A DNA stretch of 64,000 bases, taken from contig WJJZ01000010.1 in assembly GCA_014729395.1 (NCBI GenBank), forward strand, positions 23,901 to 87,900, read 5' to 3'. The position numbers were made by a program, and so were the translations under genes. Shown piece after piece: positions 1 to 64,000 of this stretch; the first letter of the stretch is position 1; each line of letters begins with the position of its first letter. A model generated the notes under the pieces. It had not been told where the DNA came from. It saw only the letters and a list, made by a program, of their open reading frames with translations, and did not search any database. This DNA is from Candidatus Magasanikiibacteriota bacterium (lineage in GTDB: Bacteria > Patescibacteriota > Patescibacteriia > Magasanikbacterales > UBA922).

Positions 1-509
1 TTGAGTTGCATAAACTACTATCAAAAGATGATTTATTACTACAAACAGAAAAGAGAATAAAGCAAACTATATATCTACCTTTGTACGGAAGAGATAAGAC
101 AGTTTTTAAAAAAAGTGGTTTGAATCAGTGGAATGCAGGAGGAAGAGATCGACACCCTAATGAAGTCTATATTCCTATCCCAGCAGAAATTCATAAAAAC
201 TTTCCTGGATTTTTTCCAGGTAGAAATATTTCATTTTCTCTTAAATTACCAAATGGAGAAAAAATGAAATCAAAAGTCTGTCAGGACAACAACAAAGCCC
301 TCATGTCATATTCTAATAGAGAGCTTGGAGAATGGATTTTAAGAGACGTCTTGGAATTAAATGAGGGAGAGCTTTTGACCTATGAAAAGTTACAAACCTT
401 AGGGGTTGATTCCGTAAGAATTGACAAAATTAATAATTCTGAATTTGAAATAAATTTTTCCAAGACAGGAAGTTACGAAAAATTCAGAAGTACTTTTCAA
501 GTTAAGTAA
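1..509 (+). CDS. Restriction endonuclease, C-terminal fragment (ORF open to the left window edge; B3/EcoRII-N-like DNA-recognition domain, NgoFVII/BfiI-like)
   Basis: Frame is open from nt 1 and the first in-frame start is TTG at nt 6. The LNQWNAGGRDRHPNEVYIPIP motif is recalled from memory as resembling NgoFVII/BfiI-family C-terminal domains. It lies tail-to-tail with a C5-MTase and next to vsr. Family assignment is from memory, not a search. Confidence 0.4.
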   Translation, partial: ELHKLLSKDDLLLQTEKRIKQTIYLPLYGRDKTVFKKSGLNQWNAGGRDRHPNEVYIPIPAEIHKNFPGFFPGRNISFSLKLPNGEKMKSKVCQDNNKALMSYSNRELGEWILRDVLELNEGELLTYEKLQTLGVDSVRIDKINNSEFEINFSKTGSYEKFRSTFQVK

Positions 510-517
510 ATCAGCAA

Positions 518-2083
518 CTACTCTATAGCTTTTTTAATTTGTAATGCAATCGATTTTACTACTGGCACACTGACTGAATTTCCAAACTGTTTATATAGCG
601 CAGAATCAGACATATTCTTTGGCAGTTTAAAATCCATTGGAAATCCTTGAATTCTGGCACATTCAAGTGGTGTTAGTTTTCTAATTCCTTTTTTATCTCT
701 GATGATTGGAACATTGTGCCCTCCCATACCCATGTTAGCCGTAAGTGTCGGACAGACTCCTTTTTTATTTTCACGCACATATTTTCTTCGCCACTGGTAT
801 ACCGTTTCTCTGCTTTTAACTTCATCTTTTAACTTTTCATAAAGTGGTTTTCCATTATAATAGTATTTTTCATCCACTTTTTCTTCAAGTAAATCAGTGA
901 TTTTTTTTGTAAGTTTCACAGTGCCAGGAAAGTTAAATTTTTCATAGTGTTTTTTATCCTTGAAGCCAACAATATAAATTCTTTCCCTATTTTGAGGAAC
1001 ATTCCCATATTCCATGCTATTCAAAACTTTTGATTTTACATGATAACCAAGATCTTCAAGTGTCTCTAATATGATTCTAAATGTTTTTCCCTTATCATGT
1101 CCTTTTAGATTTTTCACATTTTCAAGCATAAACCCCATTGGCTGTTTTTCTTTCAAAATACGAGCAACATCATAAAACAAATTTCCCCTCCCTTTTTCAT
1201 CATCAAACCCCTGTCTATAACCAGCAATCGAGAAAGCTTGACATGGAAATCCCCCGAGTAAAAAATCAAAATCAGGAAGTTTTTTTTCATTTATCTTTTG
1301 TATATCCTCAACGAACAATTTTGTTCCATCAAAATTTAAATCATACGTATCTTTACATTGTGATTCAAAATCATTTGCAAAAACAGTTTCAAAACCAGCT
1401 TCTTCAAAACCTAACCTTATTCCCCCCACTCCTGCAAATAAATCGATTGTTTTGAAAAGTTTTGTTTTTGGTAACTGTTTTCCAAAATCTCTAATAATTT
1501 TTACTACAACCCCTTGTACTTCAACTTCTTTACGAAACATCGGTAACAAATTTTGATTTGCTGGTTGCAGTCTAAATTTATTTTTTTCACGGTATATTTT
1601 TTTAAGCGTCGCCTCATCTTTATCTATCAAAGCAACAACGGTCTGTCCATTGTCAGCAGAATCTTGTTTCTTTAAAACTACAACATCACCATCAAAAATT
1701 CCATCTTCAACCATACTATCACCGGCAACTCTCAAAGCGTATAGTTGTTCTGGATCAAAATAAGTATCTCTAGCTATGTTAATAGTTTCGCCCTTCGTCT
1801 CAAGAGCTTCAATTGGCTGACCAGCAGCGATTGTACCAACAAGTGGAATATCTATAGAATCCACTTTACCAGGTTTTCTGACACCAAGACCCCGTGTGGC
1901 ATTTTCATCTTTAGTAATGTATCCTTTTTCGATCAACGCATTTACATGTTGATAAACACCCGACAAGGCCTTCAACTTTAGATGTTTCCTCAACTCCTCA
2001 AAAGTTGGCGAGAAACCTTTTTTTTCTATAAATGACTCGATGTAATCTAAAATTTGTTTTTGTCTTTTTGTAAGATTTGGCAT
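518..2083 (-). CDS. LexA-like repressor (wHTH + S24 self-cleaving peptidase) fused to DNA (cytosine-5)-methyltransferase
   Basis: Residues 1-200 align end-to-end with LexA: LTKRQ..GYI wHTH, IPLVGTIAAGQPI with the Ala-Gly site, GDSM Ser and ATLKK Lys. Residues 205-521 carry C5-MTase motif I DLFAGVGG, IV GFPCQAFS, VI ENV, VIII QNRER and X GNSVSV. Confidence 0.85.
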   Translation of the reverse strand: MPNLTKRQKQILDYIESFIEKKGFSPTFEELRKHLKLKALSGVYQHVNALIEKGYITKDENATRGLGVRKPGKVDSIDIPLVGTIAAGQPIEALETKGETINIARDTYFDPEQLYALRVAGDSMVEDGIFDGDVVVLKKQDSADNGQTVVALIDKDEATLKKIYREKNKFRLQPANQNLLPMFRKEVEVQGVVVKIIRDFGKQLPKTKLFKTIDLFAGVGGIRLGFEEAGFETVFANDFESQCKDTYDLNFDGTKLFVEDIQKINEKKLPDFDFLLGGFPCQAFSIAGYRQGFDDEKGRGNLFYDVARILKEKQPMGFMLENVKNLKGHDKGKTFRIILETLEDLGYHVKSKVLNSMEYGNVPQNRERIYIVGFKDKKHYEKFNFPGTVKLTKKITDLLEEKVDEKYYYNGKPLYEKLKDEVKSRETVYQWRRKYVRENKKGVCPTLTANMGMGGHNVPIIRDKKGIRKLTPLECARIQGFPMDFKLPKNMSDSALYKQFGNSVSVPVVKSIALQIKKAIE

Positions 2084-2175
2084 ATTATATTTTTGACTGA
2101 TTACACTACTTGGTACTATAATATATATTATACCGAAAATTAACAGAATAAAAAAGCTCTAATTATCCACACTCC

Positions 2176-2589
2176 ATGGCCGACTGCTTTACAAAAGAAA
2201 AAAGGAGTGAAGTAATGTCGAAAATAAGAAGCAAAGAGACTGAAATAGAAAAAATGGTATTCAGACACTTGAGAAAAAATAAAATTTATTTTCAAAAGCA
2301 CTATAACAAGGCTCCTGGCAAACCCGACATTGCACTACCCCAAAAAAAGAAAGCTGTATTTATTGACGGCGACTTTTGGCATGGCTGGCAATTTTCAAAG
2401 AAAAAAAGAAAACTGCCCAAAAAGTATTGGTTACAAAAGATTGAAGGCAATATCAAGCGTGATAAAAAAAATCGCGCTAAGCTTAAGCGGGATGGGTGGA
2501 AAGTTTTAAGGGTTTGGGAGCATCAATTAAAAAAAGAGGGGGGAAAATATCTGGAAAAAATTACTAAATTTTTAAAAAATTCAATATGA
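2176..2589 (+). CDS. vsr: Very short patch repair endonuclease Vsr (T:G mismatch endonuclease partnered with m5C methylases)
   Basis: TKEKRSEVMSKIRSK N-terminus plus PGKPDIALP and FIDGDFWHGW motifs characteristic of Vsr; divergent from the C5-MTase. Confidence 0.8.
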   Translation: MADCFTKEKRSEVMSKIRSKETEIEKMVFRHLRKNKIYFQKHYNKAPGKPDIALPQKKKAVFIDGDFWHGWQFSKKKRKLPKKYWLQKIEGNIKRDKKNRAKLKRDGWKVLRVWEHQLKKEGGKYLEKITKFLKNSI

Positions 2590-2595
2590 AAAAAT

Positions 2596-3492
2596 ATGAT
2601 TACCTCTCACTATGCGTTCTCAGATGACTCTTGTCATGTCAATGGAAGATATAATAGCCTTGCTCTGGTCAGCCTTCAAAAAAAAGACCTAGAAGCAATT
2701 TCGAATTCATTTGTGGAACTACTTAATGAGTCTGGAATAAAAAAAGAATTTAAATGGGAAAAAGTAAAAAATGCAAAATATCGTTTAGCAGGCGAGAAAA
2801 TTATAAATTTAGTATTTAAATATCAAGCAAAATTAAGAATAGATGTTGTTATCTGGGATTTGGAAGATCAGCGTCATAAAAACATAAAAGGTTGTGATGA
2901 TGCAGAAAATTTAGTTAGAATGTATTATCATTTGGTTTCAACAACTCTTTCACGAAAATGGCCAGTGGCTAATAATTGTTGGCGGTGGCATCCAGACAAA
3001 CAATCTTCTGTATGTTGGAATTTATTGCAGGATTGTATAACTACAAAAAAACATCATCGCACTGCGGATTTATTAAATCAAAATCCAAATTTTGAACAAG
3101 TTAATCTAAAAAGTGTAATACCATCGGAATCATGTAAATATCCATTGATACAGCTAGCAGATTTATTTGCTGGAATGGGCTCATATTCTTATGGCCACAA
3201 TGAATTATATAAAATTTGGAAAAATCAAAATACACGACAAATATCCATGTTTGATGTACCAAAACATAAATTTAGCAATGGAGAAATGGAAAAATTCACT
3301 TTGTTGAGTAAATTTGATAAAATATCTAAAGAAAACAAATTAAAAATTGCCTTACTATCAACCTGCGGATTAAAATCACATAATCCGAACTGTTTTGTTA
3401 ACTTTTGGCCGTACACTCCACAACACAAGTTTGACAAAGCACCAACGAAAATTAGAATGTGTGATTGTTATCGAAAAGATTCACCCCTTTAA
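2596..3492 (+). CDS. DUF3800-family protein
   Basis: Size about 300 aa and a QLADLFAG motif typical of DUF3800. Embedded in the R-M/Mrr cluster. Confidence 0.45.
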   Translation: MITSHYAFSDDSCHVNGRYNSLALVSLQKKDLEAISNSFVELLNESGIKKEFKWEKVKNAKYRLAGEKIINLVFKYQAKLRIDVVIWDLEDQRHKNIKGCDDAENLVRMYYHLVSTTLSRKWPVANNCWRWHPDKQSSVCWNLLQDCITTKKHHRTADLLNQNPNFEQVNLKSVIPSESCKYPLIQLADLFAGMGSYSYGHNELYKIWKNQNTRQISMFDVPKHKFSNGEMEKFTLLSKFDKISKENKLKIALLSTCGLKSHNPNCFVNFWPYTPQHKFDKAPTKIRMCDCYRKDSPL

Positions 3493-3532
3493 ACCTTCTC
3501 CCTCTATAATTAGAAAAAATAAATAATAAAAT

Positions 3533-4429
3533 ATGTCAATGCCAAAATTTGAAGAAACTATGCTACCAATACTCAAAGTTTTACGAAACGAAAAAGTTAT
3601 GTCTATGCAAGAACTAGCTGACGAACTCTTAGAAAACTACTTTAACTTAACAGAAGAAGAAAAGAAAGAGACTGTCTCAAATGGGTACAGTCGCTTTTTT
3701 GATCGTGTCAGCTGGGGGAGAACATATTTAAAAAAGGCCGGCTTATTAGAACAACCAGAGAGAAGCAAAGTTAAAATAACAAAAGAAGGTATAAAGGTTG
3801 TTTCATCTGGGATAGATGCAATTGATGTAAATTTTTTAAATCAGTACCCTTCGTTCATCGCTTTTTTAGCAGGAGGTAAACAAAAAACAAAACAAGAGGT
3901 GGGAGAAGCTATCATAAAGCAATTTTCTCCACAAGATATGGTTGATTTAGGTTTTCAAGATATCCAAGAAACATTAAAAAGCGATCTTTTGGAAAAGTTG
4001 TATAGTACAAATCCCTACTTTTTTGAAAAGGTGGTTTTAATTTTATTTCAAAAAATGGGGTATGGAGATTTTCAGGAAACATCAAAAACTGGAGATGGCG
4101 GTATAGATGGCATAATTAGTCAGGATAAATTAGGGCTAGAAAAAATATTTATTCAAGCAAAAAGATATGCTGAAGATAACAAAGTTAGAGAACCAGCAAT
4201 TAGAAATTTTATAGGTGCGATGAGTCGCGACGTTAGTAAGGGTATTTTTGTTACAACATCCACCTTTGATGAAGCAGCTGTTAAGAAAGCACGAGACGCA
4301 AACCATAAAATAATTTTGATTGATGGAGAAAAATTGACAGAATTGATGATAAAAAATAGTGTTGGCGTTCAAGTTAAAACGGTATATCAAGTAAAGGAAA
4401 TCGATAATGATTTCTTTGAAGAAGGGTAA
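3533..4429 (+). CDS. mrr: Mrr-family type IV (modification-dependent) restriction endonuclease
   Basis: N-terminal winged-helix region followed by the Mrr catalytic core: GDGGIDGII, IFIQAKRY, GIFVTTSTFD and ILIDGEKL. Confidence 0.8.
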   Translation: MSMPKFEETMLPILKVLRNEKVMSMQELADELLENYFNLTEEEKKETVSNGYSRFFDRVSWGRTYLKKAGLLEQPERSKVKITKEGIKVVSSGIDAIDVNFLNQYPSFIAFLAGGKQKTKQEVGEAIIKQFSPQDMVDLGFQDIQETLKSDLLEKLYSTNPYFFEKVVLILFQKMGYGDFQETSKTGDGGIDGIISQDKLGLEKIFIQAKRYAEDNKVREPAIRNFIGAMSRDVSKGIFVTTSTFDEAAVKKARDANHKIILIDGEKLTELMIKNSVGVQVKTVYQVKEIDNDFFEEG

Positions 4430-4452
4430 ATCATGTCAGATTATCAATATTC

Positions 4453-4466
4453 GCCCCCCCACCCCC
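4453..4466. repeat. Homopolymeric C7-A-C5 tract 38 nt upstream of the start codon at 4504
   Basis: cgcccccccaccccctcac in an otherwise AT-rich intergenic region. Confidence 0.6.
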
Positions 4467-4503
4467 TCACAAAAAAACAAACTAACCACCATAACCACAC
4501 TAT

Positions 4504-4992
4504 ATGAACGAAAAAAACTCTGAATGTTGTCCAAAATTTAACCCTGAAAAATGGGATGAAAAAACATTCAACTGGGATAATAAAAAATTTATAAAAGAAA
4601 GCCTGCCGACCTTTTTCCATATGCCTTTTCCACCCATGATCGCCAAAAAAATAACCAAAATGTGGAAAATGGCGGAAAAAGCCCAAAAAACCGAAGAAAA
4701 CAAAGAAGATGTTTTGATTTTATTTACAGATCCGCATCCTTTTAAATCGGAAATGTATTTATCTGTAACAGGTGAAGTGCCGCAGGCAAACAACACAGAA
4801 ATTTCCGGGAATTTTATTGCCAAAGTCTTTGACGGCCAATACAACGCCATCCCAAAATTTATGAAAGAAATGAACGAGTACCTGGATAAAAAAGGCAAAA
4901 AGGCAAAAAAATATTATATTCATTATGCTTATTGCCCCAAGTGTGCCAAAAAATTCGGCAATAATTATATGATCTTATTTGCTCAAGTTTAA
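4504..4992 (+). CDS. Hypothetical Cys-rich protein (paired CC..CPKC, possible Zn site)
   Basis: ORF with N-terminal ECCPKF and C-terminal YCPKCAKKF; no family recognised. Confidence 0.35.
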   Translation: MNEKNSECCPKFNPEKWDEKTFNWDNKKFIKESLPTFFHMPFPPMIAKKITKMWKMAEKAQKTEENKEDVLILFTDPHPFKSEMYLSVTGEVPQANNTEISGNFIAKVFDGQYNAIPKFMKEMNEYLDKKGKKAKKYYIHYAYCPKCAKKFGNNYMILFAQV

Positions 4993-4995
4993 AAT

Positions 4996-5376
4996 ATGAA
5001 AAAAATCACAAAAATTGCAGTTATCTTATCTATAGTTATAATTTCCGTAGTTGTAATTTTAAGAATTGGATCTTTTATGTCTCACCAAGCTCCTGTCGGA
5101 GGCAAATTTATATCACAAGTAGGTAGCGATACTCATGTTTATAACATGACTCAAAAAGAAATCGGCTCTCTACATAGTGATTATATGTGGCAAAGCCTGG
5201 TTCGGGGAATGCCCGGTTTTTTTCAATTGTGGACAAAATACAATATCAAGCGCATTGAAATACTTGATATCAATTTTGATGATGAAAATAACTGTGGCTT
5301 TTTTCATGTCAACACTTATACTAGATTCAATCGCCTAAAATCTGATAATCTGAGAGTTAGTGAACCCTGTCCATAA
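4996..5376 (+). CDS. Hypothetical protein with N-terminal transmembrane anchor
   Basis: ORF with hydrophobic N-terminus IAVILSIVIISVVVIL. Confidence 0.35.
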   Translation: MKKITKIAVILSIVIISVVVILRIGSFMSHQAPVGGKFISQVGSDTHVYNMTQKEIGSLHSDYMWQSLVRGMPGFFQLWTKYNIKRIEILDINFDDENNCGFFHVNTYTRFNRLKSDNLRVSEPCP

Positions 5377-5533
5377 GAATAACTTATTAAATTAGATAGC
5401 AGCAATTATCCGGAGAAATAAATGATAAATTCTTGTTTATTTTAAACACTTTAATTGAGCTTTTTCTATTTTTCTTTCATAAAAAAAGAATCCCCCGCAG
5501 TGTTTACAGTACCACGGGGGATGTTTATTTGAG

Positions 5534-5561
5534 CGGCCTCCTTTTTTTTTGGCCGTTTTTT
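5534..5561 (+). terminator. Hairpin CGGCC..GGCCG followed by a T-run
   Basis: cggcctcctttttttttggccgtttttt; downstream of the + gene ending at 5376. Confidence 0.35.
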
Positions 5562-5563
5562 GT

Positions 5564-5700
5564 AAAAAAAGGGCCCGCAGGCCCTTGTTAGCGCCGTAGC
5601 GTGCCCCTTTTTGCCTTCATAAAGGCGAGGCGGGACGGTGCGACCATCACCAAGAACCTCAACCATTAGTAAGATAACTATAGCATAAAAATCATTTTTT
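5564..5700 (-). ncRNA. Candidate structured small RNA, minus strand, unassigned family
   Basis: GC-rich stretch in an AT-rich genome containing stems GGUG..CACC, GCCUU..AAGGC and GCGC..GGCGC. It ends in a minus-strand intrinsic terminator (GGGCCUGCGGGCCC + U7 at 5584-5564). A second minus-strand terminator (CCCCCG..CGGGGG + AUUCUUUUUUU) sits at 5520-5482. Confidence 0.25.
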
Positions 5701-5865
5701 GTCAAGGTCCTACACCCTATGAACCAAAAACTTCTCAAATAATGCAATAAATGTAAATTTAACACCATAAAACAGTCGATATGCGATTTATCTTTGACTC
5801 GCTACTTTCGCCCGGATTTACTTAAATTTTGATTAATTTTTCGGTGTCGGCTATACTGAAATAAT

Positions 5866-6432
5866 ATGAAAAAACATTTTTTCAACAAAGCATTGCGAGT
5901 ATTATTATCAACCAATGCCATGATTTTGCTAGCTGCCGCCATGTTGGGTCCGATTTATGCACTTTTTGTAACGGAAATCGGTGGTGATTTAATGGACGCA
6001 AGTATTGCCGGAGGTATCTTTGCCTTTGTTGCCGGTCTTGTAACATTAATTTCAGGGAAATATAGTGATAGAGTAAAAGAAAACGAACTTATAGTTGTGT
6101 TGGGATATTTTATTATGGGATTGGGTTTTTTACTATATTTCTGGGTATCTTCAATAATCTTTTTATTTATTGTTCAGGCAATTATCGGTCTCGGAGAGGC
6201 AATTTACTCACCTGCTTTTGATGCTGTATATTCCAAACACATTGACGGACATAAATCCGGAACCCAGTGGGGAGTTTGGGAATCCATGAATTACTTTGCA
6301 ACCGCAATTGGGGCGGTGGTAGGCGGGGGCTTGGCCACGTTATTCGGCTTTAGAGCATTATTTATTATAATGGCAATACTCTGCTTTAGCAGTGGATTGT
6401 ATATTTATAGATTAAAGCGTAGTGTATTATAA
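5866..6432 (+). CDS. MFS-type half-size (about 6 TM) transporter
   Basis: Hydrophobic helices throughout; the MFS motif-A-like GKYSDRV loop lies between TM2 and TM3. Confidence 0.45.
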   Translation: MKKHFFNKALRVLLSTNAMILLAAAMLGPIYALFVTEIGGDLMDASIAGGIFAFVAGLVTLISGKYSDRVKENELIVVLGYFIMGLGFLLYFWVSSIIFLFIVQAIIGLGEAIYSPAFDAVYSKHIDGHKSGTQWGVWESMNYFATAIGAVVGGGLATLFGFRALFIIMAILCFSSGLYIYRLKRSVL

Positions 6433-6437
6433 AAAAT

Positions 6438-7460
6438 ATGAAAGAATCAAAAAGATACGAACCAGGATCCCCGGAAATAGCAGAAAAAGAAAACAAACCA
6501 ATCGAAATAAGACCGGAATTGCGTCAATTTTTTGAATCGGATGCTCAAGGTAGATTTTTAAACAATTTGTATACAAAAACTACAGATTGTCCCGGTTATG
6601 AGGGTGCAAAAATTCCACCATTGCGTTTAGGTAAAAATGAAGAAGATATTATGGAAGATACTGAATGCTGTCGCTATGTATATCCGGATTACAACAACCC
6701 CATTTACGACGAATCCGGAATGGATATCGGATACACTGAGATAAAAATCAAAGGAGGTCTAAAAGAATATATTATTTACGCTCCAAAGGGAAAACCGCCA
6801 CTATATGTTTTTGACAACCACAATCATGCACTTTTTGCATGGCAAGAATGCAAAGATGCGGGTTTATTATCGGACGAATCCGTACTATTACGCTTTGACG
6901 ACCACTTAGATATGAGTAGAGTTAAACCACATCATATTGGAAAACTTTCAAGAAACAAAATTAGAGAAAATTTTAGCAATAACAGCCTGACAGGAATAGA
7001 TATTGAAAATTTTACACGTTTTGCATTTGAAGACGGACTTATCAATGAAATGCTATTTATTCATGGAAGATTATCGAAAAAAAGTGACGAGCACATGTTC
7101 AATAAAAATAATCAATTACATGATTTAAATGCAGATGAAAAATTTAAGTTTCTTTCTCCGGTTTTATTTGACAAAGGACTAGATGGGTTTAAAAAGTCCT
7201 TAAAAAAAATAAAAGATAGCGGTAAAGACATAATACTGGATATTGATTTTGACGTATTTACAAAAGATTTAAGCGAAGATAAAACCCTTTTACTTGAACA
7301 GGCAATGCGTGAAGCTATTAATTTTGCGCAAGTTATTACATGCGCGACAAGTCCGGGGTACGGCAACCACACAGACAATACCAAAAGAGTAAAAAAATTT
7401 GTGAAAAATTATCTTGAGAACAAAATAGACAAAAAACAGGATAGTCAATATAATAGATGA
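6438..7460 (+). CDS. Putative metal-dependent hydrolase with arginase/deacetylase-like metal-ligand pattern (UPF0489-like)
   Basis: Spaced motifs FDNHNHA, RFDDHLD and LDIDFDVF resemble the arginase-fold H/D metal ligands. Assignment is by pattern only. Confidence 0.3.
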   Translation: MKESKRYEPGSPEIAEKENKPIEIRPELRQFFESDAQGRFLNNLYTKTTDCPGYEGAKIPPLRLGKNEEDIMEDTECCRYVYPDYNNPIYDESGMDIGYTEIKIKGGLKEYIIYAPKGKPPLYVFDNHNHALFAWQECKDAGLLSDESVLLRFDDHLDMSRVKPHHIGKLSRNKIRENFSNNSLTGIDIENFTRFAFEDGLINEMLFIHGRLSKKSDEHMFNKNNQLHDLNADEKFKFLSPVLFDKGLDGFKKSLKKIKDSGKDIILDIDFDVFTKDLSEDKTLLLEQAMREAINFAQVITCATSPGYGNHTDNTKRVKKFVKNYLENKIDKKQDSQYNR

Positions 7461-7632
7461 AAGGCCTACCATAATATATACACAAAAATATTTATCATTA
7501 AAATCTTTACGGACAAATCTCTATAATATTTTTTTACTATAGTTTAGGATTTAAAACGCTTAATAAGATTCAACAATCATAATCTGTAATAAAGTATATA
7601 AATAAATAACTAATTCATAAATAAAAAGACTT

Positions 7633-8130
7633 ATGGAACAAGAAAAAACAAATTTGGGCATACTAATCCTCGCAGTCATAATCACAGCGATAGTTGTGGG
7701 TACGGGCGTTTATTACTTTCTCAATAAATCTAATGAACCAAACAAACCTGTTTACGAAAATAAAAATGAAGTAGAAACAACAACAGCAAACACCTATCAA
7801 ACTTCGCAAAAATCATTAATTGATTATTACGAAACAAGAGTTGACCGTGAAACACTTGGAGAAAATGATAATTTCTTGATGAAGACTCCAGATGAATTAG
7901 GATTTAAAGAAATTGCCAAAATAAAAATTGAATGCCCGGAAAATCCTGATGGACCATGCGGAGGTAATTTATTAATTTTATCACAAAAATCCCTACATTC
8001 AGGTATTCAAGAATTTTATTTTGCACAAGCAGGTGGTGCCGGTTATACCTATTACGGACCATTCTTTGACGACTTGGAAAGACTGGTTGAGGAAAGCAAG
8101 TCGATCGAATCTCTTACAGAAATTTACTAA
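7633..8130 (+). CDS. Hypothetical membrane-anchored protein
   Basis: N-terminal TM segment LGILILAVIITAIVVGTGVYYFL. Confidence 0.35.
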   Translation: MEQEKTNLGILILAVIITAIVVGTGVYYFLNKSNEPNKPVYENKNEVETTTANTYQTSQKSLIDYYETRVDRETLGENDNFLMKTPDELGFKEIAKIKIECPENPDGPCGGNLLILSQKSLHSGIQEFYFAQAGGAGYTYYGPFFDDLERLVEESKSIESLTEIY

Positions 8131-8293
8131 AATCACTGATACCGGCAAAACAATAATAACCGACAGCAATCTATTATACTGATGTCATGCTTCAGTTGTG
8201 CCCGATCGTAGATATATGAAATCTATTAAGTTGAGCTTGGATTTATTTATTCCCAGGTACTAAACCCTCTATTTTAATAAATCATACTAATTT

Positions 8294-8863
8294 ATGGCAA
8301 TAAAGTTCAAAAACCAACTTAAGGGCAAAAGACTGACGCTAAAAAGAACGAAACCAAGTTTAAAAATGGCTAAAATCATGTTTAAAGTTATAGACGAAAA
8401 TCGCAAACATCTGGAACCATGGTTTCCATGGCCAAAATTAACACTAAAAGTCGAAGATAGTTTAAAATACTTATTTGACAAAGAAGAAGAAACTGAAAAA
8501 GGTAAAAAAATTGAATATGGTATTTATATTAATAATGAATACATAGGAAATATTTCAATTTTTGACATACATGATAAAAATAAATCTGCTGAAATCGGCT
8601 ATTGGTTGTCATCTGCTCATACCAGAAATGGCTATATGACCGAAGCGTTAAAAATCCTGGAAAAAGAAGCTTTTGAAAGATTAAAATTGAATAGACTACA
8701 AATAAAAATTGATGAAAAAAATAAGGCGTCTTTAGGATTGGCCAAAAAATGTGGCTATACGTGTGAAGGAAAATATAGAGAAGATTCTTTTAGTGAGTAT
8801 TTTAATGAATTTGTTAATTCAGTGGTTTATTCAAAATTAAGGTCAGAGTATAAAAAAAGATAA
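8294..8863 (+). CDS. GNAT family N-acetyltransferase (RimJ/RimL-like)
   Basis: EIGYWL..RNGYMTEA..AF.RL.LNRLQIKIDEKNKASLGLAKKCGY is the acetyl-CoA binding core of RimL-type GNATs. Confidence 0.7.
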   Translation: MAIKFKNQLKGKRLTLKRTKPSLKMAKIMFKVIDENRKHLEPWFPWPKLTLKVEDSLKYLFDKEEETEKGKKIEYGIYINNEYIGNISIFDIHDKNKSAEIGYWLSSAHTRNGYMTEALKILEKEAFERLKLNRLQIKIDEKNKASLGLAKKCGYTCEGKYREDSFSEYFNEFVNSVVYSKLRSEYKKR

Positions 8864-8995
8864 AATAAAAAAATGATATTCGACCCTCTCCCCGTATTCT
8901 CGTTATAATCTTTTGCGTTCAGAGTTCTATTATTTTACAAGGGCAATTGGATTCTATTAATCAACTAAAAAGATAATTAAATAAAATTTATCACA

Positions 8996-11065
8996 ATGAA
9001 AAACTACAAATGTCCGAAATGCGGAATGAAATATAAAAAACCGGGAAAATGTTCTATGGATGGGGCCAAGTTGGTAAAAAATAAAAATACCGAGGATAAT
9101 AATACTTCGCATAAATCACACGACCACACTGAACATCACAAACACATGATAAAAGACTTCAAAAAACGATTTATTGTTTCCGCTATCGTCACTTTTCCGA
9201 TAATTATACTCTCACCATTAATCCAAAATTTGCTTGGTCTTTCAATAGATTTCAGAGGAGAAAAATATGTATTATGGATATTATCCACTTTCATCTTTTT
9301 TTATGGTGGGTGGCCGTTTTTAAAAGGAATTTTTGAGGAGCTAAGGAAAAAACAACCCGGAATGATGACATTGATAGCTCTTGCTATTTTTGTCGCTTTT
9401 GTTTACAGCTCGGCAGTAGTATTTGGCTTGGAAGGAAAGCTCTTTTTCTTGGAATTAGCAACACTGATTGACATCATGCTCCTTGGTCACTGGTTGGAGA
9501 TGAAATCCGTAATTGGTGCTTCCAAAGCCTTGGAAAAACTGGCCGAACTGCTACCTGATACGGCTCACCTAAAAGAAAATGGTGACATTAAAAAAATTAA
9601 AATTTCCGAGTTAAAAAAAGATGATATTGTACTGATAAAAGCCGGCGAGAAAATACCGGCCGACGGTGTAATAGTCAAAGGTGAAACTCACATTAACGAA
9701 TCAATGTTGACCGGTGAGTCCAAACCTGTAAAAAAATCAAAAAATGACGAAGTTATCGGCGGTTCAATTAATGGTGACGGCGTACTTGAAGTCAAAATAA
9801 AAAACATTGCTGATGATTCCTATCTAAACAAAGTCATAGATTTGGTAAAAAAAGCTCAGCAATCAAAATCAAAAACACAAAGATTGGCCGATACCGCCGC
9901 CAAGTGGCTTACTATTATTGCCATAGCTACCGGTGTGGTCACCTTTGTATACTGGATCATATTTGGCCCTGATTTGGCATTTGCAATAGAAAGAATGGCC
10001 ACCGTGATGGTTATCACCTGCCCTCATGCTTTGGGCTTGGCTATCCCTCTGGTGACTGCGGTCTCTACATCACTTTCCGCCAAAAACGGTTTGTTGATCA
10101 GAAACAGAACCGCTTTTGAAAATTCCAGAAAAATCACAAATATTGTTTTCGACAAAACCGGTACATTAACCAAAGCTGAATTCGGAGTAAAATCAATTAA
10201 AATATTCAATGATGATTATAATGAAAAAAAGATTATTCAACTGGCGGCCGCACTTGAAAAAAATTCAGAACATCCGATTGCAAAAGGTATTAGAGCGGAA
10301 TTGGATAAACATGAGACAGATGCGTTGGAAGTTTCAGATTTTCAAATACTAAAAGGCAAAGGGGTAAAAGGAAAAATAGATAATAAAACAATAAAACTGG
10401 TAAGTGAAAAATATCTCAGCTCAAAAAATATTAATATCCCTGAAAGCAACGAAACCGGCACTCTTGTTTATGTATTGATAGACAATGAACCTGTCGGATT
10501 AATCATCCTGGCTGACAAAATTAGAAAAGATTCCGCTGAAGCAGTGAAACAATTGCAAAAATCCGGAATTAAGTGTTGGATGCTTACCGGAGATAATGAA
10601 AAAATAGCGGAAAATGTTTCCACTGAGCTAGGTTTGGATGGTTTTTTCGCCGAGGTACTGCCGCATGAAAAACAGGAAAAAATCAAAGAACTGCAAGACA
10701 ATGGAGAATTTGTAGCTATGGCCGGAGACGGTGTAAACGATGCTCCCTCACTTGCCCAAGCCGATATTGGCATAGCGGTCGGATCAGGTACCGATGTTGC
10801 CGCGGAAACGGCTGATATTATTCTGGTTGATAGCAATCCAAAAGATATTAATTCACTGATACTCTTTGGAAAGGCAACTTACAGCAAAATGATCCAAAAC
10901 CTCTTCTGGGCAACCGGTTATAATGTAATTGCAATTCCTTTGGCAGCCGGAGTATTGTACAGTTTTGGATTTGTAATCTCACCCGCTCTTGGCGCCGCGC
11001 TGATGAGTTTAAGTACCGTAATAGTCGCTATAAATGCAAAGTTTCTTAAGGTAAAAAAAGCTTGA
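8996..11065 (+). CDS. P1B-type heavy-metal (copper, CopB-like) translocating ATPase
   Basis: DKTGTLT, TGDN and GDGVNDAP motifs, a CPH transmembrane metal motif (ITCPHALG), and a His-rich N-terminus (HKSHDHTEHHKHM) with a CxxC zinc ribbon. Confidence 0.9.
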   Translation: MKNYKCPKCGMKYKKPGKCSMDGAKLVKNKNTEDNNTSHKSHDHTEHHKHMIKDFKKRFIVSAIVTFPIIILSPLIQNLLGLSIDFRGEKYVLWILSTFIFFYGGWPFLKGIFEELRKKQPGMMTLIALAIFVAFVYSSAVVFGLEGKLFFLELATLIDIMLLGHWLEMKSVIGASKALEKLAELLPDTAHLKENGDIKKIKISELKKDDIVLIKAGEKIPADGVIVKGETHINESMLTGESKPVKKSKNDEVIGGSINGDGVLEVKIKNIADDSYLNKVIDLVKKAQQSKSKTQRLADTAAKWLTIIAIATGVVTFVYWIIFGPDLAFAIERMATVMVITCPHALGLAIPLVTAVSTSLSAKNGLLIRNRTAFENSRKITNIVFDKTGTLTKAEFGVKSIKIFNDDYNEKKIIQLAAALEKNSEHPIAKGIRAELDKHETDALEVSDFQILKGKGVKGKIDNKTIKLVSEKYLSSKNINIPESNETGTLVYVLIDNEPVGLIILADKIRKDSAEAVKQLQKSGIKCWMLTGDNEKIAENVSTELGLDGFFAEVLPHEKQEKIKELQDNGEFVAMAGDGVNDAPSLAQADIGIAVGSGTDVAAETADIILVDSNPKDINSLILFGKATYSKMIQNLFWATGYNVIAIPLAAGVLYSFGFVISPALGAALMSLSTVIVAINAKFLKVKKA

Positions 11066-11228
11066 TGAAATAAATTATTTTGACATCCTCACCCGATTGA
11101 CTATAATAGATGATATTAAGTTTTAATTATAGAAAATATAGCTATGGATGAAAAAAACCTACAAAAACTTTTGGGGAAAGCCAACAAATATATAAAAAAA
11201 TCCGGACAATATCATTGATCCCTATGAT

Positions 11229-11507
11229 ATGACCTTTGTCTGGGTAAGTGAAAGAATAAGTAAGAACGTGGATAGAAATTTAGTTGGTGAAACCGTAGCT
11301 TCCGTATCAGAAGATCCAAGAGGTATTCAAGATTTTGAAAAAATGAACATAGAGGCGACAACGGTTGATTACAATGTCAAAGAAAAAGAAATTTTTTTTA
11401 AAGCCGGACCCAATAAAAATAAAAAAGCTTTAATAAACTTTGTAGTGATAGAATTTGATGGTCAGCCCTATCTGGTAACCAAAATTAAAAAATACGAAAA
11501 AAAATAA
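11229..11507 (+). CDS. Hypothetical protein
   Basis: ORF only. Confidence 0.25.
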   Translation: MTFVWVSERISKNVDRNLVGETVASVSEDPRGIQDFEKMNIEATTVDYNVKEKEIFFKAGPNKNKKALINFVVIEFDGQPYLVTKIKKYEKK

Positions 11508-11509
11508 AT

Positions 11510-11728
11510 ATGAAAATCATCATAATATTCGCTCTTGGTATTATAATGCTGGCCGGGGCTCTTGTAATAAATATAATAGCCTCCCGCATCGGTTTTTTAA
11601 CATGGTACGATTTTTTAGATAACTATAAACAAGCGGATTTTAAAGCATATTTTTGGCTTTTTTTAATTTACCCCATGCTTTTGGGAATTATTGCCTATAT
11701 AGGGGTTAAATTATTAAATATAATATAG
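11510..11728 (+). CDS. Small membrane protein (2 TM)
   Basis: Two hydrophobic helices; immediately follows the previous ORF. Confidence 0.3.
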   Translation: MKIIIIFALGIIMLAGALVINIIASRIGFLTWYDFLDNYKQADFKAYFWLFLIYPMLLGIIAYIGVKLLNII

Positions 11729-11788
11729 TACTTTTGAGATATTTTTGTTATAATAACTATATATATTGATATATAGTTTTTTTATATT

Positions 11789-12340
11789 ATGCCCGACCAA
11801 AGCAACCAAGAACCACAAAGTAATGTTTTTAAACCCGAACCGATTAAACCAACAGCAAACATAGAACAAAATGAGCAAGTAAGTAAAGATATTATAGAAG
11901 AACCAAAAGAACTCTCTGCAACAGACGTCCAAGAACAAAAAGAATCCGAACCTAATGTCCAAGAAGCATCGCAGCAAGCTATTCAAGAGCGAAAAGATAG
12001 TGGATTGAAACACAAAATAAAGAGAAAGAAAAAAAAGACCTATAGTGCCATCCCCCAAACAAGGGATGAATTGTCATTGCAAATAGAAAAAATTATGGAA
12101 GAAGGATTGGATGAGGCTTTTGAGTCTTTAACCCCCACCCAAAAACAAGAATTTAAGATCAAAGGGGAAGAAACAGCTATAAAAATCAGAAATTTACTTC
12201 GTTCTGCCAAAGTTAAGGTAAAAGAAGTATTTACACTGATTATTGAATGGCTAAAGATATTACCCGGAGTAAATAAATTTTTTTTAGAACAAGAAGCAAA
12301 AATTAAAGCCGACAAAATACTTTCTTTAAGAAAAAAATAA
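11789..12340 (+). CDS. Hypothetical acidic/charged protein
   Basis: ORF ends 5 nt before the VirD4-like ATPase gene. Confidence 0.35.
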   Translation: MPDQSNQEPQSNVFKPEPIKPTANIEQNEQVSKDIIEEPKELSATDVQEQKESEPNVQEASQQAIQERKDSGLKHKIKRKKKKTYSAIPQTRDELSLQIEKIMEEGLDEAFESLTPTQKQEFKIKGEETAIKIRNLLRSAKVKVKEVFTLIIEWLKILPGVNKFFLEQEAKIKADKILSLRKK

Positions 12341-12344
12341 GATT

Positions 12345-14924
12345 ATGATCCAATTTACCGGATCTCCGGTTTCACAATCATTTTCCAACAACGCCGGGAT
12401 ACTTAACGATCCACTTTTTTTCTATGCAATTATAGCTGTTGTCAGCATATTCATATTTCTATCATTTCTTTTCATTTTAAGAGCTTTATTACGGTTTAAA
12501 TCCAGACAAAGCAAAGCATTTAATCGAGTTGTACTGCAAATAACCGTACCAAAAGAAAAAAAATCTGAGGGTACCGGCGGCCAAGGTTCTCAAGAAGACA
12601 GACTGGAACAAATAAAAGAAGAAATAGGTCTGACTGAAACGGTTTTTGCGGCTATTGCCGGTATAAAGCCACAGGGAGGCATCAGTAGCTGGCTGCGCGG
12701 CAGAAACGACCACACCAGTTTTGAGATGGTAATGCATGAAGGTTTGATATACTTTTATGTTTCCGTTCCCGACAGAATGCATAGCTTCATTGAACAGCAA
12801 ATTCATGCTCAATACCCTTATGCTCATATTGAAAAAATGAGTGATTATAATATTTTTTCAAAAAACAGTTCTATTGTCGGAGCATATCTAAAAAGTAGCG
12901 CCCCGGCCGTTTTCCCGCTAAAAACATACAAATCCATGGAAGCCGACCCTCTATCGACCATTCTCAACGTCTTGGCGAAAGTCAGAGAAAATAACAGCTC
13001 GGCTGCCATTCAATTTACGGTCAGACCGGCGAATAAAAACTGGCGCAGCAAAGGAGTCAGCATCGTAAGAGAAGTAAAAAAAGGAAAAAAATTCGAAGAC
13101 GTAGTATCCGGCTCCAAATTTATGAAGGCCCTGAAAATAGTTGGCCAAGGAGTTGGAGAGCAAGTAAAAAGCCCGGAAACTCTTCAGAGAGAAAAAGACA
13201 AAGATCATTACCAACTTTCCGCCATGGAAGAAGAGATGCTAAAAGGCATTGAGGAAAAAATATCCAAAGGTGGAATGCAAGCTACAATCAGGCTTATAAG
13301 TGTATCAGACGATGAAAGTACCGCTCGATTGAATTTAGACAATCTAATAAATGCCTTTTCTCAATTTAATTTGTATAGATATGGAGCCAGTTTTAAAGCG
13401 ATTGTACCCAAAACCCAGTCAAAACTGATCAGAGACTTTATTTACCGATCCTTTAGTGAAAAATACAACATGATTCTAAATACGGAGGAAATGTCCAGTT
13501 TATGGCATTTACCTCTTCACTCTACCGAAGCACCAAATATAAAGTGGCTAACAGGTCGAAAGGCTCCCCCACCCCCGAATATACCGACAGAAGGACTTTT
13601 AATCGGTTTTGTAGAGTATCGAGGACAAAAAACAAATATTTATATGAAAGAAGCCGATAGACGCCGTCATATGTATTTAATCGGTAAGTCCGGTGGTGGT
13701 AAATCCGTATTTATTGCCAAAATGGCTGTCCAAGATATCCATAATGGCAAGGGCGTCTGTGTGGTAGATCCTCATGGTGATTTGGTAGAATATGTTTTGA
13801 GTCACATTCCAAAAGAGAGAGCTGACGATGTTATTATTTTTGATCCTTCCGATGTGGAGCGCCCGATCGGTCTAAACATGCTAGAGGCAAAATCTGAAGA
13901 CCAAAAAGATTTTGCGGTGCAAGAAATGATTTCCATTTTTTACAAACTCTTCCCTCCTGAAATGATCGGCCCCATGTTTGAACATAATATGCGAAATGTC
14001 ATGCTGACTTTGATGGCTGATTTGAAAAATCCGGGAACTGTAATTGATATTCCTCGCATGTTTACGGATGACGAATATGTAAAAAAATATTTGGCAAAGC
14101 TGAAAGATCCGGTTGTACGAGCGTTTTGGGAAAAAGAAATGGCAAAAACAAGTGATTTTCATAAATCAGAAATGCTTGGTTATCTTATTTCCAAAGTCGG
14201 CCGTTTTGTGGAAAATGAAATGATGAGAAATATAATGGGCCAGCAAAAATCGGGTTTTGACTTCCGAGAAGTAATGGACCAAAACAAAATATTGCTTGTG
14301 AACTTAGCCAAAGGTAAAACCGGAGAAGTTAATGCCAAACTGCTTGGCCTGATTGTTGTAGCAAAACTGCAAATGGCCGCTTTGGCAAGAGCTGATATGC
14401 CCGAAGAACAAAGAGATGATTTTTATTTATATATAGATGAGTTTCAAAACTTTGTTACTGATTCCATTTCCACTATCCTCTCTGAAGCCAGAAAATATAA
14501 ACTAAATTTAATTATCGCCCATCAATACATGGGCCAGTTGACAGATGATAAAGGACGAGCTGATATTAGAGACGCAGTCTTGGGTAATGCCGGTACGATT
14601 TGTTCAGCCAGGATAGGTCCGGACGACGCTGAAATACTGGCAAAAGAATTTGCTCCGACCTTTGGTTCCTATGATCTTTTGAATGCTCCCGAATATTCTT
14701 GGTATACAAAGATGTTAATTGATAATACAGCCTCCAAACCGTTCTTAATGCAAACTTTCCCACCGGAAGAAGGTAGTACAGAGCTCGGCTCGGCCATCAA
14801 AGAATTATCAAGATTAAAATTTGGTCGAGACCGTCGTATTGTTGAAGCGGAAATAATGGATCGTACCAAAATCGGACAGCCCGAAAGCCAAGGCAACACA
14901 GAAGCGGCAGAAGCCAGCCTGTGA
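12345..14924 (+). CDS. VirD4/TraD/TraG-family (FtsK/HerA superfamily) P-loop ATPase with N-terminal TM segment
   Basis: Walker A GKSGGGKS, Walker B LYIDEFQNF, an N-terminal TM helix, and size 859 aa. Matches what is usually annotated as a type IV secretion system DNA-binding domain protein in CPR genomes. Confidence 0.6.
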   Translation: MIQFTGSPVSQSFSNNAGILNDPLFFYAIIAVVSIFIFLSFLFILRALLRFKSRQSKAFNRVVLQITVPKEKKSEGTGGQGSQEDRLEQIKEEIGLTETVFAAIAGIKPQGGISSWLRGRNDHTSFEMVMHEGLIYFYVSVPDRMHSFIEQQIHAQYPYAHIEKMSDYNIFSKNSSIVGAYLKSSAPAVFPLKTYKSMEADPLSTILNVLAKVRENNSSAAIQFTVRPANKNWRSKGVSIVREVKKGKKFEDVVSGSKFMKALKIVGQGVGEQVKSPETLQREKDKDHYQLSAMEEEMLKGIEEKISKGGMQATIRLISVSDDESTARLNLDNLINAFSQFNLYRYGASFKAIVPKTQSKLIRDFIYRSFSEKYNMILNTEEMSSLWHLPLHSTEAPNIKWLTGRKAPPPPNIPTEGLLIGFVEYRGQKTNIYMKEADRRRHMYLIGKSGGGKSVFIAKMAVQDIHNGKGVCVVDPHGDLVEYVLSHIPKERADDVIIFDPSDVERPIGLNMLEAKSEDQKDFAVQEMISIFYKLFPPEMIGPMFEHNMRNVMLTLMADLKNPGTVIDIPRMFTDDEYVKKYLAKLKDPVVRAFWEKEMAKTSDFHKSEMLGYLISKVGRFVENEMMRNIMGQQKSGFDFREVMDQNKILLVNLAKGKTGEVNAKLLGLIVVAKLQMAALARADMPEEQRDDFYLYIDEFQNFVTDSISTILSEARKYKLNLIIAHQYMGQLTDDKGRADIRDAVLGNAGTICSARIGPDDAEILAKEFAPTFGSYDLLNAPEYSWYTKMLIDNTASKPFLMQTFPPEEGSTELGSAIKELSRLKFGRDRRIVEAEIMDRTKIGQPESQGNTEAAEASL

Positions 14925-14967
14925 TAATTAAAAATTTAAAATTATAAATGCAAAATAATTTTATCTG

Positions 14968-14985
14968 TTTTGCATTTTTAATTTA
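14968..14985. repeat. 18-bp direct repeat, copy 1 (TTTTGCATTTTTAATTTA)
   Basis: Exact copy at 15401-15418 flanking the other side of the four-helix-bundle gene. An adjacent 8-bp inverted repeat atgcaaaa..ttttgcat lies at 14948-14975. Confidence 0.7.
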
Positions 14986-14991
14986 ATAAAA

Positions 14992-15372
14992 ATGACAAAA
15001 ATATCCAAAAATGAAGGAGTTCATTTTACAAAAATTGACATCTGGCAAAGAAGTTTTAATTTTGCAATTAAAATTATCCAATTATGTGATACACTACCAA
15101 ATAACCAAAAAACATGGATATTAACAAGACAAATTATTCGTTCATCGACATCAATTTCAGCAAATTTAGCAGAAGGTAGTGGTGGAAGCACTAAAAAAGA
15201 ATTTATTCGCTATGCAGATATATCTAGAAAATCTGCACTTGAAACATATAATTGGCTATTATTTATTGAAAAAATTTTTAAATTAAGTGAAATTAACTCT
15301 GAAATCAAAAAAGAAAATGTTGAGATAATAAAAATTCTAAGTAAAATTGTAATAAATTCTAAAAAAAGTTAA
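14992..15372 (+). CDS. Four-helix-bundle protein (23S rRNA intervening-sequence protein family)
   Basis: SISANLAEGSG..S.KEF..Y..IS..SA.E core typical of TIGR02436-type proteins; size 126 aa. Confidence 0.75.
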   Translation: MTKISKNEGVHFTKIDIWQRSFNFAIKIIQLCDTLPNNQKTWILTRQIIRSSTSISANLAEGSGGSTKKEFIRYADISRKSALETYNWLLFIEKIFKLSEINSEIKKENVEIIKILSKIVINSKKS

Positions 15373-15400
15373 AAATATATATTTTGTGAGTTATTTTGCA

Positions 15401-15418
15401 TTTTGCATTTTTAATTTA
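15401..15418. repeat. 18-bp direct repeat, copy 2 (TTTTGCATTTTTAATTTA)
   Basis: Exact match to 14968-14985. Confidence 0.7.
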
Positions 15419-15525
15419 TAATTTTAATTCACATCTTATTCCCATTTCTTCCCCTGTTTATCTTGTCAAAAGACAAAAAAAATTGCATACTTAATGGCAC
15501 AAACTAAAAATAAACATAAAAAAAT

Positions 15526-16275
15526 ATGAACTCGATCTCGGATATAATTTCGGACAAGTCTGACGATATAGCTGATGAAAATACAGGCAATACTGACTCA
15601 AAAACAATGGATTACTCAACAAATTTTTTACAAAACCAACCTGACGCACCGACTACTCCACCCCATCAAGACAGTATCAGCACACCGGCCACTGAACTTG
15701 ATGATCAAACTGATACAGATAGTCATGGTCAGGATAATATTAATACAAATAAAAACGAAAACCCAAATATTGATATAATAAAAAATAAATTATACCGATT
15801 AAAAGACGAGCTTGACTCTATAATCCGAACACTCGATAAAAACACGATATCCGAAAACACAAGTTCCAATAAAACCGATCCGGATGAAAAAATACTGGAA
15901 AGTGGTGAAAGGATTGTTGAAGGAGTGTTTGACGGAGAAAAAATGATTGGACCCGATGGCAAAGAGTATTCCGTACCTCCGAACTATGCCAGTAAATCCA
16001 AATTGGTTGAAGGAGATATGATGAAGCTTACCATCACCAATAATGGATCATTTATTTATAAACAGATCGGACCGGTGGAAAGAGATAGACTAGTGGGTGA
16101 AATAGTCGCTTTGGAAAATGATGAATACAGCGCTCTGTGTGAAGGAAAAACATATAAGATATTAACCGCATCAGTTACTTTTTATAAAGGAAAATCCGGT
16201 GATGAAGTTGTGTTGCTTGTACCAAAAGACGGCTCCAGTAATTGGGCCGCTGTGGAAAACATTATATCTTGCTAA
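15526..16275 (+). CDS. Hypothetical protein with acidic low-complexity N-terminus
   Basis: ORF only. Confidence 0.35.
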   Translation: MNSISDIISDKSDDIADENTGNTDSKTMDYSTNFLQNQPDAPTTPPHQDSISTPATELDDQTDTDSHGQDNINTNKNENPNIDIIKNKLYRLKDELDSIIRTLDKNTISENTSSNKTDPDEKILESGERIVEGVFDGEKMIGPDGKEYSVPPNYASKSKLVEGDMMKLTITNNGSFIYKQIGPVERDRLVGEIVALENDEYSALCEGKTYKILTASVTFYKGKSGDEVVLLVPKDGSSNWAAVENIISC

Positions 16276-16277
16276 GT

Positions 16278-18062
16278 TCAAGTATAAATTATATCTGCCG
16301 CTCTTTGTTTGGAACCGCGTAATATCATCACATCTTTCTTTTCTCCATCAATTTCACGTTCGCCTATTTTAATAGGCCAACTCTTATCGTCAGCATAATA
16401 ATCCATTGGTGAAATTCCGTAATTATACGGAAATATTTTTTTTAATAAAGTCTTCCAAGTTAAAGCATCTTCCTCTTGCATTACGGTTGAAAACTTATTC
16501 AATGACTCCGAAACTTCTCTGTATACTTTATTCCCTTCTTCGGACATACTAATAACTGTTGGTAATTTTAAATCGCTGATTACCTGAAGTAATTCGGTGA
16601 CTGCTTCTCTGCCATCCTTTTGTTTGCTGATTTCCAAAATTTTCTTTACAACTTCTTTTACTAATTTTTCAATCAATAAGCTGAATGTATTGTCTTTATT
16701 TTTACTGCCTTTACAAAAATCATTAACAAATGTAAGTTTATCAAGGTCATTTTTCTCCATTGCTCTTTCCGCCAAAACATCAGCCAGTTCATTTACTTCC
16801 AAACTATTCTCATCTTTCTTATCATATTCATCACCGATTGTAATCAGGTCTTCGTTGCCGTGAGTGTTTAAGTAAATTACAGAATCACCTTCGCTATATT
16901 TTATAAAATTCAATATGCCATTTACATATTTATCCGCCTTGCCACCGGAAGCGGCATCTAAAAGACTTATTTTTTCCACTCCGGCCGCCTTTATACTTTC
17001 TTCGATCTGTAAAATATCAAACTCGGGTATATAATTTCCATATTCGTCTACATCCAATTTTTTTGAACCATAACCGAATAAAAGAAAATTGTTTGTTTCA
17101 GGACCAAAAATCTCTTTTTCATTTTCTAATAAATTATTATAATCTTGCAATTCCTCCATCAATAATGACGGTAAATGTTCTTCGTCTTCATCTAAAAAGC
17201 GTCTTTTGACTATTGCCTTTTTCAACAATAAATAGGATTCAGCCAGTTTTAAATTATTTTCACTTGATTGCAAAATTTTTCTAATCTCTGGGTTGTCCAA
17301 ACTATTTCTAAATTCCGCCATTTTTTCTTTGTCAGACCAACCCGGATACTCGGTAATATTAGCTTTGATCTCTTGTTTTGAATACCTTGCACTCAAATTT
17401 CTTGGTCTATAATTTAAATTCCTTCTCGGGTCAATTTCCCAGGATTCGATCTCGTCTGATTTCGGTAAAAAATCAGTACTATAAACACTGCCATGTTCAT
17501 ACGGCAAAACGTCTCTATCTATTACGCTCCTTTTCTTGTCATACATTTGTTTTTTTGAGAAAAATTCATATACAAAATGGTGACAACCTAAATCAGCCAA
17601 GTGTCTGTAGATTTCATTCAGCCTGTCAAATGTACTGGCATCCAGCCCCTCTTCATAATCCAATTCATATGCTTTTTCCAAAAATCCGGAAATATTGCCG
17701 CCAAGTTTGTCTGACATGATTTTTTTTATCTCCAATTCATTTTCAACCGTTCTTTCAAGCTTTGAGCCGTAATTTCTATTTGTCTCATGCACCAATCCTT
17801 CTAAAAGTTCCTTATATTCTTTAAATTCAGCTTCGGTCATTTCTTTTTCTGATATAAATTCAACCAACCTCTCCAAATACGGCCCTAACGTGCCGGCTCC
17901 AATTGCTGCACCGGCCGCTCCATAACCCATTAATTTCAAAAATTTGCGTCGACTCATGTCCGCTTCGGGTGTTTTTTCAATTTTTTTCTCTTCAACATTT
18001 TCTACATCCTCTGATATCTTTTCCCAGTTCTTTTTTCCAAATATTTTTTCAAAAAAGGCCAT
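16278..18062 (-). CDS. Secreted protein with twin-arginine (Tat) signal; caspase-like Cys peptidase signature possible
   Basis: MSRRKFLKLMGYGAAGAAIGAGTL Tat signal at residues 36-60, so the true start is probably near 17957. An HG (YLNTHGNE) followed about 50 aa later by DFCKGS resembles a clostripain/caspase-type His-Cys dyad. Confidence 0.45.
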   Translation of the reverse strand: MAFFEKIFGKKNWEKISEDVENVEEKKIEKTPEADMSRRKFLKLMGYGAAGAAIGAGTLGPYLERLVEFISEKEMTEAEFKEYKELLEGLVHETNRNYGSKLERTVENELEIKKIMSDKLGGNISGFLEKAYELDYEEGLDASTFDRLNEIYRHLADLGCHHFVYEFFSKKQMYDKKRSVIDRDVLPYEHGSVYSTDFLPKSDEIESWEIDPRRNLNYRPRNLSARYSKQEIKANITEYPGWSDKEKMAEFRNSLDNPEIRKILQSSENNLKLAESYLLLKKAIVKRRFLDEDEEHLPSLLMEELQDYNNLLENEKEIFGPETNNFLLFGYGSKKLDVDEYGNYIPEFDILQIEESIKAAGVEKISLLDAASGGKADKYVNGILNFIKYSEGDSVIYLNTHGNEDLITIGDEYDKKDENSLEVNELADVLAERAMEKNDLDKLTFVNDFCKGSKNKDNTFSLLIEKLVKEVVKKILEISKQKDGREAVTELLQVISDLKLPTVISMSEEGNKVYREVSESLNKFSTVMQEEDALTWKTLLKKIFPYNYGISPMDYYADDKSWPIKIGEREIDGEKKDVMILRGSKQRAADIIYT

Positions 18063-18113
18063 AATTTTGTTTTATATTAATGTTATTTTACCCTATTTTA
18101 ACCTATTTTTCAA

Positions 18114-18145
18114 TAAAAAAAGACCACACAAAATAAAATGGTGGT
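18114..18145 (-). terminator. Intrinsic terminator (GACCAC..GUGGUC + U-run)
   Basis: Hairpin plus T7 on the minus strand downstream of the gene ending at 18172. Confidence 0.45.
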
Positions 18146-18171
18146 CTAAAGCATCGAAAGAGCGGAAACAA

Positions 18172-18591
18172 TTATCCGACTTTCTCCCGTGCCGCCATTG
18201 ATGCGGCATTGTGATACAGGCCGTGAGCTTCTTCTGAGTCAAGGCAAACTTTCAGAGGGACTACGTCGCTTCTTTCTCTTTCAAGCATCATGACCAAGCG
18301 AGAAATATTACTCTTCATCCCCAGCATAAGTTTTCCCGAATCATCCAATAAATTCCTATAGTTCTCAATTTCTTGATCACACTCATCAAGGTCTTCAGGA
18401 TGAAGGATTTTGGGTTTCTTGTGTAAACCGGATGAAATGTATATACCTTGCAAAATTTTCGTTATCTCACACAAATGTCGCTTGACCCTGCGAAGTTCCA
18501 GTACGAGTTCTTTTTTCTCGTTCACGGTGCACCTCCTATGCACAAAGGTTTGTAAAAAACTGTTGTTTATTATATAATCATGGTTTATCAT
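18172..18591 (-). CDS. Hypothetical protein
   Basis: ORF downstream of folD on the same strand. Confidence 0.35.
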   Translation of the reverse strand: MINHDYIINNSFLQTFVHRRCTVNEKKELVLELRRVKRHLCEITKILQGIYISSGLHKKPKILHPEDLDECDQEIENYRNLLDDSGKLMLGMKSNISRLVMMLERERSDVVPLKVCLDSEEAHGLYHNAASMAAREKVG

Positions 18592-18606
18592 AAAAAAGTC
18601 AATCTG

Positions 18607-19458
18607 TCAAGATCCCTTTACATCTCGCCCGGCACACATTACTGTGTTCAAAAGCAATCTTGCTACAGTAATCGGACCGATTCCGCCCGGGGTTGGAGTT
18701 ACATAGTCGGCCTTTTTTTTCACCTCTTCAAAATCAACATCACCGCGAATTTTATTTTCATCAAAGTGGATACCGGTATCGATTACTATCGTACCATCAC
18801 TCACCATGTCGGCCGACAAAATATCTTTCTTTCCAACTGCTGTTGCTATTACATCAGCTCGCAAGCATTTTTCTTTTATATTTTTTGTAAATTCATTGCA
18901 GGTGGTTACACTCGCCCCGGCATTTATCATCATAATGGCCAAAGGTTTACCAACCAAGGCTCCTGTCCCGATGATTATCACCTCTTTCCCTTTGACATTA
19001 AAATTTATTTCTTCAAGAACATTCATAACAGCGGCCGGTGTGGGTGGAGTAATATAGTTGGTGTGCTTAACCAGTTTACCCAAATTAGCATCGGTCAAAC
19101 AGTCAACATCAAGCTCCGGTTTTATGGCGTTTAAGACTCTGGGTGTGTATAGGTGATCCGGTAATGGAATTTGTACAATTAGTCCGCTTAAAGTTTTATC
19201 AGACTGAATTTTTTCTATTTCTTTTACAATATCTTCCATAGAAATATCAGCGTCAAAATGAAATAGTTCAAACTCAATCCCAACACTGCCGGCAGCTTGT
19301 TCTTTTTTCTTTACATATTTTTTTGAAGGCTTGTCATCACCAATCAAAACAACCGCCAGCTTGGTATTAATCCCCTGCTTTTTCAGCTCTTTTACTTTTG
19401 TCGCTGTTTTCTGATTGATTTTTTTTGCAATCGCCTTGCCGTCAATAATATTATTCAT
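18607..19458 (-). CDS. folD: Bifunctional methylenetetrahydrofolate dehydrogenase/cyclohydrolase
   Basis: Full-length FolD: KKYV, PLP..L, GTGALVGKP and TPTPGGIGP motifs. Confidence 0.9.
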   Translation of the reverse strand: MNNIIDGKAIAKKINQKTATKVKELKKQGINTKLAVVLIGDDKPSKKYVKKKEQAAGSVGIEFELFHFDADISMEDIVKEIEKIQSDKTLSGLIVQIPLPDHLYTPRVLNAIKPELDVDCLTDANLGKLVKHTNYITPPTPAAVMNVLEEINFNVKGKEVIIIGTGALVGKPLAIMMINAGASVTTCNEFTKNIKEKCLRADVIATAVGKKDILSADMVSDGTIVIDTGIHFDENKIRGDVDFEEVKKKADYVTPTPGGIGPITVARLLLNTVMCAGRDVKGS

Positions 19459-19513
19459 ATTTTATTACAATATAGAGGTCTCTATACTAGCACAAGAATA
19501 TAATTATTTCAAG

Positions 19514-19544
19514 TAAAAAACCGCTCTGTAGAGCGGTTTATTTT
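19514..19544 (-). terminator. Intrinsic terminator (ACCGCUC-UACA-GAGCGGU + U-run)
   Basis: Downstream of the minus gene ending at 19547. Confidence 0.5.
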
Positions 19545-19546
19545 AT

Positions 19547-20191
19547 CTAGCAACCCAATTCCGACAGACAATTTTGTCTTCCTTCCTCGCTTTGTTCAAA
19601 ATCGCATATCGAGCACATATCCTCTGAATTACTAAAATCCATATTCTCTAAAGTATTGGTAAAATTTTCAATCTGATCCAGAAAATCCGCAAACTCAACA
19701 TCTTTTGGCGGAATCAATAGTGAACTGTCTTTTTTCCATTTTTTACAACTAAAATCAAATTTTTCCTCCAAATCAACTTTTCCACCTTGGGCCAAATCTG
19801 AATTTTCTTTATATTTCTCTCCCATATCCTCCATTTCTTTTATGTTCATTTTTAAACCACTCTCCTGCTCGGTTGACCAAGTATAAATCCATTCGCCATC
19901 GCTTATCATATGGAACTTCATATCCTGCATACCTTCTCCGGTCATTGTGATTTCGCTATCCACTCTAAATCTTTCTCCATCTATATACATTGTTTGTTTA
20001 TACTCCCCTTCTGTTTCTTCATCCAATAAATTCATCTCACATTTTAAAGTTTTACCCATGCTCATCATTTCTTTTAATGATGTTTGATCATAATCTTTAT
20101 ATTCTTCTTCTTGTTCCACCTGAGGCTGATTAGCGTTATTTGATGAAGTCTCATCATTTTTATCACAGGCTCCGCCGACACTGATTCCCAA
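19547..20191 (-). CDS. Hypothetical secreted/lipoprotein-like protein
   Basis: ORF; the in-frame upstream extension encodes a signal-peptide-like KITLLISIIFVLGISVGGAC, so the start is probably upstream of the reported TTG with a non-ATG codon. Confidence 0.35.
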   Translation of the reverse strand: MGISVGGACDKNDETSSNNANQPQVEQEEEYKDYDQTSLKEMMSMGKTLKCEMNLLDEETEGEYKQTMYIDGERFRVDSEITMTGEGMQDMKFHMISDGEWIYTWSTEQESGLKMNIKEMEDMGEKYKENSDLAQGGKVDLEEKFDFSCKKWKKDSSLLIPPKDVEFADFLDQIENFTNTLENMDFSNSEDMCSICDFEQSEEGRQNCLSELGC

Positions 20192-20440
20192 AACGAATAT
20201 TATTGATATTAATAGTGTAATTTTTTCATATATATTTAATTAATAATACAAAGATGAATATATTTAAATTTATTTGCGAAATTTATTATATCATATACAA
20301 ATAAACAGCGCACGCTAAGCTATAGTTATAAAAAAATAATAAAAGCTGTTTTTTTGTTGAAGTTTTATACTGGAATAATAACACCTGTTCTGGACAAAGG
20401 CAAGAATGGTAAGTTAAAATCTATTTTTTAAAGTGTCTAG

Positions 20441-20465
20441 GCAAAAACCGACTCTTCAGTCGGTT
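20441..20465 (-). terminator. Intrinsic terminator (AACCGACU..AGUCGGUU + U5)
   Basis: Minus-strand hairpin downstream of the gene ending at 20510. Confidence 0.4.
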
Positions 20466-20509
20466 ATGTACTCCGCTCCCTATGTAGGACGATTTTCGAA
20501 CTGTTTTGG

Positions 20510-21088
20510 CTAATTTAGATATTCATTAATTTGTTTAAGTGCTTCATCATGTTCCTTTTTATGTCCCCCTATTCCAGTTGTTATTTCCAATATTTCTTTT
20601 GCTCTTTGAACATATTCTTTCCAATCCTCTTCTTCATTAAGATACTTGCACTCACCAATAGCAAACCAAGTAAACGGAAACTTGGGATAATCTACAATTG
20701 CAATCTTGTACTTATTCATTGATTCTTTTGTACATCTATATTTTATCAAATCATTTTGTTTAAAATAAGTACCTTCTAGTAGTTTGTACAACGAGTCATT
20801 TGTGCCAAATCCCGTATTGTCCAAATCTTGGGTAAAGCCATTAAAACCAAGCTTTGATATATAAAAATATTCTTTAACATCATCTATTTCTTTATCCTTT
20901 TTTGTTAAATCATCTTTTAATCTTTCGATCTCTGTATGAGTGCTGGCGATATTAATCACAGCGATTGTGGCGGACAAAATTATAATTATTGCAAATAATA
21001 TTTTAACCATTTTTTTATTTGCAAATTTTGTCAATCCCACCAAAGACACCGACGTTGCAAATATAACTACTAAAAATTCCAAAAACAT
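20510..21088 (-). CDS. Hypothetical membrane protein
   Basis: Two N-terminal TM helices. Confidence 0.35.
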   Translation of the reverse strand: MFLEFLVVIFATSVSLVGLTKFANKKMVKILFAIIIILSATIAVINIASTHTEIERLKDDLTKKDKEIDDVKEYFYISKLGFNGFTQDLDNTGFGTNDSLYKLLEGTYFKQNDLIKYRCTKESMNKYKIAIVDYPKFPFTWFAIGECKYLNEEEDWKEYVQRAKEILEITTGIGGHKKEHDEALKQINEYLN

Positions 21089-21148
21089 ATTTTAATATAA
21101 AACAATCGAGCGCAACCTCGTTTGTTTTTAACCCAAACGGGTCACTAG

Positions 21149-21219
21149 CTCGGGAGCAGGGATTTGAACCCCGATAGCCAGGACCAGAACCTGGAGTCCT
21201 ACCATTAGACGACTCCCGA
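21149..21219 (-). tRNA. tRNA-Gln (anticodon CUG)
   Basis: Hand-folded cloverleaf with 7-bp acceptor UCGGGAG/CUCCCGA, D-arm GUCU/GGAC, anticodon stem CCAGG/CCUGG with loop UUCUGGU, T-arm CGGGG-UUCAAAU-CCCUG and discriminator G; CCA is not encoded. Confidence 0.75.
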
Positions 21220-21240
21220 ATTTTTTTACAATAACGCTAT

Positions 21241-22842
21241 TCAGACTACTTCTCCGCCAAAAGCGGCAGCCAATTTATGAATTTCATCATTATTGTCATT
21301 TGATTTTAACGAATCTTCCGGACTATCCATTTCAACTTCAAAACAAATTTCGCAATCAAGCAGTTTGCCCAATTTAGTCCTAACACTTTCACAAAAACTA
21401 CCACTATCCAGTTTATCTTTGTAAATCGCAAAAGCGGTACTTAGTTTAATATTATTATCCGTTACCGCCTTTGGTGTACAATTTTTCAAAACTATGGCCA
21501 ATGATGGCGACTCTGATTCGGTTTGTATTATTAATTCTTTCCATTTTTTAACCACTTTGTCAAGGTCAAGGTTTGTTTTTGTAGATTTTTTATTACTTGT
21601 GAGCTCTTTATCTTCGATAGTATTCTTGACTGAATTATTTGGATTATCGTTATTTGTACTCAGCTCTTCTTTTTCAGAATTAGCATCTTTACTGTCTTTT
21701 TTATTGTTTTCATCGGTATTATCATCTTTTTTGTCCAAATTCTCTTCCGGCTGATTTTCTGCCGCTCTATCCAACAATAATAATTCCAAAGGCAGTTGCG
21801 GCAATGGAGAGCTGCTGATATTGTTTTTTCTTGCTATTGCCATATCAATTATTTTCACCAATTCACTATCATCAATCATCGTTGATAATTCTTTTATTTT
21901 TTTTAATACAGTCTTGCTCAAATCCAGTCCAATACTTTGCATTTTTATATTATGTTTGGCAATAACCATAACTCGCAGCAATTCAATTAAATCATGAAAA
22001 AACTGTTTAATGTTGACACCTTCTTGGACTTGTCTGTTAATCAACTCCAACCCGTCGCCAATTCTCTTATTTATTAATATTTCCAAAAAATCATATACAT
22101 CTTCCACATTGGAAATCGGCAAAACAAGTGCTGCTATGTCGGTTGATATATTCTTTTCACCTGTTGCCATAATTTGATCCAGCAAACTGACCGCATCTCT
22201 CACACAACCATCGCTTTTATTTATTATTCTCTCAACCACATCTTTATCGATTTTTACTCCTTCTTTTTTACTGATATTTTTTAAGTGTGCAGCTAACTCA
22301 TCATATGGAACTTTATGAAAATTAAATCGCTGACACCGAGAAATTATTGTTTCCGGAATCTTGTGCAATTCGGTTGTCGCCAAAACAAATATCACATGCT
22401 CGGGTGGTTCTTCCAGTGTCTTCAAAAGCGCATTAAACGCACTGGTCGAAAGCATGTGAACTTCGTCTATTATAAAAACCTTATATTTTGATTTTGTAGG
22501 TTTAAACTGTGCATTATCTATAATATTTTCCCGAACATTATCTACTCCCGTATGACTGGCCGCATCTATTTCTATTATATCGATCGCTCTTGAATTTTTG
22601 ATATCAACGCAGGAATCACAATCATTACAAGGTTCGGACTCGTTTTCCTTTCTTTTTTCGCAATTTACCGCCATAGCCAAAATACGAGCAATTGTAGTTT
22701 TACCAATACCCCTGGCTCCGGAAAAAAGATAAGCATGGCTGATAGTGTTAGCCATAACCTGGTTGGATATTGTTTTGGTAACATGAGATTGTCCTACGAC
22801 TTCAGTGAATTTTTGTGGTCGATGAGTGTGATATAGGGCCAT
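21241..22842 (-). CDS. dnaX: DNA polymerase III subunit gamma/tau
   Basis: GARGIGKTT Walker A, CxxC zinc module, DEVHML and SRCQ motifs; low-complexity C-terminal region. Confidence 0.9.
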   Translation of the reverse strand: MALYHTHRPQKFTEVVGQSHVTKTISNQVMANTISHAYLFSGARGIGKTTIARILAMAVNCEKRKENESEPCNDCDSCVDIKNSRAIDIIEIDAASHTGVDNVRENIIDNAQFKPTKSKYKVFIIDEVHMLSTSAFNALLKTLEEPPEHVIFVLATTELHKIPETIISRCQRFNFHKVPYDELAAHLKNISKKEGVKIDKDVVERIINKSDGCVRDAVSLLDQIMATGEKNISTDIAALVLPISNVEDVYDFLEILINKRIGDGLELINRQVQEGVNIKQFFHDLIELLRVMVIAKHNIKMQSIGLDLSKTVLKKIKELSTMIDDSELVKIIDMAIARKNNISSSPLPQLPLELLLLDRAAENQPEENLDKKDDNTDENNKKDSKDANSEKEELSTNNDNPNNSVKNTIEDKELTSNKKSTKTNLDLDKVVKKWKELIIQTESESPSLAIVLKNCTPKAVTDNNIKLSTAFAIYKDKLDSGSFCESVRTKLGKLLDCEICFEVEMDSPEDSLKSNDNNDEIHKLAAAFGGEVV

Positions 22843-23016
22843 AAAATGGCTTAATTAAGCGTAAAAAAAATTTATAAATTCAATATTGAATTACAGTCAA
22901 AGCAATCGCTATTATATAACAAATTATCCAGTTGGTAAATGGCTATATTTTTTTATTGCCTTTAGGTATATGTTGTGTTATACTGTGGATAAGTTTATTT
23001 TTAATATAAAAAACTT

Positions 23017-23274
23017 ATGCCAAGGAAAGCTAATCCAGCTCTAATGAAGCCAATGAAGTTGAGTGAAGAATTAGAAGCTGTAGTTGGTAAAGGTCCGATG
23101 CCACGCTCCCAAGTGGTCAAGAAAATGTGGGAATATATTAAGAAGCATGATTTACAAAATCCTGAAAACAAAAGAAATATCATGGCTGACGATAAATTAA
23201 GACCAATATTCAATGGCAAAGATGAGGTTAGCATGTTTGAAATGACAAAATTGGTATCCGGTCATTTGAGCTAA
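23017..23274 (+). CDS. SWIB/MDM2 domain protein
   Basis: 85 aa; MKPMKLSEELEAVVG..MPRSQVVKKMWEYIKKHDLQNPENKR is a classic SWIB domain. Confidence 0.7.
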   Translation: MPRKANPALMKPMKLSEELEAVVGKGPMPRSQVVKKMWEYIKKHDLQNPENKRNIMADDKLRPIFNGKDEVSMFEMTKLVSGHLS

Positions 23275-23290
23275 ATAAAATAATAAATTA

Positions 23291-23314
23291 CCCCGCTCTT
23301 ATGCGGGGTTTTTT
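23291..23314. terminator. Intrinsic terminator CCCCGC-UCUUAU-GCGGGG + U6
   Basis: Lies between convergent SWIB (+) and dus (-) genes. Confidence 0.6.
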
Positions 23315-24261
23315 ATTTTTCTCAATATTATCTCCAAATCTTTCCGACTCCTTACTTTCACCAACTCGGATCTGATTTTTTTTATATTCCTGATTCCGGG
23401 CATTCTGTTAGCTTTGAAATACCATAAAAGATGCTTCCTAAAACTGATAAGACTACCCTCTCCATAGTGTTTTTCGTGAAGCTCGCCATGTCGCAAAATT
23501 ACATTTATCTTTTGGTCCGAACTGATTTGTCGCTCCCCCTCTAAAAAAATCCAGGGATTACCCAAAGCTCCACGCCCGATCATTATCCCGTCCACCCCAC
23601 TCTGCCGAATGCATTCTTCCATATCGAAATTATTTTTAATATCCCCGTTAGCAATTACCGGTATGGACAAAATATTTTTGACTTTGCCGATTTGCTTCCA
23701 ATCCGATTGACCTTGAAAACCTTGTTTTCTTGTTCTTCCGTGGATACATATCAAATCTGCCCCCGCCTCTTGGAGCTTTGGTGCAAATTTTAAAATTTCC
23801 GCTTTGTCAGACCAGCCCAACCTGGTTTTTACACTTATTTCAACACCCAAATCCGCCCGTTTAAGAGATTTTATGATTGATACCGCCCTGTTATGGTCTT
23901 TTAGCAATGCCGCCCCCGCCAGACCTTTCTTTGCAATCTTAGGTACGGGACAACCCATGTTAATATCAATTCCATCAGGGGAAAACCTATCCATGATAAT
24001 TTTTGCGGATTCAGTTATTACTTTTGGCTCTGATCCGAACACTTGTTGAATAATTGGTCTTTCTTTATTACTAATTTTACACATCTTCAGTGTTTTTTCA
24101 TTTTCTCTAACAATTGCTTCACTGCTTACCATTTCACGATATATTATAAAATCATTTCCAGCAACTTCTCTACACACTGTACAAAAAGGAGCATCCGTCA
24201 TATCAGCCATGGGAGCAAGTATTTTTAAATATTTATTTTTTGTATTTTTTTCAAACCACAT
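23299..24261 (-). CDS. dus: tRNA-dihydrouridine synthase
   Basis: LAPMADMTD, NMGCP and HGRTR motifs of the Dus family. Confidence 0.85.
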   Translation of the reverse strand: MWFEKNTKNKYLKILAPMADMTDAPFCTVCREVAGNDFIIYREMVSSEAIVRENEKTLKMCKISNKERPIIQQVFGSEPKVITESAKIIMDRFSPDGIDINMGCPVPKIAKKGLAGAALLKDHNRAVSIIKSLKRADLGVEISVKTRLGWSDKAEILKFAPKLQEAGADLICIHGRTRKQGFQGQSDWKQIGKVKNILSIPVIANGDIKNNFDMEECIRQSGVDGIMIGRGALGNPWIFLEGERQISSDQKINVILRHGELHEKHYGEGSLISFRKHLLWYFKANRMPGIRNIKKIRSELVKVRSRKDLEIILRKIKNPA

Positions 24262-24318
24262 ACAATAATATGCTATAATTAAAACAATATATCATTATTC
24301 CTTAATATTCAAGTATCT

Positions 24319-25488
24319 ATGGAATTTACTGGAAACACTTTGTTAATTTTATTAATTATATTGTCAATCGGACTTATCGTTCCGGAACTGGTAAAAAGAA
24401 TCCGCCTACCCTATGTATCCGTAATCATTTTGGCCGGCGCATTGCTGGGACCAAACGGTTTAAATTACATTGAATTTAATGAAACAATATATTTTCTCGG
24501 CTTTTTGGGAATGACATTTCTTATGTTAATGGCCGGTTTGGAAAGTGATTTGGATAATATTACAAAATCAAAGTATAAAATATTTATAATGGCTTTTTTG
24601 AACGGTTTTATACCTTTTATATCAGGCATAGTAATTGCCACTTTATTCGGTTATGATATCGCTACCAGCCTACTCATCGGAGTTGTTTTTATTTCGTCCT
24701 CGGTAGCTGTCATTGTACCCCTTTTGGAAGGTAAAGGCGGCATTAAAAAAAGCTCAGCCAATCTCATGCTTTCGGCTGTCATGGTAACCGATATTATCTC
24801 TCTTATCGCGCTAGGTTTTATCTTTCAAAATACAGATAAAATAACGCTATTACCCCTACCCTTTTATTATATTATTCTTTTTATATCTTTACCCGTACTA
24901 TTTTATATTGTACCAAAATTTACCAATTTTGAATTAAGAAAAAGATTCCACAAACAAGACAAATTAGAAAGTAGAATAAGATTTATTATAGTAATTTTAA
25001 TAGGTGTACTGGTTTATTTTAGCGTACTAGGAATGCACCCAATATTAGCTGCGTTTTTGGCGGGATTATCTCTTTCCGGAGTTATTAAAAAAGATAAATC
25101 AGGTTTAATCTTTGCCAAGATACATACTATTGGCTACGGTTTGTTCGTACCGGTATTCTTTTTTATCGTTGGTATGGACATTGACTTATCAATATTTACA
25201 GAATTAAATTATTCATTATTGCTTATTTTTGCAATAATTGCCGGATCTATTCTAAGTAAGTTTTTTAGCGGTTTTATCGCCGGAAAATTGGCAAAACTCA
25301 ACAACAAAGAATCCACCCTATTCGGATCAATAACCACCACTCAGCTCACAACCACTCTTGCGGTAACCTATACCGCTTCTTCACTCGGTCTCATAGACTC
25401 AAATTTAAATACCGCAATCGTATTGCTCGCGGTTATAACAACATTTATGGGACCAACTATGTTTTTGTGGTTTTCAAAAAATAAATAA
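24319..25488 (+). CDS. Cation:proton antiporter (CPA family, Kef/NhaP-like)
   Basis: About 12 TM helices; the N-terminal LGPNGL..MAGLE region is typical of CPA1/2. Confidence 0.7.
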   Translation: MEFTGNTLLILLIILSIGLIVPELVKRIRLPYVSVIILAGALLGPNGLNYIEFNETIYFLGFLGMTFLMLMAGLESDLDNITKSKYKIFIMAFLNGFIPFISGIVIATLFGYDIATSLLIGVVFISSSVAVIVPLLEGKGGIKKSSANLMLSAVMVTDIISLIALGFIFQNTDKITLLPLPFYYIILFISLPVLFYIVPKFTNFELRKRFHKQDKLESRIRFIIVILIGVLVYFSVLGMHPILAAFLAGLSLSGVIKKDKSGLIFAKIHTIGYGLFVPVFFFIVGMDIDLSIFTELNYSLLLIFAIIAGSILSKFFSGFIAGKLAKLNNKESTLFGSITTTQLTTTLAVTYTASSLGLIDSNLNTAIVLLAVITTFMGPTMFLWFSKNK

Positions 25489-25589
25489 ACTTATCCACAA
25501 TTAAAAAATAATTTATTTAAGTCCAGCAAAAAATTTTTATATTTGCATAAAAGAATTCTACATGTCATAATATAAACATTAAAACTACG

Positions 25590-25828
25590 ACTTACCTGTG
25601 GAAGTTGGGTTAAATTCCCACACTGTGCCGCAACGGTAATCCGTCTTCGTCACGCTTTGAAGTGACTATACCGGACAAGATCTCATCTCACTGGGACTTG
25701 ACCGGGCAGCCCTATACAAAGTTTAGGGTGAAGTCGGGAGTCCGGTCTTCAGATAAGTTAATTGATCCTCTGGATCAATCCCGAGCAGGATATATATACA
25801 CACAACTTGCCTTCCGGGAAGTTTTTTA
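25590..25828 (+). promoter_or_regulatory. Candidate cobalamin riboswitch-like leader with intrinsic terminator expression platform
   Basis: GC-rich 240 nt in an AT-rich genome. Resembles the cobalamin core: GGUUAAAUUCC (cf. GGUGnnAAUCC), CACACUGU / CUCACUGGGA (cf. GCCACUG) and GACUUGACCGGGCAGCC (B12-box-like). Ends in hairpin AACUUGCCUUCCGGGAAGUU + U6 (25804-25827), 25 nt before the ATG at 25851. Downstream genes are DUF4430 and alpha/alpha-toroid proteins. Confidence 0.35.
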
Positions 25829-25850
25829 GTTGCTTATTTAAGAAAAAAAC

Positions 25851-26519
25851 ATGATCAAAAAATTTATTCAAAATAATAAATTTACATTGTTCATTTGGTT
25901 TAGCATGTTAATTTTAATGTTTGTAACAGGATATTATACTTATGAGGATAAAATTAACTTTTACAAAGCTCTTTCAAAAATAAATATAGAAGCTAAAAGT
26001 ATACAAAACTCTATACAAAATATAGAAATAGACAAAAATTCAGAAAATGCTCTTTTAGAAAATAATTTAGATGAAAGTAGCTCTTATCTTAAGCCATCCT
26101 CAACGAAAGTATACACTACTGTAGACAATTTTAAGATATCACAGGATGGTTCTGTTGCTACAAGTAATCCAAAAACAAACAATAATACAGAAAATAAGAC
26201 AAATCTTACATCCACTGAAAATTTGTCTATCACTCTCAAGGTCAATAATAAACAATATTTGGCTAAACTAAACAACAGCAGTACTGTATACGATCTAATG
26301 GAACACTTGCAAGAAGAAAGTGATTTTAAATTTAGTGGAGTTGAGTATGATTATTTAGGCTTTTTCGTTGAGTCTATAGCGAATATAAAAAATGATCCTT
26401 ACACCGGAAAATATTGGATATACTATGTAAACAATAAAAAAGCGACCATGGGCATATCCAATAGGCTATTAAAAAATAATGACGTAATCGAATGGAAATA
26501 TGAACAAGAGGAACTATAA
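25851..26519 (+). CDS. DUF4430-domain protein (beta-domain like that of transcobalamin/intrinsic factor), N-terminal TM anchor
   Basis: C-terminal 80 aa (LKVNNKQY..YWIYYVNNKKATMGIS..NNDVIEWKYE) fit the DUF4430 beta-grasp pattern; N-terminal TM helix. Confidence 0.5.
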   Translation: MIKKFIQNNKFTLFIWFSMLILMFVTGYYTYEDKINFYKALSKINIEAKSIQNSIQNIEIDKNSENALLENNLDESSSYLKPSSTKVYTTVDNFKISQDGSVATSNPKTNNNTENKTNLTSTENLSITLKVNNKQYLAKLNNSSTVYDLMEHLQEESDFKFSGVEYDYLGFFVESIANIKNDPYTGKYWIYYVNNKKATMGISNRLLKNNDVIEWKYEQEEL

Positions 26520-28986
26520 AAGTCCTGTCCTCGTTGCCCTTTTTACAATTATAATAATACTTTTTTCTGCAGAATCCGCATTTGCCAGTACCAATACCAC
26601 TTCAACAGATTCAAATTTGGAAACAAGTTCAAGTACCACTATTACCGATAACTCAATTGAGCTTGAAAGTTCATCAACCACCGAACAATTAAGTATAAAC
26701 ACATTGATGAATTCAAGTACTTCAACTGTTGACAGCACTAGCTCGAGTACCACAAATTCCTTTATAAGTTTGGGATCAAAATCTGATGAGATCATATCAT
26801 CAGAGGCCAGTGTCGAAGAAGCCACTGATTTATACACAAAACATATAAGTTTCAATCTGCGCTTAGGTGATGAATATGTGATAACTGAGGAGATTAATCT
26901 AAGTACGACCACCTACTCAGACCAAATCAATAATATTGAATACGACTTGGCTACTACCGGTACGGTTTTTTCCGCTCTTGTGCAAGCTGATAATTTATCT
27001 GAAAAATTCAGTATTAGTAATGCACAGTATAACGCAGAATTTGATAGTTTTTATATTGCCTGCCTGGAAATTGATGAAAATGGAGAAAACACTGAATACT
27101 GCGATAATTGGAATTATGTGGTTGACGATGAATACCCTTCAATCGGAATGGATAAATATGAACTGAATGGCGAAGAAAATGTTTATGTATATTTTTCTAC
27201 ACCATGGAAAATTACGACAAAGCATAATGAAGTCGAGGTTAATAGCACAACCACTGTTAAAACATGGCGCTATGCCTATAATGATCCCAATACCGAATGG
27301 GAAGCAGATCCTAATACGATGATTGACATTTCTCAGCCAAACGCAAGTTCTACCGGTTGGTGGGATGAGAATTTAACAGTATCTACCACTTATTCAAACG
27401 AAGATGGGTTTGCAGAACTGATTTTTTCAGAGCCGGGTATTTACAATATTAAAATCACTTCTTCCGACTGGACTAAATGGAGTCAGCCGGTACAAATAAA
27501 TGTTATTAATCAAACCAACCAAACTGTAACTTCCACCCTACAAACCGATTCCGCTACGGTTTCTACACAATCGACAAATTCTTATTCATCTACTTCCGAT
27601 AATGAATTGATTTCCAACACTGATATCGAAGAAGCAGCTAATCGAATATTATCATTTTTGGAATCAGAACAAGACCAATCGGGAAAAATCAAAGATGGCG
27701 GTACAAGTGACTGGAGTACGATTTCTTTCGGAGCAGCCGATATTGACTCGGATACCATAAAAAAAGAAGGTAAGTCATTGATTGATTATGTAAAAGACCG
27801 CGAATTGACCGAAACTAACGAGATTAATCTTTGTGCTGCTTATCCCAGACATATATTGGCTTTGTTGGCCGGCGGAATCGAGTCTGATGATCAACAAATA
27901 AAAAATTTAAGAGAAAAAATTGAAAATGACTGCTACGAATTGGAGAATGATAATAATTATGGGGAAATCGGAATCAATGACGATGTTTTTGCTCTTATTG
28001 CTTTAATTGCAAGTGGTTCTGACACCAAAGACAATCAAATATTAACTGATATATTAAACGAAATTAGCGATGACCAGACAGAAGATGGTGCATTTACTTG
28101 GGTAGGATTTCCTAGCGCTGATATTACCGGAGCTGTAATAAACACTCTTATCTACTCCAAAGAAAATGATATTGAAATTGATGAAAATTTGATTGATAAT
28201 GCACGCCAATACTTAAAAGAAACCCAGCTGGATGATGGCGGTTGGGGTATGGATGATAGTGATGTTCTCACAACATCATGGGTAATGATGGGAATAAACG
28301 CCCTTGGTGAAGATCAGCTTGATTGGCAGACCGATAGCGGAAAAAACCCTTGGTATGTACTGGTACAAAATTTGAATGATGAAGGATATTATGAATCCGA
28401 ATACTATACGGATGAAGTGGATTGGTTTGCAACCAAACATGCTGTTCCGGCTCTTTTGGGTAAAAGTTGGCCGATAGTATTTGAATCCGATAATGAGGAA
28501 AACCCAAACTCAAATACTACCCCATCTGAGACAAAGCCTGAAAACACCTCCGACGAAATAACCGACAACACTAGCACATCCACCACAGACAACATAACGA
28601 CCGATGATTCTGTTACCACTGAAAAAGATGAGCATACGAAATCCCCCACTTCCACACCGGCAGACGATGTAATTACAGATCCCAAAGAATATACTCCTCA
28701 AAACAACTTAAACATCAAAGGTTCAGGTGATTATAATTATGAACCTGCTATCGAAAAAAGTGATGACGCAAGTGATGAAAATGAAGTATTTGAAACGGTT
28801 GAACCGGATAAAATCGGACCCGAAGCAATAGATAAACCAACCACAACCAATAGTGATTTGGACCTGGATATAATAGGATTAATAAGAGAAAATCTACGAA
28901 AAATATTCTTTCTCATTACCGCCCTAACCGGAATTATGACAGTTCATGTAATCGGTAAATACATTCAACATAGAAAAAATAAATAA
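26500..28986 (+). CDS. Large surface protein: signal peptide, S/T-rich linker, alpha/alpha-toroid (prenyltransferase/terpene-cyclase-like) repeats, C-terminal TM anchor
   Basis: Signal peptide VLVALFTIIIILFSAESAFA; repeated Q..DG.W-type motifs (QDQSGKIKDGGTSDWS, QTEDGAFTW, QLDDGGWGMDD); T/D-rich stalk; C-terminal TM IFFLITALTGIMTVHVIG. Start overlaps the upstream gene by 20 nt. Confidence 0.55.
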   Translation: MNKRNYKSPVLVALFTIIIILFSAESAFASTNTTSTDSNLETSSSTTITDNSIELESSSTTEQLSINTLMNSSTSTVDSTSSSTTNSFISLGSKSDEIISSEASVEEATDLYTKHISFNLRLGDEYVITEEINLSTTTYSDQINNIEYDLATTGTVFSALVQADNLSEKFSISNAQYNAEFDSFYIACLEIDENGENTEYCDNWNYVVDDEYPSIGMDKYELNGEENVYVYFSTPWKITTKHNEVEVNSTTTVKTWRYAYNDPNTEWEADPNTMIDISQPNASSTGWWDENLTVSTTYSNEDGFAELIFSEPGIYNIKITSSDWTKWSQPVQINVINQTNQTVTSTLQTDSATVSTQSTNSYSSTSDNELISNTDIEEAANRILSFLESEQDQSGKIKDGGTSDWSTISFGAADIDSDTIKKEGKSLIDYVKDRELTETNEINLCAAYPRHILALLAGGIESDDQQIKNLREKIENDCYELENDNNYGEIGINDDVFALIALIASGSDTKDNQILTDILNEISDDQTEDGAFTWVGFPSADITGAVINTLIYSKENDIEIDENLIDNARQYLKETQLDDGGWGMDDSDVLTTSWVMMGINALGEDQLDWQTDSGKNPWYVLVQNLNDEGYYESEYYTDEVDWFATKHAVPALLGKSWPIVFESDNEENPNSNTTPSETKPENTSDEITDNTSTSTTDNITTDDSVTTEKDEHTKSPTSTPADDVITDPKEYTPQNNLNIKGSGDYNYEPAIEKSDDASDENEVFETVEPDKIGPEAIDKPTTTNSDLDLDIIGLIRENLRKIFFLITALTGIMTVHVIGKYIQHRKNK

Positions 28987-28989
28987 TGC

Positions 28990-29541
28990 TTGTCTTTAAT
29001 AAATATGTTCGATAAAACAAATATTTGGATTATGGTGGCACTGCTTATGTTACTTGGTTTCGCAACCAGATTACTGCCCCATCCACCAAATTTCACACCG
29101 ATAGCGGCAATAGCCATTTTTGGAGGTTTGTATTTACCAAAATACTTGTCTGTTGTAATTCCCATTGCGGTGATGCTGGTTGGAGATATAGTTATTGGAT
29201 TTTATAATCCCTACGTTATGATATCGGTCTATGTAGGCTTTATATTATGTGTTGTATTAGCCTTGATTATTCGTAAAAAGAAAAAAATTCACTACATACT
29301 TGGTACAACCGTCTTCGGATCCATATTATTTTTTTTACTTACGAATATGGCTGTATGGGCTTTTGGTACACTCTATCCACATAGTTTGGCAGGATTGATA
29401 GAGAGCTATACCATGGCCATTCCTTTTTTTAGGAATAGTTTGTTGGGAGACTTGTTTTATGTAGGTGTGCTGGTTGGTGGATTTGAAACGGTCAAATATT
29501 TTTTGTTAAATAATAAAAAAATAGAGCAAAAAATAATCTGA
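28990..29541 (+). CDS. Small polytopic membrane protein (5-6 TM), ECF S-component/BtuM-like candidate
   Basis: 183 aa with LLPHPPNFTPIAAIAIFGG followed by 4-5 further TM helices; last gene of the putative operon before the terminator. Confidence 0.4.
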   Translation: MSLINMFDKTNIWIMVALLMLLGFATRLLPHPPNFTPIAAIAIFGGLYLPKYLSVVIPIAVMLVGDIVIGFYNPYVMISVYVGFILCVVLALIIRKKKKIHYILGTTVFGSILFFLLTNMAVWAFGTLYPHSLAGLIESYTMAIPFFRNSLLGDLFYVGVLVGGFETVKYFLLNNKKIEQKII

Positions 29542-29566
29542 TCTAAAAAAAATAAGAATAAAAAAA

Positions 29567-29604
29567 CCCCGGACCAGTGAAATGGTGCGGGGTTTGTGGT
29601 TTTT
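29567..29604. terminator. Bidirectional intrinsic terminator (CCCCG..CGGGG flanked by A7 and U-run)
   Basis: aaaaaaaccccggaccagtgaaatggtgcggggtttgtggttttt between convergent genes. Confidence 0.6.
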
Positions 29605-29621
29605 GTATCTTTCACACCTCC

Positions 29622-29819
29622 TTACTTTGTACCAAGGAAACCAGGCCAACCGCCCTTTTTCTTCCAAACATCTGAATAGGTTTGGTGTGGACCAGACGGG
29701 AGACGGAGGTCCTGTTTGTAGCCTTTGATATATCCTCTAGAGGTTTTAAACCCCAAAGCCTGGGCAGCTTTGGAAGCTTCTTCCCAAGTTTCGTAGAAAC
29801 TAATTATTTTTTTACCCAA
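29622..29819 (-). pseudogene. Frameshift-separated fourth copy of the helicase C-terminal repeat
   Basis: Encodes GKKIISFYETWEEASKAAQALGFKT..GGWPGFLG, identical in pattern to repeats 1-3 of the upstream helicase. Separated by a +1 frameshift in a G3 (vs G2) run near 29835. Confidence 0.5.
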
Positions 29820-31392
29820 GAAACCAGGCCAACCGCCCTTTTTCTTTCCAGACCTCGGAGTAACTATTATTCGGGTCAGATGGAAGACGGAGGTCTTTTC
29901 TGTAGTGTTCTTGGTATTCTGTTTTAGTTTTAAACCCCAAAGCCTGGGCAGCTTTGGAAGCTTCTTCCCAGGTTTCGTAGAAACTAATTATCTTCTTACC
30001 CAAGAAACCAGGCCAACCGCCTTTTTCTTTCCAGACCTCGGAGTAACTCTTATTCGGGTAAGATGGAAGACGGAGGTCTTTTCTGTAGTGTTCTTTGTAT
30101 TCTGTTACAGTTTTAAACCCCAAAGCTTGTGCAGCTTTGGAGGCTTCTTCCCAGGTAGGGTAGAAATTCCGAGACAGCATAACATCAACATAGTCGAGAA
30201 TCCCGACAACCTCTTCCAAGTACTCATCATAGAACACCTTAAAGCCGGTTGAGACCTCTCTCACATCGGTGTCATAATCATCCCGAAGGCCGACAGAAAC
30301 CAGCTGTCCGATGAATTCCAAGCGCCGGTAGGTGCCGACAAAGTCCATGACAACCACTTTTTGCTTGTCTCTGGTCTTGCGCAGACCTCGACCGAGCTGC
30401 TGGTACCAGACTACGGCGCTTCTGGTTGAACGCAGGAAGACGATCAGGTCAACAGTGGGGATGTCAATTGCTTCATTGAACATATCCACCGTGAGTAGTG
30501 TCCGAATCTCTCCTCTTTGAAACGCTTGGAAGCGCTCTTTGAGAGTCTTTGTCTTGAGGCCCGAATGGTATGACACAGCCTCGGGAAAGTATTTGTTGAC
30601 TCTCCTAAGGTGGCTGATCGAACGACAGAAAATGACCGCCTGTTTGTCAGCAACCGACTGCTCGGCTTTGACAGTTTCGGCAATCGCTTCCAGTTTTTCA
30701 ACTAGAAAGAGATTTTTGTCAAGTTTTGTCTTTGAAATGGAGCGGTCCTCTTGCCTGACTCTCTCGATGAGATCTTGTATAACCTCTCTTGAGATGTTGT
30801 CGGTCAAGAGCCGGTACTCCACCTCAGCCAGCCACTCGTTGTCAGCGAGTGCCTCTTTCAAGCCGTAGGAGTATACCTCGTCTCCAAAGATATCCCTGAT
30901 ATCAAGACCATCTCCCCTGAAAGGAGTAGCGGTCATACCAAGCATGAACCGGGGTGTGAAGTAGTCGATGATTTCCTTGTAGGTCTCTGCATGAGAATGA
31001 TGAGCCTCGTCTACGATGACAAGAGAAAACTCATCCTCTTCCAGCTCCCAAACAAGGCTTTCCTGCATGGTCTGAAAAGTACTAAGGAGCACCGTGGCAT
31101 CCTTATCTTCTTTGACCACGCCATTGACAATCGAGATGCCGGGCTTGTCCTCAAGACTGAAGAGAGCCTCTTCAAACTCCTGTTTGGCCTGATACAGCGG
31201 GTCGGTCATATGAAGGATAAAGAGAACTTTACCTCCATAATTTTCCAACCAATAGCGAATGATGTTGCCGGCGAGCACTGTCTTGCCCAAGCCGGAGGCC
31301 ATGGAAATTAGAACAGTTTTGAATCCACTGCTCACGGCCTCAAGGATAGCCGACTTAGCTTCTTCCTGATAAGGTCTGAGTGTTTTCATCAC
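29812..31392 (-). CDS. SF2 (DEAH/ResIII-type) helicase with C-terminal tandem 60-aa repeats
   Basis: Motif I MASGLGKT, motif II VIVDEAHH, motif III TATP, motif VI QQLGRGLR; followed by three repeats of ETWEEASKAAQALGFKT..EY..YRKDLRLPS.PN.SYSEVWKEKGGWPGFLG. Confidence 0.8.
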   Translation of the reverse strand: MMKTLRPYQEEAKSAILEAVSSGFKTVLISMASGLGKTVLAGNIIRYWLENYGGKVLFILHMTDPLYQAKQEFEEALFSLEDKPGISIVNGVVKEDKDATVLLSTFQTMQESLVWELEEDEFSLVIVDEAHHSHAETYKEIIDYFTPRFMLGMTATPFRGDGLDIRDIFGDEVYSYGLKEALADNEWLAEVEYRLLTDNISREVIQDLIERVRQEDRSISKTKLDKNLFLVEKLEAIAETVKAEQSVADKQAVIFCRSISHLRRVNKYFPEAVSYHSGLKTKTLKERFQAFQRGEIRTLLTVDMFNEAIDIPTVDLIVFLRSTRSAVVWYQQLGRGLRKTRDKQKVVVMDFVGTYRRLEFIGQLVSVGLRDDYDTDVREVSTGFKVFYDEYLEEVVGILDYVDVMLSRNFYPTWEEASKAAQALGFKTVTEYKEHYRKDLRLPSYPNKSYSEVWKEKGGWPGFLGKKIISFYETWEEASKAAQALGFKTKTEYQEHYRKDLRLPSDPNNSYSEVWKEKGRLAWFLG

Positions 31393-31535
31393 TGACTCTC
31401 CTATGTGAAAGTTTTGTTTTTGAATGTACGATTAACGGCTAAGTTTAGTATAAAATTGAAATTTTGTCAAGTTAAATAAAATATCCCTATTTTTAGGGAT
31501 ATTTTTGAATAATTTTTGTCTAATTATAGCCTAAT

Positions 31536-33161
31536 TTACTTATCAATCGCTGCCTTTATAAACTCTCGAAACAGCGGATGTGGCTTCATCGGACGAGATT
31601 TGAATTCCGGATGAAACTGAGTACCCACAAAGAAAGGATGATTTTCTAACTCGACTATTTCCACTAAATCGGCATCTTTGTTCATACCAACCACTTTCAA
31701 GCCGGCTTTATCCACTTCATCTCGATAATCATTATTAAATTCGTATCTGTGACGATGACGTTCGCTGATTTTTTCTTCACCATAGGCGCGCTTTACCATC
31801 GAAGATTCTTTCAGACTGCAATCATAAGCACCTAAACGCATAGTTCCTCCATATCTATTTTCTTTTACATTTTTTGCCTGATTTGGATTTATGTGAATTA
31901 CAGGTTCAGGTGTATCCGGATCCATCTCAACCGTATTTGCATTTGTTTTACCCAGTACATTTCTCACAAACTCTACCGAAGCTAATTGCATACCATAACA
32001 CAATCCCAAATACGGTACTTTATTTTCTCTTGCATAACGGATTGCTTCGATAATTCCCTCCACACCTCTTGTACCAAAACCACCAGGAACAATAATCCCA
32101 TGATAATCTGATAATTTTTTTATACTATCGGATTCATTTTCAAAATCTTCTGAATCCACCCAATCCAATTCAGGCTCGACACCATTAAACCAGGCAGCAT
32201 GTTTTATTGCTTCGATTACCGATATATATGAATCAGCCAAAGTAAATTCTCCAGTTCCGAAGTATTTTCCAACTACGGCGATCTTTATTTTTTTATCCAA
32301 ATTATCTATTTTTGAAACAAAAGATTGCCAGGTCGACATGTCACTTTCTCTATTGTCAATTTTCAACTTGTTTAAGAGTTTATTACCAATATCCTGTTCT
32401 TCTAATTTCAAAGGAATTTCATAAATGGAAGAGACATCCGGTGCGGAAATACAATTATCACGAGGGATACCACAGTGTATTGCCAATTTCTCTCTTCGTG
32501 GCTGATCCAATTCAAACTGGCCTCTAGCTATCAACATGTCAGCATTCAAACCGGCACTGTTTAAGGCTCTTGAAGCATGCTGGGTCGGCTTGGTTTTCAT
32601 TTCACCCAGATGTTTTGGTACAGGCAAATAGCTAACCAGAACAAAGGCTACATTATCCGGATTTTTCAATCTCATTCTTCTTCCTGCTTCTAAAAATAAA
32701 ATATTTTCATATTCACCCACGGTTCCGCCAACTTCAATGATTGTAATATCCGCATCATGCATATCCGCAGAGGTTTCAATTCGTCTTATTATTTCTTCCG
32801 GAATATGGGGTACAACCTGAACACATTTTCCATTGTATTTCATTGTTCGTTCATTCTCTATTACAGTCAAATAAACACGTCCGGTTGTCATATAATTTAT
32901 GGAGCCCAGACTGGTGTCCAAAAAGCGTTCATAGTTGCCCATATCCTGATCCGTCTCATCGCCATCATCTGTTACAAATACTTCACCATGCTCTGTAGGG
33001 TTCATCGTACCGGCATCAACATTCACATAAGGGTCCACCTTTAATGCGGTTACCTTAAAACCTTTGGTTCTAAAAATTGCCCCCAAAGATGCCGTGGTTA
33101 CACCTTTTCCAACACCACTCAATACACCTCCCACTACAAATATGTACTTTCTTTGTTTCAT
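31536..33161 (-). CDS. pyrG: CTP synthase
   Basis: GVGKG P-loop, synthetase domain and C-terminal GATase (GLCYGMQ, H..E). Start taken at MKQRKY, 9 codons inside the ORF. Confidence 0.9.
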   Translation of the reverse strand: MKQRKYIFVVGGVLSGVGKGVTTASLGAIFRTKGFKVTALKVDPYVNVDAGTMNPTEHGEVFVTDDGDETDQDMGNYERFLDTSLGSINYMTTGRVYLTVIENERTMKYNGKCVQVVPHIPEEIIRRIETSADMHDADITIIEVGGTVGEYENILFLEAGRRMRLKNPDNVAFVLVSYLPVPKHLGEMKTKPTQHASRALNSAGLNADMLIARGQFELDQPRREKLAIHCGIPRDNCISAPDVSSIYEIPLKLEEQDIGNKLLNKLKIDNRESDMSTWQSFVSKIDNLDKKIKIAVVGKYFGTGEFTLADSYISVIEAIKHAAWFNGVEPELDWVDSEDFENESDSIKKLSDYHGIIVPGGFGTRGVEGIIEAIRYARENKVPYLGLCYGMQLASVEFVRNVLGKTNANTVEMDPDTPEPVIHINPNQAKNVKENRYGGTMRLGAYDCSLKESSMVKRAYGEEKISERHRHRYEFNNDYRDEVDKAGLKVVGMNKDADLVEIVELENHPFFVGTQFHPEFKSRPMKPHPLFREFIKAAIDK

Positions 33162-33215
33162 AAATACTTTTTTTATATAAAAAAACAAAAACCCCTCCGT
33201 GAGGAGGTAGTTTTA

Positions 33216-33662
33216 TTAGGCTTCGTTGATAATTATTGATAAGCTCGCTTCCAAGCCGTGAGACAATGTAACTTTTGCCTCGTGCTCGCCCAAATCCTTT
33301 ATCGGGCTTGGCAGATCTATTTGTCTTGGTTTTATAGTAACACCCAACTTTTCTTTTATATTTTGAGCTATTTTATTTGTTGATAATGCGGCATACAACG
33401 TTCCGTTGCTATTTACTTTGGCATCAATCTCCAACTCGGCACCATCAAGTTTGGCGGCCTTTTTTTGCTCTTCTTTCAAATCTCTTTCCATTTGTTTTAC
33501 TTTCTTTTTGGTTTCTTGCTGAAGTCTATTCATTACGTGATCACTAGCCGGCTTTGCCAAACCTTTTTTTAACAAAAAATTACGAGCGTATCCATCGGCT
33601 ACCTCTTTAATGTCACTTTTCTTTCCTGTTCCGGGAACATCTTTTAATAATATTACCTTCAT
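33216..33662 (-). CDS. rplI: 50S ribosomal protein L9
   Basis: [28 protein letters not shown]-domain of L9. Confidence 0.9.
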
Positions 33663-33874
33663 ACTTTGTTATAATAGCATAAAGCTTGAAAATAGTGCAA
33701 GGAGGTGATAGTATAGTTTTAAAAGAAACGAATACTATTGATGTAAGAAATATGAAAACTACGAAATTACGAAAAAACATTTAAGAAGGTTTTCGTGATT
33801 TTGTAATGACCTAAGGCTGATTTGTATTTAATATATTACTTTTTACACTAAAAATTACAAAGAATAATTCTTAT

Positions 33875-34723
33875 ATGAAATCAGGTTTTGTTGTCCTTGT
33901 CGGACGCTCAAATGTGGGTAAATCTACACTATTAAACACACTGGTGGGTACAAAAATAGCTGCTACCAGTTTTAGGGCCCAGATGACCCGCCACATCATT
34001 CACGGAGCCATGAACACCCCCGAGGGTCAGGCAGTTTTTTTGGATACTCCGGGAGTTTTTAAGGATAAAAAAAATTTACTAAGTGCCAAGCTCACAAACA
34101 AAGCCAAAGAAGCTTTGGAAGGCATTGACCTGATCATTTATGTTGTTGACCCTACTCGAGAAATTGGTGACGAAGAACGAGCTGTCTATGGTATGATTCG
34201 TCATCTTGATATACCAAAATTGCTTGTAATAAATAAAAGTGACTTACCGGAACTGCAAAGAAAGCATCAAAAAAGTTATGAACTTTGGAAAAAAGACTTT
34301 GATGAAATGTTTATCCTATCTGCATTAAAAGCAAGCCACATCAAACCTCTAAAAGACAAAGTAATTGAACTTTTGCCGGAAGGAGAACCTATTTACAAAG
34401 AAAACCAGATCACTAATGTAGATAACTACTTTTGGGTCGCTGAAATAATACGTGAAAAAATATTCTCTGTATTGGAAAAAGAAATTCCCTATGCAGTTAC
34501 GGTGGAAGTGGATAATATTGAAGAAAAGCCGGATATAATTGTAATTTCAGCTCGCATTTTGACTGAAGCCGATCGCTATAAAAAAATAATAATTGGCCGA
34601 AAGGGTCTAAAAATTAAAGAAATCGGTCAGATGGCCAGAAAAGAACTGGAACAAGCCCTAAATAAAAAAATCTTCCTGGAATTGGAAGTGGAGATTGATA
34701 AACATTGGGTAGAGAGGGTTTGA
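33875..34723 (+). CDS. era: GTPase Era
   Basis: G1 GRSNVGKST, G3 DTPG, G4 NKSD and a C-terminal KH domain. Confidence 0.9.
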   Translation: MKSGFVVLVGRSNVGKSTLLNTLVGTKIAATSFRAQMTRHIIHGAMNTPEGQAVFLDTPGVFKDKKNLLSAKLTNKAKEALEGIDLIIYVVDPTREIGDEERAVYGMIRHLDIPKLLVINKSDLPELQRKHQKSYELWKKDFDEMFILSALKASHIKPLKDKVIELLPEGEPIYKENQITNVDNYFWVAEIIREKIFSVLEKEIPYAVTVEVDNIEEKPDIIVISARILTEADRYKKIIIGRKGLKIKEIGQMARKELEQALNKKIFLELEVEIDKHWVERV

Positions 34724-34752
34724 GAACTATGTAAAATCGAGATCAACAATTC

Positions 34753-35163
34753 ATGGAACTGGCAATAGATGAGGCCTTGCATTCAAATGAACCTCTAAAG
34801 TGTGGGGTTGTTATTACCAGGGATGATATTGTAATAGCCAAACAACATAATTCTCAAAGACTCTCTAATGATGCGACTTCACATGCTGAAATTAGAGCTG
34901 TTAGAAAAGCTGGACAAAAATTACAAAACAAAAATTTAAACGGATGTACAGCTTTTTGTACTTGTGAACCATGTATCATGTGCCTTTCGGCTCTTTGTTT
35001 TGCGAAAATTGATAAATTATTTTATGGTCTATCACTTAAAGACGTTTCACCAAAAGAAAAATCTATAAGTATAGATATATACACCTTTTTAAAAGAAGCA
35101 CCTTATAAATTTGAAGTGGTCAAAAATTTTATGAAAGATGAATGTAAAAAAACACTTTTATAA
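34753..35163 (+). CDS. CMP/dCMP-type zinc deaminase (TadA/RibD-deaminase-like)
   Basis: HAEIRAV and CEPCIMC zinc-binding motifs; adjacent to rib genes, so a RibD-deaminase role is possible. Confidence 0.6.
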   Translation: MELAIDEALHSNEPLKCGVVITRDDIVIAKQHNSQRLSNDATSHAEIRAVRKAGQKLQNKNLNGCTAFCTCEPCIMCLSALCFAKIDKLFYGLSLKDVSPKEKSISIDIYTFLKEAPYKFEVVKNFMKDECKKTLL

Positions 35164-35634
35164 ATCTTTTTGCATTTTTCCCAATAAAGCCATTTCAATC
35201 GCGCTTAATCCCCACTCATAACCATTATTTTTCTTTCCGCTTGATCTTTCAATTGCTTGTTCTTCTGTAAGGCAGGTCAAAACTCCAAAAATTACCGGTA
35301 TGTCTGTTTCCAAATTCAGACGAGTTATGCCTTGTGTCACAGCTTCGGCAATATATTCAAAATGCATTGTTTCTCCTTTTATGAGAGACCCCAAACAAAC
35401 AACAGCATCAACCTGTTGTTTTTTTATCAATTTAGAAGCTGCAAAAGGCAATTCATAAGAGCCGGGAACTTCATAAACAATTATATTTTCTTCCTTTACA
35501 TTGGAATCAAGCAAAGCCTGCTTACATTTTTCCAGCAATGGATCTGTAATAAAAGAATTCCATCGGGATTTTGCAATCCCAATTTTTAAGTCACTCCCAT
35601 CCAAGTTTTTAAACTCAATTCCTTTCATACACAA
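35158..35634 (-). CDS. ribH: 6,7-dimethyl-8-ribityllumazine synthase
   Basis: KIGIAKSRWN..VPGSYELP..VVCLGSLIKGETMHFEYI is the RibH core. Confidence 0.85.
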   Translation of the reverse strand: MCMKGIEFKNLDGSDLKIGIAKSRWNSFITDPLLEKCKQALLDSNVKEENIIVYEVPGSYELPFAASKLIKKQQVDAVVCLGSLIKGETMHFEYIAEAVTQGITRLNLETDIPVIFGVLTCLTEEQAIERSSGKKNNGYEWGLSAIEMALLGKMQKDL

Positions 35635-35736
35635 CCAACAGTCGGCAGTTCACAGCCTGCAGACGTTGTTTTAATTATATATTAATTGTGAATAATACAC
35701 TGTTGTTAATTCTTCCTTACGGTCTATGACCAACAA

Positions 35737-36348
35737 TCAACAACGTCTGTTGGCTGCTGGCGGTTGGCGGTTGGCTGTAATGACATACTTTGCCAACATA
35801 TCAAATTCAATATTAACTTTATCGCCTATTTTTAATCGCCCCAGAGTTGTGTTTTTCAAAGTATATTCAATCAGTGAAACCGTAAATCCACTTTCTTCAA
35901 CTCTTGCCACTGTCAAACTCACCCCATCAACCGCAACTGACCCTTCCGGGGTAATGTATTGCATCCACTCTGATGGAATTTTGATACTCACGAGCTTATT
36001 ATCTCCTTCCGCAACAATATTTTCCACCTTACCTACACAATCAACATGACCATAAACAAAATGACCACCGATTTCATCACCAACTTTAAGTGAAGTTTCC
36101 AGATTTACTTTATCACCAATTTTTTTTTGCCCAAGAGAAGTCTTTCGCAAAGTCTCGGGCATAACTTCAAAAAAAATTTTACCATCTTTTTTTTCAAAAA
36201 CTGTTAAGCAAACACCGCTATTACAAATACTTGCCCCAAATTCAACTCTCGAAGCTGCGTCAAGCTCTTTTATAACAAAAATAAAGCCTTGAGCTTTTGG
36301 CTTTATCTCAACTATCTCCCCCATTTCTTTAATTATTCCTGAAAACAT
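35737..36348 (-). CDS. ribE: Riboflavin synthase alpha subunit
   Basis: MFSGII N-terminus and duplicated lumazine-binding barrels (GASICNSGVCLTV / GSVAVDGVSLTV). Confidence 0.85.
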   Translation of the reverse strand: MFSGIIKEMGEIVEIKPKAQGFIFVIKELDAASRVEFGASICNSGVCLTVFEKKDGKIFFEVMPETLRKTSLGQKKIGDKVNLETSLKVGDEIGGHFVYGHVDCVGKVENIVAEGDNKLVSIKIPSEWMQYITPEGSVAVDGVSLTVARVEESGFTVSLIEYTLKNTTLGRLKIGDKVNIEFDMLAKYVITANRQPPAANRRC

Positions 36349-36447
36349 ACTACAAATACTTTAATATCCTGATATTCGGATAATTCAGATTTTCGTATTT
36401 ACTAATGATCTTATTATAAAACCTGTTGGATATATCCATAGATCCGC

Positions 36448-36469
36448 ACCTGCCTGCCGGCAGGCAGGT
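36448..36469. repeat. Perfect 22-bp GC-rich palindrome ACCTGCCTGCCGGCAGGCAGGT (copy 1 of 2), flanked by GATCCG direct repeats (36441-36446 and 36478-36483)
   Basis: Exact palindrome; the 20-bp core recurs at 44008-44027. Confidence 0.7.
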
Positions 36470-36499
36470 TATCAAAAGATCCGAATCTCAATGTCAAAA

Positions 36500-36844
36500 T
36501 TACTCAAATATTCCCCTTATCATTTCCAAATCTCTTTCTATTTTTTCTTTTAATTCATATTGAGAATTATAGCGACACATTTCACTCACTTTTTGAATCG
36601 GCTCAACTTCTATATATGTTCCATAGAAATCTCCACCTTTATAATCGATCAAATGAACCTCAACTTTCCAAGGACTGCTCTGAATAGCCAATGCCCCCTG
36701 GTATTTTTTTCGTCTTAAACCAACCCACACCGCGTAGACACCACTTTCCAGGTCAATTTTTCTTTTCGGTGTATCAAGATTGGCTGTCGGATAGCCTATT
36801 TTTTTACCTATCTCATCACCGCGTATTACAATACCGCTAAACAT
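36500..36844 (-). CDS. Riboflavin kinase (monofunctional RibF C-terminal-domain homolog)
   Basis: GDEIGKKIGYPTANL..E.HL pattern of riboflavin kinase; 114 aa. Confidence 0.65.
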   Translation of the reverse strand: MFSGIVIRGDEIGKKIGYPTANLDTPKRKIDLESGVYAVWVGLRRKKYQGALAIQSSPWKVEVHLIDYKGGDFYGTYIEVEPIQKVSEMCRYNSQYELKEKIERDLEMIRGIFE

Positions 36845-36908
36845 AATGTAGAATCTAAAATTTGGTATTTGGAATCCGGAATAATCTTAAAATAAAAACA
36901 TCTAAATT

Positions 36909-38168
36909 CTATTGTTTTAATATTTCAATTGCTTTTTCCATACCTTTATCATTAATAATATTTTCACCATCAGTCCCTTCGGCCACAAACATCTCTTCAA
37001 CAATAACATCCGGCATTATACCTTCCTCATCAATTTGTCTGTCATTTGGAGTATACCATCTGGCTACTGTCAATTTAAGGGCGGATCCGTCAGATAATGT
37101 TTCAAAATCTTGTACAGATCCTTTTCCAAAAGTCTGCACACCAACAATGGTTGCCAAGCTGTAATCTTGCAGAGCACCGGCAACTATTTCAGATCCGGAG
37201 GCGGTTCCGCCATCTACCAAAATAACAGTTGGTATATCGGCAAATCTATGCTTACCTCTGCTTTTATATTCATTGACTCGTCCGTCGCTGTATCTTTCCC
37301 GAACTATAACACCGCTTTCCACCCACTCTCCGGCCACATCTACCGATGTTTGAAGGAAACCTCCCGGGTTGCTGCGCAAATCAAGAATCACCCCTTTTGG
37401 AGAATTCATGATTATTTCTCTAACCGCTTTATCAAACTCAGTCCATGTGTCCTCATTAAAATAACTGATTCTCAAATAATATAAATCATTTTCTTTTTGT
37501 TCCCAAGATACGGTTGGTACGTTAATTGTGTCCCTCACAATACTAACTTCTTCGATTTCATCATACCCATCATGGCTGACAGTCAAGACTACCTCACTAC
37601 CCTTTGGACCGCGTATTTTGCTGACAGCCTCGTCAAGAGATAATTCAAAAGTATCTTCTCCATCAATTGCATAAACCTTATCACCGGCTTGTAAACCGGA
37701 TTTTTCCGCCGGTGAATCCGGCAACGGAGCAATAATTGTCAATTGTTCATTTCTAATTCCAATTTCCGCACCAATGCCCTCAAATTCACCCGCTAAATCC
37801 TTTACAAATTCTTCTGCCTTTTTTGGTCTAAAATAAACAGAATAAGGGTCTTTAAGCCCTGAAACCAAGCCCTCCATTGCTCCATAATATAAATCTTCAT
37901 CATTTACAGGCTGTACTACATATTTTTCCTTAATTTTATCCCATAATTCCCAAAACTGATCAAAGTCCAATTCATCGGATTTTCCATTTTTATATAAATT
38001 TAAAACCTGGGCTACTTCCACACTACCATCATCATTTATTATTTTTTGATCATTATTCCAAGATAAACCAACTAAAAGTCCAAATCCAAAAGTCAGTATA
38101 GCCAAACTTACAGGTATAATTGTTTTCGTTGTATATTTTTTTACAAAAAATTTCATATTAATCGTCAA
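36909..38168 (-). CDS. Carboxyl-terminal processing (S41) protease
   Basis: N-terminal TM, PDZ domain, GVILDLRSNPGG and FGKGSVQ catalytic motifs. Confidence 0.85.
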   Translation of the reverse strand: MTINMKFFVKKYTTKTIIPVSLAILTFGFGLLVGLSWNNDQKIINDDGSVEVAQVLNLYKNGKSDELDFDQFWELWDKIKEKYVVQPVNDEDLYYGAMEGLVSGLKDPYSVYFRPKKAEEFVKDLAGEFEGIGAEIGIRNEQLTIIAPLPDSPAEKSGLQAGDKVYAIDGEDTFELSLDEAVSKIRGPKGSEVVLTVSHDGYDEIEEVSIVRDTINVPTVSWEQKENDLYYLRISYFNEDTWTEFDKAVREIIMNSPKGVILDLRSNPGGFLQTSVDVAGEWVESGVIVRERYSDGRVNEYKSRGKHRFADIPTVILVDGGTASGSEIVAGALQDYSLATIVGVQTFGKGSVQDFETLSDGSALKLTVARWYTPNDRQIDEEGIMPDVIVEEMFVAEGTDGENIINDKGMEKAIEILKQ

Positions 38169-39459
38169 TTCTCTTAATATTTACACCGATTGTTTGTAAT
38201 CGACCGGCTAAGTCCTCATAACCCCTCTCGATTACATAAATGTTTCGCATAATAGATTTTCCTTTGGCCGCAATCATTCCAATCAAAAGAGCCATGGCCG
38301 GCCTTATCCCATCGGGGGCAATCAGTTCTCTTGCCTTTAAATCGGTTTTACCTTCTACAAACACCCTGTGCGGATCCAGTAATGTTACATTTGCCCCCAG
38401 TTTGGAAAATTCTAAAAAATAGATAGTTCTGTTTTCAAAAACCCAATCATGGATCAATGTTCTTCCTTCTGCTTGGGTGGCGATTGGGACAAAAAATGGA
38501 ACATTGTCTATATTTATACCCGGAAAAGGCATTCCGTGAATTTTATCCGGCAATGCGGTTAATTTTGATGGTAAAATTTCAATATCAACTATATTGAACT
38601 TTTTATTTTTTGATAATCTTTTATTTTTTAATTTGAATTCTTGACCCATTACTCTTAGCTTCTCCAACTCAAGTTCCAAAAAATCGAGTGGACAATTTTC
38701 AATTAATAATTTTGAATTTGTAGTTATGGCAAGAGCAATAAAAGCCATAGCCTCCAGCGGATCCGGCATAATGCTGTACTCAATCGGATTTAAATTCTCA
38801 ACTCCTTCAATTTCCAGAGTATTGGTACCAATTCCCTTTATTTTCGCTCCGGCTTTATTTAAAAAATAACACAGATCCTGAACCATATAATTTGCCGATG
38901 CGAATTTTATCGTAGTCTTGCCTTTGGCCATAGCTGCGGCCATGATTGTATTTTCACTCGGAGTATCTCCGGATTCATACATAACTACTTCCGTCCCTCT
39001 TATCTTACCATTCTCAACTAAATAATGATCATCCTTTGACTCTATGTTTATACCCATTTTCTCCAACGCAAACAAATGGGGTCTAATTGTTCTCAAACCC
39101 AATTTACAACCCCCGGATCGATACAATTTATATTTTTTTACACGAGCAGACAGTGCTCCAAAAAACATTAATGATGAACGCACTTTCATGCATGCATCTT
39201 TGTCTATTTTTTCCAATTTTAATTTAGCACTACTATCAATTTCCAGACTATGATCATCTAGCCAATCATATTTAACACCGATACTTGACAAAATTTCTAA
39301 AATTCTGTTGACTTCTTCAATCTTAGGCATATCATGTAAAATCAGCTTTCCTTTTATCATTGTACTGGCACAAAGAATAGCAACAGCCGAATTTTTGGCT
39401 GTGTTGACTTTAATTGAACCTTTGACTTGTTTACCGCCCTCAATAACAAATGTTGCCAT
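38158..39459 (-). CDS. murA: UDP-N-acetylglucosamine 1-carboxyvinyltransferase
   Basis: EPSP-synthase-fold protein with MurA N-terminus (G.VKGSIKV.TAKNSAVAIL) and the RP..H and DLxGR-like segments. Confidence 0.85.
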   Translation of the reverse strand: MATFVIEGGKQVKGSIKVNTAKNSAVAILCASTMIKGKLILHDMPKIEEVNRILEILSSIGVKYDWLDDHSLEIDSSAKLKLEKIDKDACMKVRSSLMFFGALSARVKKYKLYRSGGCKLGLRTIRPHLFALEKMGINIESKDDHYLVENGKIRGTEVVMYESGDTPSENTIMAAAMAKGKTTIKFASANYMVQDLCYFLNKAGAKIKGIGTNTLEIEGVENLNPIEYSIMPDPLEAMAFIALAITTNSKLLIENCPLDFLELELEKLRVMGQEFKLKNKRLSKNKKFNIVDIEILPSKLTALPDKIHGMPFPGINIDNVPFFVPIATQAEGRTLIHDWVFENRTIYFLEFSKLGANVTLLDPHRVFVEGKTDLKARELIAPDGIRPAMALLIGMIAAKGKSIMRNIYVIERGYEDLAGRLQTIGVNIKRIDD

Positions 39460-39544
39460 AATAATTGATAAATACTGATAAATACGCTATGATTATATCG
39501 TAGATAAAATAATAAATCAAATAAAAAAACTATAAAATTTATTT

Positions 39545-40882
39545 ATGTCTCCGAATAAAAATCGTCTAAATCGACCTATTAGATTGGCAATAATGATCAG
39601 TCTGATTTTTTTATTTTTTATAATATCACCAATTGTTATTCTATATACTACGGGTTATAGATATGATTTTAATAATCGAGAAATATATAAAACAGGTGTG
39701 ATCAGTATCGATGCGGAACCGGAAGATGCCAAAGTTTATCTAAATGATGTTCAGATAAATAAATCCATGCCGATAAGGTTGACTAATCGTGCACCGGGTA
39801 CTTATAAACTGAAAATTCAAAAAGAGGGATATAAAGATTGGGAAAAAGACATCACAGTTGAAAGCACAAAGACAACCTATATAAGAGATATAACTCTTTT
39901 CAAAGATGCTCTGCCTGTCAATATATTGGAAAATATTACCGGAAATATAAAAGATGTGTATTCATCCTATGATGGAAAATATATTCTATTAATAATCGAA
40001 GAAGAAGGTCTTCATGAAATTAAAATTTATAATACCGAGACAGAAGAAATCAATACAATAGCAAGGCGAAACGATGACGATGAAATTGATATCAGCTGGT
40101 CTCCATATAGTAATTATGTATTGATAAAAACCATAAAAAATAATACCACACAAATACAAATACTAAATGTGGAAGACCTGCACTCGGCAAATAACATAAC
40201 AACGGAAAATTTTCAAAATGTTGATTATCAATGGCAAGAAAATACTTTGGCACCTTCTCTTTTTATCAATGACAATGGTATTATTTACCGCATGACAGCT
40301 AACTTTATTAATGAATTTGCCAAAGTTACTTCCACCGATATATGGTATTTTGACAATAATAACGAACTCTGGGTTTATAAAAACAATCCTTCAAGTCTGC
40401 AAAATACCGGTAGAGATAATTTATATTATTCAGTACCTAAAAATATAAATAAAATCGTTGATATAAACGACAGCAGAGCCATTCTTGCATCAGAAAATCA
40501 AGTGTATGTGCTTAATTTAAATGATGATAATGAAAATAATATAACCAAAATTGACTCAAAAGAAATGTTTTTCAACAATAACACCAAAGAGTGGATTTGT
40601 TGGTCAGATTTCGAAATTTGGTCAATTTATGAAAATGGCAATATAAAACTTCTAAATCGAACCGGAGACAAAAATAAATTTATTCGGCCCATGGATGAAT
40701 ACGGCGTTTTGGTGGTTGCCACAGAAAACTCCATTTACGGTTTTAATCCCGGATATTATATAACCCATCAATTATTCTACGGCGAACAAATTGATAAAAT
40801 CGCTGTAAACAAAAAAACCAGGTATATTTATTTCCTGGGAAAAGTCGGACAAAAAAAAGGTTTGTTTAAACTGGAGTATTAA
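39545..40882 (+). CDS. PEGA-domain membrane-anchored protein with beta-rich C-terminal region
   Basis: N-terminal TM; ISIDAEPEDAKVYLNDVQ is a PEGA motif. Confidence 0.5.
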   Translation: MSPNKNRLNRPIRLAIMISLIFLFFIISPIVILYTTGYRYDFNNREIYKTGVISIDAEPEDAKVYLNDVQINKSMPIRLTNRAPGTYKLKIQKEGYKDWEKDITVESTKTTYIRDITLFKDALPVNILENITGNIKDVYSSYDGKYILLIIEEEGLHEIKIYNTETEEINTIARRNDDDEIDISWSPYSNYVLIKTIKNNTTQIQILNVEDLHSANNITTENFQNVDYQWQENTLAPSLFINDNGIIYRMTANFINEFAKVTSTDIWYFDNNNELWVYKNNPSSLQNTGRDNLYYSVPKNINKIVDINDSRAILASENQVYVLNLNDDNENNITKIDSKEMFFNNNTKEWICWSDFEIWSIYENGNIKLLNRTGDKNKFIRPMDEYGVLVVATENSIYGFNPGYYITHQLFYGEQIDKIAVNKKTRYIYFLGKVGQKKGLFKLEY

Positions 40883-40939
40883 ATACTTATACTACGCAGC
40901 CCAATAGTATTTGCTTATTGCAGTCAAGTTGTTTTTTTA

Positions 40940-42025
40940 TTATATCTCAATAATAGTCTTATCACCGATAATCATTTTATGTCCTTCAACATCGGTTTGA
41001 CTTCTTTTAACAAGATTGGCTCCCTTTCCAATTAAACTCTCAAAAATTCTCTTTTCACAGTCAATATTCGCATTTTCCAAAATAATGGAATCATTAATTT
41101 TGGCTTTTTTTACAGTTGAACCTTGCCCAAGACTGACATATGGTCCTATAGTACAATCTTCCAAAACACAATTCGCACCGATAATAACCGGCCCTATTAT
41201 TTTTACATTCTCGGCAATTTTTGTACCAATACCAATCTCAACATTTCCTTTTATATCACAGTTATCATAATTTTGTGCCTGATTGTTGTTAAAATCAAAT
41301 TTATCAAGCAATAACTTACTGGCAATCAGTAAATCAGCCGGTTTACCCGTATCTTTCCACCAACCGGTAATTTCTTTATAACCGACTTTTTTACCGGTTT
41401 TCAAAAAATGTGAATGGATACTTGATATTTCATACTCACCTCGATCGCTTTTCTCTATATTTTCATAAGCTTCAAAGAAAACTTCGGGTCCATATATATA
41501 AATACCGGTCACCGCATAATTATTTGGTGGTGTATCCGGTTTTTCCCAAACATCAACCAAGCGACCGCTATCATCAAACACTGGCACACCAAATCGCTCA
41601 GGGTCATTTACTTTTGACAATGCCAACATACAATCATGATTTCCGCTATTAAACTCTTTTACCATATCGACTACACCCCCCAACAAAACATTATCGGATA
41701 AATAAAACATAAAAGGATCATCGCCAATAAATCTTTCAGCCTGTTTTACAACATGTGCAATTCCCTGAGGCCCGCCTGTTTGTTCAAAAAATTTTATCTT
41801 TATACCCCAGTGACCGCCATCCCCGATATTTTGCCGCAGAGAATCTTCACCCGGATTGGTATTGATATATATTTCTTCAATTCCGGCTTCCACCGCTTTT
41901 TCGATAGCATGAAAAATCATTGGTTTATTGGCAAGCGGCAATAAGTGCTTATTTATTGTTGTCGTGATCGGGTGCAGCCTGGTGGCCCTGCCTCCTCCCG
42001 TTAAAATTGCTTTTCTAATTCTCAT
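40940..42025 (-). CDS. Sugar-phosphate nucleotidyltransferase, long form with C-terminal left-handed beta-helix (glucose-1-P thymidylyl/uridylyltransferase-like)
   Basis: AILTGGGRATRL and L..P..K.M signature; C-terminal hexapeptide repeats. Confidence 0.75.
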   Translation of the reverse strand: MRIRKAILTGGGRATRLHPITTTINKHLLPLANKPMIFHAIEKAVEAGIEEIYINTNPGEDSLRQNIGDGGHWGIKIKFFEQTGGPQGIAHVVKQAERFIGDDPFMFYLSDNVLLGGVVDMVKEFNSGNHDCMLALSKVNDPERFGVPVFDDSGRLVDVWEKPDTPPNNYAVTGIYIYGPEVFFEAYENIEKSDRGEYEISSIHSHFLKTGKKVGYKEITGWWKDTGKPADLLIASKLLLDKFDFNNNQAQNYDNCDIKGNVEIGIGTKIAENVKIIGPVIIGANCVLEDCTIGPYVSLGQGSTVKKAKINDSIILENANIDCEKRIFESLIGKGANLVKRSQTDVEGHKMIIGDKTIIEI

Positions 42026-42067
42026 AATTTTTATTTCACTAGTACATCTAAATTTGTGTAGATTATA

Positions 42068-43168
42068 TTACCAAAAAATTATTCTGATTATTATACTGTA
42101 ATAAACTTTCATTATAGGGTTGGCAAAATTTGTCAGTAAAGGATTTTTCATTTCTTTTTCCTGAAACAATATTTCAGATTTGGTATTTTTTAATAATATT
42201 TTATCTTTTACTTTTCTTAATTTTTGTATTTTTTTTCTTTTCTTTAGCCATTTTTTCAAATTGCTTATGTTCAGCCAGTATTTATAAACACGCAACCTCT
42301 CTCTGCTATAACCTTTTTTTAAACTAAAATACCACAAACCCAACTCCAAAACAAAGGCCATTGGCAACAACATTATCAACGTAGCAAATTTAAAGTAAAG
42401 CAGCATTACAGCATGACGATTCCTTTCCATCAAAAAAAATTTTTTCATGCTGCGACCAAATTGATATTTATGAAAAAATACTGAATCACTGGAAAGCATA
42501 ATTTTATATCCGGCCAAACGCATCCTCAGAGATATTTCCAAATCCTCGTGATACATAAAAAAATCTTCATCCCATAAACCCATCTTATCGACCAGGCTAA
42601 GCCTCAACATCATCGCTGCACCGCTCGCATAATCAATTTTTTTGAGTTTAGGTAAATCCACTTCATTTTTCTTTTTACCATACTTATCACAAAAACCGAA
42701 ACCGAGATAATGAAAACTATTGCCGGCACTATTTATCAATTCCGTGTCCGGATAAAGAAGCATAAGTGACTGTAAAATAGCGATTTGTTTATCATGCTCC
42801 ATAGCGTCTACCAACGGTCTGATTGCATTGGAAGCTAAAAAGCCATCGTTATTGTGAAAATATATATAATCAAAATCATTTTTTACCGCCCACTCGGCAC
42901 CTTTGTTATTGCCCCCCGCAAAACCTAAATTTTCCTTTTGCGACAAAATTGTAATAGAAGGTAGTTCATTACCGGACAATGGCATTACATGCTCGTTAAT
43001 ATAGCGGACAAAAGATCCGTCTTCCGGGTGCGGGTTACTTACGATAATCAACTCCATTCTATCTTTAGGATAATCAATTTTTTTTAAAGCGGAAACAGCA
43101 TCATTTATATATGACTCATTATGATAATACAATAAATATACGATTGCCACTTTAGGATTTTGATTCAT
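42068..43168 (-). CDS. Family 2 glycosyltransferase
   Basis: GT2 DxD context (HNNDG) and the Q..R..LAGY region. Confidence 0.65.
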   Translation of the reverse strand: MNQNPKVAIVYLLYYHNESYINDAVSALKKIDYPKDRMELIIVSNPHPEDGSFVRYINEHVMPLSGNELPSITILSQKENLGFAGGNNKGAEWAVKNDFDYIYFHNNDGFLASNAIRPLVDAMEHDKQIAILQSLMLLYPDTELINSAGNSFHYLGFGFCDKYGKKKNEVDLPKLKKIDYASGAAMMLRLSLVDKMGLWDEDFFMYHEDLEISLRMRLAGYKIMLSSDSVFFHKYQFGRSMKKFFLMERNRHAVMLLYFKFATLIMLLPMAFVLELGLWYFSLKKGYSRERLRVYKYWLNISNLKKWLKKRKKIQKLRKVKDKILLKNTKSEILFQEKEMKNPLLTNFANPIMKVYYSIIIRIIFW

Positions 43169-43985
43169 AATACTTTTTATTACCCTTCCATTTCCACATA
43201 TAGCGAAACCAGCTTTTTATATGAATTCTGGCTAATTTATTTTTTAACAGAGCCCTTACGACTCCGGGAACTTTGGCCGAACCACGACCGTGTGAATGCT
43301 TTATTACTATATCATGTACATAATATACAGGCCAACCTGATTCCCACATACGCCTGCACAAGTCACTGTCTTCGGCATACATAAAAAAACTTTCATCAAA
43401 TAAGCCAACCTCTTCCAATGCTGCGCTTCTTGCAAACATTGCCGAACCCATTACCCAATCTACCGGTATGGTTTGTTTATGGTCAAAGTCCATCATCAAA
43501 AATTTATTTTTAATTTTCTTGCCCATACCCCGTTCACCCAGCTTGGTGCGGCTGAATATTGGTTGAAAGAAAACCGGAAAACGATAGCATGAATATTGTA
43601 ATGACCCGTCCGGATATATAATTTTTGGTCCAATTAATCCGATTTTTGTATTTTTTTCCATAAAATCATACATTTTTCGAATTGTATTTGCATTTTCAGG
43701 AAATATCGTATCCGGATTTAGTATAAATTGATATTTGGCTGCATGACGTTTTATACCAATATTCTGAGACATACCAAAACCCAAATTCTTTGATTGAGCT
43801 ACAAAATCCATATTCGGGTATTTTTTTCTTATAAATTCACCCACATCATCATTGGAATCATTATCAATCAAAACAATATTTACGTTCAAAGCCGAATTTT
43901 TTATATCATTGGACAATGAAGCAAGACATTTTTCAATGTCATCTTTCATCTTGTAGTTTACAATTGATATGTTTATGTCCTTCAT
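43152..43985 (-). CDS. Family 2 glycosyltransferase
   Basis: ISIVNY..IDNDSND..GF..N.G GT2 motifs. Start taken at MKDINIS; the longer ORF would run through the upstream palindrome. Confidence 0.7.
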   Translation of the reverse strand: MKDINISIVNYKMKDDIEKCLASLSNDIKNSALNVNIVLIDNDSNDDVGEFIRKKYPNMDFVAQSKNLGFGMSQNIGIKRHAAKYQFILNPDTIFPENANTIRKMYDFMEKNTKIGLIGPKIIYPDGSLQYSCYRFPVFFQPIFSRTKLGERGMGKKIKNKFLMMDFDHKQTIPVDWVMGSAMFARSAALEEVGLFDESFFMYAEDSDLCRRMWESGWPVYYVHDIVIKHSHGRGSAKVPGVVRALLKNKLARIHIKSWFRYMWKWKGNKKYYESKS

Positions 43986-44007
43986 AATATTATAATGCGG
44001 ATATACG

Positions 44008-44027
44008 CCTGCCTGCCGGCAGGCAGG
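44008..44027. repeat. Perfect 20-bp GC-rich palindrome CCTGCCTGCCGGCAGGCAGG (copy 2 of 2), flanked by CGGAT direct repeats
   Basis: Identical to the core at 36449-36468; CGGAT at 43998-44002 and 44044-44048. Confidence 0.7.
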
Positions 44028-44200
44028 GATGCATCCAGATTTACGGATTGTTTGGTGTATAACCCGATAATATATATTGTTATCCAATATTCGTATCAAC
44101 AAAATTTTCGAATTTGTTAATAATACCTTGGACCAAAATTATACTATCCATGAATCCGGACCTGTCCCGCTGTGGCGGGATTATCTGTATATCCGAATCG

Positions 44201-45280
44201 TTACATCCACCAACGGCGCAACTCACGCCAATTGCTTTTTTTCATCTTATTTACCGCGGAGCGTCTTTTTTTCAAAAAATCCATAGAATTGAACAGATCC
44301 TTCAATCCAAGCAATACTCTTCTATCAATAAATAGATAATACATGAACTTTTGTAATTCATACCATAAAATCCAAGGAAAATCAAGTATAAAATTTTGCC
44401 AGTATTCATTTTTATATAAGGTAGCCAGATGATTTTTATAGCTATAATACTTTACAAAAAAACTTTGTTTTGCCTTCCTCCTATGATTCGATATTCGATT
44501 GTCATTTAAAAATCTTTCGCATGTTCTATCATGAAAAGCTACTGACGATAGCAACATTACAGATTGTCGTCCACTAATTCGTAACCTGTAGGCCAAATCA
44601 ACATCCTCTTTATAGGATTTATAAGACTCATCGAACAATTTAGCATTTTCATAAACTATATTTTCGATATCTGATTTTCTATAAAAAACCAATGCCCCTG
44701 ATAAACCAAATACTTCAATATTGTTCAAACTTCTCAATTTTGCGATCATTTTATTTTTTGATTGGTTTGACCAAATCTCACCGCTTAATTGGTCTACCAC
44801 TTGTCTATTTCTTCTAACTTTTAAACCAAGGGAGTCTATTTTTAAACTAAAACTTTTGTGAAGTCCGCTTTTTTTATTGTTGTCTGGATCTGATGCAACT
44901 TTATTAAAATTCCATTTCAATAATCTGGGTGCGACAGCTGTAATATGAGGGTGATCATCAAGATATTTAACCATGTTATGAATGCAATTCGAAGGTAAAT
45001 AAATATCTTGGTTTATTATTGCAAAATAATCTGTATTTGTTTTTTTATATAACTTATTATGACCCCCGGAAAAACCGCTATTATCTTTACTTTCATATAT
45101 TTTTGTTTGAACACCTAAATTACTCGCTTCATTTTCAATCAATTTAAGGGTATCATCTTCAGAATTATTATCCCATACTTGCAATTTCCAATCCTTAAAA
45201 CTTTGCTTTTTAAGAGAATCAAAAAGATAAGGGATATATTTTGATCCGTTCCAGGTAACAAGATTTACGGTTAACTTCAT
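44201..45280 (-). CDS. Family 2 glycosyltransferase
   Basis: VTWNGSKY..DNNSED GT2 N-terminal motifs. Confidence 0.65.
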   Translation of the reverse strand: MKLTVNLVTWNGSKYIPYLFDSLKKQSFKDWKLQVWDNNSEDDTLKLIENEASNLGVQTKIYESKDNSGFSGGHNKLYKKTNTDYFAIINQDIYLPSNCIHNMVKYLDDHPHITAVAPRLLKWNFNKVASDPDNNKKSGLHKSFSLKIDSLGLKVRRNRQVVDQLSGEIWSNQSKNKMIAKLRSLNNIEVFGLSGALVFYRKSDIENIVYENAKLFDESYKSYKEDVDLAYRLRISGRQSVMLLSSVAFHDRTCERFLNDNRISNHRRKAKQSFFVKYYSYKNHLATLYKNEYWQNFILDFPWILWYELQKFMYYLFIDRRVLLGLKDLFNSMDFLKKRRSAVNKMKKSNWRELRRWWM

Positions 45281-46122
45281 AATGATTTATTGAACCATGC
45301 AAGTAGCAACCCCACCGGCCTAAACATAGCAATCCATACCCAACTGTACCATGGTTTCCATTTTTTAAAATATTTAAACATACTTTTTGTAAACTGTTTT
45401 TGTTTCCAGAGAGATTCGCGTTTCTTAAAACTTGAACCCACGTAATCAACGCATGTTATTATCGGAGTATAAACAACTTTATAACCATGTTTTTTGGCTT
45501 CCCGACAAAGATCCACATCTTCAAACCAAATAAAATACCGTGGATCAAAACCCCAACCAAGTTCTTCTATCAATTCTCTGCGTACCAACATAAATGAACC
45601 CCGAAGCGAATCCACCTCTTGCTCTAACTCCGGATCAAAATTTTTCATTAAATAATTATCTAAAATATTTGGAAAAATATGATGGATTTTAAAAATCATA
45701 GCGAGCATCTCCCGGGTTTTTGGAAACCTTCTTGGTCCGGCATCAAAATCAAATTCTCCATTTTTATCTATCAATTTACATCCGGCAATTCCAACGTCAT
45801 TTTTTTCTTCCATCCAGTCAACTATTTTTTTAAGACTGTCTTCCTTTAATCTCATATCGGGATTTAAAAATAGAATAAATTTTCCGGATGAAGTTTTTAC
45901 TCCCTGATTATTAGCCGCTGAAAAGCCTTTATTCCCTTTATTTTTAATTAATTTAACATTTTTAAATTTATCTTCAATTATTTGTGTTGTATTATCTGTG
46001 GAACCATTGTCAACTATAATTTGTTCATAATTTAGCCCGGCTGCGCCTAAAACAACCGAACTAATTTGTTCAGCTATTTTATCTGCCGAATTCCATGTGA
46101 CCGTAATAATAGATAAATCCAT
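45277..46122 (-). CDS. Family 2 glycosyltransferase
   Basis: SIITVTWNSADKI..IVDNGSTD..DMRL GT2 motifs. Confidence 0.75.
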   Translation of the reverse strand: MDLSIITVTWNSADKIAEQISSVVLGAAGLNYEQIIVDNGSTDNTTQIIEDKFKNVKLIKNKGNKGFSAANNQGVKTSSGKFILFLNPDMRLKEDSLKKIVDWMEEKNDVGIAGCKLIDKNGEFDFDAGPRRFPKTREMLAMIFKIHHIFPNILDNYLMKNFDPELEQEVDSLRGSFMLVRRELIEELGWGFDPRYFIWFEDVDLCREAKKHGYKVVYTPIITCVDYVGSSFKKRESLWKQKQFTKSMFKYFKKWKPWYSWVWIAMFRPVGLLLAWFNKSL

Positions 46123-46224
46123 AAGTAATTGGTATTTTAGACTAAATTTAGGATAATTTCAAGATTAAAAAACAGCTAGAATATCTTAGCTGAAGTATTT
46201 AAAATGTTAGCTATTATTATTTTA

Positions 46225-46632
46225 TTAATTTTTTTTCTTATTAGATATCAAATTCTCTAAAAAAACAATGTCTTCTTTAGATCCTATCTCATATTGCTTA
46301 AATAATTCAATTTGCTTTTTCTTAAATTCTTTTTCTCTCTTTTGACTTCTGTCTAATCGCTTAAATATTTCAGAGGTCTGGTCCGCTAGCTTATCGTCTA
46401 TGTATGACTTTAAGTCATGCTCCTGTGTATAAAATCGTTTATCGATCTGTTCGAAGCGATCATCCACCATATCGAATCGTTTATCGATCTGTTCGAAGCG
46501 ATCATCAATCAAATCGGATATTTTCGGAATTAAAAATTGATCTGTGTATTCTAATAAAACTTCCAGGGTCACAGCCCTATTCAAATCTGATTCATTACGT
46601 GATTCTTTTTTATTGTCTTTAATATAATTCAT
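46225..46632 (-). CDS. Hypothetical coiled-coil protein with internal tandem repeat (DDRFEQIDKRF x2)
   Basis: ORF; 33-bp tandem DNA repeat at about 46440-46510. Confidence 0.35.
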   Translation of the reverse strand: MNYIKDNKKESRNESDLNRAVTLEVLLEYTDQFLIPKISDLIDDRFEQIDKRFDMVDDRFEQIDKRFYTQEHDLKSYIDDKLADQTSEIFKRLDRSQKREKEFKKKQIELFKQYEIGSKEDIVFLENLISNKKKN

Positions 46633-46697
46633 ACAAATAAATTATATCCCGATGATATAATTCGGTCAAATAAAATTCGTATAAATTTTTTCTAAAT

Positions 46698-47567
46698 TTA
46701 ACAACTCAAGACTTCATCTGAATTTTTTCCTTGTTTTTTCATTCTCGCATATTTTTCCATTACATCTCTCATTGCTTCGTGGACTTCACGCATTTCTATA
46801 CCGATTTTTTCTAAATTTTCCGAATTCAAAAAATTGTTTGATCGGCCCTTTTTTGCCAGACCTTGCTCAACAAGTTCTTCATTATTTATCCACTTATTAC
46901 TATGGCTTGGATCAACAAATTCTTTGTAGAGCTCTATTATTTCACGGTGTTTTAAAGTACCCGGATTTGTAACATGAAAAATTCCACTCGCTTTTTTTTC
47001 CATCAACTTGTAAAAAACATCTACCATATCGTCTATTATGGTCACGCTGTTTTCCACATCAATTACTTTGGGGAAACTAGCCAACTTGTCTATCATGTTA
47101 TTTGCCGAAGGAATATAATCAATCGGCATTCTAATTCGCGCTATGCCAATATTTTCCATAGTGGAAAGTACCAGATCGGCAGCCCATTTGGCTTTTGAAT
47201 AAACCGCTTTTGGATTGCCAAAATCAGACTCTCGCCATTTTTTATCTTTGTGTGGCGAGTCGCCATAAAAAATACATCCCGAACCAATATGTAATAAATA
47301 AACTCCTCTTTTTTGACAGGCTTCCGCCAAAATAATCGGCAATTTGGTATTTCCAACTATTGTTTCCATTTGGTGGTCTTCACACCAATCAACATTTGGC
47401 TTTCCTCGAACACCGGCGGCATTTAAAATTGCGTCCGGCTGGTGCTCGTCAATCAAATCCAAGACATCTTTTTTAGAATTGATGTGCTTTTCTGCCAAAA
47501 CAGAACCGGGCCATGCTTTTGCACACCTGTTTCCAATATAACCTTTACCGATTATTAGTATTTTCAT
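46698..47567 (-). CDS. NAD(P)-dependent sugar epimerase/reductase (dTDP-4-dehydrorhamnose reductase-like)
   Basis: Rossmann N-terminus MKILIIGKGYIG and YSKAK catalytic pair; follows rmlB. Confidence 0.6.
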   Translation of the reverse strand: MKILIIGKGYIGNRCAKAWPGSVLAEKHINSKKDVLDLIDEHQPDAILNAAGVRGKPNVDWCEDHQMETIVGNTKLPIILAEACQKRGVYLLHIGSGCIFYGDSPHKDKKWRESDFGNPKAVYSKAKWAADLVLSTMENIGIARIRMPIDYIPSANNMIDKLASFPKVIDVENSVTIIDDMVDVFYKLMEKKASGIFHVTNPGTLKHREIIELYKEFVDPSHSNKWINNEELVEQGLAKKGRSNNFLNSENLEKIGIEMREVHEAMRDVMEKYARMKKQGKNSDEVLSC

Positions 47568-47572
47568 ACAAC

Positions 47573-48580
47573 TTATCTATTAATATACTGTTTTTTATAA
47601 TAATCACGATAATCACCTGAACGAACATCGTCTATCCAATTTTTATTATTTTGATACCAGTCAACAGTTGACCGCAAACCATCCTTAAAACCTATCAATG
47701 GTTCCCACCCCATTTCGGAGGCTATTTTACCATAATCAATAGAATATCTTCTATCATGACCGGGTCTGTCTTTTACATATTCAATATATGAATCATCTTT
47801 ATCCATTAGCTGGATCAGTGTCTTTGTTAGATATAGATTGGTTATTTCACTGTCCTTGCCACCAAGACAATAAGTCTCCCCTTCTTTTCCTTTGTGAATA
47901 ATCATATCAATACCCCTCACATGATCATCTACATGAATCCAGTCTCTTATTTGCTGCCCATCTCCATATACCGGTACTTTTTTATCTTCAAACAAATTAC
48001 AAATAAAAAGAGGTATGATTTTTTCCGGAAATTGATATGGTCCGTAATTATTTGAGCAATTTGATATCGTAACAGGTACTTTGAATGTATGAAAATATGC
48101 CCTTACCAAGTGGTCGGCCGCCGCTTTTGAAGCGGAATAAGGGTTTCGCGGATTGTATGGCGTCATTTCATCAAACGAAGGATCATCAGGACCCAATGCG
48201 CCAAAAACCTCGTCAGTAGAAATATGATGAAATCTCTTATCATATTCTTTTGCCGCCTCCAATAATACCTGTGTGCCCTGAACATTGCTTTTAATAAAAA
48301 TACTCGAATCCATTATTGACCTATCCACATGTGTTTCAGCAGCAAAATTTACCACTACATCAACATCTTTTACCAAATCAAAAACTAAATTCTTGTCACA
48401 AATATCACCTTTAATAAATTTATAATTGGCGCTTCCTTCCAATTTTTTTACATTTTTTAAATTGGCGGCATAATTCAGCTTATCCAAATTAATTATATTG
48501 TAATCCGGATATTTTTCCGCCAAATAAAGTATAAAATTTGATCCTATAAATCCGGCTCCGCCACAAATTAAAATTTTCAT
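47573..48580 (-). CDS. rfbB: dTDP-glucose 4,6-dehydratase
   Basis: GGAGFIGSN, STDEVFG and YSASKAAADHL motifs of RmlB. Confidence 0.85.
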   Translation of the reverse strand: MKILICGGAGFIGSNFILYLAEKYPDYNIINLDKLNYAANLKNVKKLEGSANYKFIKGDICDKNLVFDLVKDVDVVVNFAAETHVDRSIMDSSIFIKSNVQGTQVLLEAAKEYDKRFHHISTDEVFGALGPDDPSFDEMTPYNPRNPYSASKAAADHLVRAYFHTFKVPVTISNCSNNYGPYQFPEKIIPLFICNLFEDKKVPVYGDGQQIRDWIHVDDHVRGIDMIIHKGKEGETYCLGGKDSEITNLYLTKTLIQLMDKDDSYIEYVKDRPGHDRRYSIDYGKIASEMGWEPLIGFKDGLRSTVDWYQNNKNWIDDVRSGDYRDYYKKQYINR

Positions 48581-48634
48581 AAATAATTTTTAGACAAAAA
48601 AATTATATCATGCAATATACAAATATTCAAACCA

Positions 48635-49036
48635 TTATTTTTTTATTATATATTCAAAATCATCCCCGGACCTAAGTCTTTTATTGCTAAACATAACCAA
48701 AACCGCCGAATCTAAACCCACATTTGCAGTCGCATGAGAAACCAAGGGCGGTATGTGAATGACTTGCTTAGCCGGTAAAATATTTATATCTGTTCTTTTT
48801 TTAGTCTTAACATGTTCAAAGTATCCTTTTATGGATCCGGACTCTGCATACATCATCAAAAAAGTATCTCGATGATAATAATTTCCCGTTACCACTCCGG
48901 GCTCAATCATCAATCTGGATATATAGACACCGCCGACTTTCACGGAAGATAGAATTCTGCCACTTTTTTGTTCGTCAGGCACAAATTCAAAAACCTTTAC
49001 AAAATGACCGCCGGGAGTCTTTTTTTTAGAGGCCAT
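48635..49036 (-). CDS. Cupin-fold sugar-nucleotide ketoisomerase/epimerase-like protein (WxcM/FdtA-like)
   Basis: 133-aa cupin following the rml genes; the H-rich YYHRD segment is a possible metal site. Confidence 0.45.
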   Translation of the reverse strand: MASKKKTPGGHFVKVFEFVPDEQKSGRILSSVKVGGVYISRLMIEPGVVTGNYYHRDTFLMMYAESGSIKGYFEHVKTKKRTDINILPAKQVIHIPPLVSHATANVGLDSAVLVMFSNKRLRSGDDFEYIIKK

Positions 49037-49054
49037 ATATTTAGGTCTTAATGC

Positions 49055-49975
49055 TTATTTTTTATAAATATAATCTTTAATATCTGCCAGAGGGTATTCA
49101 TTATGAAAAGCAATTTTTTCAGGTAAATCATCCAATGGAAAATAATCAAAATCATCCATTTCCACATTTTTTATAAAATTATGTGATTTAATTTTAGCAA
49201 AATAAAATGATACAACATCTGCGGCTTTGGGATGTTTGGCCCTATCTGAATATACTTGAAACAATACACCCATTTCACTTTCTACCCCAAGCTCTTCTCT
49301 AATCTCTCTTTTTAGGCAATCTTCAATTGTTTCGCCAACATAAATATGACCACCGGGAAAATCCCAAAAACCCACATATGGAGGTTGAATTCTCCTTGCC
49401 AATAAAATTTCCTTTTTTTCGTTTAAAATAATGGCGTTAGTCGCAAATCGAGGATATTCGTTTTGAACTATATATGTATAATCTTTATTAAAATATTCAC
49501 TGTATATTCTTCTGTTGCTGGGAATTAATTGCCCTTCTTTTTTCTTTTTCAAATAAGTAAGTGCGATCAAGCCATGATTAAACGCCAGAGGGTGCTCTGC
49601 CAGTTTTTCCAATGTGAGCCATTTAAAATCACTCACTTCGGGATTGATTTTTAACTCTCCTTTTTTTATTTTAACTTCAAAAGCCACCTGAACTACAAAA
49701 AATCTTGGATCCGGAGGAGGATTCATAGACGGATCAGCAAATATATCTATTAAATTTTTAATTTCTACATCAAGTCCGGTTTCTTCTTTTACTTCACGAA
49801 GTACTGTATGTTCAATATTATTGTCACCAACCTCAACTCTCCCCCCAACCAAAGTCCAAAAACCCTTAAATGGAGACACATCTCTTTTAACCAATAAAAT
49901 CTCATCCTTTTCATTGAGAATGACAGCATCTATGCATGGAACCGGATGATCTGATTGTTCTGTATATTTATACAT
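49055..49975 (-). CDS. Tandem-Nudix hydrolase (two Nudix boxes)
   Basis: GGRVEVGDNNIEHTVLREVKEETGL and GGHIYVGETIEDCLKREIREELGV. Start taken at MYKYTEQ. Confidence 0.7.
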   Translation of the reverse strand: MYKYTEQSDHPVPCIDAVILNEKDEILLVKRDVSPFKGFWTLVGGRVEVGDNNIEHTVLREVKEETGLDVEIKNLIDIFADPSMNPPPDPRFFVVQVAFEVKIKKGELKINPEVSDFKWLTLEKLAEHPLAFNHGLIALTYLKKKKEGQLIPSNRRIYSEYFNKDYTYIVQNEYPRFATNAIILNEKKEILLARRIQPPYVGFWDFPGGHIYVGETIEDCLKREIREELGVESEMGVLFQVYSDRAKHPKAADVVSFYFAKIKSHNFIKNVEMDDFDYFPLDDLPEKIAFHNEYPLADIKDYIYKK

Positions 49976-49976
49976 A

Positions 49977-50516
49977 TTATTTACTAAGAAAATAATGCCT
50001 GGTGATAGACCATGCGGCCATGGTCTGTCCGCACCAGATATCATTGTTTATTACCATTCTGTCCACCTCTTCCGGGTACCTGCAAATCACTTCGATCTCC
50101 TCCTCATCATCAGATTCTATTTCTGTTTGATTTTCCACTTTTGCCAAAAAAATATGTGACTTATCTTTGAATAGACCGTTCGAAGCTTGAAATTCACCAA
50201 CTTTTATAAAATCAGAAGCTATATAACCGGTTTCTTCTTGTAACTCCGATGCTGCGGTTTTGACAGGACTGGAACCCTGTCTTATTCCCCCGCCCGGAAA
50301 TTCAATACTGTTTTTGCTTTCCAGATATCTATATTGCATTACTAGCACCAAACGCCCATCAGATAAGATCGGCACAACCATGGACATTCCGTTTGTTAAA
50401 CCGTAATAGTAATCACCATATTTGCCGTTCGCATATACAAGCCGATCATGCATATATTTCCACCAAGGATTCTCATCTATTATTTCTTCGCTGATTTTTT
50501 TTATCTTATTTAGCAT
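49977..50516 (-). CDS. Nudix hydrolase (ADP-ribose pyrophosphatase-like)
   Basis: Nudix box GGGIRQGSSPVKTAASELQEETGY. Confidence 0.7.
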   Translation of the reverse strand: MLNKIKKISEEIIDENPWWKYMHDRLVYANGKYGDYYYGLTNGMSMVVPILSDGRLVLVMQYRYLESKNSIEFPGGGIRQGSSPVKTAASELQEETGYIASDFIKVGEFQASNGLFKDKSHIFLAKVENQTEIESDDEEEIEVICRYPEEVDRMVINNDIWCGQTMAAWSITRHYFLSK

Positions 50517-50547
50517 AAATTAATAAAAATAATCCATCTAAAATGGA

Positions 50548-50958
50548 TTATTGCGCATTAAAATATTTTGCTACCTCCTCTACTGTTTCGTCACCCGGGT
50601 GGTTTACAATGGAATGCATGTTTCCACCGCCATCGTCTCGCCAGCGAGGTAAAATATGAACATGCATATGTGGTACCACTTGACCGCCGGCTGAATTTTG
50701 ATTCCAGCCGACATTGTACCCGTCGGGCTTTAATTTTTCATCTATACGCTGCATAGTTTTTTTGGTAGCAACGAATAGTAACTTTAAAGACTCATCACTT
50801 AGTCCAAAGGGATTTTTCGCATGTTCTTTGGGAATTACGACCGTATGACCTTTGCATCTGGGGTTAACATCCAAAAAAGCAAGATTATTTTCATCTTCAT
50901 ATATAATATGCGCAGGGATTTCCTTATTTATTATTTTACAAAAAATACATTCTTCCAT
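50548..50958 (-). CDS. HIT-family hydrolase
   Basis: CIFCKI zinc-ribbon-like N-terminus and HMHVHILPR histidine triad. Confidence 0.8.
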   Translation of the reverse strand: MEECIFCKIINKEIPAHIIYEDENNLAFLDVNPRCKGHTVVIPKEHAKNPFGLSDESLKLLFVATKKTMQRIDEKLKPDGYNVGWNQNSAGGQVVPHMHVHILPRWRDDGGGNMHSIVNHPGDETVEEVAKYFNAQ

Positions 50959-50964
50959 AAGACA

Positions 50965-53244
50965 TTAAAACTTCCAAATTATTATATTTTCTTCATAAAT
51001 TGCCTCCGAACCTATTATAACATCAATTGACTGTCTTTTGTCAATTGATTTTACATATTGTGAATCCAAGACTAAAAAGCAGTTATTTTTTTGTGATATT
51101 TCCTTTGCTTTTGCCAAAAATTCTTTGTTCGGTTTATTTTTTAATTTATTAAAAATTTCCACTCTTTCGGATTGCCCAAATTGATAATCAATTGGAAAAC
51201 CACCGCCAACAATGCGCGAGCCGGAAACCCCTTCAAGAGCCAACAAAAACCAAGTATCAGCCACAACACAGACACTATTGATACTATTATTTTGGATATG
51301 CTTATTCAAAAATAATGCGGCTTCATGTTCATTTTGTGATACCACTCTCATATCCGGACCGGATGTATAACTAACAGTGGCAAAAAGCGAGGAAATTAAT
51401 AATGAAATAGTCACTATTATTTTGTGTTTATAGCTATTTTTATACAGATGCGAAGAAGATTTTAGAAGGGAAAATACAGCCGTTAATAATAAGATAATAA
51501 AAACTAAAGCCAATATATGGTCCAATCTGCGCACAAATAATCGATCCCCGGACATAAAAAACCAGCCTATTATATAGGCGCCAAAACTTAAGCAAAAAAA
51601 TGCCGATATGAAAAAATTGTGCAGTCTGTATTTTTTGACGACCAGAATATAAAAACCATAAAAAATTAACAACCAAAAAATAATCATTAGCGGAATCAAA
51701 AAATAACGCCAACTGTTAAATAAATTACTTACGAAAGCATAATCCGGTGTATGATTGTAAAAAATATTTCCAATAACAATGTCATGCGACCTGATTGCTG
51801 TTGCATAGTACCATCCGCTAAATACTCCTATGAATTTTTTAAACTGATCCATCCAATTGAAATTTAAATCAATTATACTGATCTTGCTGATAAGTTCTAT
51901 CACAGGAATGAGAGTGCCTAATAAAATCAACAAACCGATTTTAAAAGCTACAAATATATGGTCGTTCTTTATTTTATTTATTGCCTTGTAAATTAAAACC
52001 GATAACAATAGAATTACCAACAAAACCAAATGCAAGGTATAACCCAATAACAAAATAGCTGTAAGTCCAAGGCAAAAATATAATTGTCTTTTTTGTTTTT
52101 CTTGAAAATATTGAATCCAAAATATTATCGCAAGCATAAAAAAAATAAAACCCAAACTAACCGGCACTGATAAAGAACCCAAGGCCTGAAAAGTAAATAA
52201 AAATGTACTCACCCAAGCTAAAATTACACCGGCCCGCCAATTTCTGAATATTAAATGACCCAGCCTAAATAACATTAAGGGAAGAAAAAAAGACCAAAGA
52301 ATCGGCATTAACCAGCGATTAATATCTACCAAATCAATATGTAAGCTTTGAGATAATAATGAATTCGCCGACCAAAAATGTGAGTAAGCAAATTTTTGCG
52401 GTACAAAAAAAACTTCCGGTAAATCAATATTCATAACTTCGATCCAACGCGCTTCGGGACCAATTAAAACCGGAGGAACAAACTCCTCAGACAATATTGC
52501 TTTTTCCGTTCCCAACAAACGCCAAACATCTCCTCCCCAAGGCAAACTATGAGACAGAGGTAGATATGAATGCAGCAACAGACTGAAGGAAAACAAAAAA
52601 ATTAAAAGTTTTTTAATACCAGTATTTGAAAATATCAAAAGACCCAATATAAATATCAACAAAAAAAATACTACGGGGTAATATTGATTTATTGCCTGCC
52701 AAGGAGACATTAAAGCCTCATTACTTTTTGAATCGAATAACAAATAAAAACCACAAAATAAAAGTGATAAAAAAATAATTTGCAGAGGCCAAACACCACT
52801 AAAGACCTTCAGGCTGTTGTTGTCTATATGAGAAATAATTTTTTTATTCTTTATTTTTTTGTAATTTTCTATGGTCAGCAGATCGAGTAAAAAAATAAAT
52901 AAAAAAGAAATTCCAAAGCATAACCACACAATGAAGTAAGTGGATTTATAAAAGCTAACAAATATAGAAAGACAAAAAACAAGTGACGCAAAAGACAGTA
53001 AAAGCGCCAAAATTTGTTTCTCAAAATAGATTGATTTTATGTGAAAAAACTTTTGAATTACAGATTGCCAGTACAATGATGTACAAAATATATAAACTGC
53101 AAAAACCAATACACCTATATAAGCAATCTGCCAAAAAAACATATTTAAATACAAAAAAAACAAACTTAACAATAAGACTGCTGCGTAAATATATTTATTT
53201 TTTTTGTTTTTAAATGCCATGAGCGAACAAACTAATGATGGCAA
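50965..53244 (-). CDS. Large polytopic membrane protein (more than 12 TM plus C-terminal soluble domain), GT-C-like glycosyltransferase candidate
   Basis: Architecture only. Confidence 0.35.
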   Translation of the reverse strand: MPSLVCSLMAFKNKKNKYIYAAVLLLSLFFLYLNMFFWQIAYIGVLVFAVYIFCTSLYWQSVIQKFFHIKSIYFEKQILALLLSFASLVFCLSIFVSFYKSTYFIVWLCFGISFLFIFLLDLLTIENYKKIKNKKIISHIDNNSLKVFSGVWPLQIIFLSLLFCGFYLLFDSKSNEALMSPWQAINQYYPVVFFLLIFILGLLIFSNTGIKKLLIFLFSFSLLLHSYLPLSHSLPWGGDVWRLLGTEKAILSEEFVPPVLIGPEARWIEVMNIDLPEVFFVPQKFAYSHFWSANSLLSQSLHIDLVDINRWLMPILWSFFLPLMLFRLGHLIFRNWRAGVILAWVSTFLFTFQALGSLSVPVSLGFIFFMLAIIFWIQYFQEKQKRQLYFCLGLTAILLLGYTLHLVLLVILLLSVLIYKAINKIKNDHIFVAFKIGLLILLGTLIPVIELISKISIIDLNFNWMDQFKKFIGVFSGWYYATAIRSHDIVIGNIFYNHTPDYAFVSNLFNSWRYFLIPLMIIFWLLIFYGFYILVVKKYRLHNFFISAFFCLSFGAYIIGWFFMSGDRLFVRRLDHILALVFIILLLTAVFSLLKSSSHLYKNSYKHKIIVTISLLISSLFATVSYTSGPDMRVVSQNEHEAALFLNKHIQNNSINSVCVVADTWFLLALEGVSGSRIVGGGFPIDYQFGQSERVEIFNKLKNKPNKEFLAKAKEISQKNNCFLVLDSQYVKSIDKRQSIDVIIGSEAIYEENIIIWKF

Positions 53245-53833
53245 AGCCGATGGCTATACCAAAAATCCAGGCAGCAATTGTGAGTAAAAGTGGAAATTCA
53301 AGTAATAATGCCAATAAAGTAACAAAAACAGCCGTAACTTGCAAAATCATTTTTATTTTACCCCAAACATTAGCCATTCGAACCGTTTTAAACTTGTATT
53401 TGGCTACGAGAGCGGAAAAAATAAAAACTATTTCAATTATTAAAATTGTTACACCCAAGACAAAAGAAAAATTCTCAAAAACCAGAAGTATAACCATTGA
53501 ACCTACCAAAAATTTATCGGCCAACGGATCAATTAATTTACCAAATTGTGTTATTTTGTTTTTGGTTCTGGCCAAAGATCCGTCAATCGCATCAGTGCTG
53601 GCCACTAATAAAAAAAATACTATTCCAATTTTATAGCTTCCAAATACAATAATCAAAAAAACTACCGGTGTAGCAATAATTCGAAAAATACTGATTTTAT
53701 TTGGTGTTATTGACTCGGGAAAATATTGCAATAATCCTTTGTATAGCAACTTGTCATGGATATGAACCTCTTCGGCCTTCATGAATCTAAACAAATCACT
53801 ATGATTTCTTATAAATTTGTCTATATAAAACAT
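53210..53833 (-). CDS. CDP-alcohol phosphatidyltransferase
   Basis: DAIDGSLAR..GKLIDPLAD matches D-x2-DG-x2-AR..G-x3-D-x3-D. Confidence 0.75.
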   Translation of the reverse strand: MFYIDKFIRNHSDLFRFMKAEEVHIHDKLLYKGLLQYFPESITPNKISIFRIIATPVVFLIIVFGSYKIGIVFFLLVASTDAIDGSLARTKNKITQFGKLIDPLADKFLVGSMVILLVFENFSFVLGVTILIIEIVFIFSALVAKYKFKTVRMANVWGKIKMILQVTAVFVTLLALLLEFPLLLTIAAWIFGIAIGFAIISLFAHGI

Positions 53834-53873
53834 ATCAGTCCTGATTGGATAGAAAAATTTGCCTTAATATGCT

Positions 53874-55967
53874 ATGATTTTAGTATATTTCAAAGGCATG
53901 TCTTACATAAAATATATCACAATCAATTGTATTTGCCTAGCCGGAATTGCCGTCGGTTTGTATTTTGATCAATTTACTTTGCCGGGTTTATTTTTCGCCA
54001 TTTTTTTATTGATTTTAATATCTTTTTATATAACAAAATTAAATTTCTTAAAATTGGCAAAATGGAATTTTTTTTGGACGATAACAATGATGATTTTGAT
54101 TTTAATAATCATTCACTCAACAATATATTTTTTTTATAAAAGCAATCCCTTCACAATATTTATTACTTTTTTAATCTTATCTTTTATTGGGCTATTTTTT
54201 TATCAAAAAAAATATCGATTTCATTTGACAAAACCTAAGTTTAATTTAAAAAATAAATTTAATCGTTTGGATTTATTATTTCTTTTAATCTTATTATGTC
54301 AAATCATTTTATTATATGTTCTCCAAAACAAAGCCACAACAGATGCTCTGGGATCACCATGGCCCATATTCGGTTCAAGGTTTTTTTGGTTTTACGGATT
54401 TAGTACTGCTATTTTAATTTTTTACAGTTTTGTAAAAACCAATAAATATTTATGGTTAGTATCGGTATCCATTCATTATTTAATCAGTCTGGGAATTATT
54501 ACTTTTGTATACCCGCTTGGCTGGGGATATGATCCATTTTTGCATCGAGCTGCGGAAAAGTATATTTTTGAATTTGGCGCAGCCATTCCAAAAACGCCTT
54601 TTTATATCGGTCAATATGTTATTGTCAATATTTTAGCTCACCTAACAAATCTACCAATAAAAATCATAGATATTTATTTGGTTCCCGTTCTAAGCTCGAT
54701 CTTGTTACCCATTTCCGTTTATTTTGGGACAAGATACGGCTTAAAATTAAGTGAAAAATTATCACGACTTTCGGCAATAATCATTTTGTTGTATCCGTTC
54801 AAAACAATGGTAGTTACCACGCCATATAATTTGGCAAACACTTTTACATTGACAAGCATTTTTTTGTCATTGTTAATGATTAATAATAAAAAAAATTGGA
54901 TACCGTCATTGCTATTTGCTGTGCTGGCAGTACTAACACACCCACTGGTTGGTATTTTTGCCATAATTTTATTTATACTTATCTTATTAAATAAAATCTT
55001 AATAAACAAAAAAAGAATTGTTTTATCCGTGATATCAGTAGTGTCATTTTTTATAATTCCCATTCTATTTATCATTTATGGACAAATTGGCGGAACAAAT
55101 ATTGAAATTGTATTTAATTTGGATAATTTTATAAATTTATTTCGTGAACCATACTATTTTATTAATCGCCCGGCTCATTGGATTTTGGATCTTGTTTATT
55201 TATACAGATTTTTTATTCCAGGGATAATAATAGCCTTCTCTATATCCGTGTTCATGTACAAAGAAAAAAAAGGTTTATATTTATATTTACTAATGTCTCT
55301 GATAATTTTAATAAATGTTTTTATCTTAAGCTCATTTATTAAATTTAAACAGCTAAACAGCTTTGAACAAATACAGTACTCGCAAAGACTCATCCACTCA
55401 TGTTTATTTTTTATTCTTCCGTTGTTTATTATCGGATTAATAAAAACGATCAGATTGGTCAAGAATAAAAAAAATATTTATTTTGTCACTTTGTTTGCTC
55501 TTTCGATCCCGCTTACAACTTCCCTCTACTTAAGCTACCCCCAAAAAAACCCAATTGTTCATTTTCCGGCTTACAATGTAACCGATTCTGACTATACTGC
55601 TATCGAATATATTAACAATAGCGCAGGCGATCATGACTATGTTGTGTTGTCGAATATCTTAACCGCAGCCGCAGCTATTGAAAAATATGGCTTTTCAAAT
55701 TATTTTGACACAGACAAAGGAAAATTATTTTACTATTCAATACCATCAGGAAGTCCTCTGGCGGAACTGTATTCCAAAATGCTATATAAAGGACAACAGC
55801 GCATTTATATGGAAAAAGCAATGGAGCTCACAAAAACAAATAAATCTTTTTTTGTAATGACATCTTATTGGCATAATTCAAAAGAAATTATTAATGGCGC
55901 CAAAAATACTGCGGATAGCTGGTATTCGATAGATAATAAAGTATGGGTATTTGAGTATTTTAAGTAA
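53874..55967 (+). CDS. Large polytopic membrane protein, paralogous in architecture to 50965-53244 (GT-C-like candidate)
   Basis: About 13 TM helices plus a C-terminal soluble domain. Confidence 0.35.
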   Translation: MILVYFKGMSYIKYITINCICLAGIAVGLYFDQFTLPGLFFAIFLLILISFYITKLNFLKLAKWNFFWTITMMILILIIIHSTIYFFYKSNPFTIFITFLILSFIGLFFYQKKYRFHLTKPKFNLKNKFNRLDLLFLLILLCQIILLYVLQNKATTDALGSPWPIFGSRFFWFYGFSTAILIFYSFVKTNKYLWLVSVSIHYLISLGIITFVYPLGWGYDPFLHRAAEKYIFEFGAAIPKTPFYIGQYVIVNILAHLTNLPIKIIDIYLVPVLSSILLPISVYFGTRYGLKLSEKLSRLSAIIILLYPFKTMVVTTPYNLANTFTLTSIFLSLLMINNKKNWIPSLLFAVLAVLTHPLVGIFAIILFILILLNKILINKKRIVLSVISVVSFFIIPILFIIYGQIGGTNIEIVFNLDNFINLFREPYYFINRPAHWILDLVYLYRFFIPGIIIAFSISVFMYKEKKGLYLYLLMSLIILINVFILSSFIKFKQLNSFEQIQYSQRLIHSCLFFILPLFIIGLIKTIRLVKNKKNIYFVTLFALSIPLTTSLYLSYPQKNPIVHFPAYNVTDSDYTAIEYINNSAGDHDYVVLSNILTAAAAIEKYGFSNYFDTDKGKLFYYSIPSGSPLAELYSKMLYKGQQRIYMEKAMELTKTNKSFFVMTSYWHNSKEIINGAKNTADSWYSIDNKVWVFEYFK

Positions 55968-56034
55968 ATATAATCTAATTAAAAAACCCACTTTTACGCA
56001 GGTTTTAAAAAAAGAACATCTATTCTTGATCGAC

Positions 56035-56721
56035 TTAGCCCCAACTTTTCCTAAGATTTGATATTATCTGTTCCTGGATAACCTTAGATAAACCTCTGCA
56101 ACCGTTGAAAGTCGCTTCTGAAATATCAGTTCCGGCAAGAGAAGCCTTTTCAAAATTAGCCTCGTCAAATCGTGTATTTACTGCGGAAACTCTTTGCAGA
56201 GTAGCAGACTTCAAATTCGCTCCAAAAAACTCACTATCATCTAAGAATGATCCATTAAAATTTGCCTCCTGAAATTGACCACCGGCCATAAAAGCATGGT
56301 AAAGCTTGGCTCTGCTAAAAATTGTATACCTACCTTGTGCTTCTACCAAACATGCGCCATACAAATTAGCGTTAGTAAAATTACATCCGGTAATCACACT
56401 GCAATAAAGATTGCAATGCCTCATATCAGCGTTAGAAAAATTAACATCCGCTAAGCTCGCATCATCAAGATGCGCTCGAACCAAGCTTGCACCCACAAAA
56501 CTACATCCATCCATCACAGTATCTTGCAGCAGAGCACCATCAAGGATTACTCCATCAAAATTTACACCCAACAACACCGTCCTTTGTAAATCCACTCCGA
56601 TTAGATCAAGTTGTCCGATGTTATTTTGTGACCTCCAATGTTCAAATTCATCCACATCACCATGCTTTAACATGGAAACGGCTAAATTTTTGACTTCTTT
56701 GGTTCTTCCGCCGTTTTTCAT
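56035..56721 (-). CDS. Pentapeptide-repeat protein
   Basis: Continuous A(D/N)LxG-type pentapeptide repeats (ANLYGACLVEAQ, ANFNGSFLDDSEFFGANLKSATL); GC content visibly higher than flanks. Confidence 0.8.
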   Translation of the reverse strand: MKNGGRTKEVKNLAVSMLKHGDVDEFEHWRSQNNIGQLDLIGVDLQRTVLLGVNFDGVILDGALLQDTVMDGCSFVGASLVRAHLDDASLADVNFSNADMRHCNLYCSVITGCNFTNANLYGACLVEAQGRYTIFSRAKLYHAFMAGGQFQEANFNGSFLDDSEFFGANLKSATLQRVSAVNTRFDEANFEKASLAGTDISEATFNGCRGLSKVIQEQIISNLRKSWG

Positions 56722-56913
56722 TTTGCACCTCCTTTGTTTGTGAATTTATATTAATATACAAATGTAATCACTGTCAACAATAAAAAATAATTTTTTTTAA
56801 ATTTATTATTCTGAAGACAAATTTATTTGTTTAATAAAATTCACACATATTCGATTTAAAAAAGCCACCAACCGTTTAATAACGGTGGTGGCTGTAAGTG
56901 TCAAACTGTCAAT

Positions 56914-57642
56914 TCAAGCCGCCCAGCTCTCGTTAAGAGCTTTTTGGGCGGCATGGCGGACTTCGCCACAAAGACCTACACACCCGTACAGGTTTGCCTG
57001 TTCAGGTGAAAGATCCCCCGGGTCAGACCCGGTGAAGTCAGCCCACCTCAAGTCAACATTGATAAATGTTGCAGACCCGAGGTGTGAATTGAAAAAACTT
57101 GTTGACCGGAGCGTCGTCATCACGAAATCGACGCTTTCAAGGCAAGCCCTGAAAAACTCAACTTCGATCATACTGCTCTCCTGGAATTTCGCGTGCCCCA
57201 ATAGGGCCTCTGCGAAATTGCTCCGCGAGAGTTCGCAATTTAGAAAATTGCAAAACTCCAAATTGGATTTTGACAAATTTGCATTTAGCAGGTTGCAATT
57301 CACAAAGGAACTGCCCTGCAAATTAGCACCCCCTAAATTGACACTGCGCAAGTTTACTGACTCAAAATTTAATCCGCTTAGATCAACCCACTCCAGATTG
57401 ATCCCTACGAGACAAACACTCGAAATGTCAAGGCGAAAAATTTCACCATAATCTTCCAGACTTTTTCTCCAACGGTTGAACTCCTCGACCATCCCATTCT
57501 TGAGGAAATGGAGGGCCTTTCGGGAATTCGTCCAGCGATGGATTGTAGCTATAGTGACGATAATCCAAGTTTTCAAAAGGGTCATGTCTTCCTCCTTGTT
57601 TTGTTGTTTTGAAATAACAAATGACTGTAAATAATAGCACAA
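56914..57642 (-). CDS. Pentapeptide-repeat protein (paralog of 56035-56721)
   Basis: Pentapeptide repeats (VNLRSVNLGGANLQGSSFVNCNLLNANLSKSNLEFCNF); GC-rich; start may be at MTLLKTW (about 57585). Confidence 0.75.
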   Translation of the reverse strand: MCYYLQSFVISKQQNKEEDMTLLKTWIIVTIATIHRWTNSRKALHFLKNGMVEEFNRWRKSLEDYGEIFRLDISSVCLVGINLEWVDLSGLNFESVNLRSVNLGGANLQGSSFVNCNLLNANLSKSNLEFCNFLNCELSRSNFAEALLGHAKFQESSMIEVEFFRACLESVDFVMTTLRSTSFFNSHLGSATFINVDLRWADFTGSDPGDLSPEQANLYGCVGLCGEVRHAAQKALNESWAA

Positions 57643-57697
57643 ATAATGCCCATTGTCAAGGGATTTATCTAAATATGTTACTAAATTTAGTATAATT

Positions 57698-58894
57698 TTA
57701 AGCTATATATAATTTTTCCAATCTTTCAACATACTCTTTTTGTCCCAGTCCTTCTAAAAATTTGGCGGTACCATTGCTCATTTGATCAACTCTATCCCTG
57801 TTTTTAAAACACCACTCTATTCTTTCTTTTAGGGAATCCTTGTCACCGGCTTTAAAAGTCCAGCCGTTTTCTCCGGCTTGAATTAGCTCGGCAATACCTT
57901 CTATATCACTCGCCAAGACCGGAATACCAAAAGAAAAACTCTCAAATATTACAGTCGGTGAATTCTCATAGCATAAAGAAGGTACAATCATAACATCCAT
58001 TTTTTTAAATATTTCAGGCAAATTTTCTCTTGCTATGCGACCATAAATTTTTATATCGGATGAATTGGCCGGAATCTTTTTTATATCCTTAAGTTTTGAG
58101 CCATCACCAACAACATGAAGGTTTACCGGAACAAAATTTTCCTTTTTAAATTCCAAAAAAGTATCCACTAAAAAAGGAACGCCCTTGTGTTCTTCAATTT
58201 GGCCTAAATACAAAAAATTCAATATTTCGCTATCTTTGTATCCTTGTATCTTGGCGTGCTGCTCAAACGTTATCGGATTTCTAAGCATCACCCTTTTTGA
58301 ATTGGGGAAAAAACCTCGTTTATGATAAAAATCCAACAAAAACTGAGATGGAGAAATTACTACGTCAGGTGAACCAAGCAATACCTTCATAAGCCAGGAA
58401 TAAATTTTTACATGAATTCCCGTATAACGCCAATCGTCTTGTTTTTCTTTTAAAATTATACCGCTCGGTTCAACCAGCTGAACGTCGTGAACAGTATGAA
58501 AATGTCTTAAATTAAGTCTTCTAATTATCCATGGTGTTAAAAATCCCAAACCCATAAAATTATGAGTATGAACGACATCGGGATTTTCTTTTATTAAAAT
58601 TTTTTTAATATATCCGGCTGATCCGAAATGAAAAATATCTATGACATGCCAAATTAACCTTTTAAACCAATGGTAATTATGAGCTTCAGTATAAAAAAAG
58701 AGGTTTTTTGGTCTAAACCTATACGTTGTCAACCTTGTATCCATTTCACAATACGAACCTCCGGCCGGTGATGTGGTAATTACAACCACTTCATGATCCT
58801 TTTTTAACAAACCATTCACAGTTTTTGCCACTACTTGCTCAGCGCCTCCACGGGCATATGGCGGATAAAGATTGTTTATTATACATATTTTCAT
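57698..58894 (-). CDS. Family 1 (GT4) glycosyltransferase
   Basis: ARGGAEQVV N-terminus and C-terminal E..FGI..LEA-type GT4 motif (ESFSFGIPVLASD). Confidence 0.8.
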   Translation of the reverse strand: MKICIINNLYPPYARGGAEQVVAKTVNGLLKKDHEVVVITTSPAGGSYCEMDTRLTTYRFRPKNLFFYTEAHNYHWFKRLIWHVIDIFHFGSAGYIKKILIKENPDVVHTHNFMGLGFLTPWIIRRLNLRHFHTVHDVQLVEPSGIILKEKQDDWRYTGIHVKIYSWLMKVLLGSPDVVISPSQFLLDFYHKRGFFPNSKRVMLRNPITFEQHAKIQGYKDSEILNFLYLGQIEEHKGVPFLVDTFLEFKKENFVPVNLHVVGDGSKLKDIKKIPANSSDIKIYGRIARENLPEIFKKMDVMIVPSLCYENSPTVIFESFSFGIPVLASDIEGIAELIQAGENGWTFKAGDKDSLKERIEWCFKNRDRVDQMSNGTAKFLEGLGQKEYVERLEKLYIA

Positions 58895-59096
58895 ACAAAA
58901 CTAATTATAGGCAGTTGTGGGCTTTTTTGCAACTTGAACACAGTTTGAACACAATGTATCAAGATTTCCGTTGAAGAAAAAAAGGAAATCAGGTAAGATA
59001 TTAAAACAAAACCGTTAACTAGAGAATGGAAACCGGCTGATTGGTTTTTTATAACTGATCAAGCTTCAATCACCAGCCACTAATCATCCAACTTAT

Positions 59097-60542
59097 ATGC
59101 CCGACATCACCGACATAGAAAAAATTCCCCCACAAAACCTGGAAGCGGAAATGTCTTTACTGGGCTCTATTTTGCTTGATAAAGATGCTATGATAAAAAT
59201 TGCCGATATGGTTGATATGGCTGATTTTTACAGTAATGCCAATGCAAACATATTTGAAACCATGACCGAATTGTACAATAAAAATGAGGTTATTGATGTA
59301 TTAACTTTAGGTAACAGATTGGAAGAAAAAGGCTTATTAAAAAAAATAGGCGGACGCAGCTATTTGGTAGAATTATCAAATACTACACCAACCGCCACTC
59401 ATATAAAACAATACGCTGAAATAATTAGACGCAAGTCCACATTAAGAAAATTATTAAAGGCTGCGCATGAAATTACGGGCTTGGGCTACAAAGAAGATGT
59501 TGAGGATGTTGATTCTTTATTGGACGAAGCTCAACAATCTATTTATTCAGTCACACAAAAGCATCTTAAAAAAACATTCTCACCCATTAGAGGTGTATTA
59601 AATAATGCATTTGAAAGAATTGATGAATTACACCGAGAAAAAGGTAAATTACGCGGTGTACCGACAGGTTTTTCACAACTTGATAATCTGTTGGCCGGTA
59701 TGCAGAAATCAGATCTCATAATTTTGGCGGCCAGGCCCTCTGTTGGTAAAACCGCCTTTGTCTTGGACATTGCCAGAAATGTTGCTGTCAGATCAAAAAA
59801 GACTGTTGGAATTTTTTCACTTGAAATGAGCAAGGAGCAGCTGGTAGATAGAATGCTTTGTGCGGAAGCGGGTGTTGATTTGTGGAAAATGAGAACGGGA
59901 AATTTGTCTGATAAACCGGGTAGTGATGATTTCCCCAAGATTGGTCAAGCAATGGGTGTTTTGTCAGAAGCTTCGGTGTTTATCGATGACACGCCCGGAA
60001 ATACAGTCATGCAAATACGAACCAAAGCCAGGCGACTCCAAGCTGAACACGGTCTGGGCCTAATGATAATCGACTATATGCAGCTCATGGAATCTCATTC
60101 AAGGCGATCATCGGATAGCCGAGTTCAAGAGGTGGCTGAAATGAGTAGAAATTTAAAGGGAATAGCCAGAGAATTGAATGTTCCGGTTCTGGCTTTGTCT
60201 CAGCTTTCTAGAGCTGTAGAACAAACAAAACCGGCCATACCAAAGTTGTCACATCTCCGTGAATCTGGTAGTATTGAACAAGATGCAGACGTTGTGATGT
60301 TTATATATAGAAAAGCGGCTGACCGTAATTATCGTCTTGAGGACATACCACCTGATGAAAGACATATCGCTGAAATTCATATTGCAAAGCATAGAAACGG
60401 GCCTACCGGACAGGTAAAATTATTCTTTGATGAAACCAGAGCCAGTTTCAAAAATCTGGATACGCATTTTGAAAAAACAGCCCCACCTCCACCGCAAAAT
60501 CAAGCAAAACCCCATTCAGAACCGGCAGTACCAAAGTTTTAA
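59097..60542 (+). CDS. dnaB: Replicative DNA helicase
   Basis: DnaB N-domain (NLEAEMSLLGSIL), Walker A ARPSVGKTAF, Walker B IIDYMQL and the arginine finger region. Confidence 0.9.
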   Translation: MPDITDIEKIPPQNLEAEMSLLGSILLDKDAMIKIADMVDMADFYSNANANIFETMTELYNKNEVIDVLTLGNRLEEKGLLKKIGGRSYLVELSNTTPTATHIKQYAEIIRRKSTLRKLLKAAHEITGLGYKEDVEDVDSLLDEAQQSIYSVTQKHLKKTFSPIRGVLNNAFERIDELHREKGKLRGVPTGFSQLDNLLAGMQKSDLIILAARPSVGKTAFVLDIARNVAVRSKKTVGIFSLEMSKEQLVDRMLCAEAGVDLWKMRTGNLSDKPGSDDFPKIGQAMGVLSEASVFIDDTPGNTVMQIRTKARRLQAEHGLGLMIIDYMQLMESHSRRSSDSRVQEVAEMSRNLKGIARELNVPVLALSQLSRAVEQTKPAIPKLSHLRESGSIEQDADVVMFIYRKAADRNYRLEDIPPDERHIAEIHIAKHRNGPTGQVKLFFDETRASFKNLDTHFEKTAPPPPQNQAKPHSEPAVPKF

Positions 60543-60651
60543 AAAGCCTAAAAAATCAGAAAGGCCAAAAAGGCTTGAAAGGCTCCGGTTACCAACCGTT
60601 TTGTAGCCTTTTAAGCATTTCCGGCATTTTAAGCCTTTTAAGTATTTATAT

Positions 60652-60954
60652 ATGTTCAACAAACTAAAACAATTTAAAGATTTACGCTCACAAGCAAAAG
60701 ATCTTCAAAGCAAATTAGCCGAAGAGACAATTACTGTTTCTGAAGCAGGTGGAAAAGTAAAAATGACCATGGATGGTAATCTAAAAATTACCGACTTGGA
60801 TATTGATAAAGAAATGCTGAATCCCGATAAAAAACAAAAACTTGAATCAGCCATTAAGGACGCCCATGCAAGTGCTACAAAGAAAATGCAAAGAACAATG
60901 GCGACCAAAATGAAAGAAATGGGCGGACTCCCGGAAATACCGGGAATGTCCTAA
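60652..60954 (+). CDS. ybaB: Nucleoid-associated protein YbaB/EbfC
   Basis: 100 aa; the KMQ..L...E..G.AGGG-V pattern of YbaB. Confidence 0.85.
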   Translation: MFNKLKQFKDLRSQAKDLQSKLAEETITVSEAGGKVKMTMDGNLKITDLDIDKEMLNPDKKQKLESAIKDAHASATKKMQRTMATKMKEMGGLPEIPGMS

Positions 60955-61006
60955 GCATACGAAATAAAAAAACACAGATACTCACTCCTGTTATGTTTTG
61001 TAAATT

Positions 61007-61609
61007 ATGGCTTATTCAAGTCCGATAGAAAATTTAATACAAGCTTTTTCCAAACTTCCTTCAGTGGGTCAAAAAACTGCTGAAAGGTTTGTTTTTTATT
61101 TACTGAAATCAGGTAAAAAAGATGTTGCACAATTAACTCTGGCTCTAAAAGAATTAATTCAAAATATAAAAAGTTGTGAACAATGTTGGGATTTTACTGA
61201 TTCTGAAATTTGCAGTGTATGTTCGGATAGATCGAGAGATCAATCCATTATCTGCGTAGTTAGCGAACCCCAAGGTGTCCAGGTAATAGAAAAAACAAAT
61301 GAATATAATGGACTTTATCATGTATTACGCGGCACAATTAGAGCTGACGATATAGATAGTCATAAATATTTAAAAATTGATGAGTTAATGAAAAGAATCA
61401 AATTGCAAAAAACCAAAGAAATTGTCTTGGCAATGAACCCCGACATCAATGGAGAAACTACGATGATGTTTTTGGAAAATCAGATAAAACAACTGGATCC
61501 CGGTGCCAAAGTAACCAGACTTGTGCGTGGCCTGCCCATGGGGGCGGATTTGCATTATGCCGATGAAATAACTCTAGCCAGTGCATTGAAAAACAGAATT
61601 GAAAACTAA
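61007..61609 (+). CDS. recR: Recombination protein RecR
   Basis: HhH LPSVGQKTAERF, C4 zinc finger CEQC..CSVC, and a Toprim domain. Confidence 0.9.
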   Translation: MAYSSPIENLIQAFSKLPSVGQKTAERFVFYLLKSGKKDVAQLTLALKELIQNIKSCEQCWDFTDSEICSVCSDRSRDQSIICVVSEPQGVQVIEKTNEYNGLYHVLRGTIRADDIDSHKYLKIDELMKRIKLQKTKEIVLAMNPDINGETTMMFLENQIKQLDPGAKVTRLVRGLPMGADLHYADEITLASALKNRIEN

Positions 61610-61620
61610 AAAAAGTAAAA

Positions 61621-61660
61621 ACCGTTGCAGTACAACGGTTTTATTATTACTCTTTTATTT
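61621..61660. terminator. Bidirectional intrinsic terminator (AACCGUUG-CAGUA-CAACGGUU with U-runs both sides)
   Basis: Between convergent recR and rplU. Confidence 0.6.
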
Positions 61661-61969
61661 TGCTTCTTTGACTTTGATTTTGGTGTAATGCTGCCTGTGC
61701 CCTTTTACTCGTTTATATCGGACCTTTCTTTTAAACTTAACGACCCTGACTTTTTTATTTCTACCCTGTTCCTCTACTGTTGCGGCAATACTGACACCAT
61801 CCAAATAAGGTTTACCGATTTTTACATCTGAACCATCATCTTTGGCAAGTAGCAAAACTTTATCAAAAACAATATCTTGACCGGGTTCGCCTTCAACTTT
61901 TTCAATCTTTATACTATCTCCGGTCTTTATTAAGTATTGCTTTCCACCATTATCTATTACTGCAATCAT
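61655..61969 (-). CDS. rplU: 50S ribosomal protein L21
   Basis: MIAVIDNGGKQYLIK..G..IK.EK and a basic C-terminus. Confidence 0.9.
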   Translation of the reverse strand: MIAVIDNGGKQYLIKTGDSIKIEKVEGEPGQDIVFDKVLLLAKDDGSDVKIGKPYLDGVSIAATVEEQGRNKKVRVVKFKRKVRYKRVKGHRQHYTKIKVKEAK

Positions 61970-62069
61970 ATTTAGTAAAATTATTTATAATATTGGGAAA
62001 CGCGAATATTATACATAATCAAGGCAAAAATGTCAAGAATAAAGCAACAAACAATATAATATATAATAA

Positions 62070-62540
62070 TTATTCGCTTATGACTTTGATATTATCGCCT
62101 ATATTTAGATTATTTTCATCAACCCACCCGGCCGGTATTTCCAGTACAATATTTGCCTCGGTTCGTGGTGCGTATTTTTTCAAAGCCCCTTCACTTACAT
62201 TCGGTTCAACAGGCACATTTGGTGCTATATCGACAATAGTATTTCCTTTTATCCACACAATATCGATTGAAAACTTCATATCCCTCATTACAATTATCGG
62301 TTTCTCCTCACCTCTAAATAAAAACAACATAGCGTCTTTATCACCAAGTGATTCTCGTCCACCCAGACCCTTATACAAATGATAAGGTGTCTTGGCTACC
62401 AGTACCTCTAGCTCCTCACCTTTTAATTCAATTACCGCTTCAGGCCATCGTAATTGAAGTAAGTTAATAATCAAAAAAGAAAGTAGAAATAATCCAAGTA
62501 TTATTAACTGAAATTTTGTTAATTTTCTTTTCTTTTTCAT
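62070..62540 (-). CDS. DUF192-domain protein with N-terminal TM anchor
   Basis: AMLFLF..MRDMKFSIDIVWI..G.IVDI and LEIPAGW fit the DUF192 pattern. Confidence 0.55.
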   Translation of the reverse strand: MKKKRKLTKFQLIILGLFLLSFLIINLLQLRWPEAVIELKGEELEVLVAKTPYHLYKGLGGRESLGDKDAMLFLFRGEEKPIIVMRDMKFSIDIVWIKGNTIVDIAPNVPVEPNVSEGALKKYAPRTEANIVLEIPAGWVDENNLNIGDNIKVISE

Positions 62541-63616
62541 GACAATTTTCTATTATTTTTCTCTTTTAATGAAAACCAAAAACCGACCAGCAACATAAGT
62601 AATAACAAGAACATCAGTGCAATCAATTTTTGAGAGCTTTGTAAAAACAATGTCGTTAAACCAAACAAAAAAGATATTGAATACATTAATAAAACCGCCT
62701 GTTTTTGCGAAAGACCGGACTCCAACAATTTAAAATGTAAATGTTCTTTGTCACCGATATAAATCGGCTGTTTTCTTTGAAATCTTTTGATGAAAACTCT
62801 GACTACATCAAGCATAGGAATACCTACAACCAATAAAGTGGTGGCAATTTTACCACCTGATATTATTGCCAATGAACCCAACATAAAACCCGTAAACAAA
62901 CTCCCGCCTTCACCTAAAAAAATTTTAGCCGGATGCCAATTCCATACCAAAAACCCCAAAACCGCACCGGTTAAAATAATTGACAACAAGGCAATCTCGG
63001 GTTGAAACCATTGTTTTTGTAAACTCAGAAAAAAAACCATCAAAGCCCCAATACTAACAATTCCGGCCACCAGTCCATCCAAGCCATCTAAAAATTTTGT
63101 TGTAAACATCATGCCCAAAAGCCAAAAAAATACCAATATATCCGCAACTACTACCCAATTACCCAATCCATCAATCGGTATTTTAATTATATCCAAAGAA
63201 ATAACACCCCCAAGTGGATTGGTAATAATATGAGGGCCAATCCCAAAGGCAATAATACTTAGGGCTGCTAAAATTGGAAAAATGATTTGAATTCTAGCTC
63301 TCAGAGAATATTTATCATCCAAAAAACCACCAATCATTAAAATAATACTCCCTACAAAAAGTCCATAAATCTGCTTTGCTGTAATATCACCACCGAATTT
63401 ATTACCTACAAAGTGTAAATAAAAAATCACTATAAAGAAAGATGAAAAAATTGCCAAACCACCCCCCAAAGGAATTTTTTTCTTGTGAATTTTTCGAGAT
63501 TTTGCCTTTGGTTTATCAATTATTTGCCAAGTGATCATTATATGCCGGACTACCGCTGTCAAAATAACCGATAACAAAAAAGTTAACAGGAAATAACCAA
63601 TATACATAACTATCAA
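62537..63616 (-). CDS. MraY/WecA-family polyprenyl-phosphate sugar-1-phosphate transferase
   Basis: 10-11 TM helices; DDKYSL and LDGLDGLVAG motifs. Confidence 0.75.
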   Translation of the reverse strand: MIVMYIGYFLLTFLLSVILTAVVRHIMITWQIIDKPKAKSRKIHKKKIPLGGGLAIFSSFFIVIFYLHFVGNKFGGDITAKQIYGLFVGSIILMIGGFLDDKYSLRARIQIIFPILAALSIIAFGIGPHIITNPLGGVISLDIIKIPIDGLGNWVVVADILVFFWLLGMMFTTKFLDGLDGLVAGIVSIGALMVFFLSLQKQWFQPEIALLSIILTGAVLGFLVWNWHPAKIFLGEGGSLFTGFMLGSLAIISGGKIATTLLVVGIPMLDVVRVFIKRFQRKQPIYIGDKEHLHFKLLESGLSQKQAVLLMYSISFLFGLTTLFLQSSQKLIALMFLLLLMLLVGFWFSLKEKNNRKLS

Positions 63617-63717
63617 TGTTTTAGGTTCCTCGAACTTTACTAAATTAGTATTATTTGGTATTTTCTAATATATCGCAACATCAAAGATCTTTCAATTTTA
63701 AATCAAAGGAGTGAGTC

Positions 63718-64000
63718 ATGTCTCAAGAACATAGAAAAAATACGTCAGAAAACCAGAATAATTTCTATCTTTTTGTTGATTATGAACGAATCGTTCGTGT
63801 ATTCTTTCATCCTAGAGATATCACATGCGCAGTAATGGCATTATTTAAAATATCCGGAGTACTGAATGAAAAAAATGATTCAGAAAAACTAAAAAAGATA
63901 GAAGTTGAAAAAGGAGATCCGGAAACTATTATAATAGCTGTTCATTTTATTAAATCTGTCAGTATTGATGAGGACAACAACGAAACCTGCATGGAGATAG
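63718..64000 (+). CDS. Hypothetical protein (3' end truncated by the window)
   Basis: ORF open to the right edge. Confidence 0.3.
   Translation, partial: MSQEHRKNTSENQNNFYLFVDYERIVRVFFHPRDITCAVMALFKISGVLNEKNDSEKLKKIEVEKGDPETIIIAVHFIKSVSIDEDNNETCMEI

Follow-up and report, generated by a model that had tools for sequence, protein, structure and literature searches.

A perfect 20-bp palindrome (hereafter P) inserts into bacterial and phage DNA cleanly, adding exactly 20 bp and leaving the target unduplicated, and the same palindrome constitutes a conserved cis-element at the 5' edge of small GIY-YIG nuclease cassettes residing in tRNA genes. The two copies of P present in the window (i.e. the entire 64-kb stretch of DNA that was analyzed) are probably orphan ("solo") representatives of this selfish element, which is tied to the GIY-YIG cassettes and would be mobilized by their nuclease. 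Neither a description nor an Rfam family was found for the association of P with the nuclease, and a full-text literature search (by sequence fragments and by concept, including one paper on tRNA introns of Patescibacteria) returned no description of P or of the cassette.

The two copies of P in the window

The coordinates of both copies and of the surrounding features are given in Table 1. The perfect 22-bp palindrome at copy 1, the exact recurrence of its 20-bp core at copy 2 and the intergenic location of both, all of which had been proposed in a first-pass annotation of this DNA, are borne out by the window sequence. Both copies lie between genes on the minus-strand gene axis. No third copy was detected in the 64-kb window with up to 3 mismatches allowed (a density of 2 copies per 64 kb), and none of 100 dinucleotide shuffles of the window produced a match to P. 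A CTGCCGGCAG match at 19286, considered as a possible P relic, was rejected as ordinary FolD coding sequence.

Table 1. Coordinates of the P copies, the flanking genes and the local repeat in the window
Feature	Position	Strand	Remark
P copy 1, perfect 22-bp palindrome ACCTGCCTGCCGGCAGGCAGGT	36448-36469	.	
P copy 1 core, 20-bp P = CCTGCCTGCCGGCAGGCAGG	36449-36468		
P copy 2, exact 20-bp core CCTGCCTGCCGGCAGGCAGG	44008-44027	.	
Riboflavin kinase domain protein (PF01687)	36500-36844	-	upstream of P copy 1
Riboflavin synthase ribE (PF00677)	35737-36348	-	downstream of P copy 1
Family-2 glycosyltransferase	43152-43985	-	downstream of P copy 2; real start = ATG 43983-43985
Family-2 glycosyltransferase	44201-45280	-	upstream of both P copy 2 and repeat copy B
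Local intergenic repeat, copy A (~125 bp)	36362-36487	-	carries P copy 1
Local intergenic repeat, copy B	44079-44199	-	

Copy 1 is located 30 nt past the stop codon of the riboflavin-kinase-domain gene, the ATG of ribE (36346-36348) following 99 nt downstream. The ribE product is 100% identical to a protein from one Candidatus Magasanikbacteria metagenome-assembled genome (MAG), and its next relatives are only ~65% identical, so that orthologous spacers are not alignable. Exact-protein look-ups with the two flanking genes returned no entry. Copy 2 precedes the start codon of the downstream glycosyltransferase gene by 22 nt, with the stop codon of the previous glycosyltransferase gene 173 nt upstream. 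A long TTG-initiated ORF running through copy 2 (..PACRQAG..) owes its existence to the absence of stop codons from P in every frame; false long ORFs arise from P in this way, as exemplified by 43152-44102 in the window. The earlier view that the palindrome is not a simple terminator stands, as neither copy is followed by a U-run (the gene-strand sequence directly 3' of the hairpins reads GCGGATC.. and CGTATAT.., respectively) and a terminator scan made no call at either. The RNA hairpins predicted at the two copies with their flanks have energies of -22 to -23.5 kcal/mol (z ~ -3). Rfam models, run at thresholds as loose as E<=1, matched tRNAs only and nothing at P, both for the window and for six cassette loci, and no GIY-YIG gene was revealed in the 64-kb window when its ORFs of at least 25 aa in all six frames were searched with a profile. 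The two copies are most likely neutral passengers, contributing at most a stable RNA hairpin between co-directional genes.

Copy 1 is embedded in a local intergenic repeat. Within repeat copy A it is framed by two conserved flanks, TATCCATAGATCCGCA on one side and TTATCAAAAGATCCGAATC on the other, and the repeat spans both GATCCG motifs (36441-36446 and 36478-36483). Repeat copies A and B are identical at 67/91 positions to the left of the hairpin and 15/19 to the right, their alignment score exceeding those of 500/500 shuffles. In copy B, between flanks as in copy A, the 20 nt equivalent to P are CCTGTCCCGCTGTGGCGGGA (44161-44180), which include a different hairpin, TCCCGC-TGTG-GCGGGA, at 44165-44180; the CCTGTCCCGCTGTGGCGGGA 20-mer had 0 viral matches and is thus not widespread. 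These data bear on the proposal that both P copies are bracketed by short CGGAT(C) direct repeats at a comparable distance. The motifs themselves are indeed present (the two GATCCG at copy 1; CGGAT at 43998-44002 and 44044-44048 at copy 2), but their orientations are opposite and their distances unequal (2/8 nt vs 5/16 nt). Nor do they represent target duplications or element ends, as the flanks of P are random elsewhere and here form part of the local ~125-bp repeat.

Distribution of P and its mode of insertion

Far from being restricted to two sites without counterparts in relatives, exact P was found by an exact-match scan in at least 120 species genomes of about ten phyla, including seven cultured isolates, against a chance expectation of ~0.5 (by the arithmetic 596e9/4^20). 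Among the matches listed, each P-bearing stretch comes from a different genome, megabase contigs showing one stretch apiece. The hosts comprise Patescibacteria, Bacteroidota, Omnitrophota, Planctomycetota, several proteobacterial lineages, Nitrospirota and phages. In viral contigs P occurs in 35 stretches, and 0 matches each were obtained in the same scan for four control palindromes (one palindrome of the same composition, one with the arms swapped, the other hairpin 20-mer of the window and a second palindrome from the cassettes). The P-richest viral contig carries 6 copies in 29.5 kb, with structural proteins encoded near the copies; over the 28 kb examined it shows no gene of the GIY-YIG type. 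The invariance of P in this sample (the P-first set) is partly by construction, because it was gathered by exact match; mutated variants, nested insertions and decayed copies of P do exist.

The comparison of filled sites with paralogous empty sites, the latter found by searching the joined flanks, revealed an exact 20-bp insertion without target duplication. Internal empty sites are provided by the duplicated tRNA 5' parts of five loci (L037, L106, L118, L152 and L030), and paralogous or orthologous ones were available for solo P (L022, L049, L124, L091 vs L046, L141/L149, L083, L093 and L109). For the copy in Winogradskyella echinorum a syntenic empty site was not obtained, the compared contig being non-syntenic downstream; the CoA-transferase beside this copy is 98% identical across genera. 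The direct repeat adjoining P is 0-1 nt long at 142/161 sites and reaches 5 nt or more at only 9. Repeats of 7-8 nt at some sites, considered as target duplications, were rejected as they lie in short tandem-repeat tracts. The sequence around 165 copies from other genomes is of random composition beyond position +-1 (random from -12 to -2, with A occupying -1 at 42% of sites), which places the flanks outside the element. The suggestion of a tiny mobile palindromic element is thereby upheld in its general form, the same 20-mer being a clean insertion in many phyla and viruses. The check proposed alongside, whether copies are always intergenic and flanked by CGGAT, comes out negative on both counts, as P also occupies coding and tRNA sequence and the flanks of these 165 copies are random.

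The contexts of P include intergenic DNA, fragments of tRNA and 5S genes, and in-frame protein-coding sequence. Read in frame, the palindrome encodes LPAGRQ, and xLPAGRQx was found within membrane proteins as well as in FtsK, RfbB and GatB. The frame stays open over long stretches to either side of it, and it falls at alignment gaps relative to solved homologues. P sites are rarer in long open frames (36/145 vs 71-89/145). In tRNAs the insertion points are positions 9-10, 14-15, 20-24, 32 and 39. An inverted-repeat arm abuts solo P in 9.9% of sites vs 2.4% of controls (p ~2e-6), and whole-fold prediction showed no enrichment of solo P in hairpin loops (0.35 vs 0.38). P was also observed nested in the center of another P and as tandem copies 13 nt apart (L018, L042 and L127).

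Cassettes of a small GIY-YIG nuclease and the proposed origin of solo copies

When all ORFs within 250 nt of P in the P-first set were clustered, GIY-YIG emerged as the sole protein family recurring beside P in at least 4 unrelated non-viral genomes. No transposase or other family, considered as an alternative mobilizing enzyme, recurs within this distance. Five of the nine GIY-YIG ORFs of the P-first set lie within 150 nt of P (vs ~0.4 expected), and a GIY-YIG ORF adjoining P was recorded at L037, L060, L106, L118 and L152. The cassette nuclease is a protein of about 80 aa with a GIY-YIG domain (PF01541) of the UPF0213 type, the members of which, relatives of E. coli YhbQ, form a large uncharacterized family.

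The converse sampling, by 77 unique metagenomic loci fetched solely by GIY-YIG protein similarity (the GIY-first set), is free of the exact-match bias for the invariance of P. Exact P is present in 39/77 of these loci and P within 2 edits in 52/77, proportions which describe the sampled clade and not all UPF0213 proteins, as the sample was seeded with P-adjacent proteins. P is placed upstream of the ORF at a distance of 5-43 nt (median 23), on its 5' side only, and a tRNA directly follows the nuclease ORF in 55 of the 77 loci. The elements of the cassettes follow one another in the order [tRNA 5' fragment A]-P-[short B']-[nuclease ORF]-[intact tRNA A+B]. The P-linked nucleases, scattered over the whole family tree, diverge to a median of about 52% amino-acid identity while P remains unchanged; a separate nuclease clade has its own upstream motif, GGGTAGTGAAA.. 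Among other arrangements, a cassette was found in or beside 23S rRNA (L093), P and the ORF lie within hsdS without flank duplication in L060, and tandem cassette units are present in L159. Decayed copies were found elsewhere: in L083 the ORF is reduced to ATGTTCTATGTTTATATTC between A-P-B' and the intact tRNA; L030, L093 and L109 retain A-P-B'...A-B with spacers of about 30-220 nt; and ORF remnants are seen at L010 and L039. Cultured phage records yielded distant GIY-YIG matches only, and no adjoining GIY-YIG ORF or remnant is present at 164/169 P sites found by sequence (~97%).

The recurrent adjacency of P and the nuclease suggests that the latter mobilizes the former. In such a mechanism the cassette nuclease would have P, as DNA or as a hairpin, for its cognate site, and solo copies would be non-autonomous derivatives set in trans at nuclease-made breaks, some of them possibly being residues after loss of the ORF. 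The relation would recall that between REP and RAYT or between a MITE and an IS, though with another chemistry. The breaks may favor stem/loop junctions, of which the D loop and the anticodon loop of tRNAs would be examples. A more specific proposal, that P is the smallest known mobile DNA, non-coding, inserted by trans-acting UPF0213 nucleases at stem/loop junctions and other breaks without duplicating the target and serving also as the end of cassettes that rebuild their tRNA genes, and that the two together have crossed at least ten bacterial phyla and the phages of these, is offered tentatively, as conceivable rather than probable. Several observations count against the account as a whole. 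To read a site of 20 bp, a GIY-YIG protein of 80 aa with a single domain is small; the A-P-B'...A-B duplication fits no simple cut-and-ligate scheme; predicted hairpin loops hold no excess of solo sites; and most P sites have no nuclease gene beside them, nor was one seen in the 64-kb window or in the 28 kb examined of the P-richest viral contig.

Among the alternatives, P might be an independent selfish palindrome spread by a host or some other mechanism, at which GIY-YIG homing endonucleases merely land or which they recognize. We consider this unlikely, though it would account for the large excess of solo over nuclease-linked copies, for P-rich viral contigs without a nuclease gene in the sequence seen, for P and ORF sharing hsdS in L060 without flank duplication, and for an ORF 5-43 nt away on one side, as for a free-standing homing gene beside its recognition site. 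It is at odds with the position of P within the duplicated, non-functional tRNA fragment of the tRNA cassettes; if the tRNA gene is present only once, insertion of a solo P into it would in most cases be lethal, which makes a "P first, nuclease second" order awkward there. Moreover, no rival mobilizing enzyme recurs beside P. Solo copies could also be scars of full cassettes left after ORF deletion, for instance by B'/B recombination, P never moving alone. Such recombination would yield A-P-B, i.e. a clean insertion, and the four decayed cassettes together with the two ORF remnants described above are of the expected kind. Still, this derivation of solo P is improbable in view of the fact that most solo sites are outside tRNA and rRNA genes and without flank duplication or ORF remnant, that coding copies of P amount to only about 7-8 codons, and that nested P and tandem P 13 nt apart are hard to obtain via gain and loss of whole cassettes.

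There is very little to recommend P as a host signal, i.e. an operator through which a dedicated regulator would control rib and glycosyltransferase genes, or else a hairpin in the RNA serving as an unconventional terminator or mRNA stabilizer, with a sequence that arose by convergence, even though both copies are intergenic on the transcribed axis, form stable RNA hairpins and, in the case of copy 2, stand only 22 nt ahead of a start codon. The two downstream genes are functionally unrelated, a U-tract and a terminator call are absent at both copies, no Rfam family matches, same-composition palindromes are absent from the viral scan, and the paralogous repeat bears a different hairpin at the same place. 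The same 20-mer recurs in at least 120 unrelated genomes, be it in coding frames, in fragments of tRNAs or in random DNA between genes, as well as in phages; the dedicated regulator-binding site envisaged in the first-pass annotation is difficult to reconcile with more than 150 other copies in such unrelated contexts. A sequencing, library or assembly artefact might be suspected from an identical sequence in data from many laboratories, many of the matches being MAGs. It can practically be dismissed, as P is present in cultured isolates and long-read assemblies, in contig interiors with collinear flanks and at a reproducible place in a conserved gene architecture, keeps the reading frame over hundreds of codons when coding, and exists in mutated, nested and decayed forms.

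If the preferred link between P and the nuclease holds, it would represent a novel partnership between a selfish nuclease gene and a minimal palindrome. It would also make the function of UPF0213 proteins directly testable, as a candidate substrate (P) and candidate cleavage points (the helix/loop junctions of tRNA genes) have been named. If in addition P proves to be the smallest mobile DNA, this would supply a function for UPF0213 and an insertion chemistry unlike that of DDE, HUH, serine and tyrosine systems. Unusual traits of P are the occurrence of one exact 20-mer across phyla and phages, the lack of target duplication and its tolerance in essential proteins and RNA genes. In practical terms, P splits tRNA predictions, assemblies break at the duplicated tRNA fragments, and P could mark recent horizontal traffic among very distant lineages.

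Comparison with known systems

P resembles REP/REPIN sequences in being a short GC-rich palindrome scattered in intergenic DNA, and the REP-RAYT system (TnpA-REP, HUH Y1) in lying by a gene for a single-domain nuclease thought to be its mobilizer, with a division into an autonomous gene and non-autonomous copies; as with REP, other elements insert into the palindromes. The REP-like label of the first-pass annotation is nevertheless inappropriate. REPs are imperfect, about 20-40 bp long, with a GTAG head, and are present in tens to hundreds of species-specific copies, whereas P is perfect, 20 bp long, starts with CCTG and is present in one or a few exact copies per genome, identical across phyla. 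Unlike RAYT, which is flanked by REPs, the gene linked to P encodes a GIY-YIG (UPF0213) protein and carries P on one side only, and unlike REP, P also enters coding frames and RNA genes. The likeness to MITEs, also proposed, lies in a short, non-autonomous sequence that has a palindromic outline and is akin to one end of an autonomous element. It does not extend to structure or insertion, as MITEs (50-500 bp) carry terminal inverted repeats, which match the ends of an IS, on either side of unrelated internal sequence, and their DDE transposase duplicates a fixed length of the target, while P consists of two abutted 10-nt arms, separate terminal repeats being absent, and at most sites (the 142/161 mentioned above) the target is not duplicated.

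With the free-standing GIY-YIG homing genes (Seg of phage T4, including SegB in a tRNA cluster, and I-TevI) the cassette shares the catalytic domain PF01541, a location in or beside conserved genes, a patchy distribution in bacteria and phages, and tandem or decayed copies, all of them typical marks of homing genes. The tandem and decayed units and the rebuilt target tRNAs would be indirect signs only of homing itself, in which a cassette-free allele is cut at a specific site and the cassette then copied into it. Unlike Seg and Tev, the cassette protein is only about 80 aa long and has no DNA-binding domain of its own; a copy of the target's 5' part comes with the cassette, so that an intact tRNA is rebuilt; and the cassette holds an invariant palindrome that also occurs alone. 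To our knowledge, none of these three features has been reported of the Seg or Tev enzymes.

Rickettsia palindromic elements (RPE) are, like P, selfish and palindromic, and occur between genes, in RNA genes and in frame within proteins that are left open, a likeness that concerns behavior alone. They are about 100-150 bp long and confined to Rickettsia and relatives, unlike the 20-bp P, which is found in many phyla and adds about 7-8 residues; P matched no Rfam or other family that would make it a member of the RPE families, and we know of no enzyme linked to RPE. Finally, the GC clusters and other mobile GC-rich palindromes of fungal mitochondria are likewise GC-rich hairpins in AT-rich DNA, with presence/absence polymorphism, nesting and clustering with other hairpins, and share their genomes with homing genes of the GIY-YIG or LAGLIDADG type. 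Unlike P, the GC clusters are lineage-specific, belong to other sequence families and often have short target duplications; we are aware of no fixed physical tie between them and one nuclease family, nor of any GC cluster common to several phyla.

The palindrome in the window

The perfect 22-bp palindrome described by the first-pass annotation, ACCTGCCTGCCGGCAGGCAGGT, and the exact recurrence of its 20-bp core (CCTGCCTGCCGGCAGGCAGG, hereafter P) were both confirmed (see the table; L numbers there and below denote fetched genome, viral or metagenome stretches). No further copy with up to three mismatches was found in the window (G+C ∼34%) or in its shuffles. Both sites lie among minus-strand genes, which include ribH, ribE (its protein 100% identical to one from a Candidatus Magasanikbacteria MAG, with the next relatives at ∼65%), a riboflavin-kinase-domain protein, a CtpA-like protease and MurA, followed by a series of family-2 glycosyltransferases. 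Copy 1 lies 30 nt past a stop codon and 99 nt ahead of the ribE ATG, and copy 2 lies 22 nt ahead of a glycosyltransferase ATG. The original remark that no U-run follows, and that P is not a simple terminator, holds for both copies: a terminator scan made no call at either. The Rfam scan of the window returned a single tRNA and no match at P even at E≤1. No GIY-YIG gene is present in the 64 kb, and both copies are orphans; neutrality is expected, with at most a stable hairpin contributed to transcripts. As P contains no stop codon in any frame, it can falsely lengthen ORF calls; the mechanical ORF list thus adds 39 codons to the glycosyltransferase, from an upstream TTG across copy 2 (..GCIPACRQAGVYP..), ahead of the real start.

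Copy 1 is carried by one of two paralogous copies of a ∼125-bp intergenic repeat, whose identity (67/91 plus 15/19) beats all 500 shuffles. In both, TATCCATrrATCCGsA and TTATCnnnnnATCCGAATC flank a slot of exactly 20 nt, filled by P in one copy and by CCTGTCCCGCTGTGGCGGGA, with the hairpin TCCCGC-TGTG-GCGGGA, in the other. The latter 20-mer has zero matches in the viral collection and is therefore no second element of wide distribution. Around each slot hairpin the flanks can pair on the gene strand, in part via G-U pairing. This repeat could itself be a small mobile element, or else a promoter/hairpin module specific to the lineage. The GATCCG/CGGAT brackets that had been noted around the palindrome are present, but they are local sequence of this repeat.

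Elsewhere in the window, a ∼184-nt unit occurs three times in tandem (70–75% identical to the first copy) within the part of highest G+C. Below threshold, Rfam also matched Rickettsia sRNA47 (35.7 bits vs gathering score 60, E 1.9e-6) antisense to part of the CtpA-like protease gene; sequence composition is the probable cause.

Coordinates of P copies, related palindromes and side features
Feature	Stretch	Position (strand)	Remark
P copy 1	window	36448-36469	22-bp form
P copy 2	window	44008-44027	20-bp core
∼125-bp repeat with P	window	36362-36487	directly upstream of ribE
Paralogous ∼125-bp repeat	window	44079-44199	glycosyltransferase spacer
Hairpin in CCTGTCCCGCTGTGGCGGGA slot	window	44165-44180
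Glycosyltransferase, listed ORF	window	43152-44102 (minus)	from TTG
Glycosyltransferase, real start	window	43983-43985	ATG
∼184-nt tandem units	window	29632-30182
Highest-G+C part	window	30001-32000	44.5%
sRNA47 match	window	37070-37273 (+)	sub-threshold
Solo P, filled vs empty site	L022	5271 vs 2734
Solo P, filled vs empty site	L049	4511 vs 7235
Solo P, filled vs empty site	L124	14278 vs 7535
Second palindrome family	L039	880-915
Second palindrome family	L200	∼1440-1480
Second palindrome family	L226/L230		∼30-65 nt upstream of ORF
Second palindrome family	L072	1577
Other hairpin near P	L011	3313-3348
Other hairpin near P	L016	160-175
Other hairpin near P	L112	1890-1998
GIY-YIG ORF in 23S rRNA gene	L093	4758-5042 (minus)	Saccharibacteria MAG
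P in 5S-rRNA-like fragment	L093	927	duplicated fragment
Tandem P-variant units	L154	3916-4125	viral contig
CoA-transferase locus	L012	2516-3868	Winogradskyella

An exact 20-bp insertion common to many phyla

An exact-match scan of 596 Gb (one genome per species) found P in at least 120 stretches, each listed stretch from a different genome, against a chance expectation, by our own arithmetic, of ∼0.5 for a 20-mer palindrome. P also occurs in 35 stretches of the viral collection, certain contigs having 3–6 copies each, and none of the controls run on that collection had a match (a palindrome of the same composition, the version with swapped arms, GGCAGGCAGGCCTGCCTGCC, and two further hairpins from cassettes or the window). 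Hence P is not limited to two sites with none in relatives, the outcome that had earlier been equated with chance or local duplication. A rough count from record titles among the matches listed gives Patescibacteria of many classes (∼36), Bacteroidota with Ignavibacteria (∼39), Omnitrophota (∼10), Planctomycetota/PVC/Verrucomicrobiota (∼8), records labelled Gamma- or Pseudomonadota (∼12), Delta-type, Bdellovibrionales or Thermodesulfobacteriota (∼6), Thermodesulfovibrionales (∼3), Chloroflexi (∼1) and Elusimicrobia (∼1). The listed P-bearing genomes are mostly of 30–50% G+C and include seven cultured isolates: Winogradskyella echinorum, Flagellimonas yonaguniensis, Longitalea luteola, Flavivirga sp., Aquiflexum lacus, Agriterribacter humi and Aestuariivivens sediminis.

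A comparison of 165 distinct copies shows mutually unrelated flanks. The only deviations are an A at −1 (42%) and, mirroring it, a T at +1, so that about a quarter of P copies have the 22-bp form of copy 1. Recurrent variants differ solely at positions 8, 9 and 13. The copies are thus neither always CGGAT-flanked nor always intergenic, as the first-pass annotation had proposed to check, since coding and tRNA copies exist.

Joined flanks of every P copy were searched against all fetched DNA for empty sites, and filled and empty sites differ by exactly 20 bp in every case. In five stretches (L037, L106, L118, L152, L030) P lies inside a partial 5′ tRNA-gene copy, with the intact, uninterrupted tRNA a few hundred bases downstream (e.g. 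gtggtaga-P-gcagcggc vs gtggtagagcagcggc). Several solo copies (those without an adjoining nuclease ORF) have empty counterparts in the same stretch (see the table), in another genome (L091 vs L046) or at several sites of a viral contig (L141/L149); in L083, L093 and L109 the empty copy lies 60–220 nt downstream of P. In agreement with these comparisons, the adjacent direct repeat is 0–1 nt at 142 of 161 sites; it reaches 5–14 nt at nine, mostly within short tandem-repeat tracts. Overall, P is an inserted element common to many phyla, and most of its copies are solo.

P sites are rarer in long open frames (36/145 vs 71–89/145 random sites), and many of the 36 are in high-GC contigs, where open frames come cheap. 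Genuine coding copies all use one frame, as in FtsK (..NLPAGRQA.., L013), RfbB (..ALPAGRQA.., L021), GatB (..DLPAGRQV.., L104) and the membrane proteins of L043, L071 and L074, and the extra residues form alignment gaps in loops of solved homologues. A viral tRNA-Met (L145), otherwise complete, carries P within its variable loop. P also nests within P itself, centrally or next to the centre (L018, L042, L021). Inverted-repeat arms of at least 6 nt abut the insertion point at 9.9% of solo sites vs 2.4% of controls (p ∼2e-6), yet a whole-fold test for hairpin-loop location of solo sites was negative; a structural component in targeting is therefore likely, but not a general one.

Two further observations concern individual loci. 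Viral contig L154 has at least ten tandem 21-bp units of the P variant CATGCCTACCGGCAGGCAGGC, reaching the end of the fetched stretch. At the Winogradskyella locus, a 3-oxoacid CoA-transferase (proteins P0121-P0126) is 98% identical among Winogradskyella, Pseudozobellia, Aurantibacter and Maribacter, with non-syntenic downstream DNA, and is either unusually conserved or recently exchanged.

The linked GIY-YIG nuclease and its tRNA cassettes

In L037, L106, L118, L152 and L060 a small ORF begins 20–41 nt past P. Its product has a GIY-YIG catalytic domain (PF01541), matches the structural-genomics UPF0213 proteins 1YWL and 1ZG2, and received no NCBIfam name. This is the sole protein family adjoining P recurrently in at least four unrelated non-viral genomes.

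In a reverse test, an alignment of five P-linked proteins retrieved 77 unique metagenome-contig loci by protein similarity alone. Exact P lies within 80 nt upstream of the ORF at 39 of these and P within two edits at 52, many of the loci scored as P-less carrying P derivatives or another palindrome; a tRNA gene starts just past the ORF at 55, and 44 have both features (P within two edits). P ends 5–43 nt (median 23) before the ORF. The P halves are parted by a central insert in L179, L180, L187 and L220, and P is degenerate in L183, L193 and L216. The downstream tRNAs are Arg (20), Leu (20), and also Lys, Phe, Asn, Gly, Met, Val, Gln and Thr.

The usual layout is a tRNA 5′ part (A), P, 3–30 nt matching the tRNA after A (B′), a spacer, the ORF and the intact tRNA (A-B). 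A-P-B′-ORF units occur in tandem in L159, and in L060 P and the ORF sit in frame inside hsdS without flank duplication. P follows tRNA positions 20–24 (the D-loop end) at 22 loci, 14–15 at five, 9–10 at two, 32 at three and 39 at one, all of them helix/loop junctions of the cloverleaf, and nearly all have an adenine as the base just ahead of P. P is thus conserved at the 5′ side of the UPF0213 GIY-YIG cassettes that occupy tRNA genes. As side findings, the Saccharibacteria MAG has a same-family ORF inserted in a 23S rRNA gene, and P in a duplicated 5S-rRNA-like fragment.

The P-linked nucleases have a median identity of 52% (5th–95th percentile 44–68%) and are spread over the entire family tree. 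A separate clade (L182, L205, L233, with L203 also listed) lacks both P and a neighbouring tRNA; instead, a motif of its own, GGGTAGTGAAA / GGGTAGTGAAAnTTnG...GCGATT-ATG, is conserved ∼30 nt upstream of the ORF (at about 1501 / 942) and occurs twice in inverted orientation in L233. The constancy of P beside a diverging gene, together with clade-specific upstream elements, points to protein and element being functionally tied in a specific way.

In some cassettes the place of P is taken by a second family, CCCGCCCG..GTACCG..CGGTAC..CGGGCGGG, which resembles a palindrome nested off the centre of a second one; this family also occurs solo, and no viral sequence matches its idealised outer 22-mer exactly. 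At the P-first loci, GC-rich hairpins other than P reach 1.4 per kb within 200 nt of P, about double the density elsewhere (0.7 per kb). Certain types turn up in genomes that are unrelated (TCCGCCAGCTGGCGGA in three loci, and TCCCGC..GCGGGA types), suggesting that more palindrome families exist.

Mechanism, alternatives and known systems

We propose, with moderate confidence, that P, as such or as a hairpin/cruciform, is recognised by the nuclease, which makes the breaks that receive P, or P with the ORF; solo copies would therefore be non-autonomous relatives of the cassette. P is a perfect X plus reverse complement of X (X = CCTGCCTGCC), and this symmetry and the lack of target duplication agree with a self-complementary, blunt unit being inserted, or with the two ends of a break being processed alike. 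They are at odds with staggered-cut transposition. The cassette would do no harm because the tRNA is rebuilt, and its transcription would probably be driven by the tRNA promoter.

That P is an independent element merely targeted by the nuclease is possible, though we consider it rather unlikely. The chances are slimmer still that solo copies are scars of lost cassettes, which would account for decayed loci (e.g. L083, L030, L093, L109) but fails for most sites and for coding and nested copies. A host signal, either an operator (the dedicated regulator site offered by the first-pass annotation) or a terminator, is very improbable: the settings of P in other genomes argue against it, as do the lack of a U-tract and the fact that the paralogous repeat carries a different hairpin. 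We give almost no credence to an artefact, as P occurs in isolates, keeps reading frames, has a conserved architecture and exists in decayed variants. The earlier idea of a mobile palindrome survives in substance, as an exact 20-bp insertion across phyla, but not in its REP/MITE and flank details.

Neither Rfam nor the literature, searched by sequence and by concept with incomplete coverage that makes an earlier description possible, yielded anything on P or the cassette; P and its small GIY-YIG nuclease apparently form a widespread, undescribed pairing. P resembles REP/RAYT in combining a palindrome with its own nuclease gene, Rickettsia palindromic elements in its in-frame insertion, and mitochondrial GC clusters in placing GC hairpins in AT-rich DNA, while the cassettes resemble free-standing GIY-YIG homing genes; P fails the defining features of each of these families that could be tested. 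We would place the pair with selfish palindromes that have a cognate nuclease, and its mechanism of insertion may prove new in kind.
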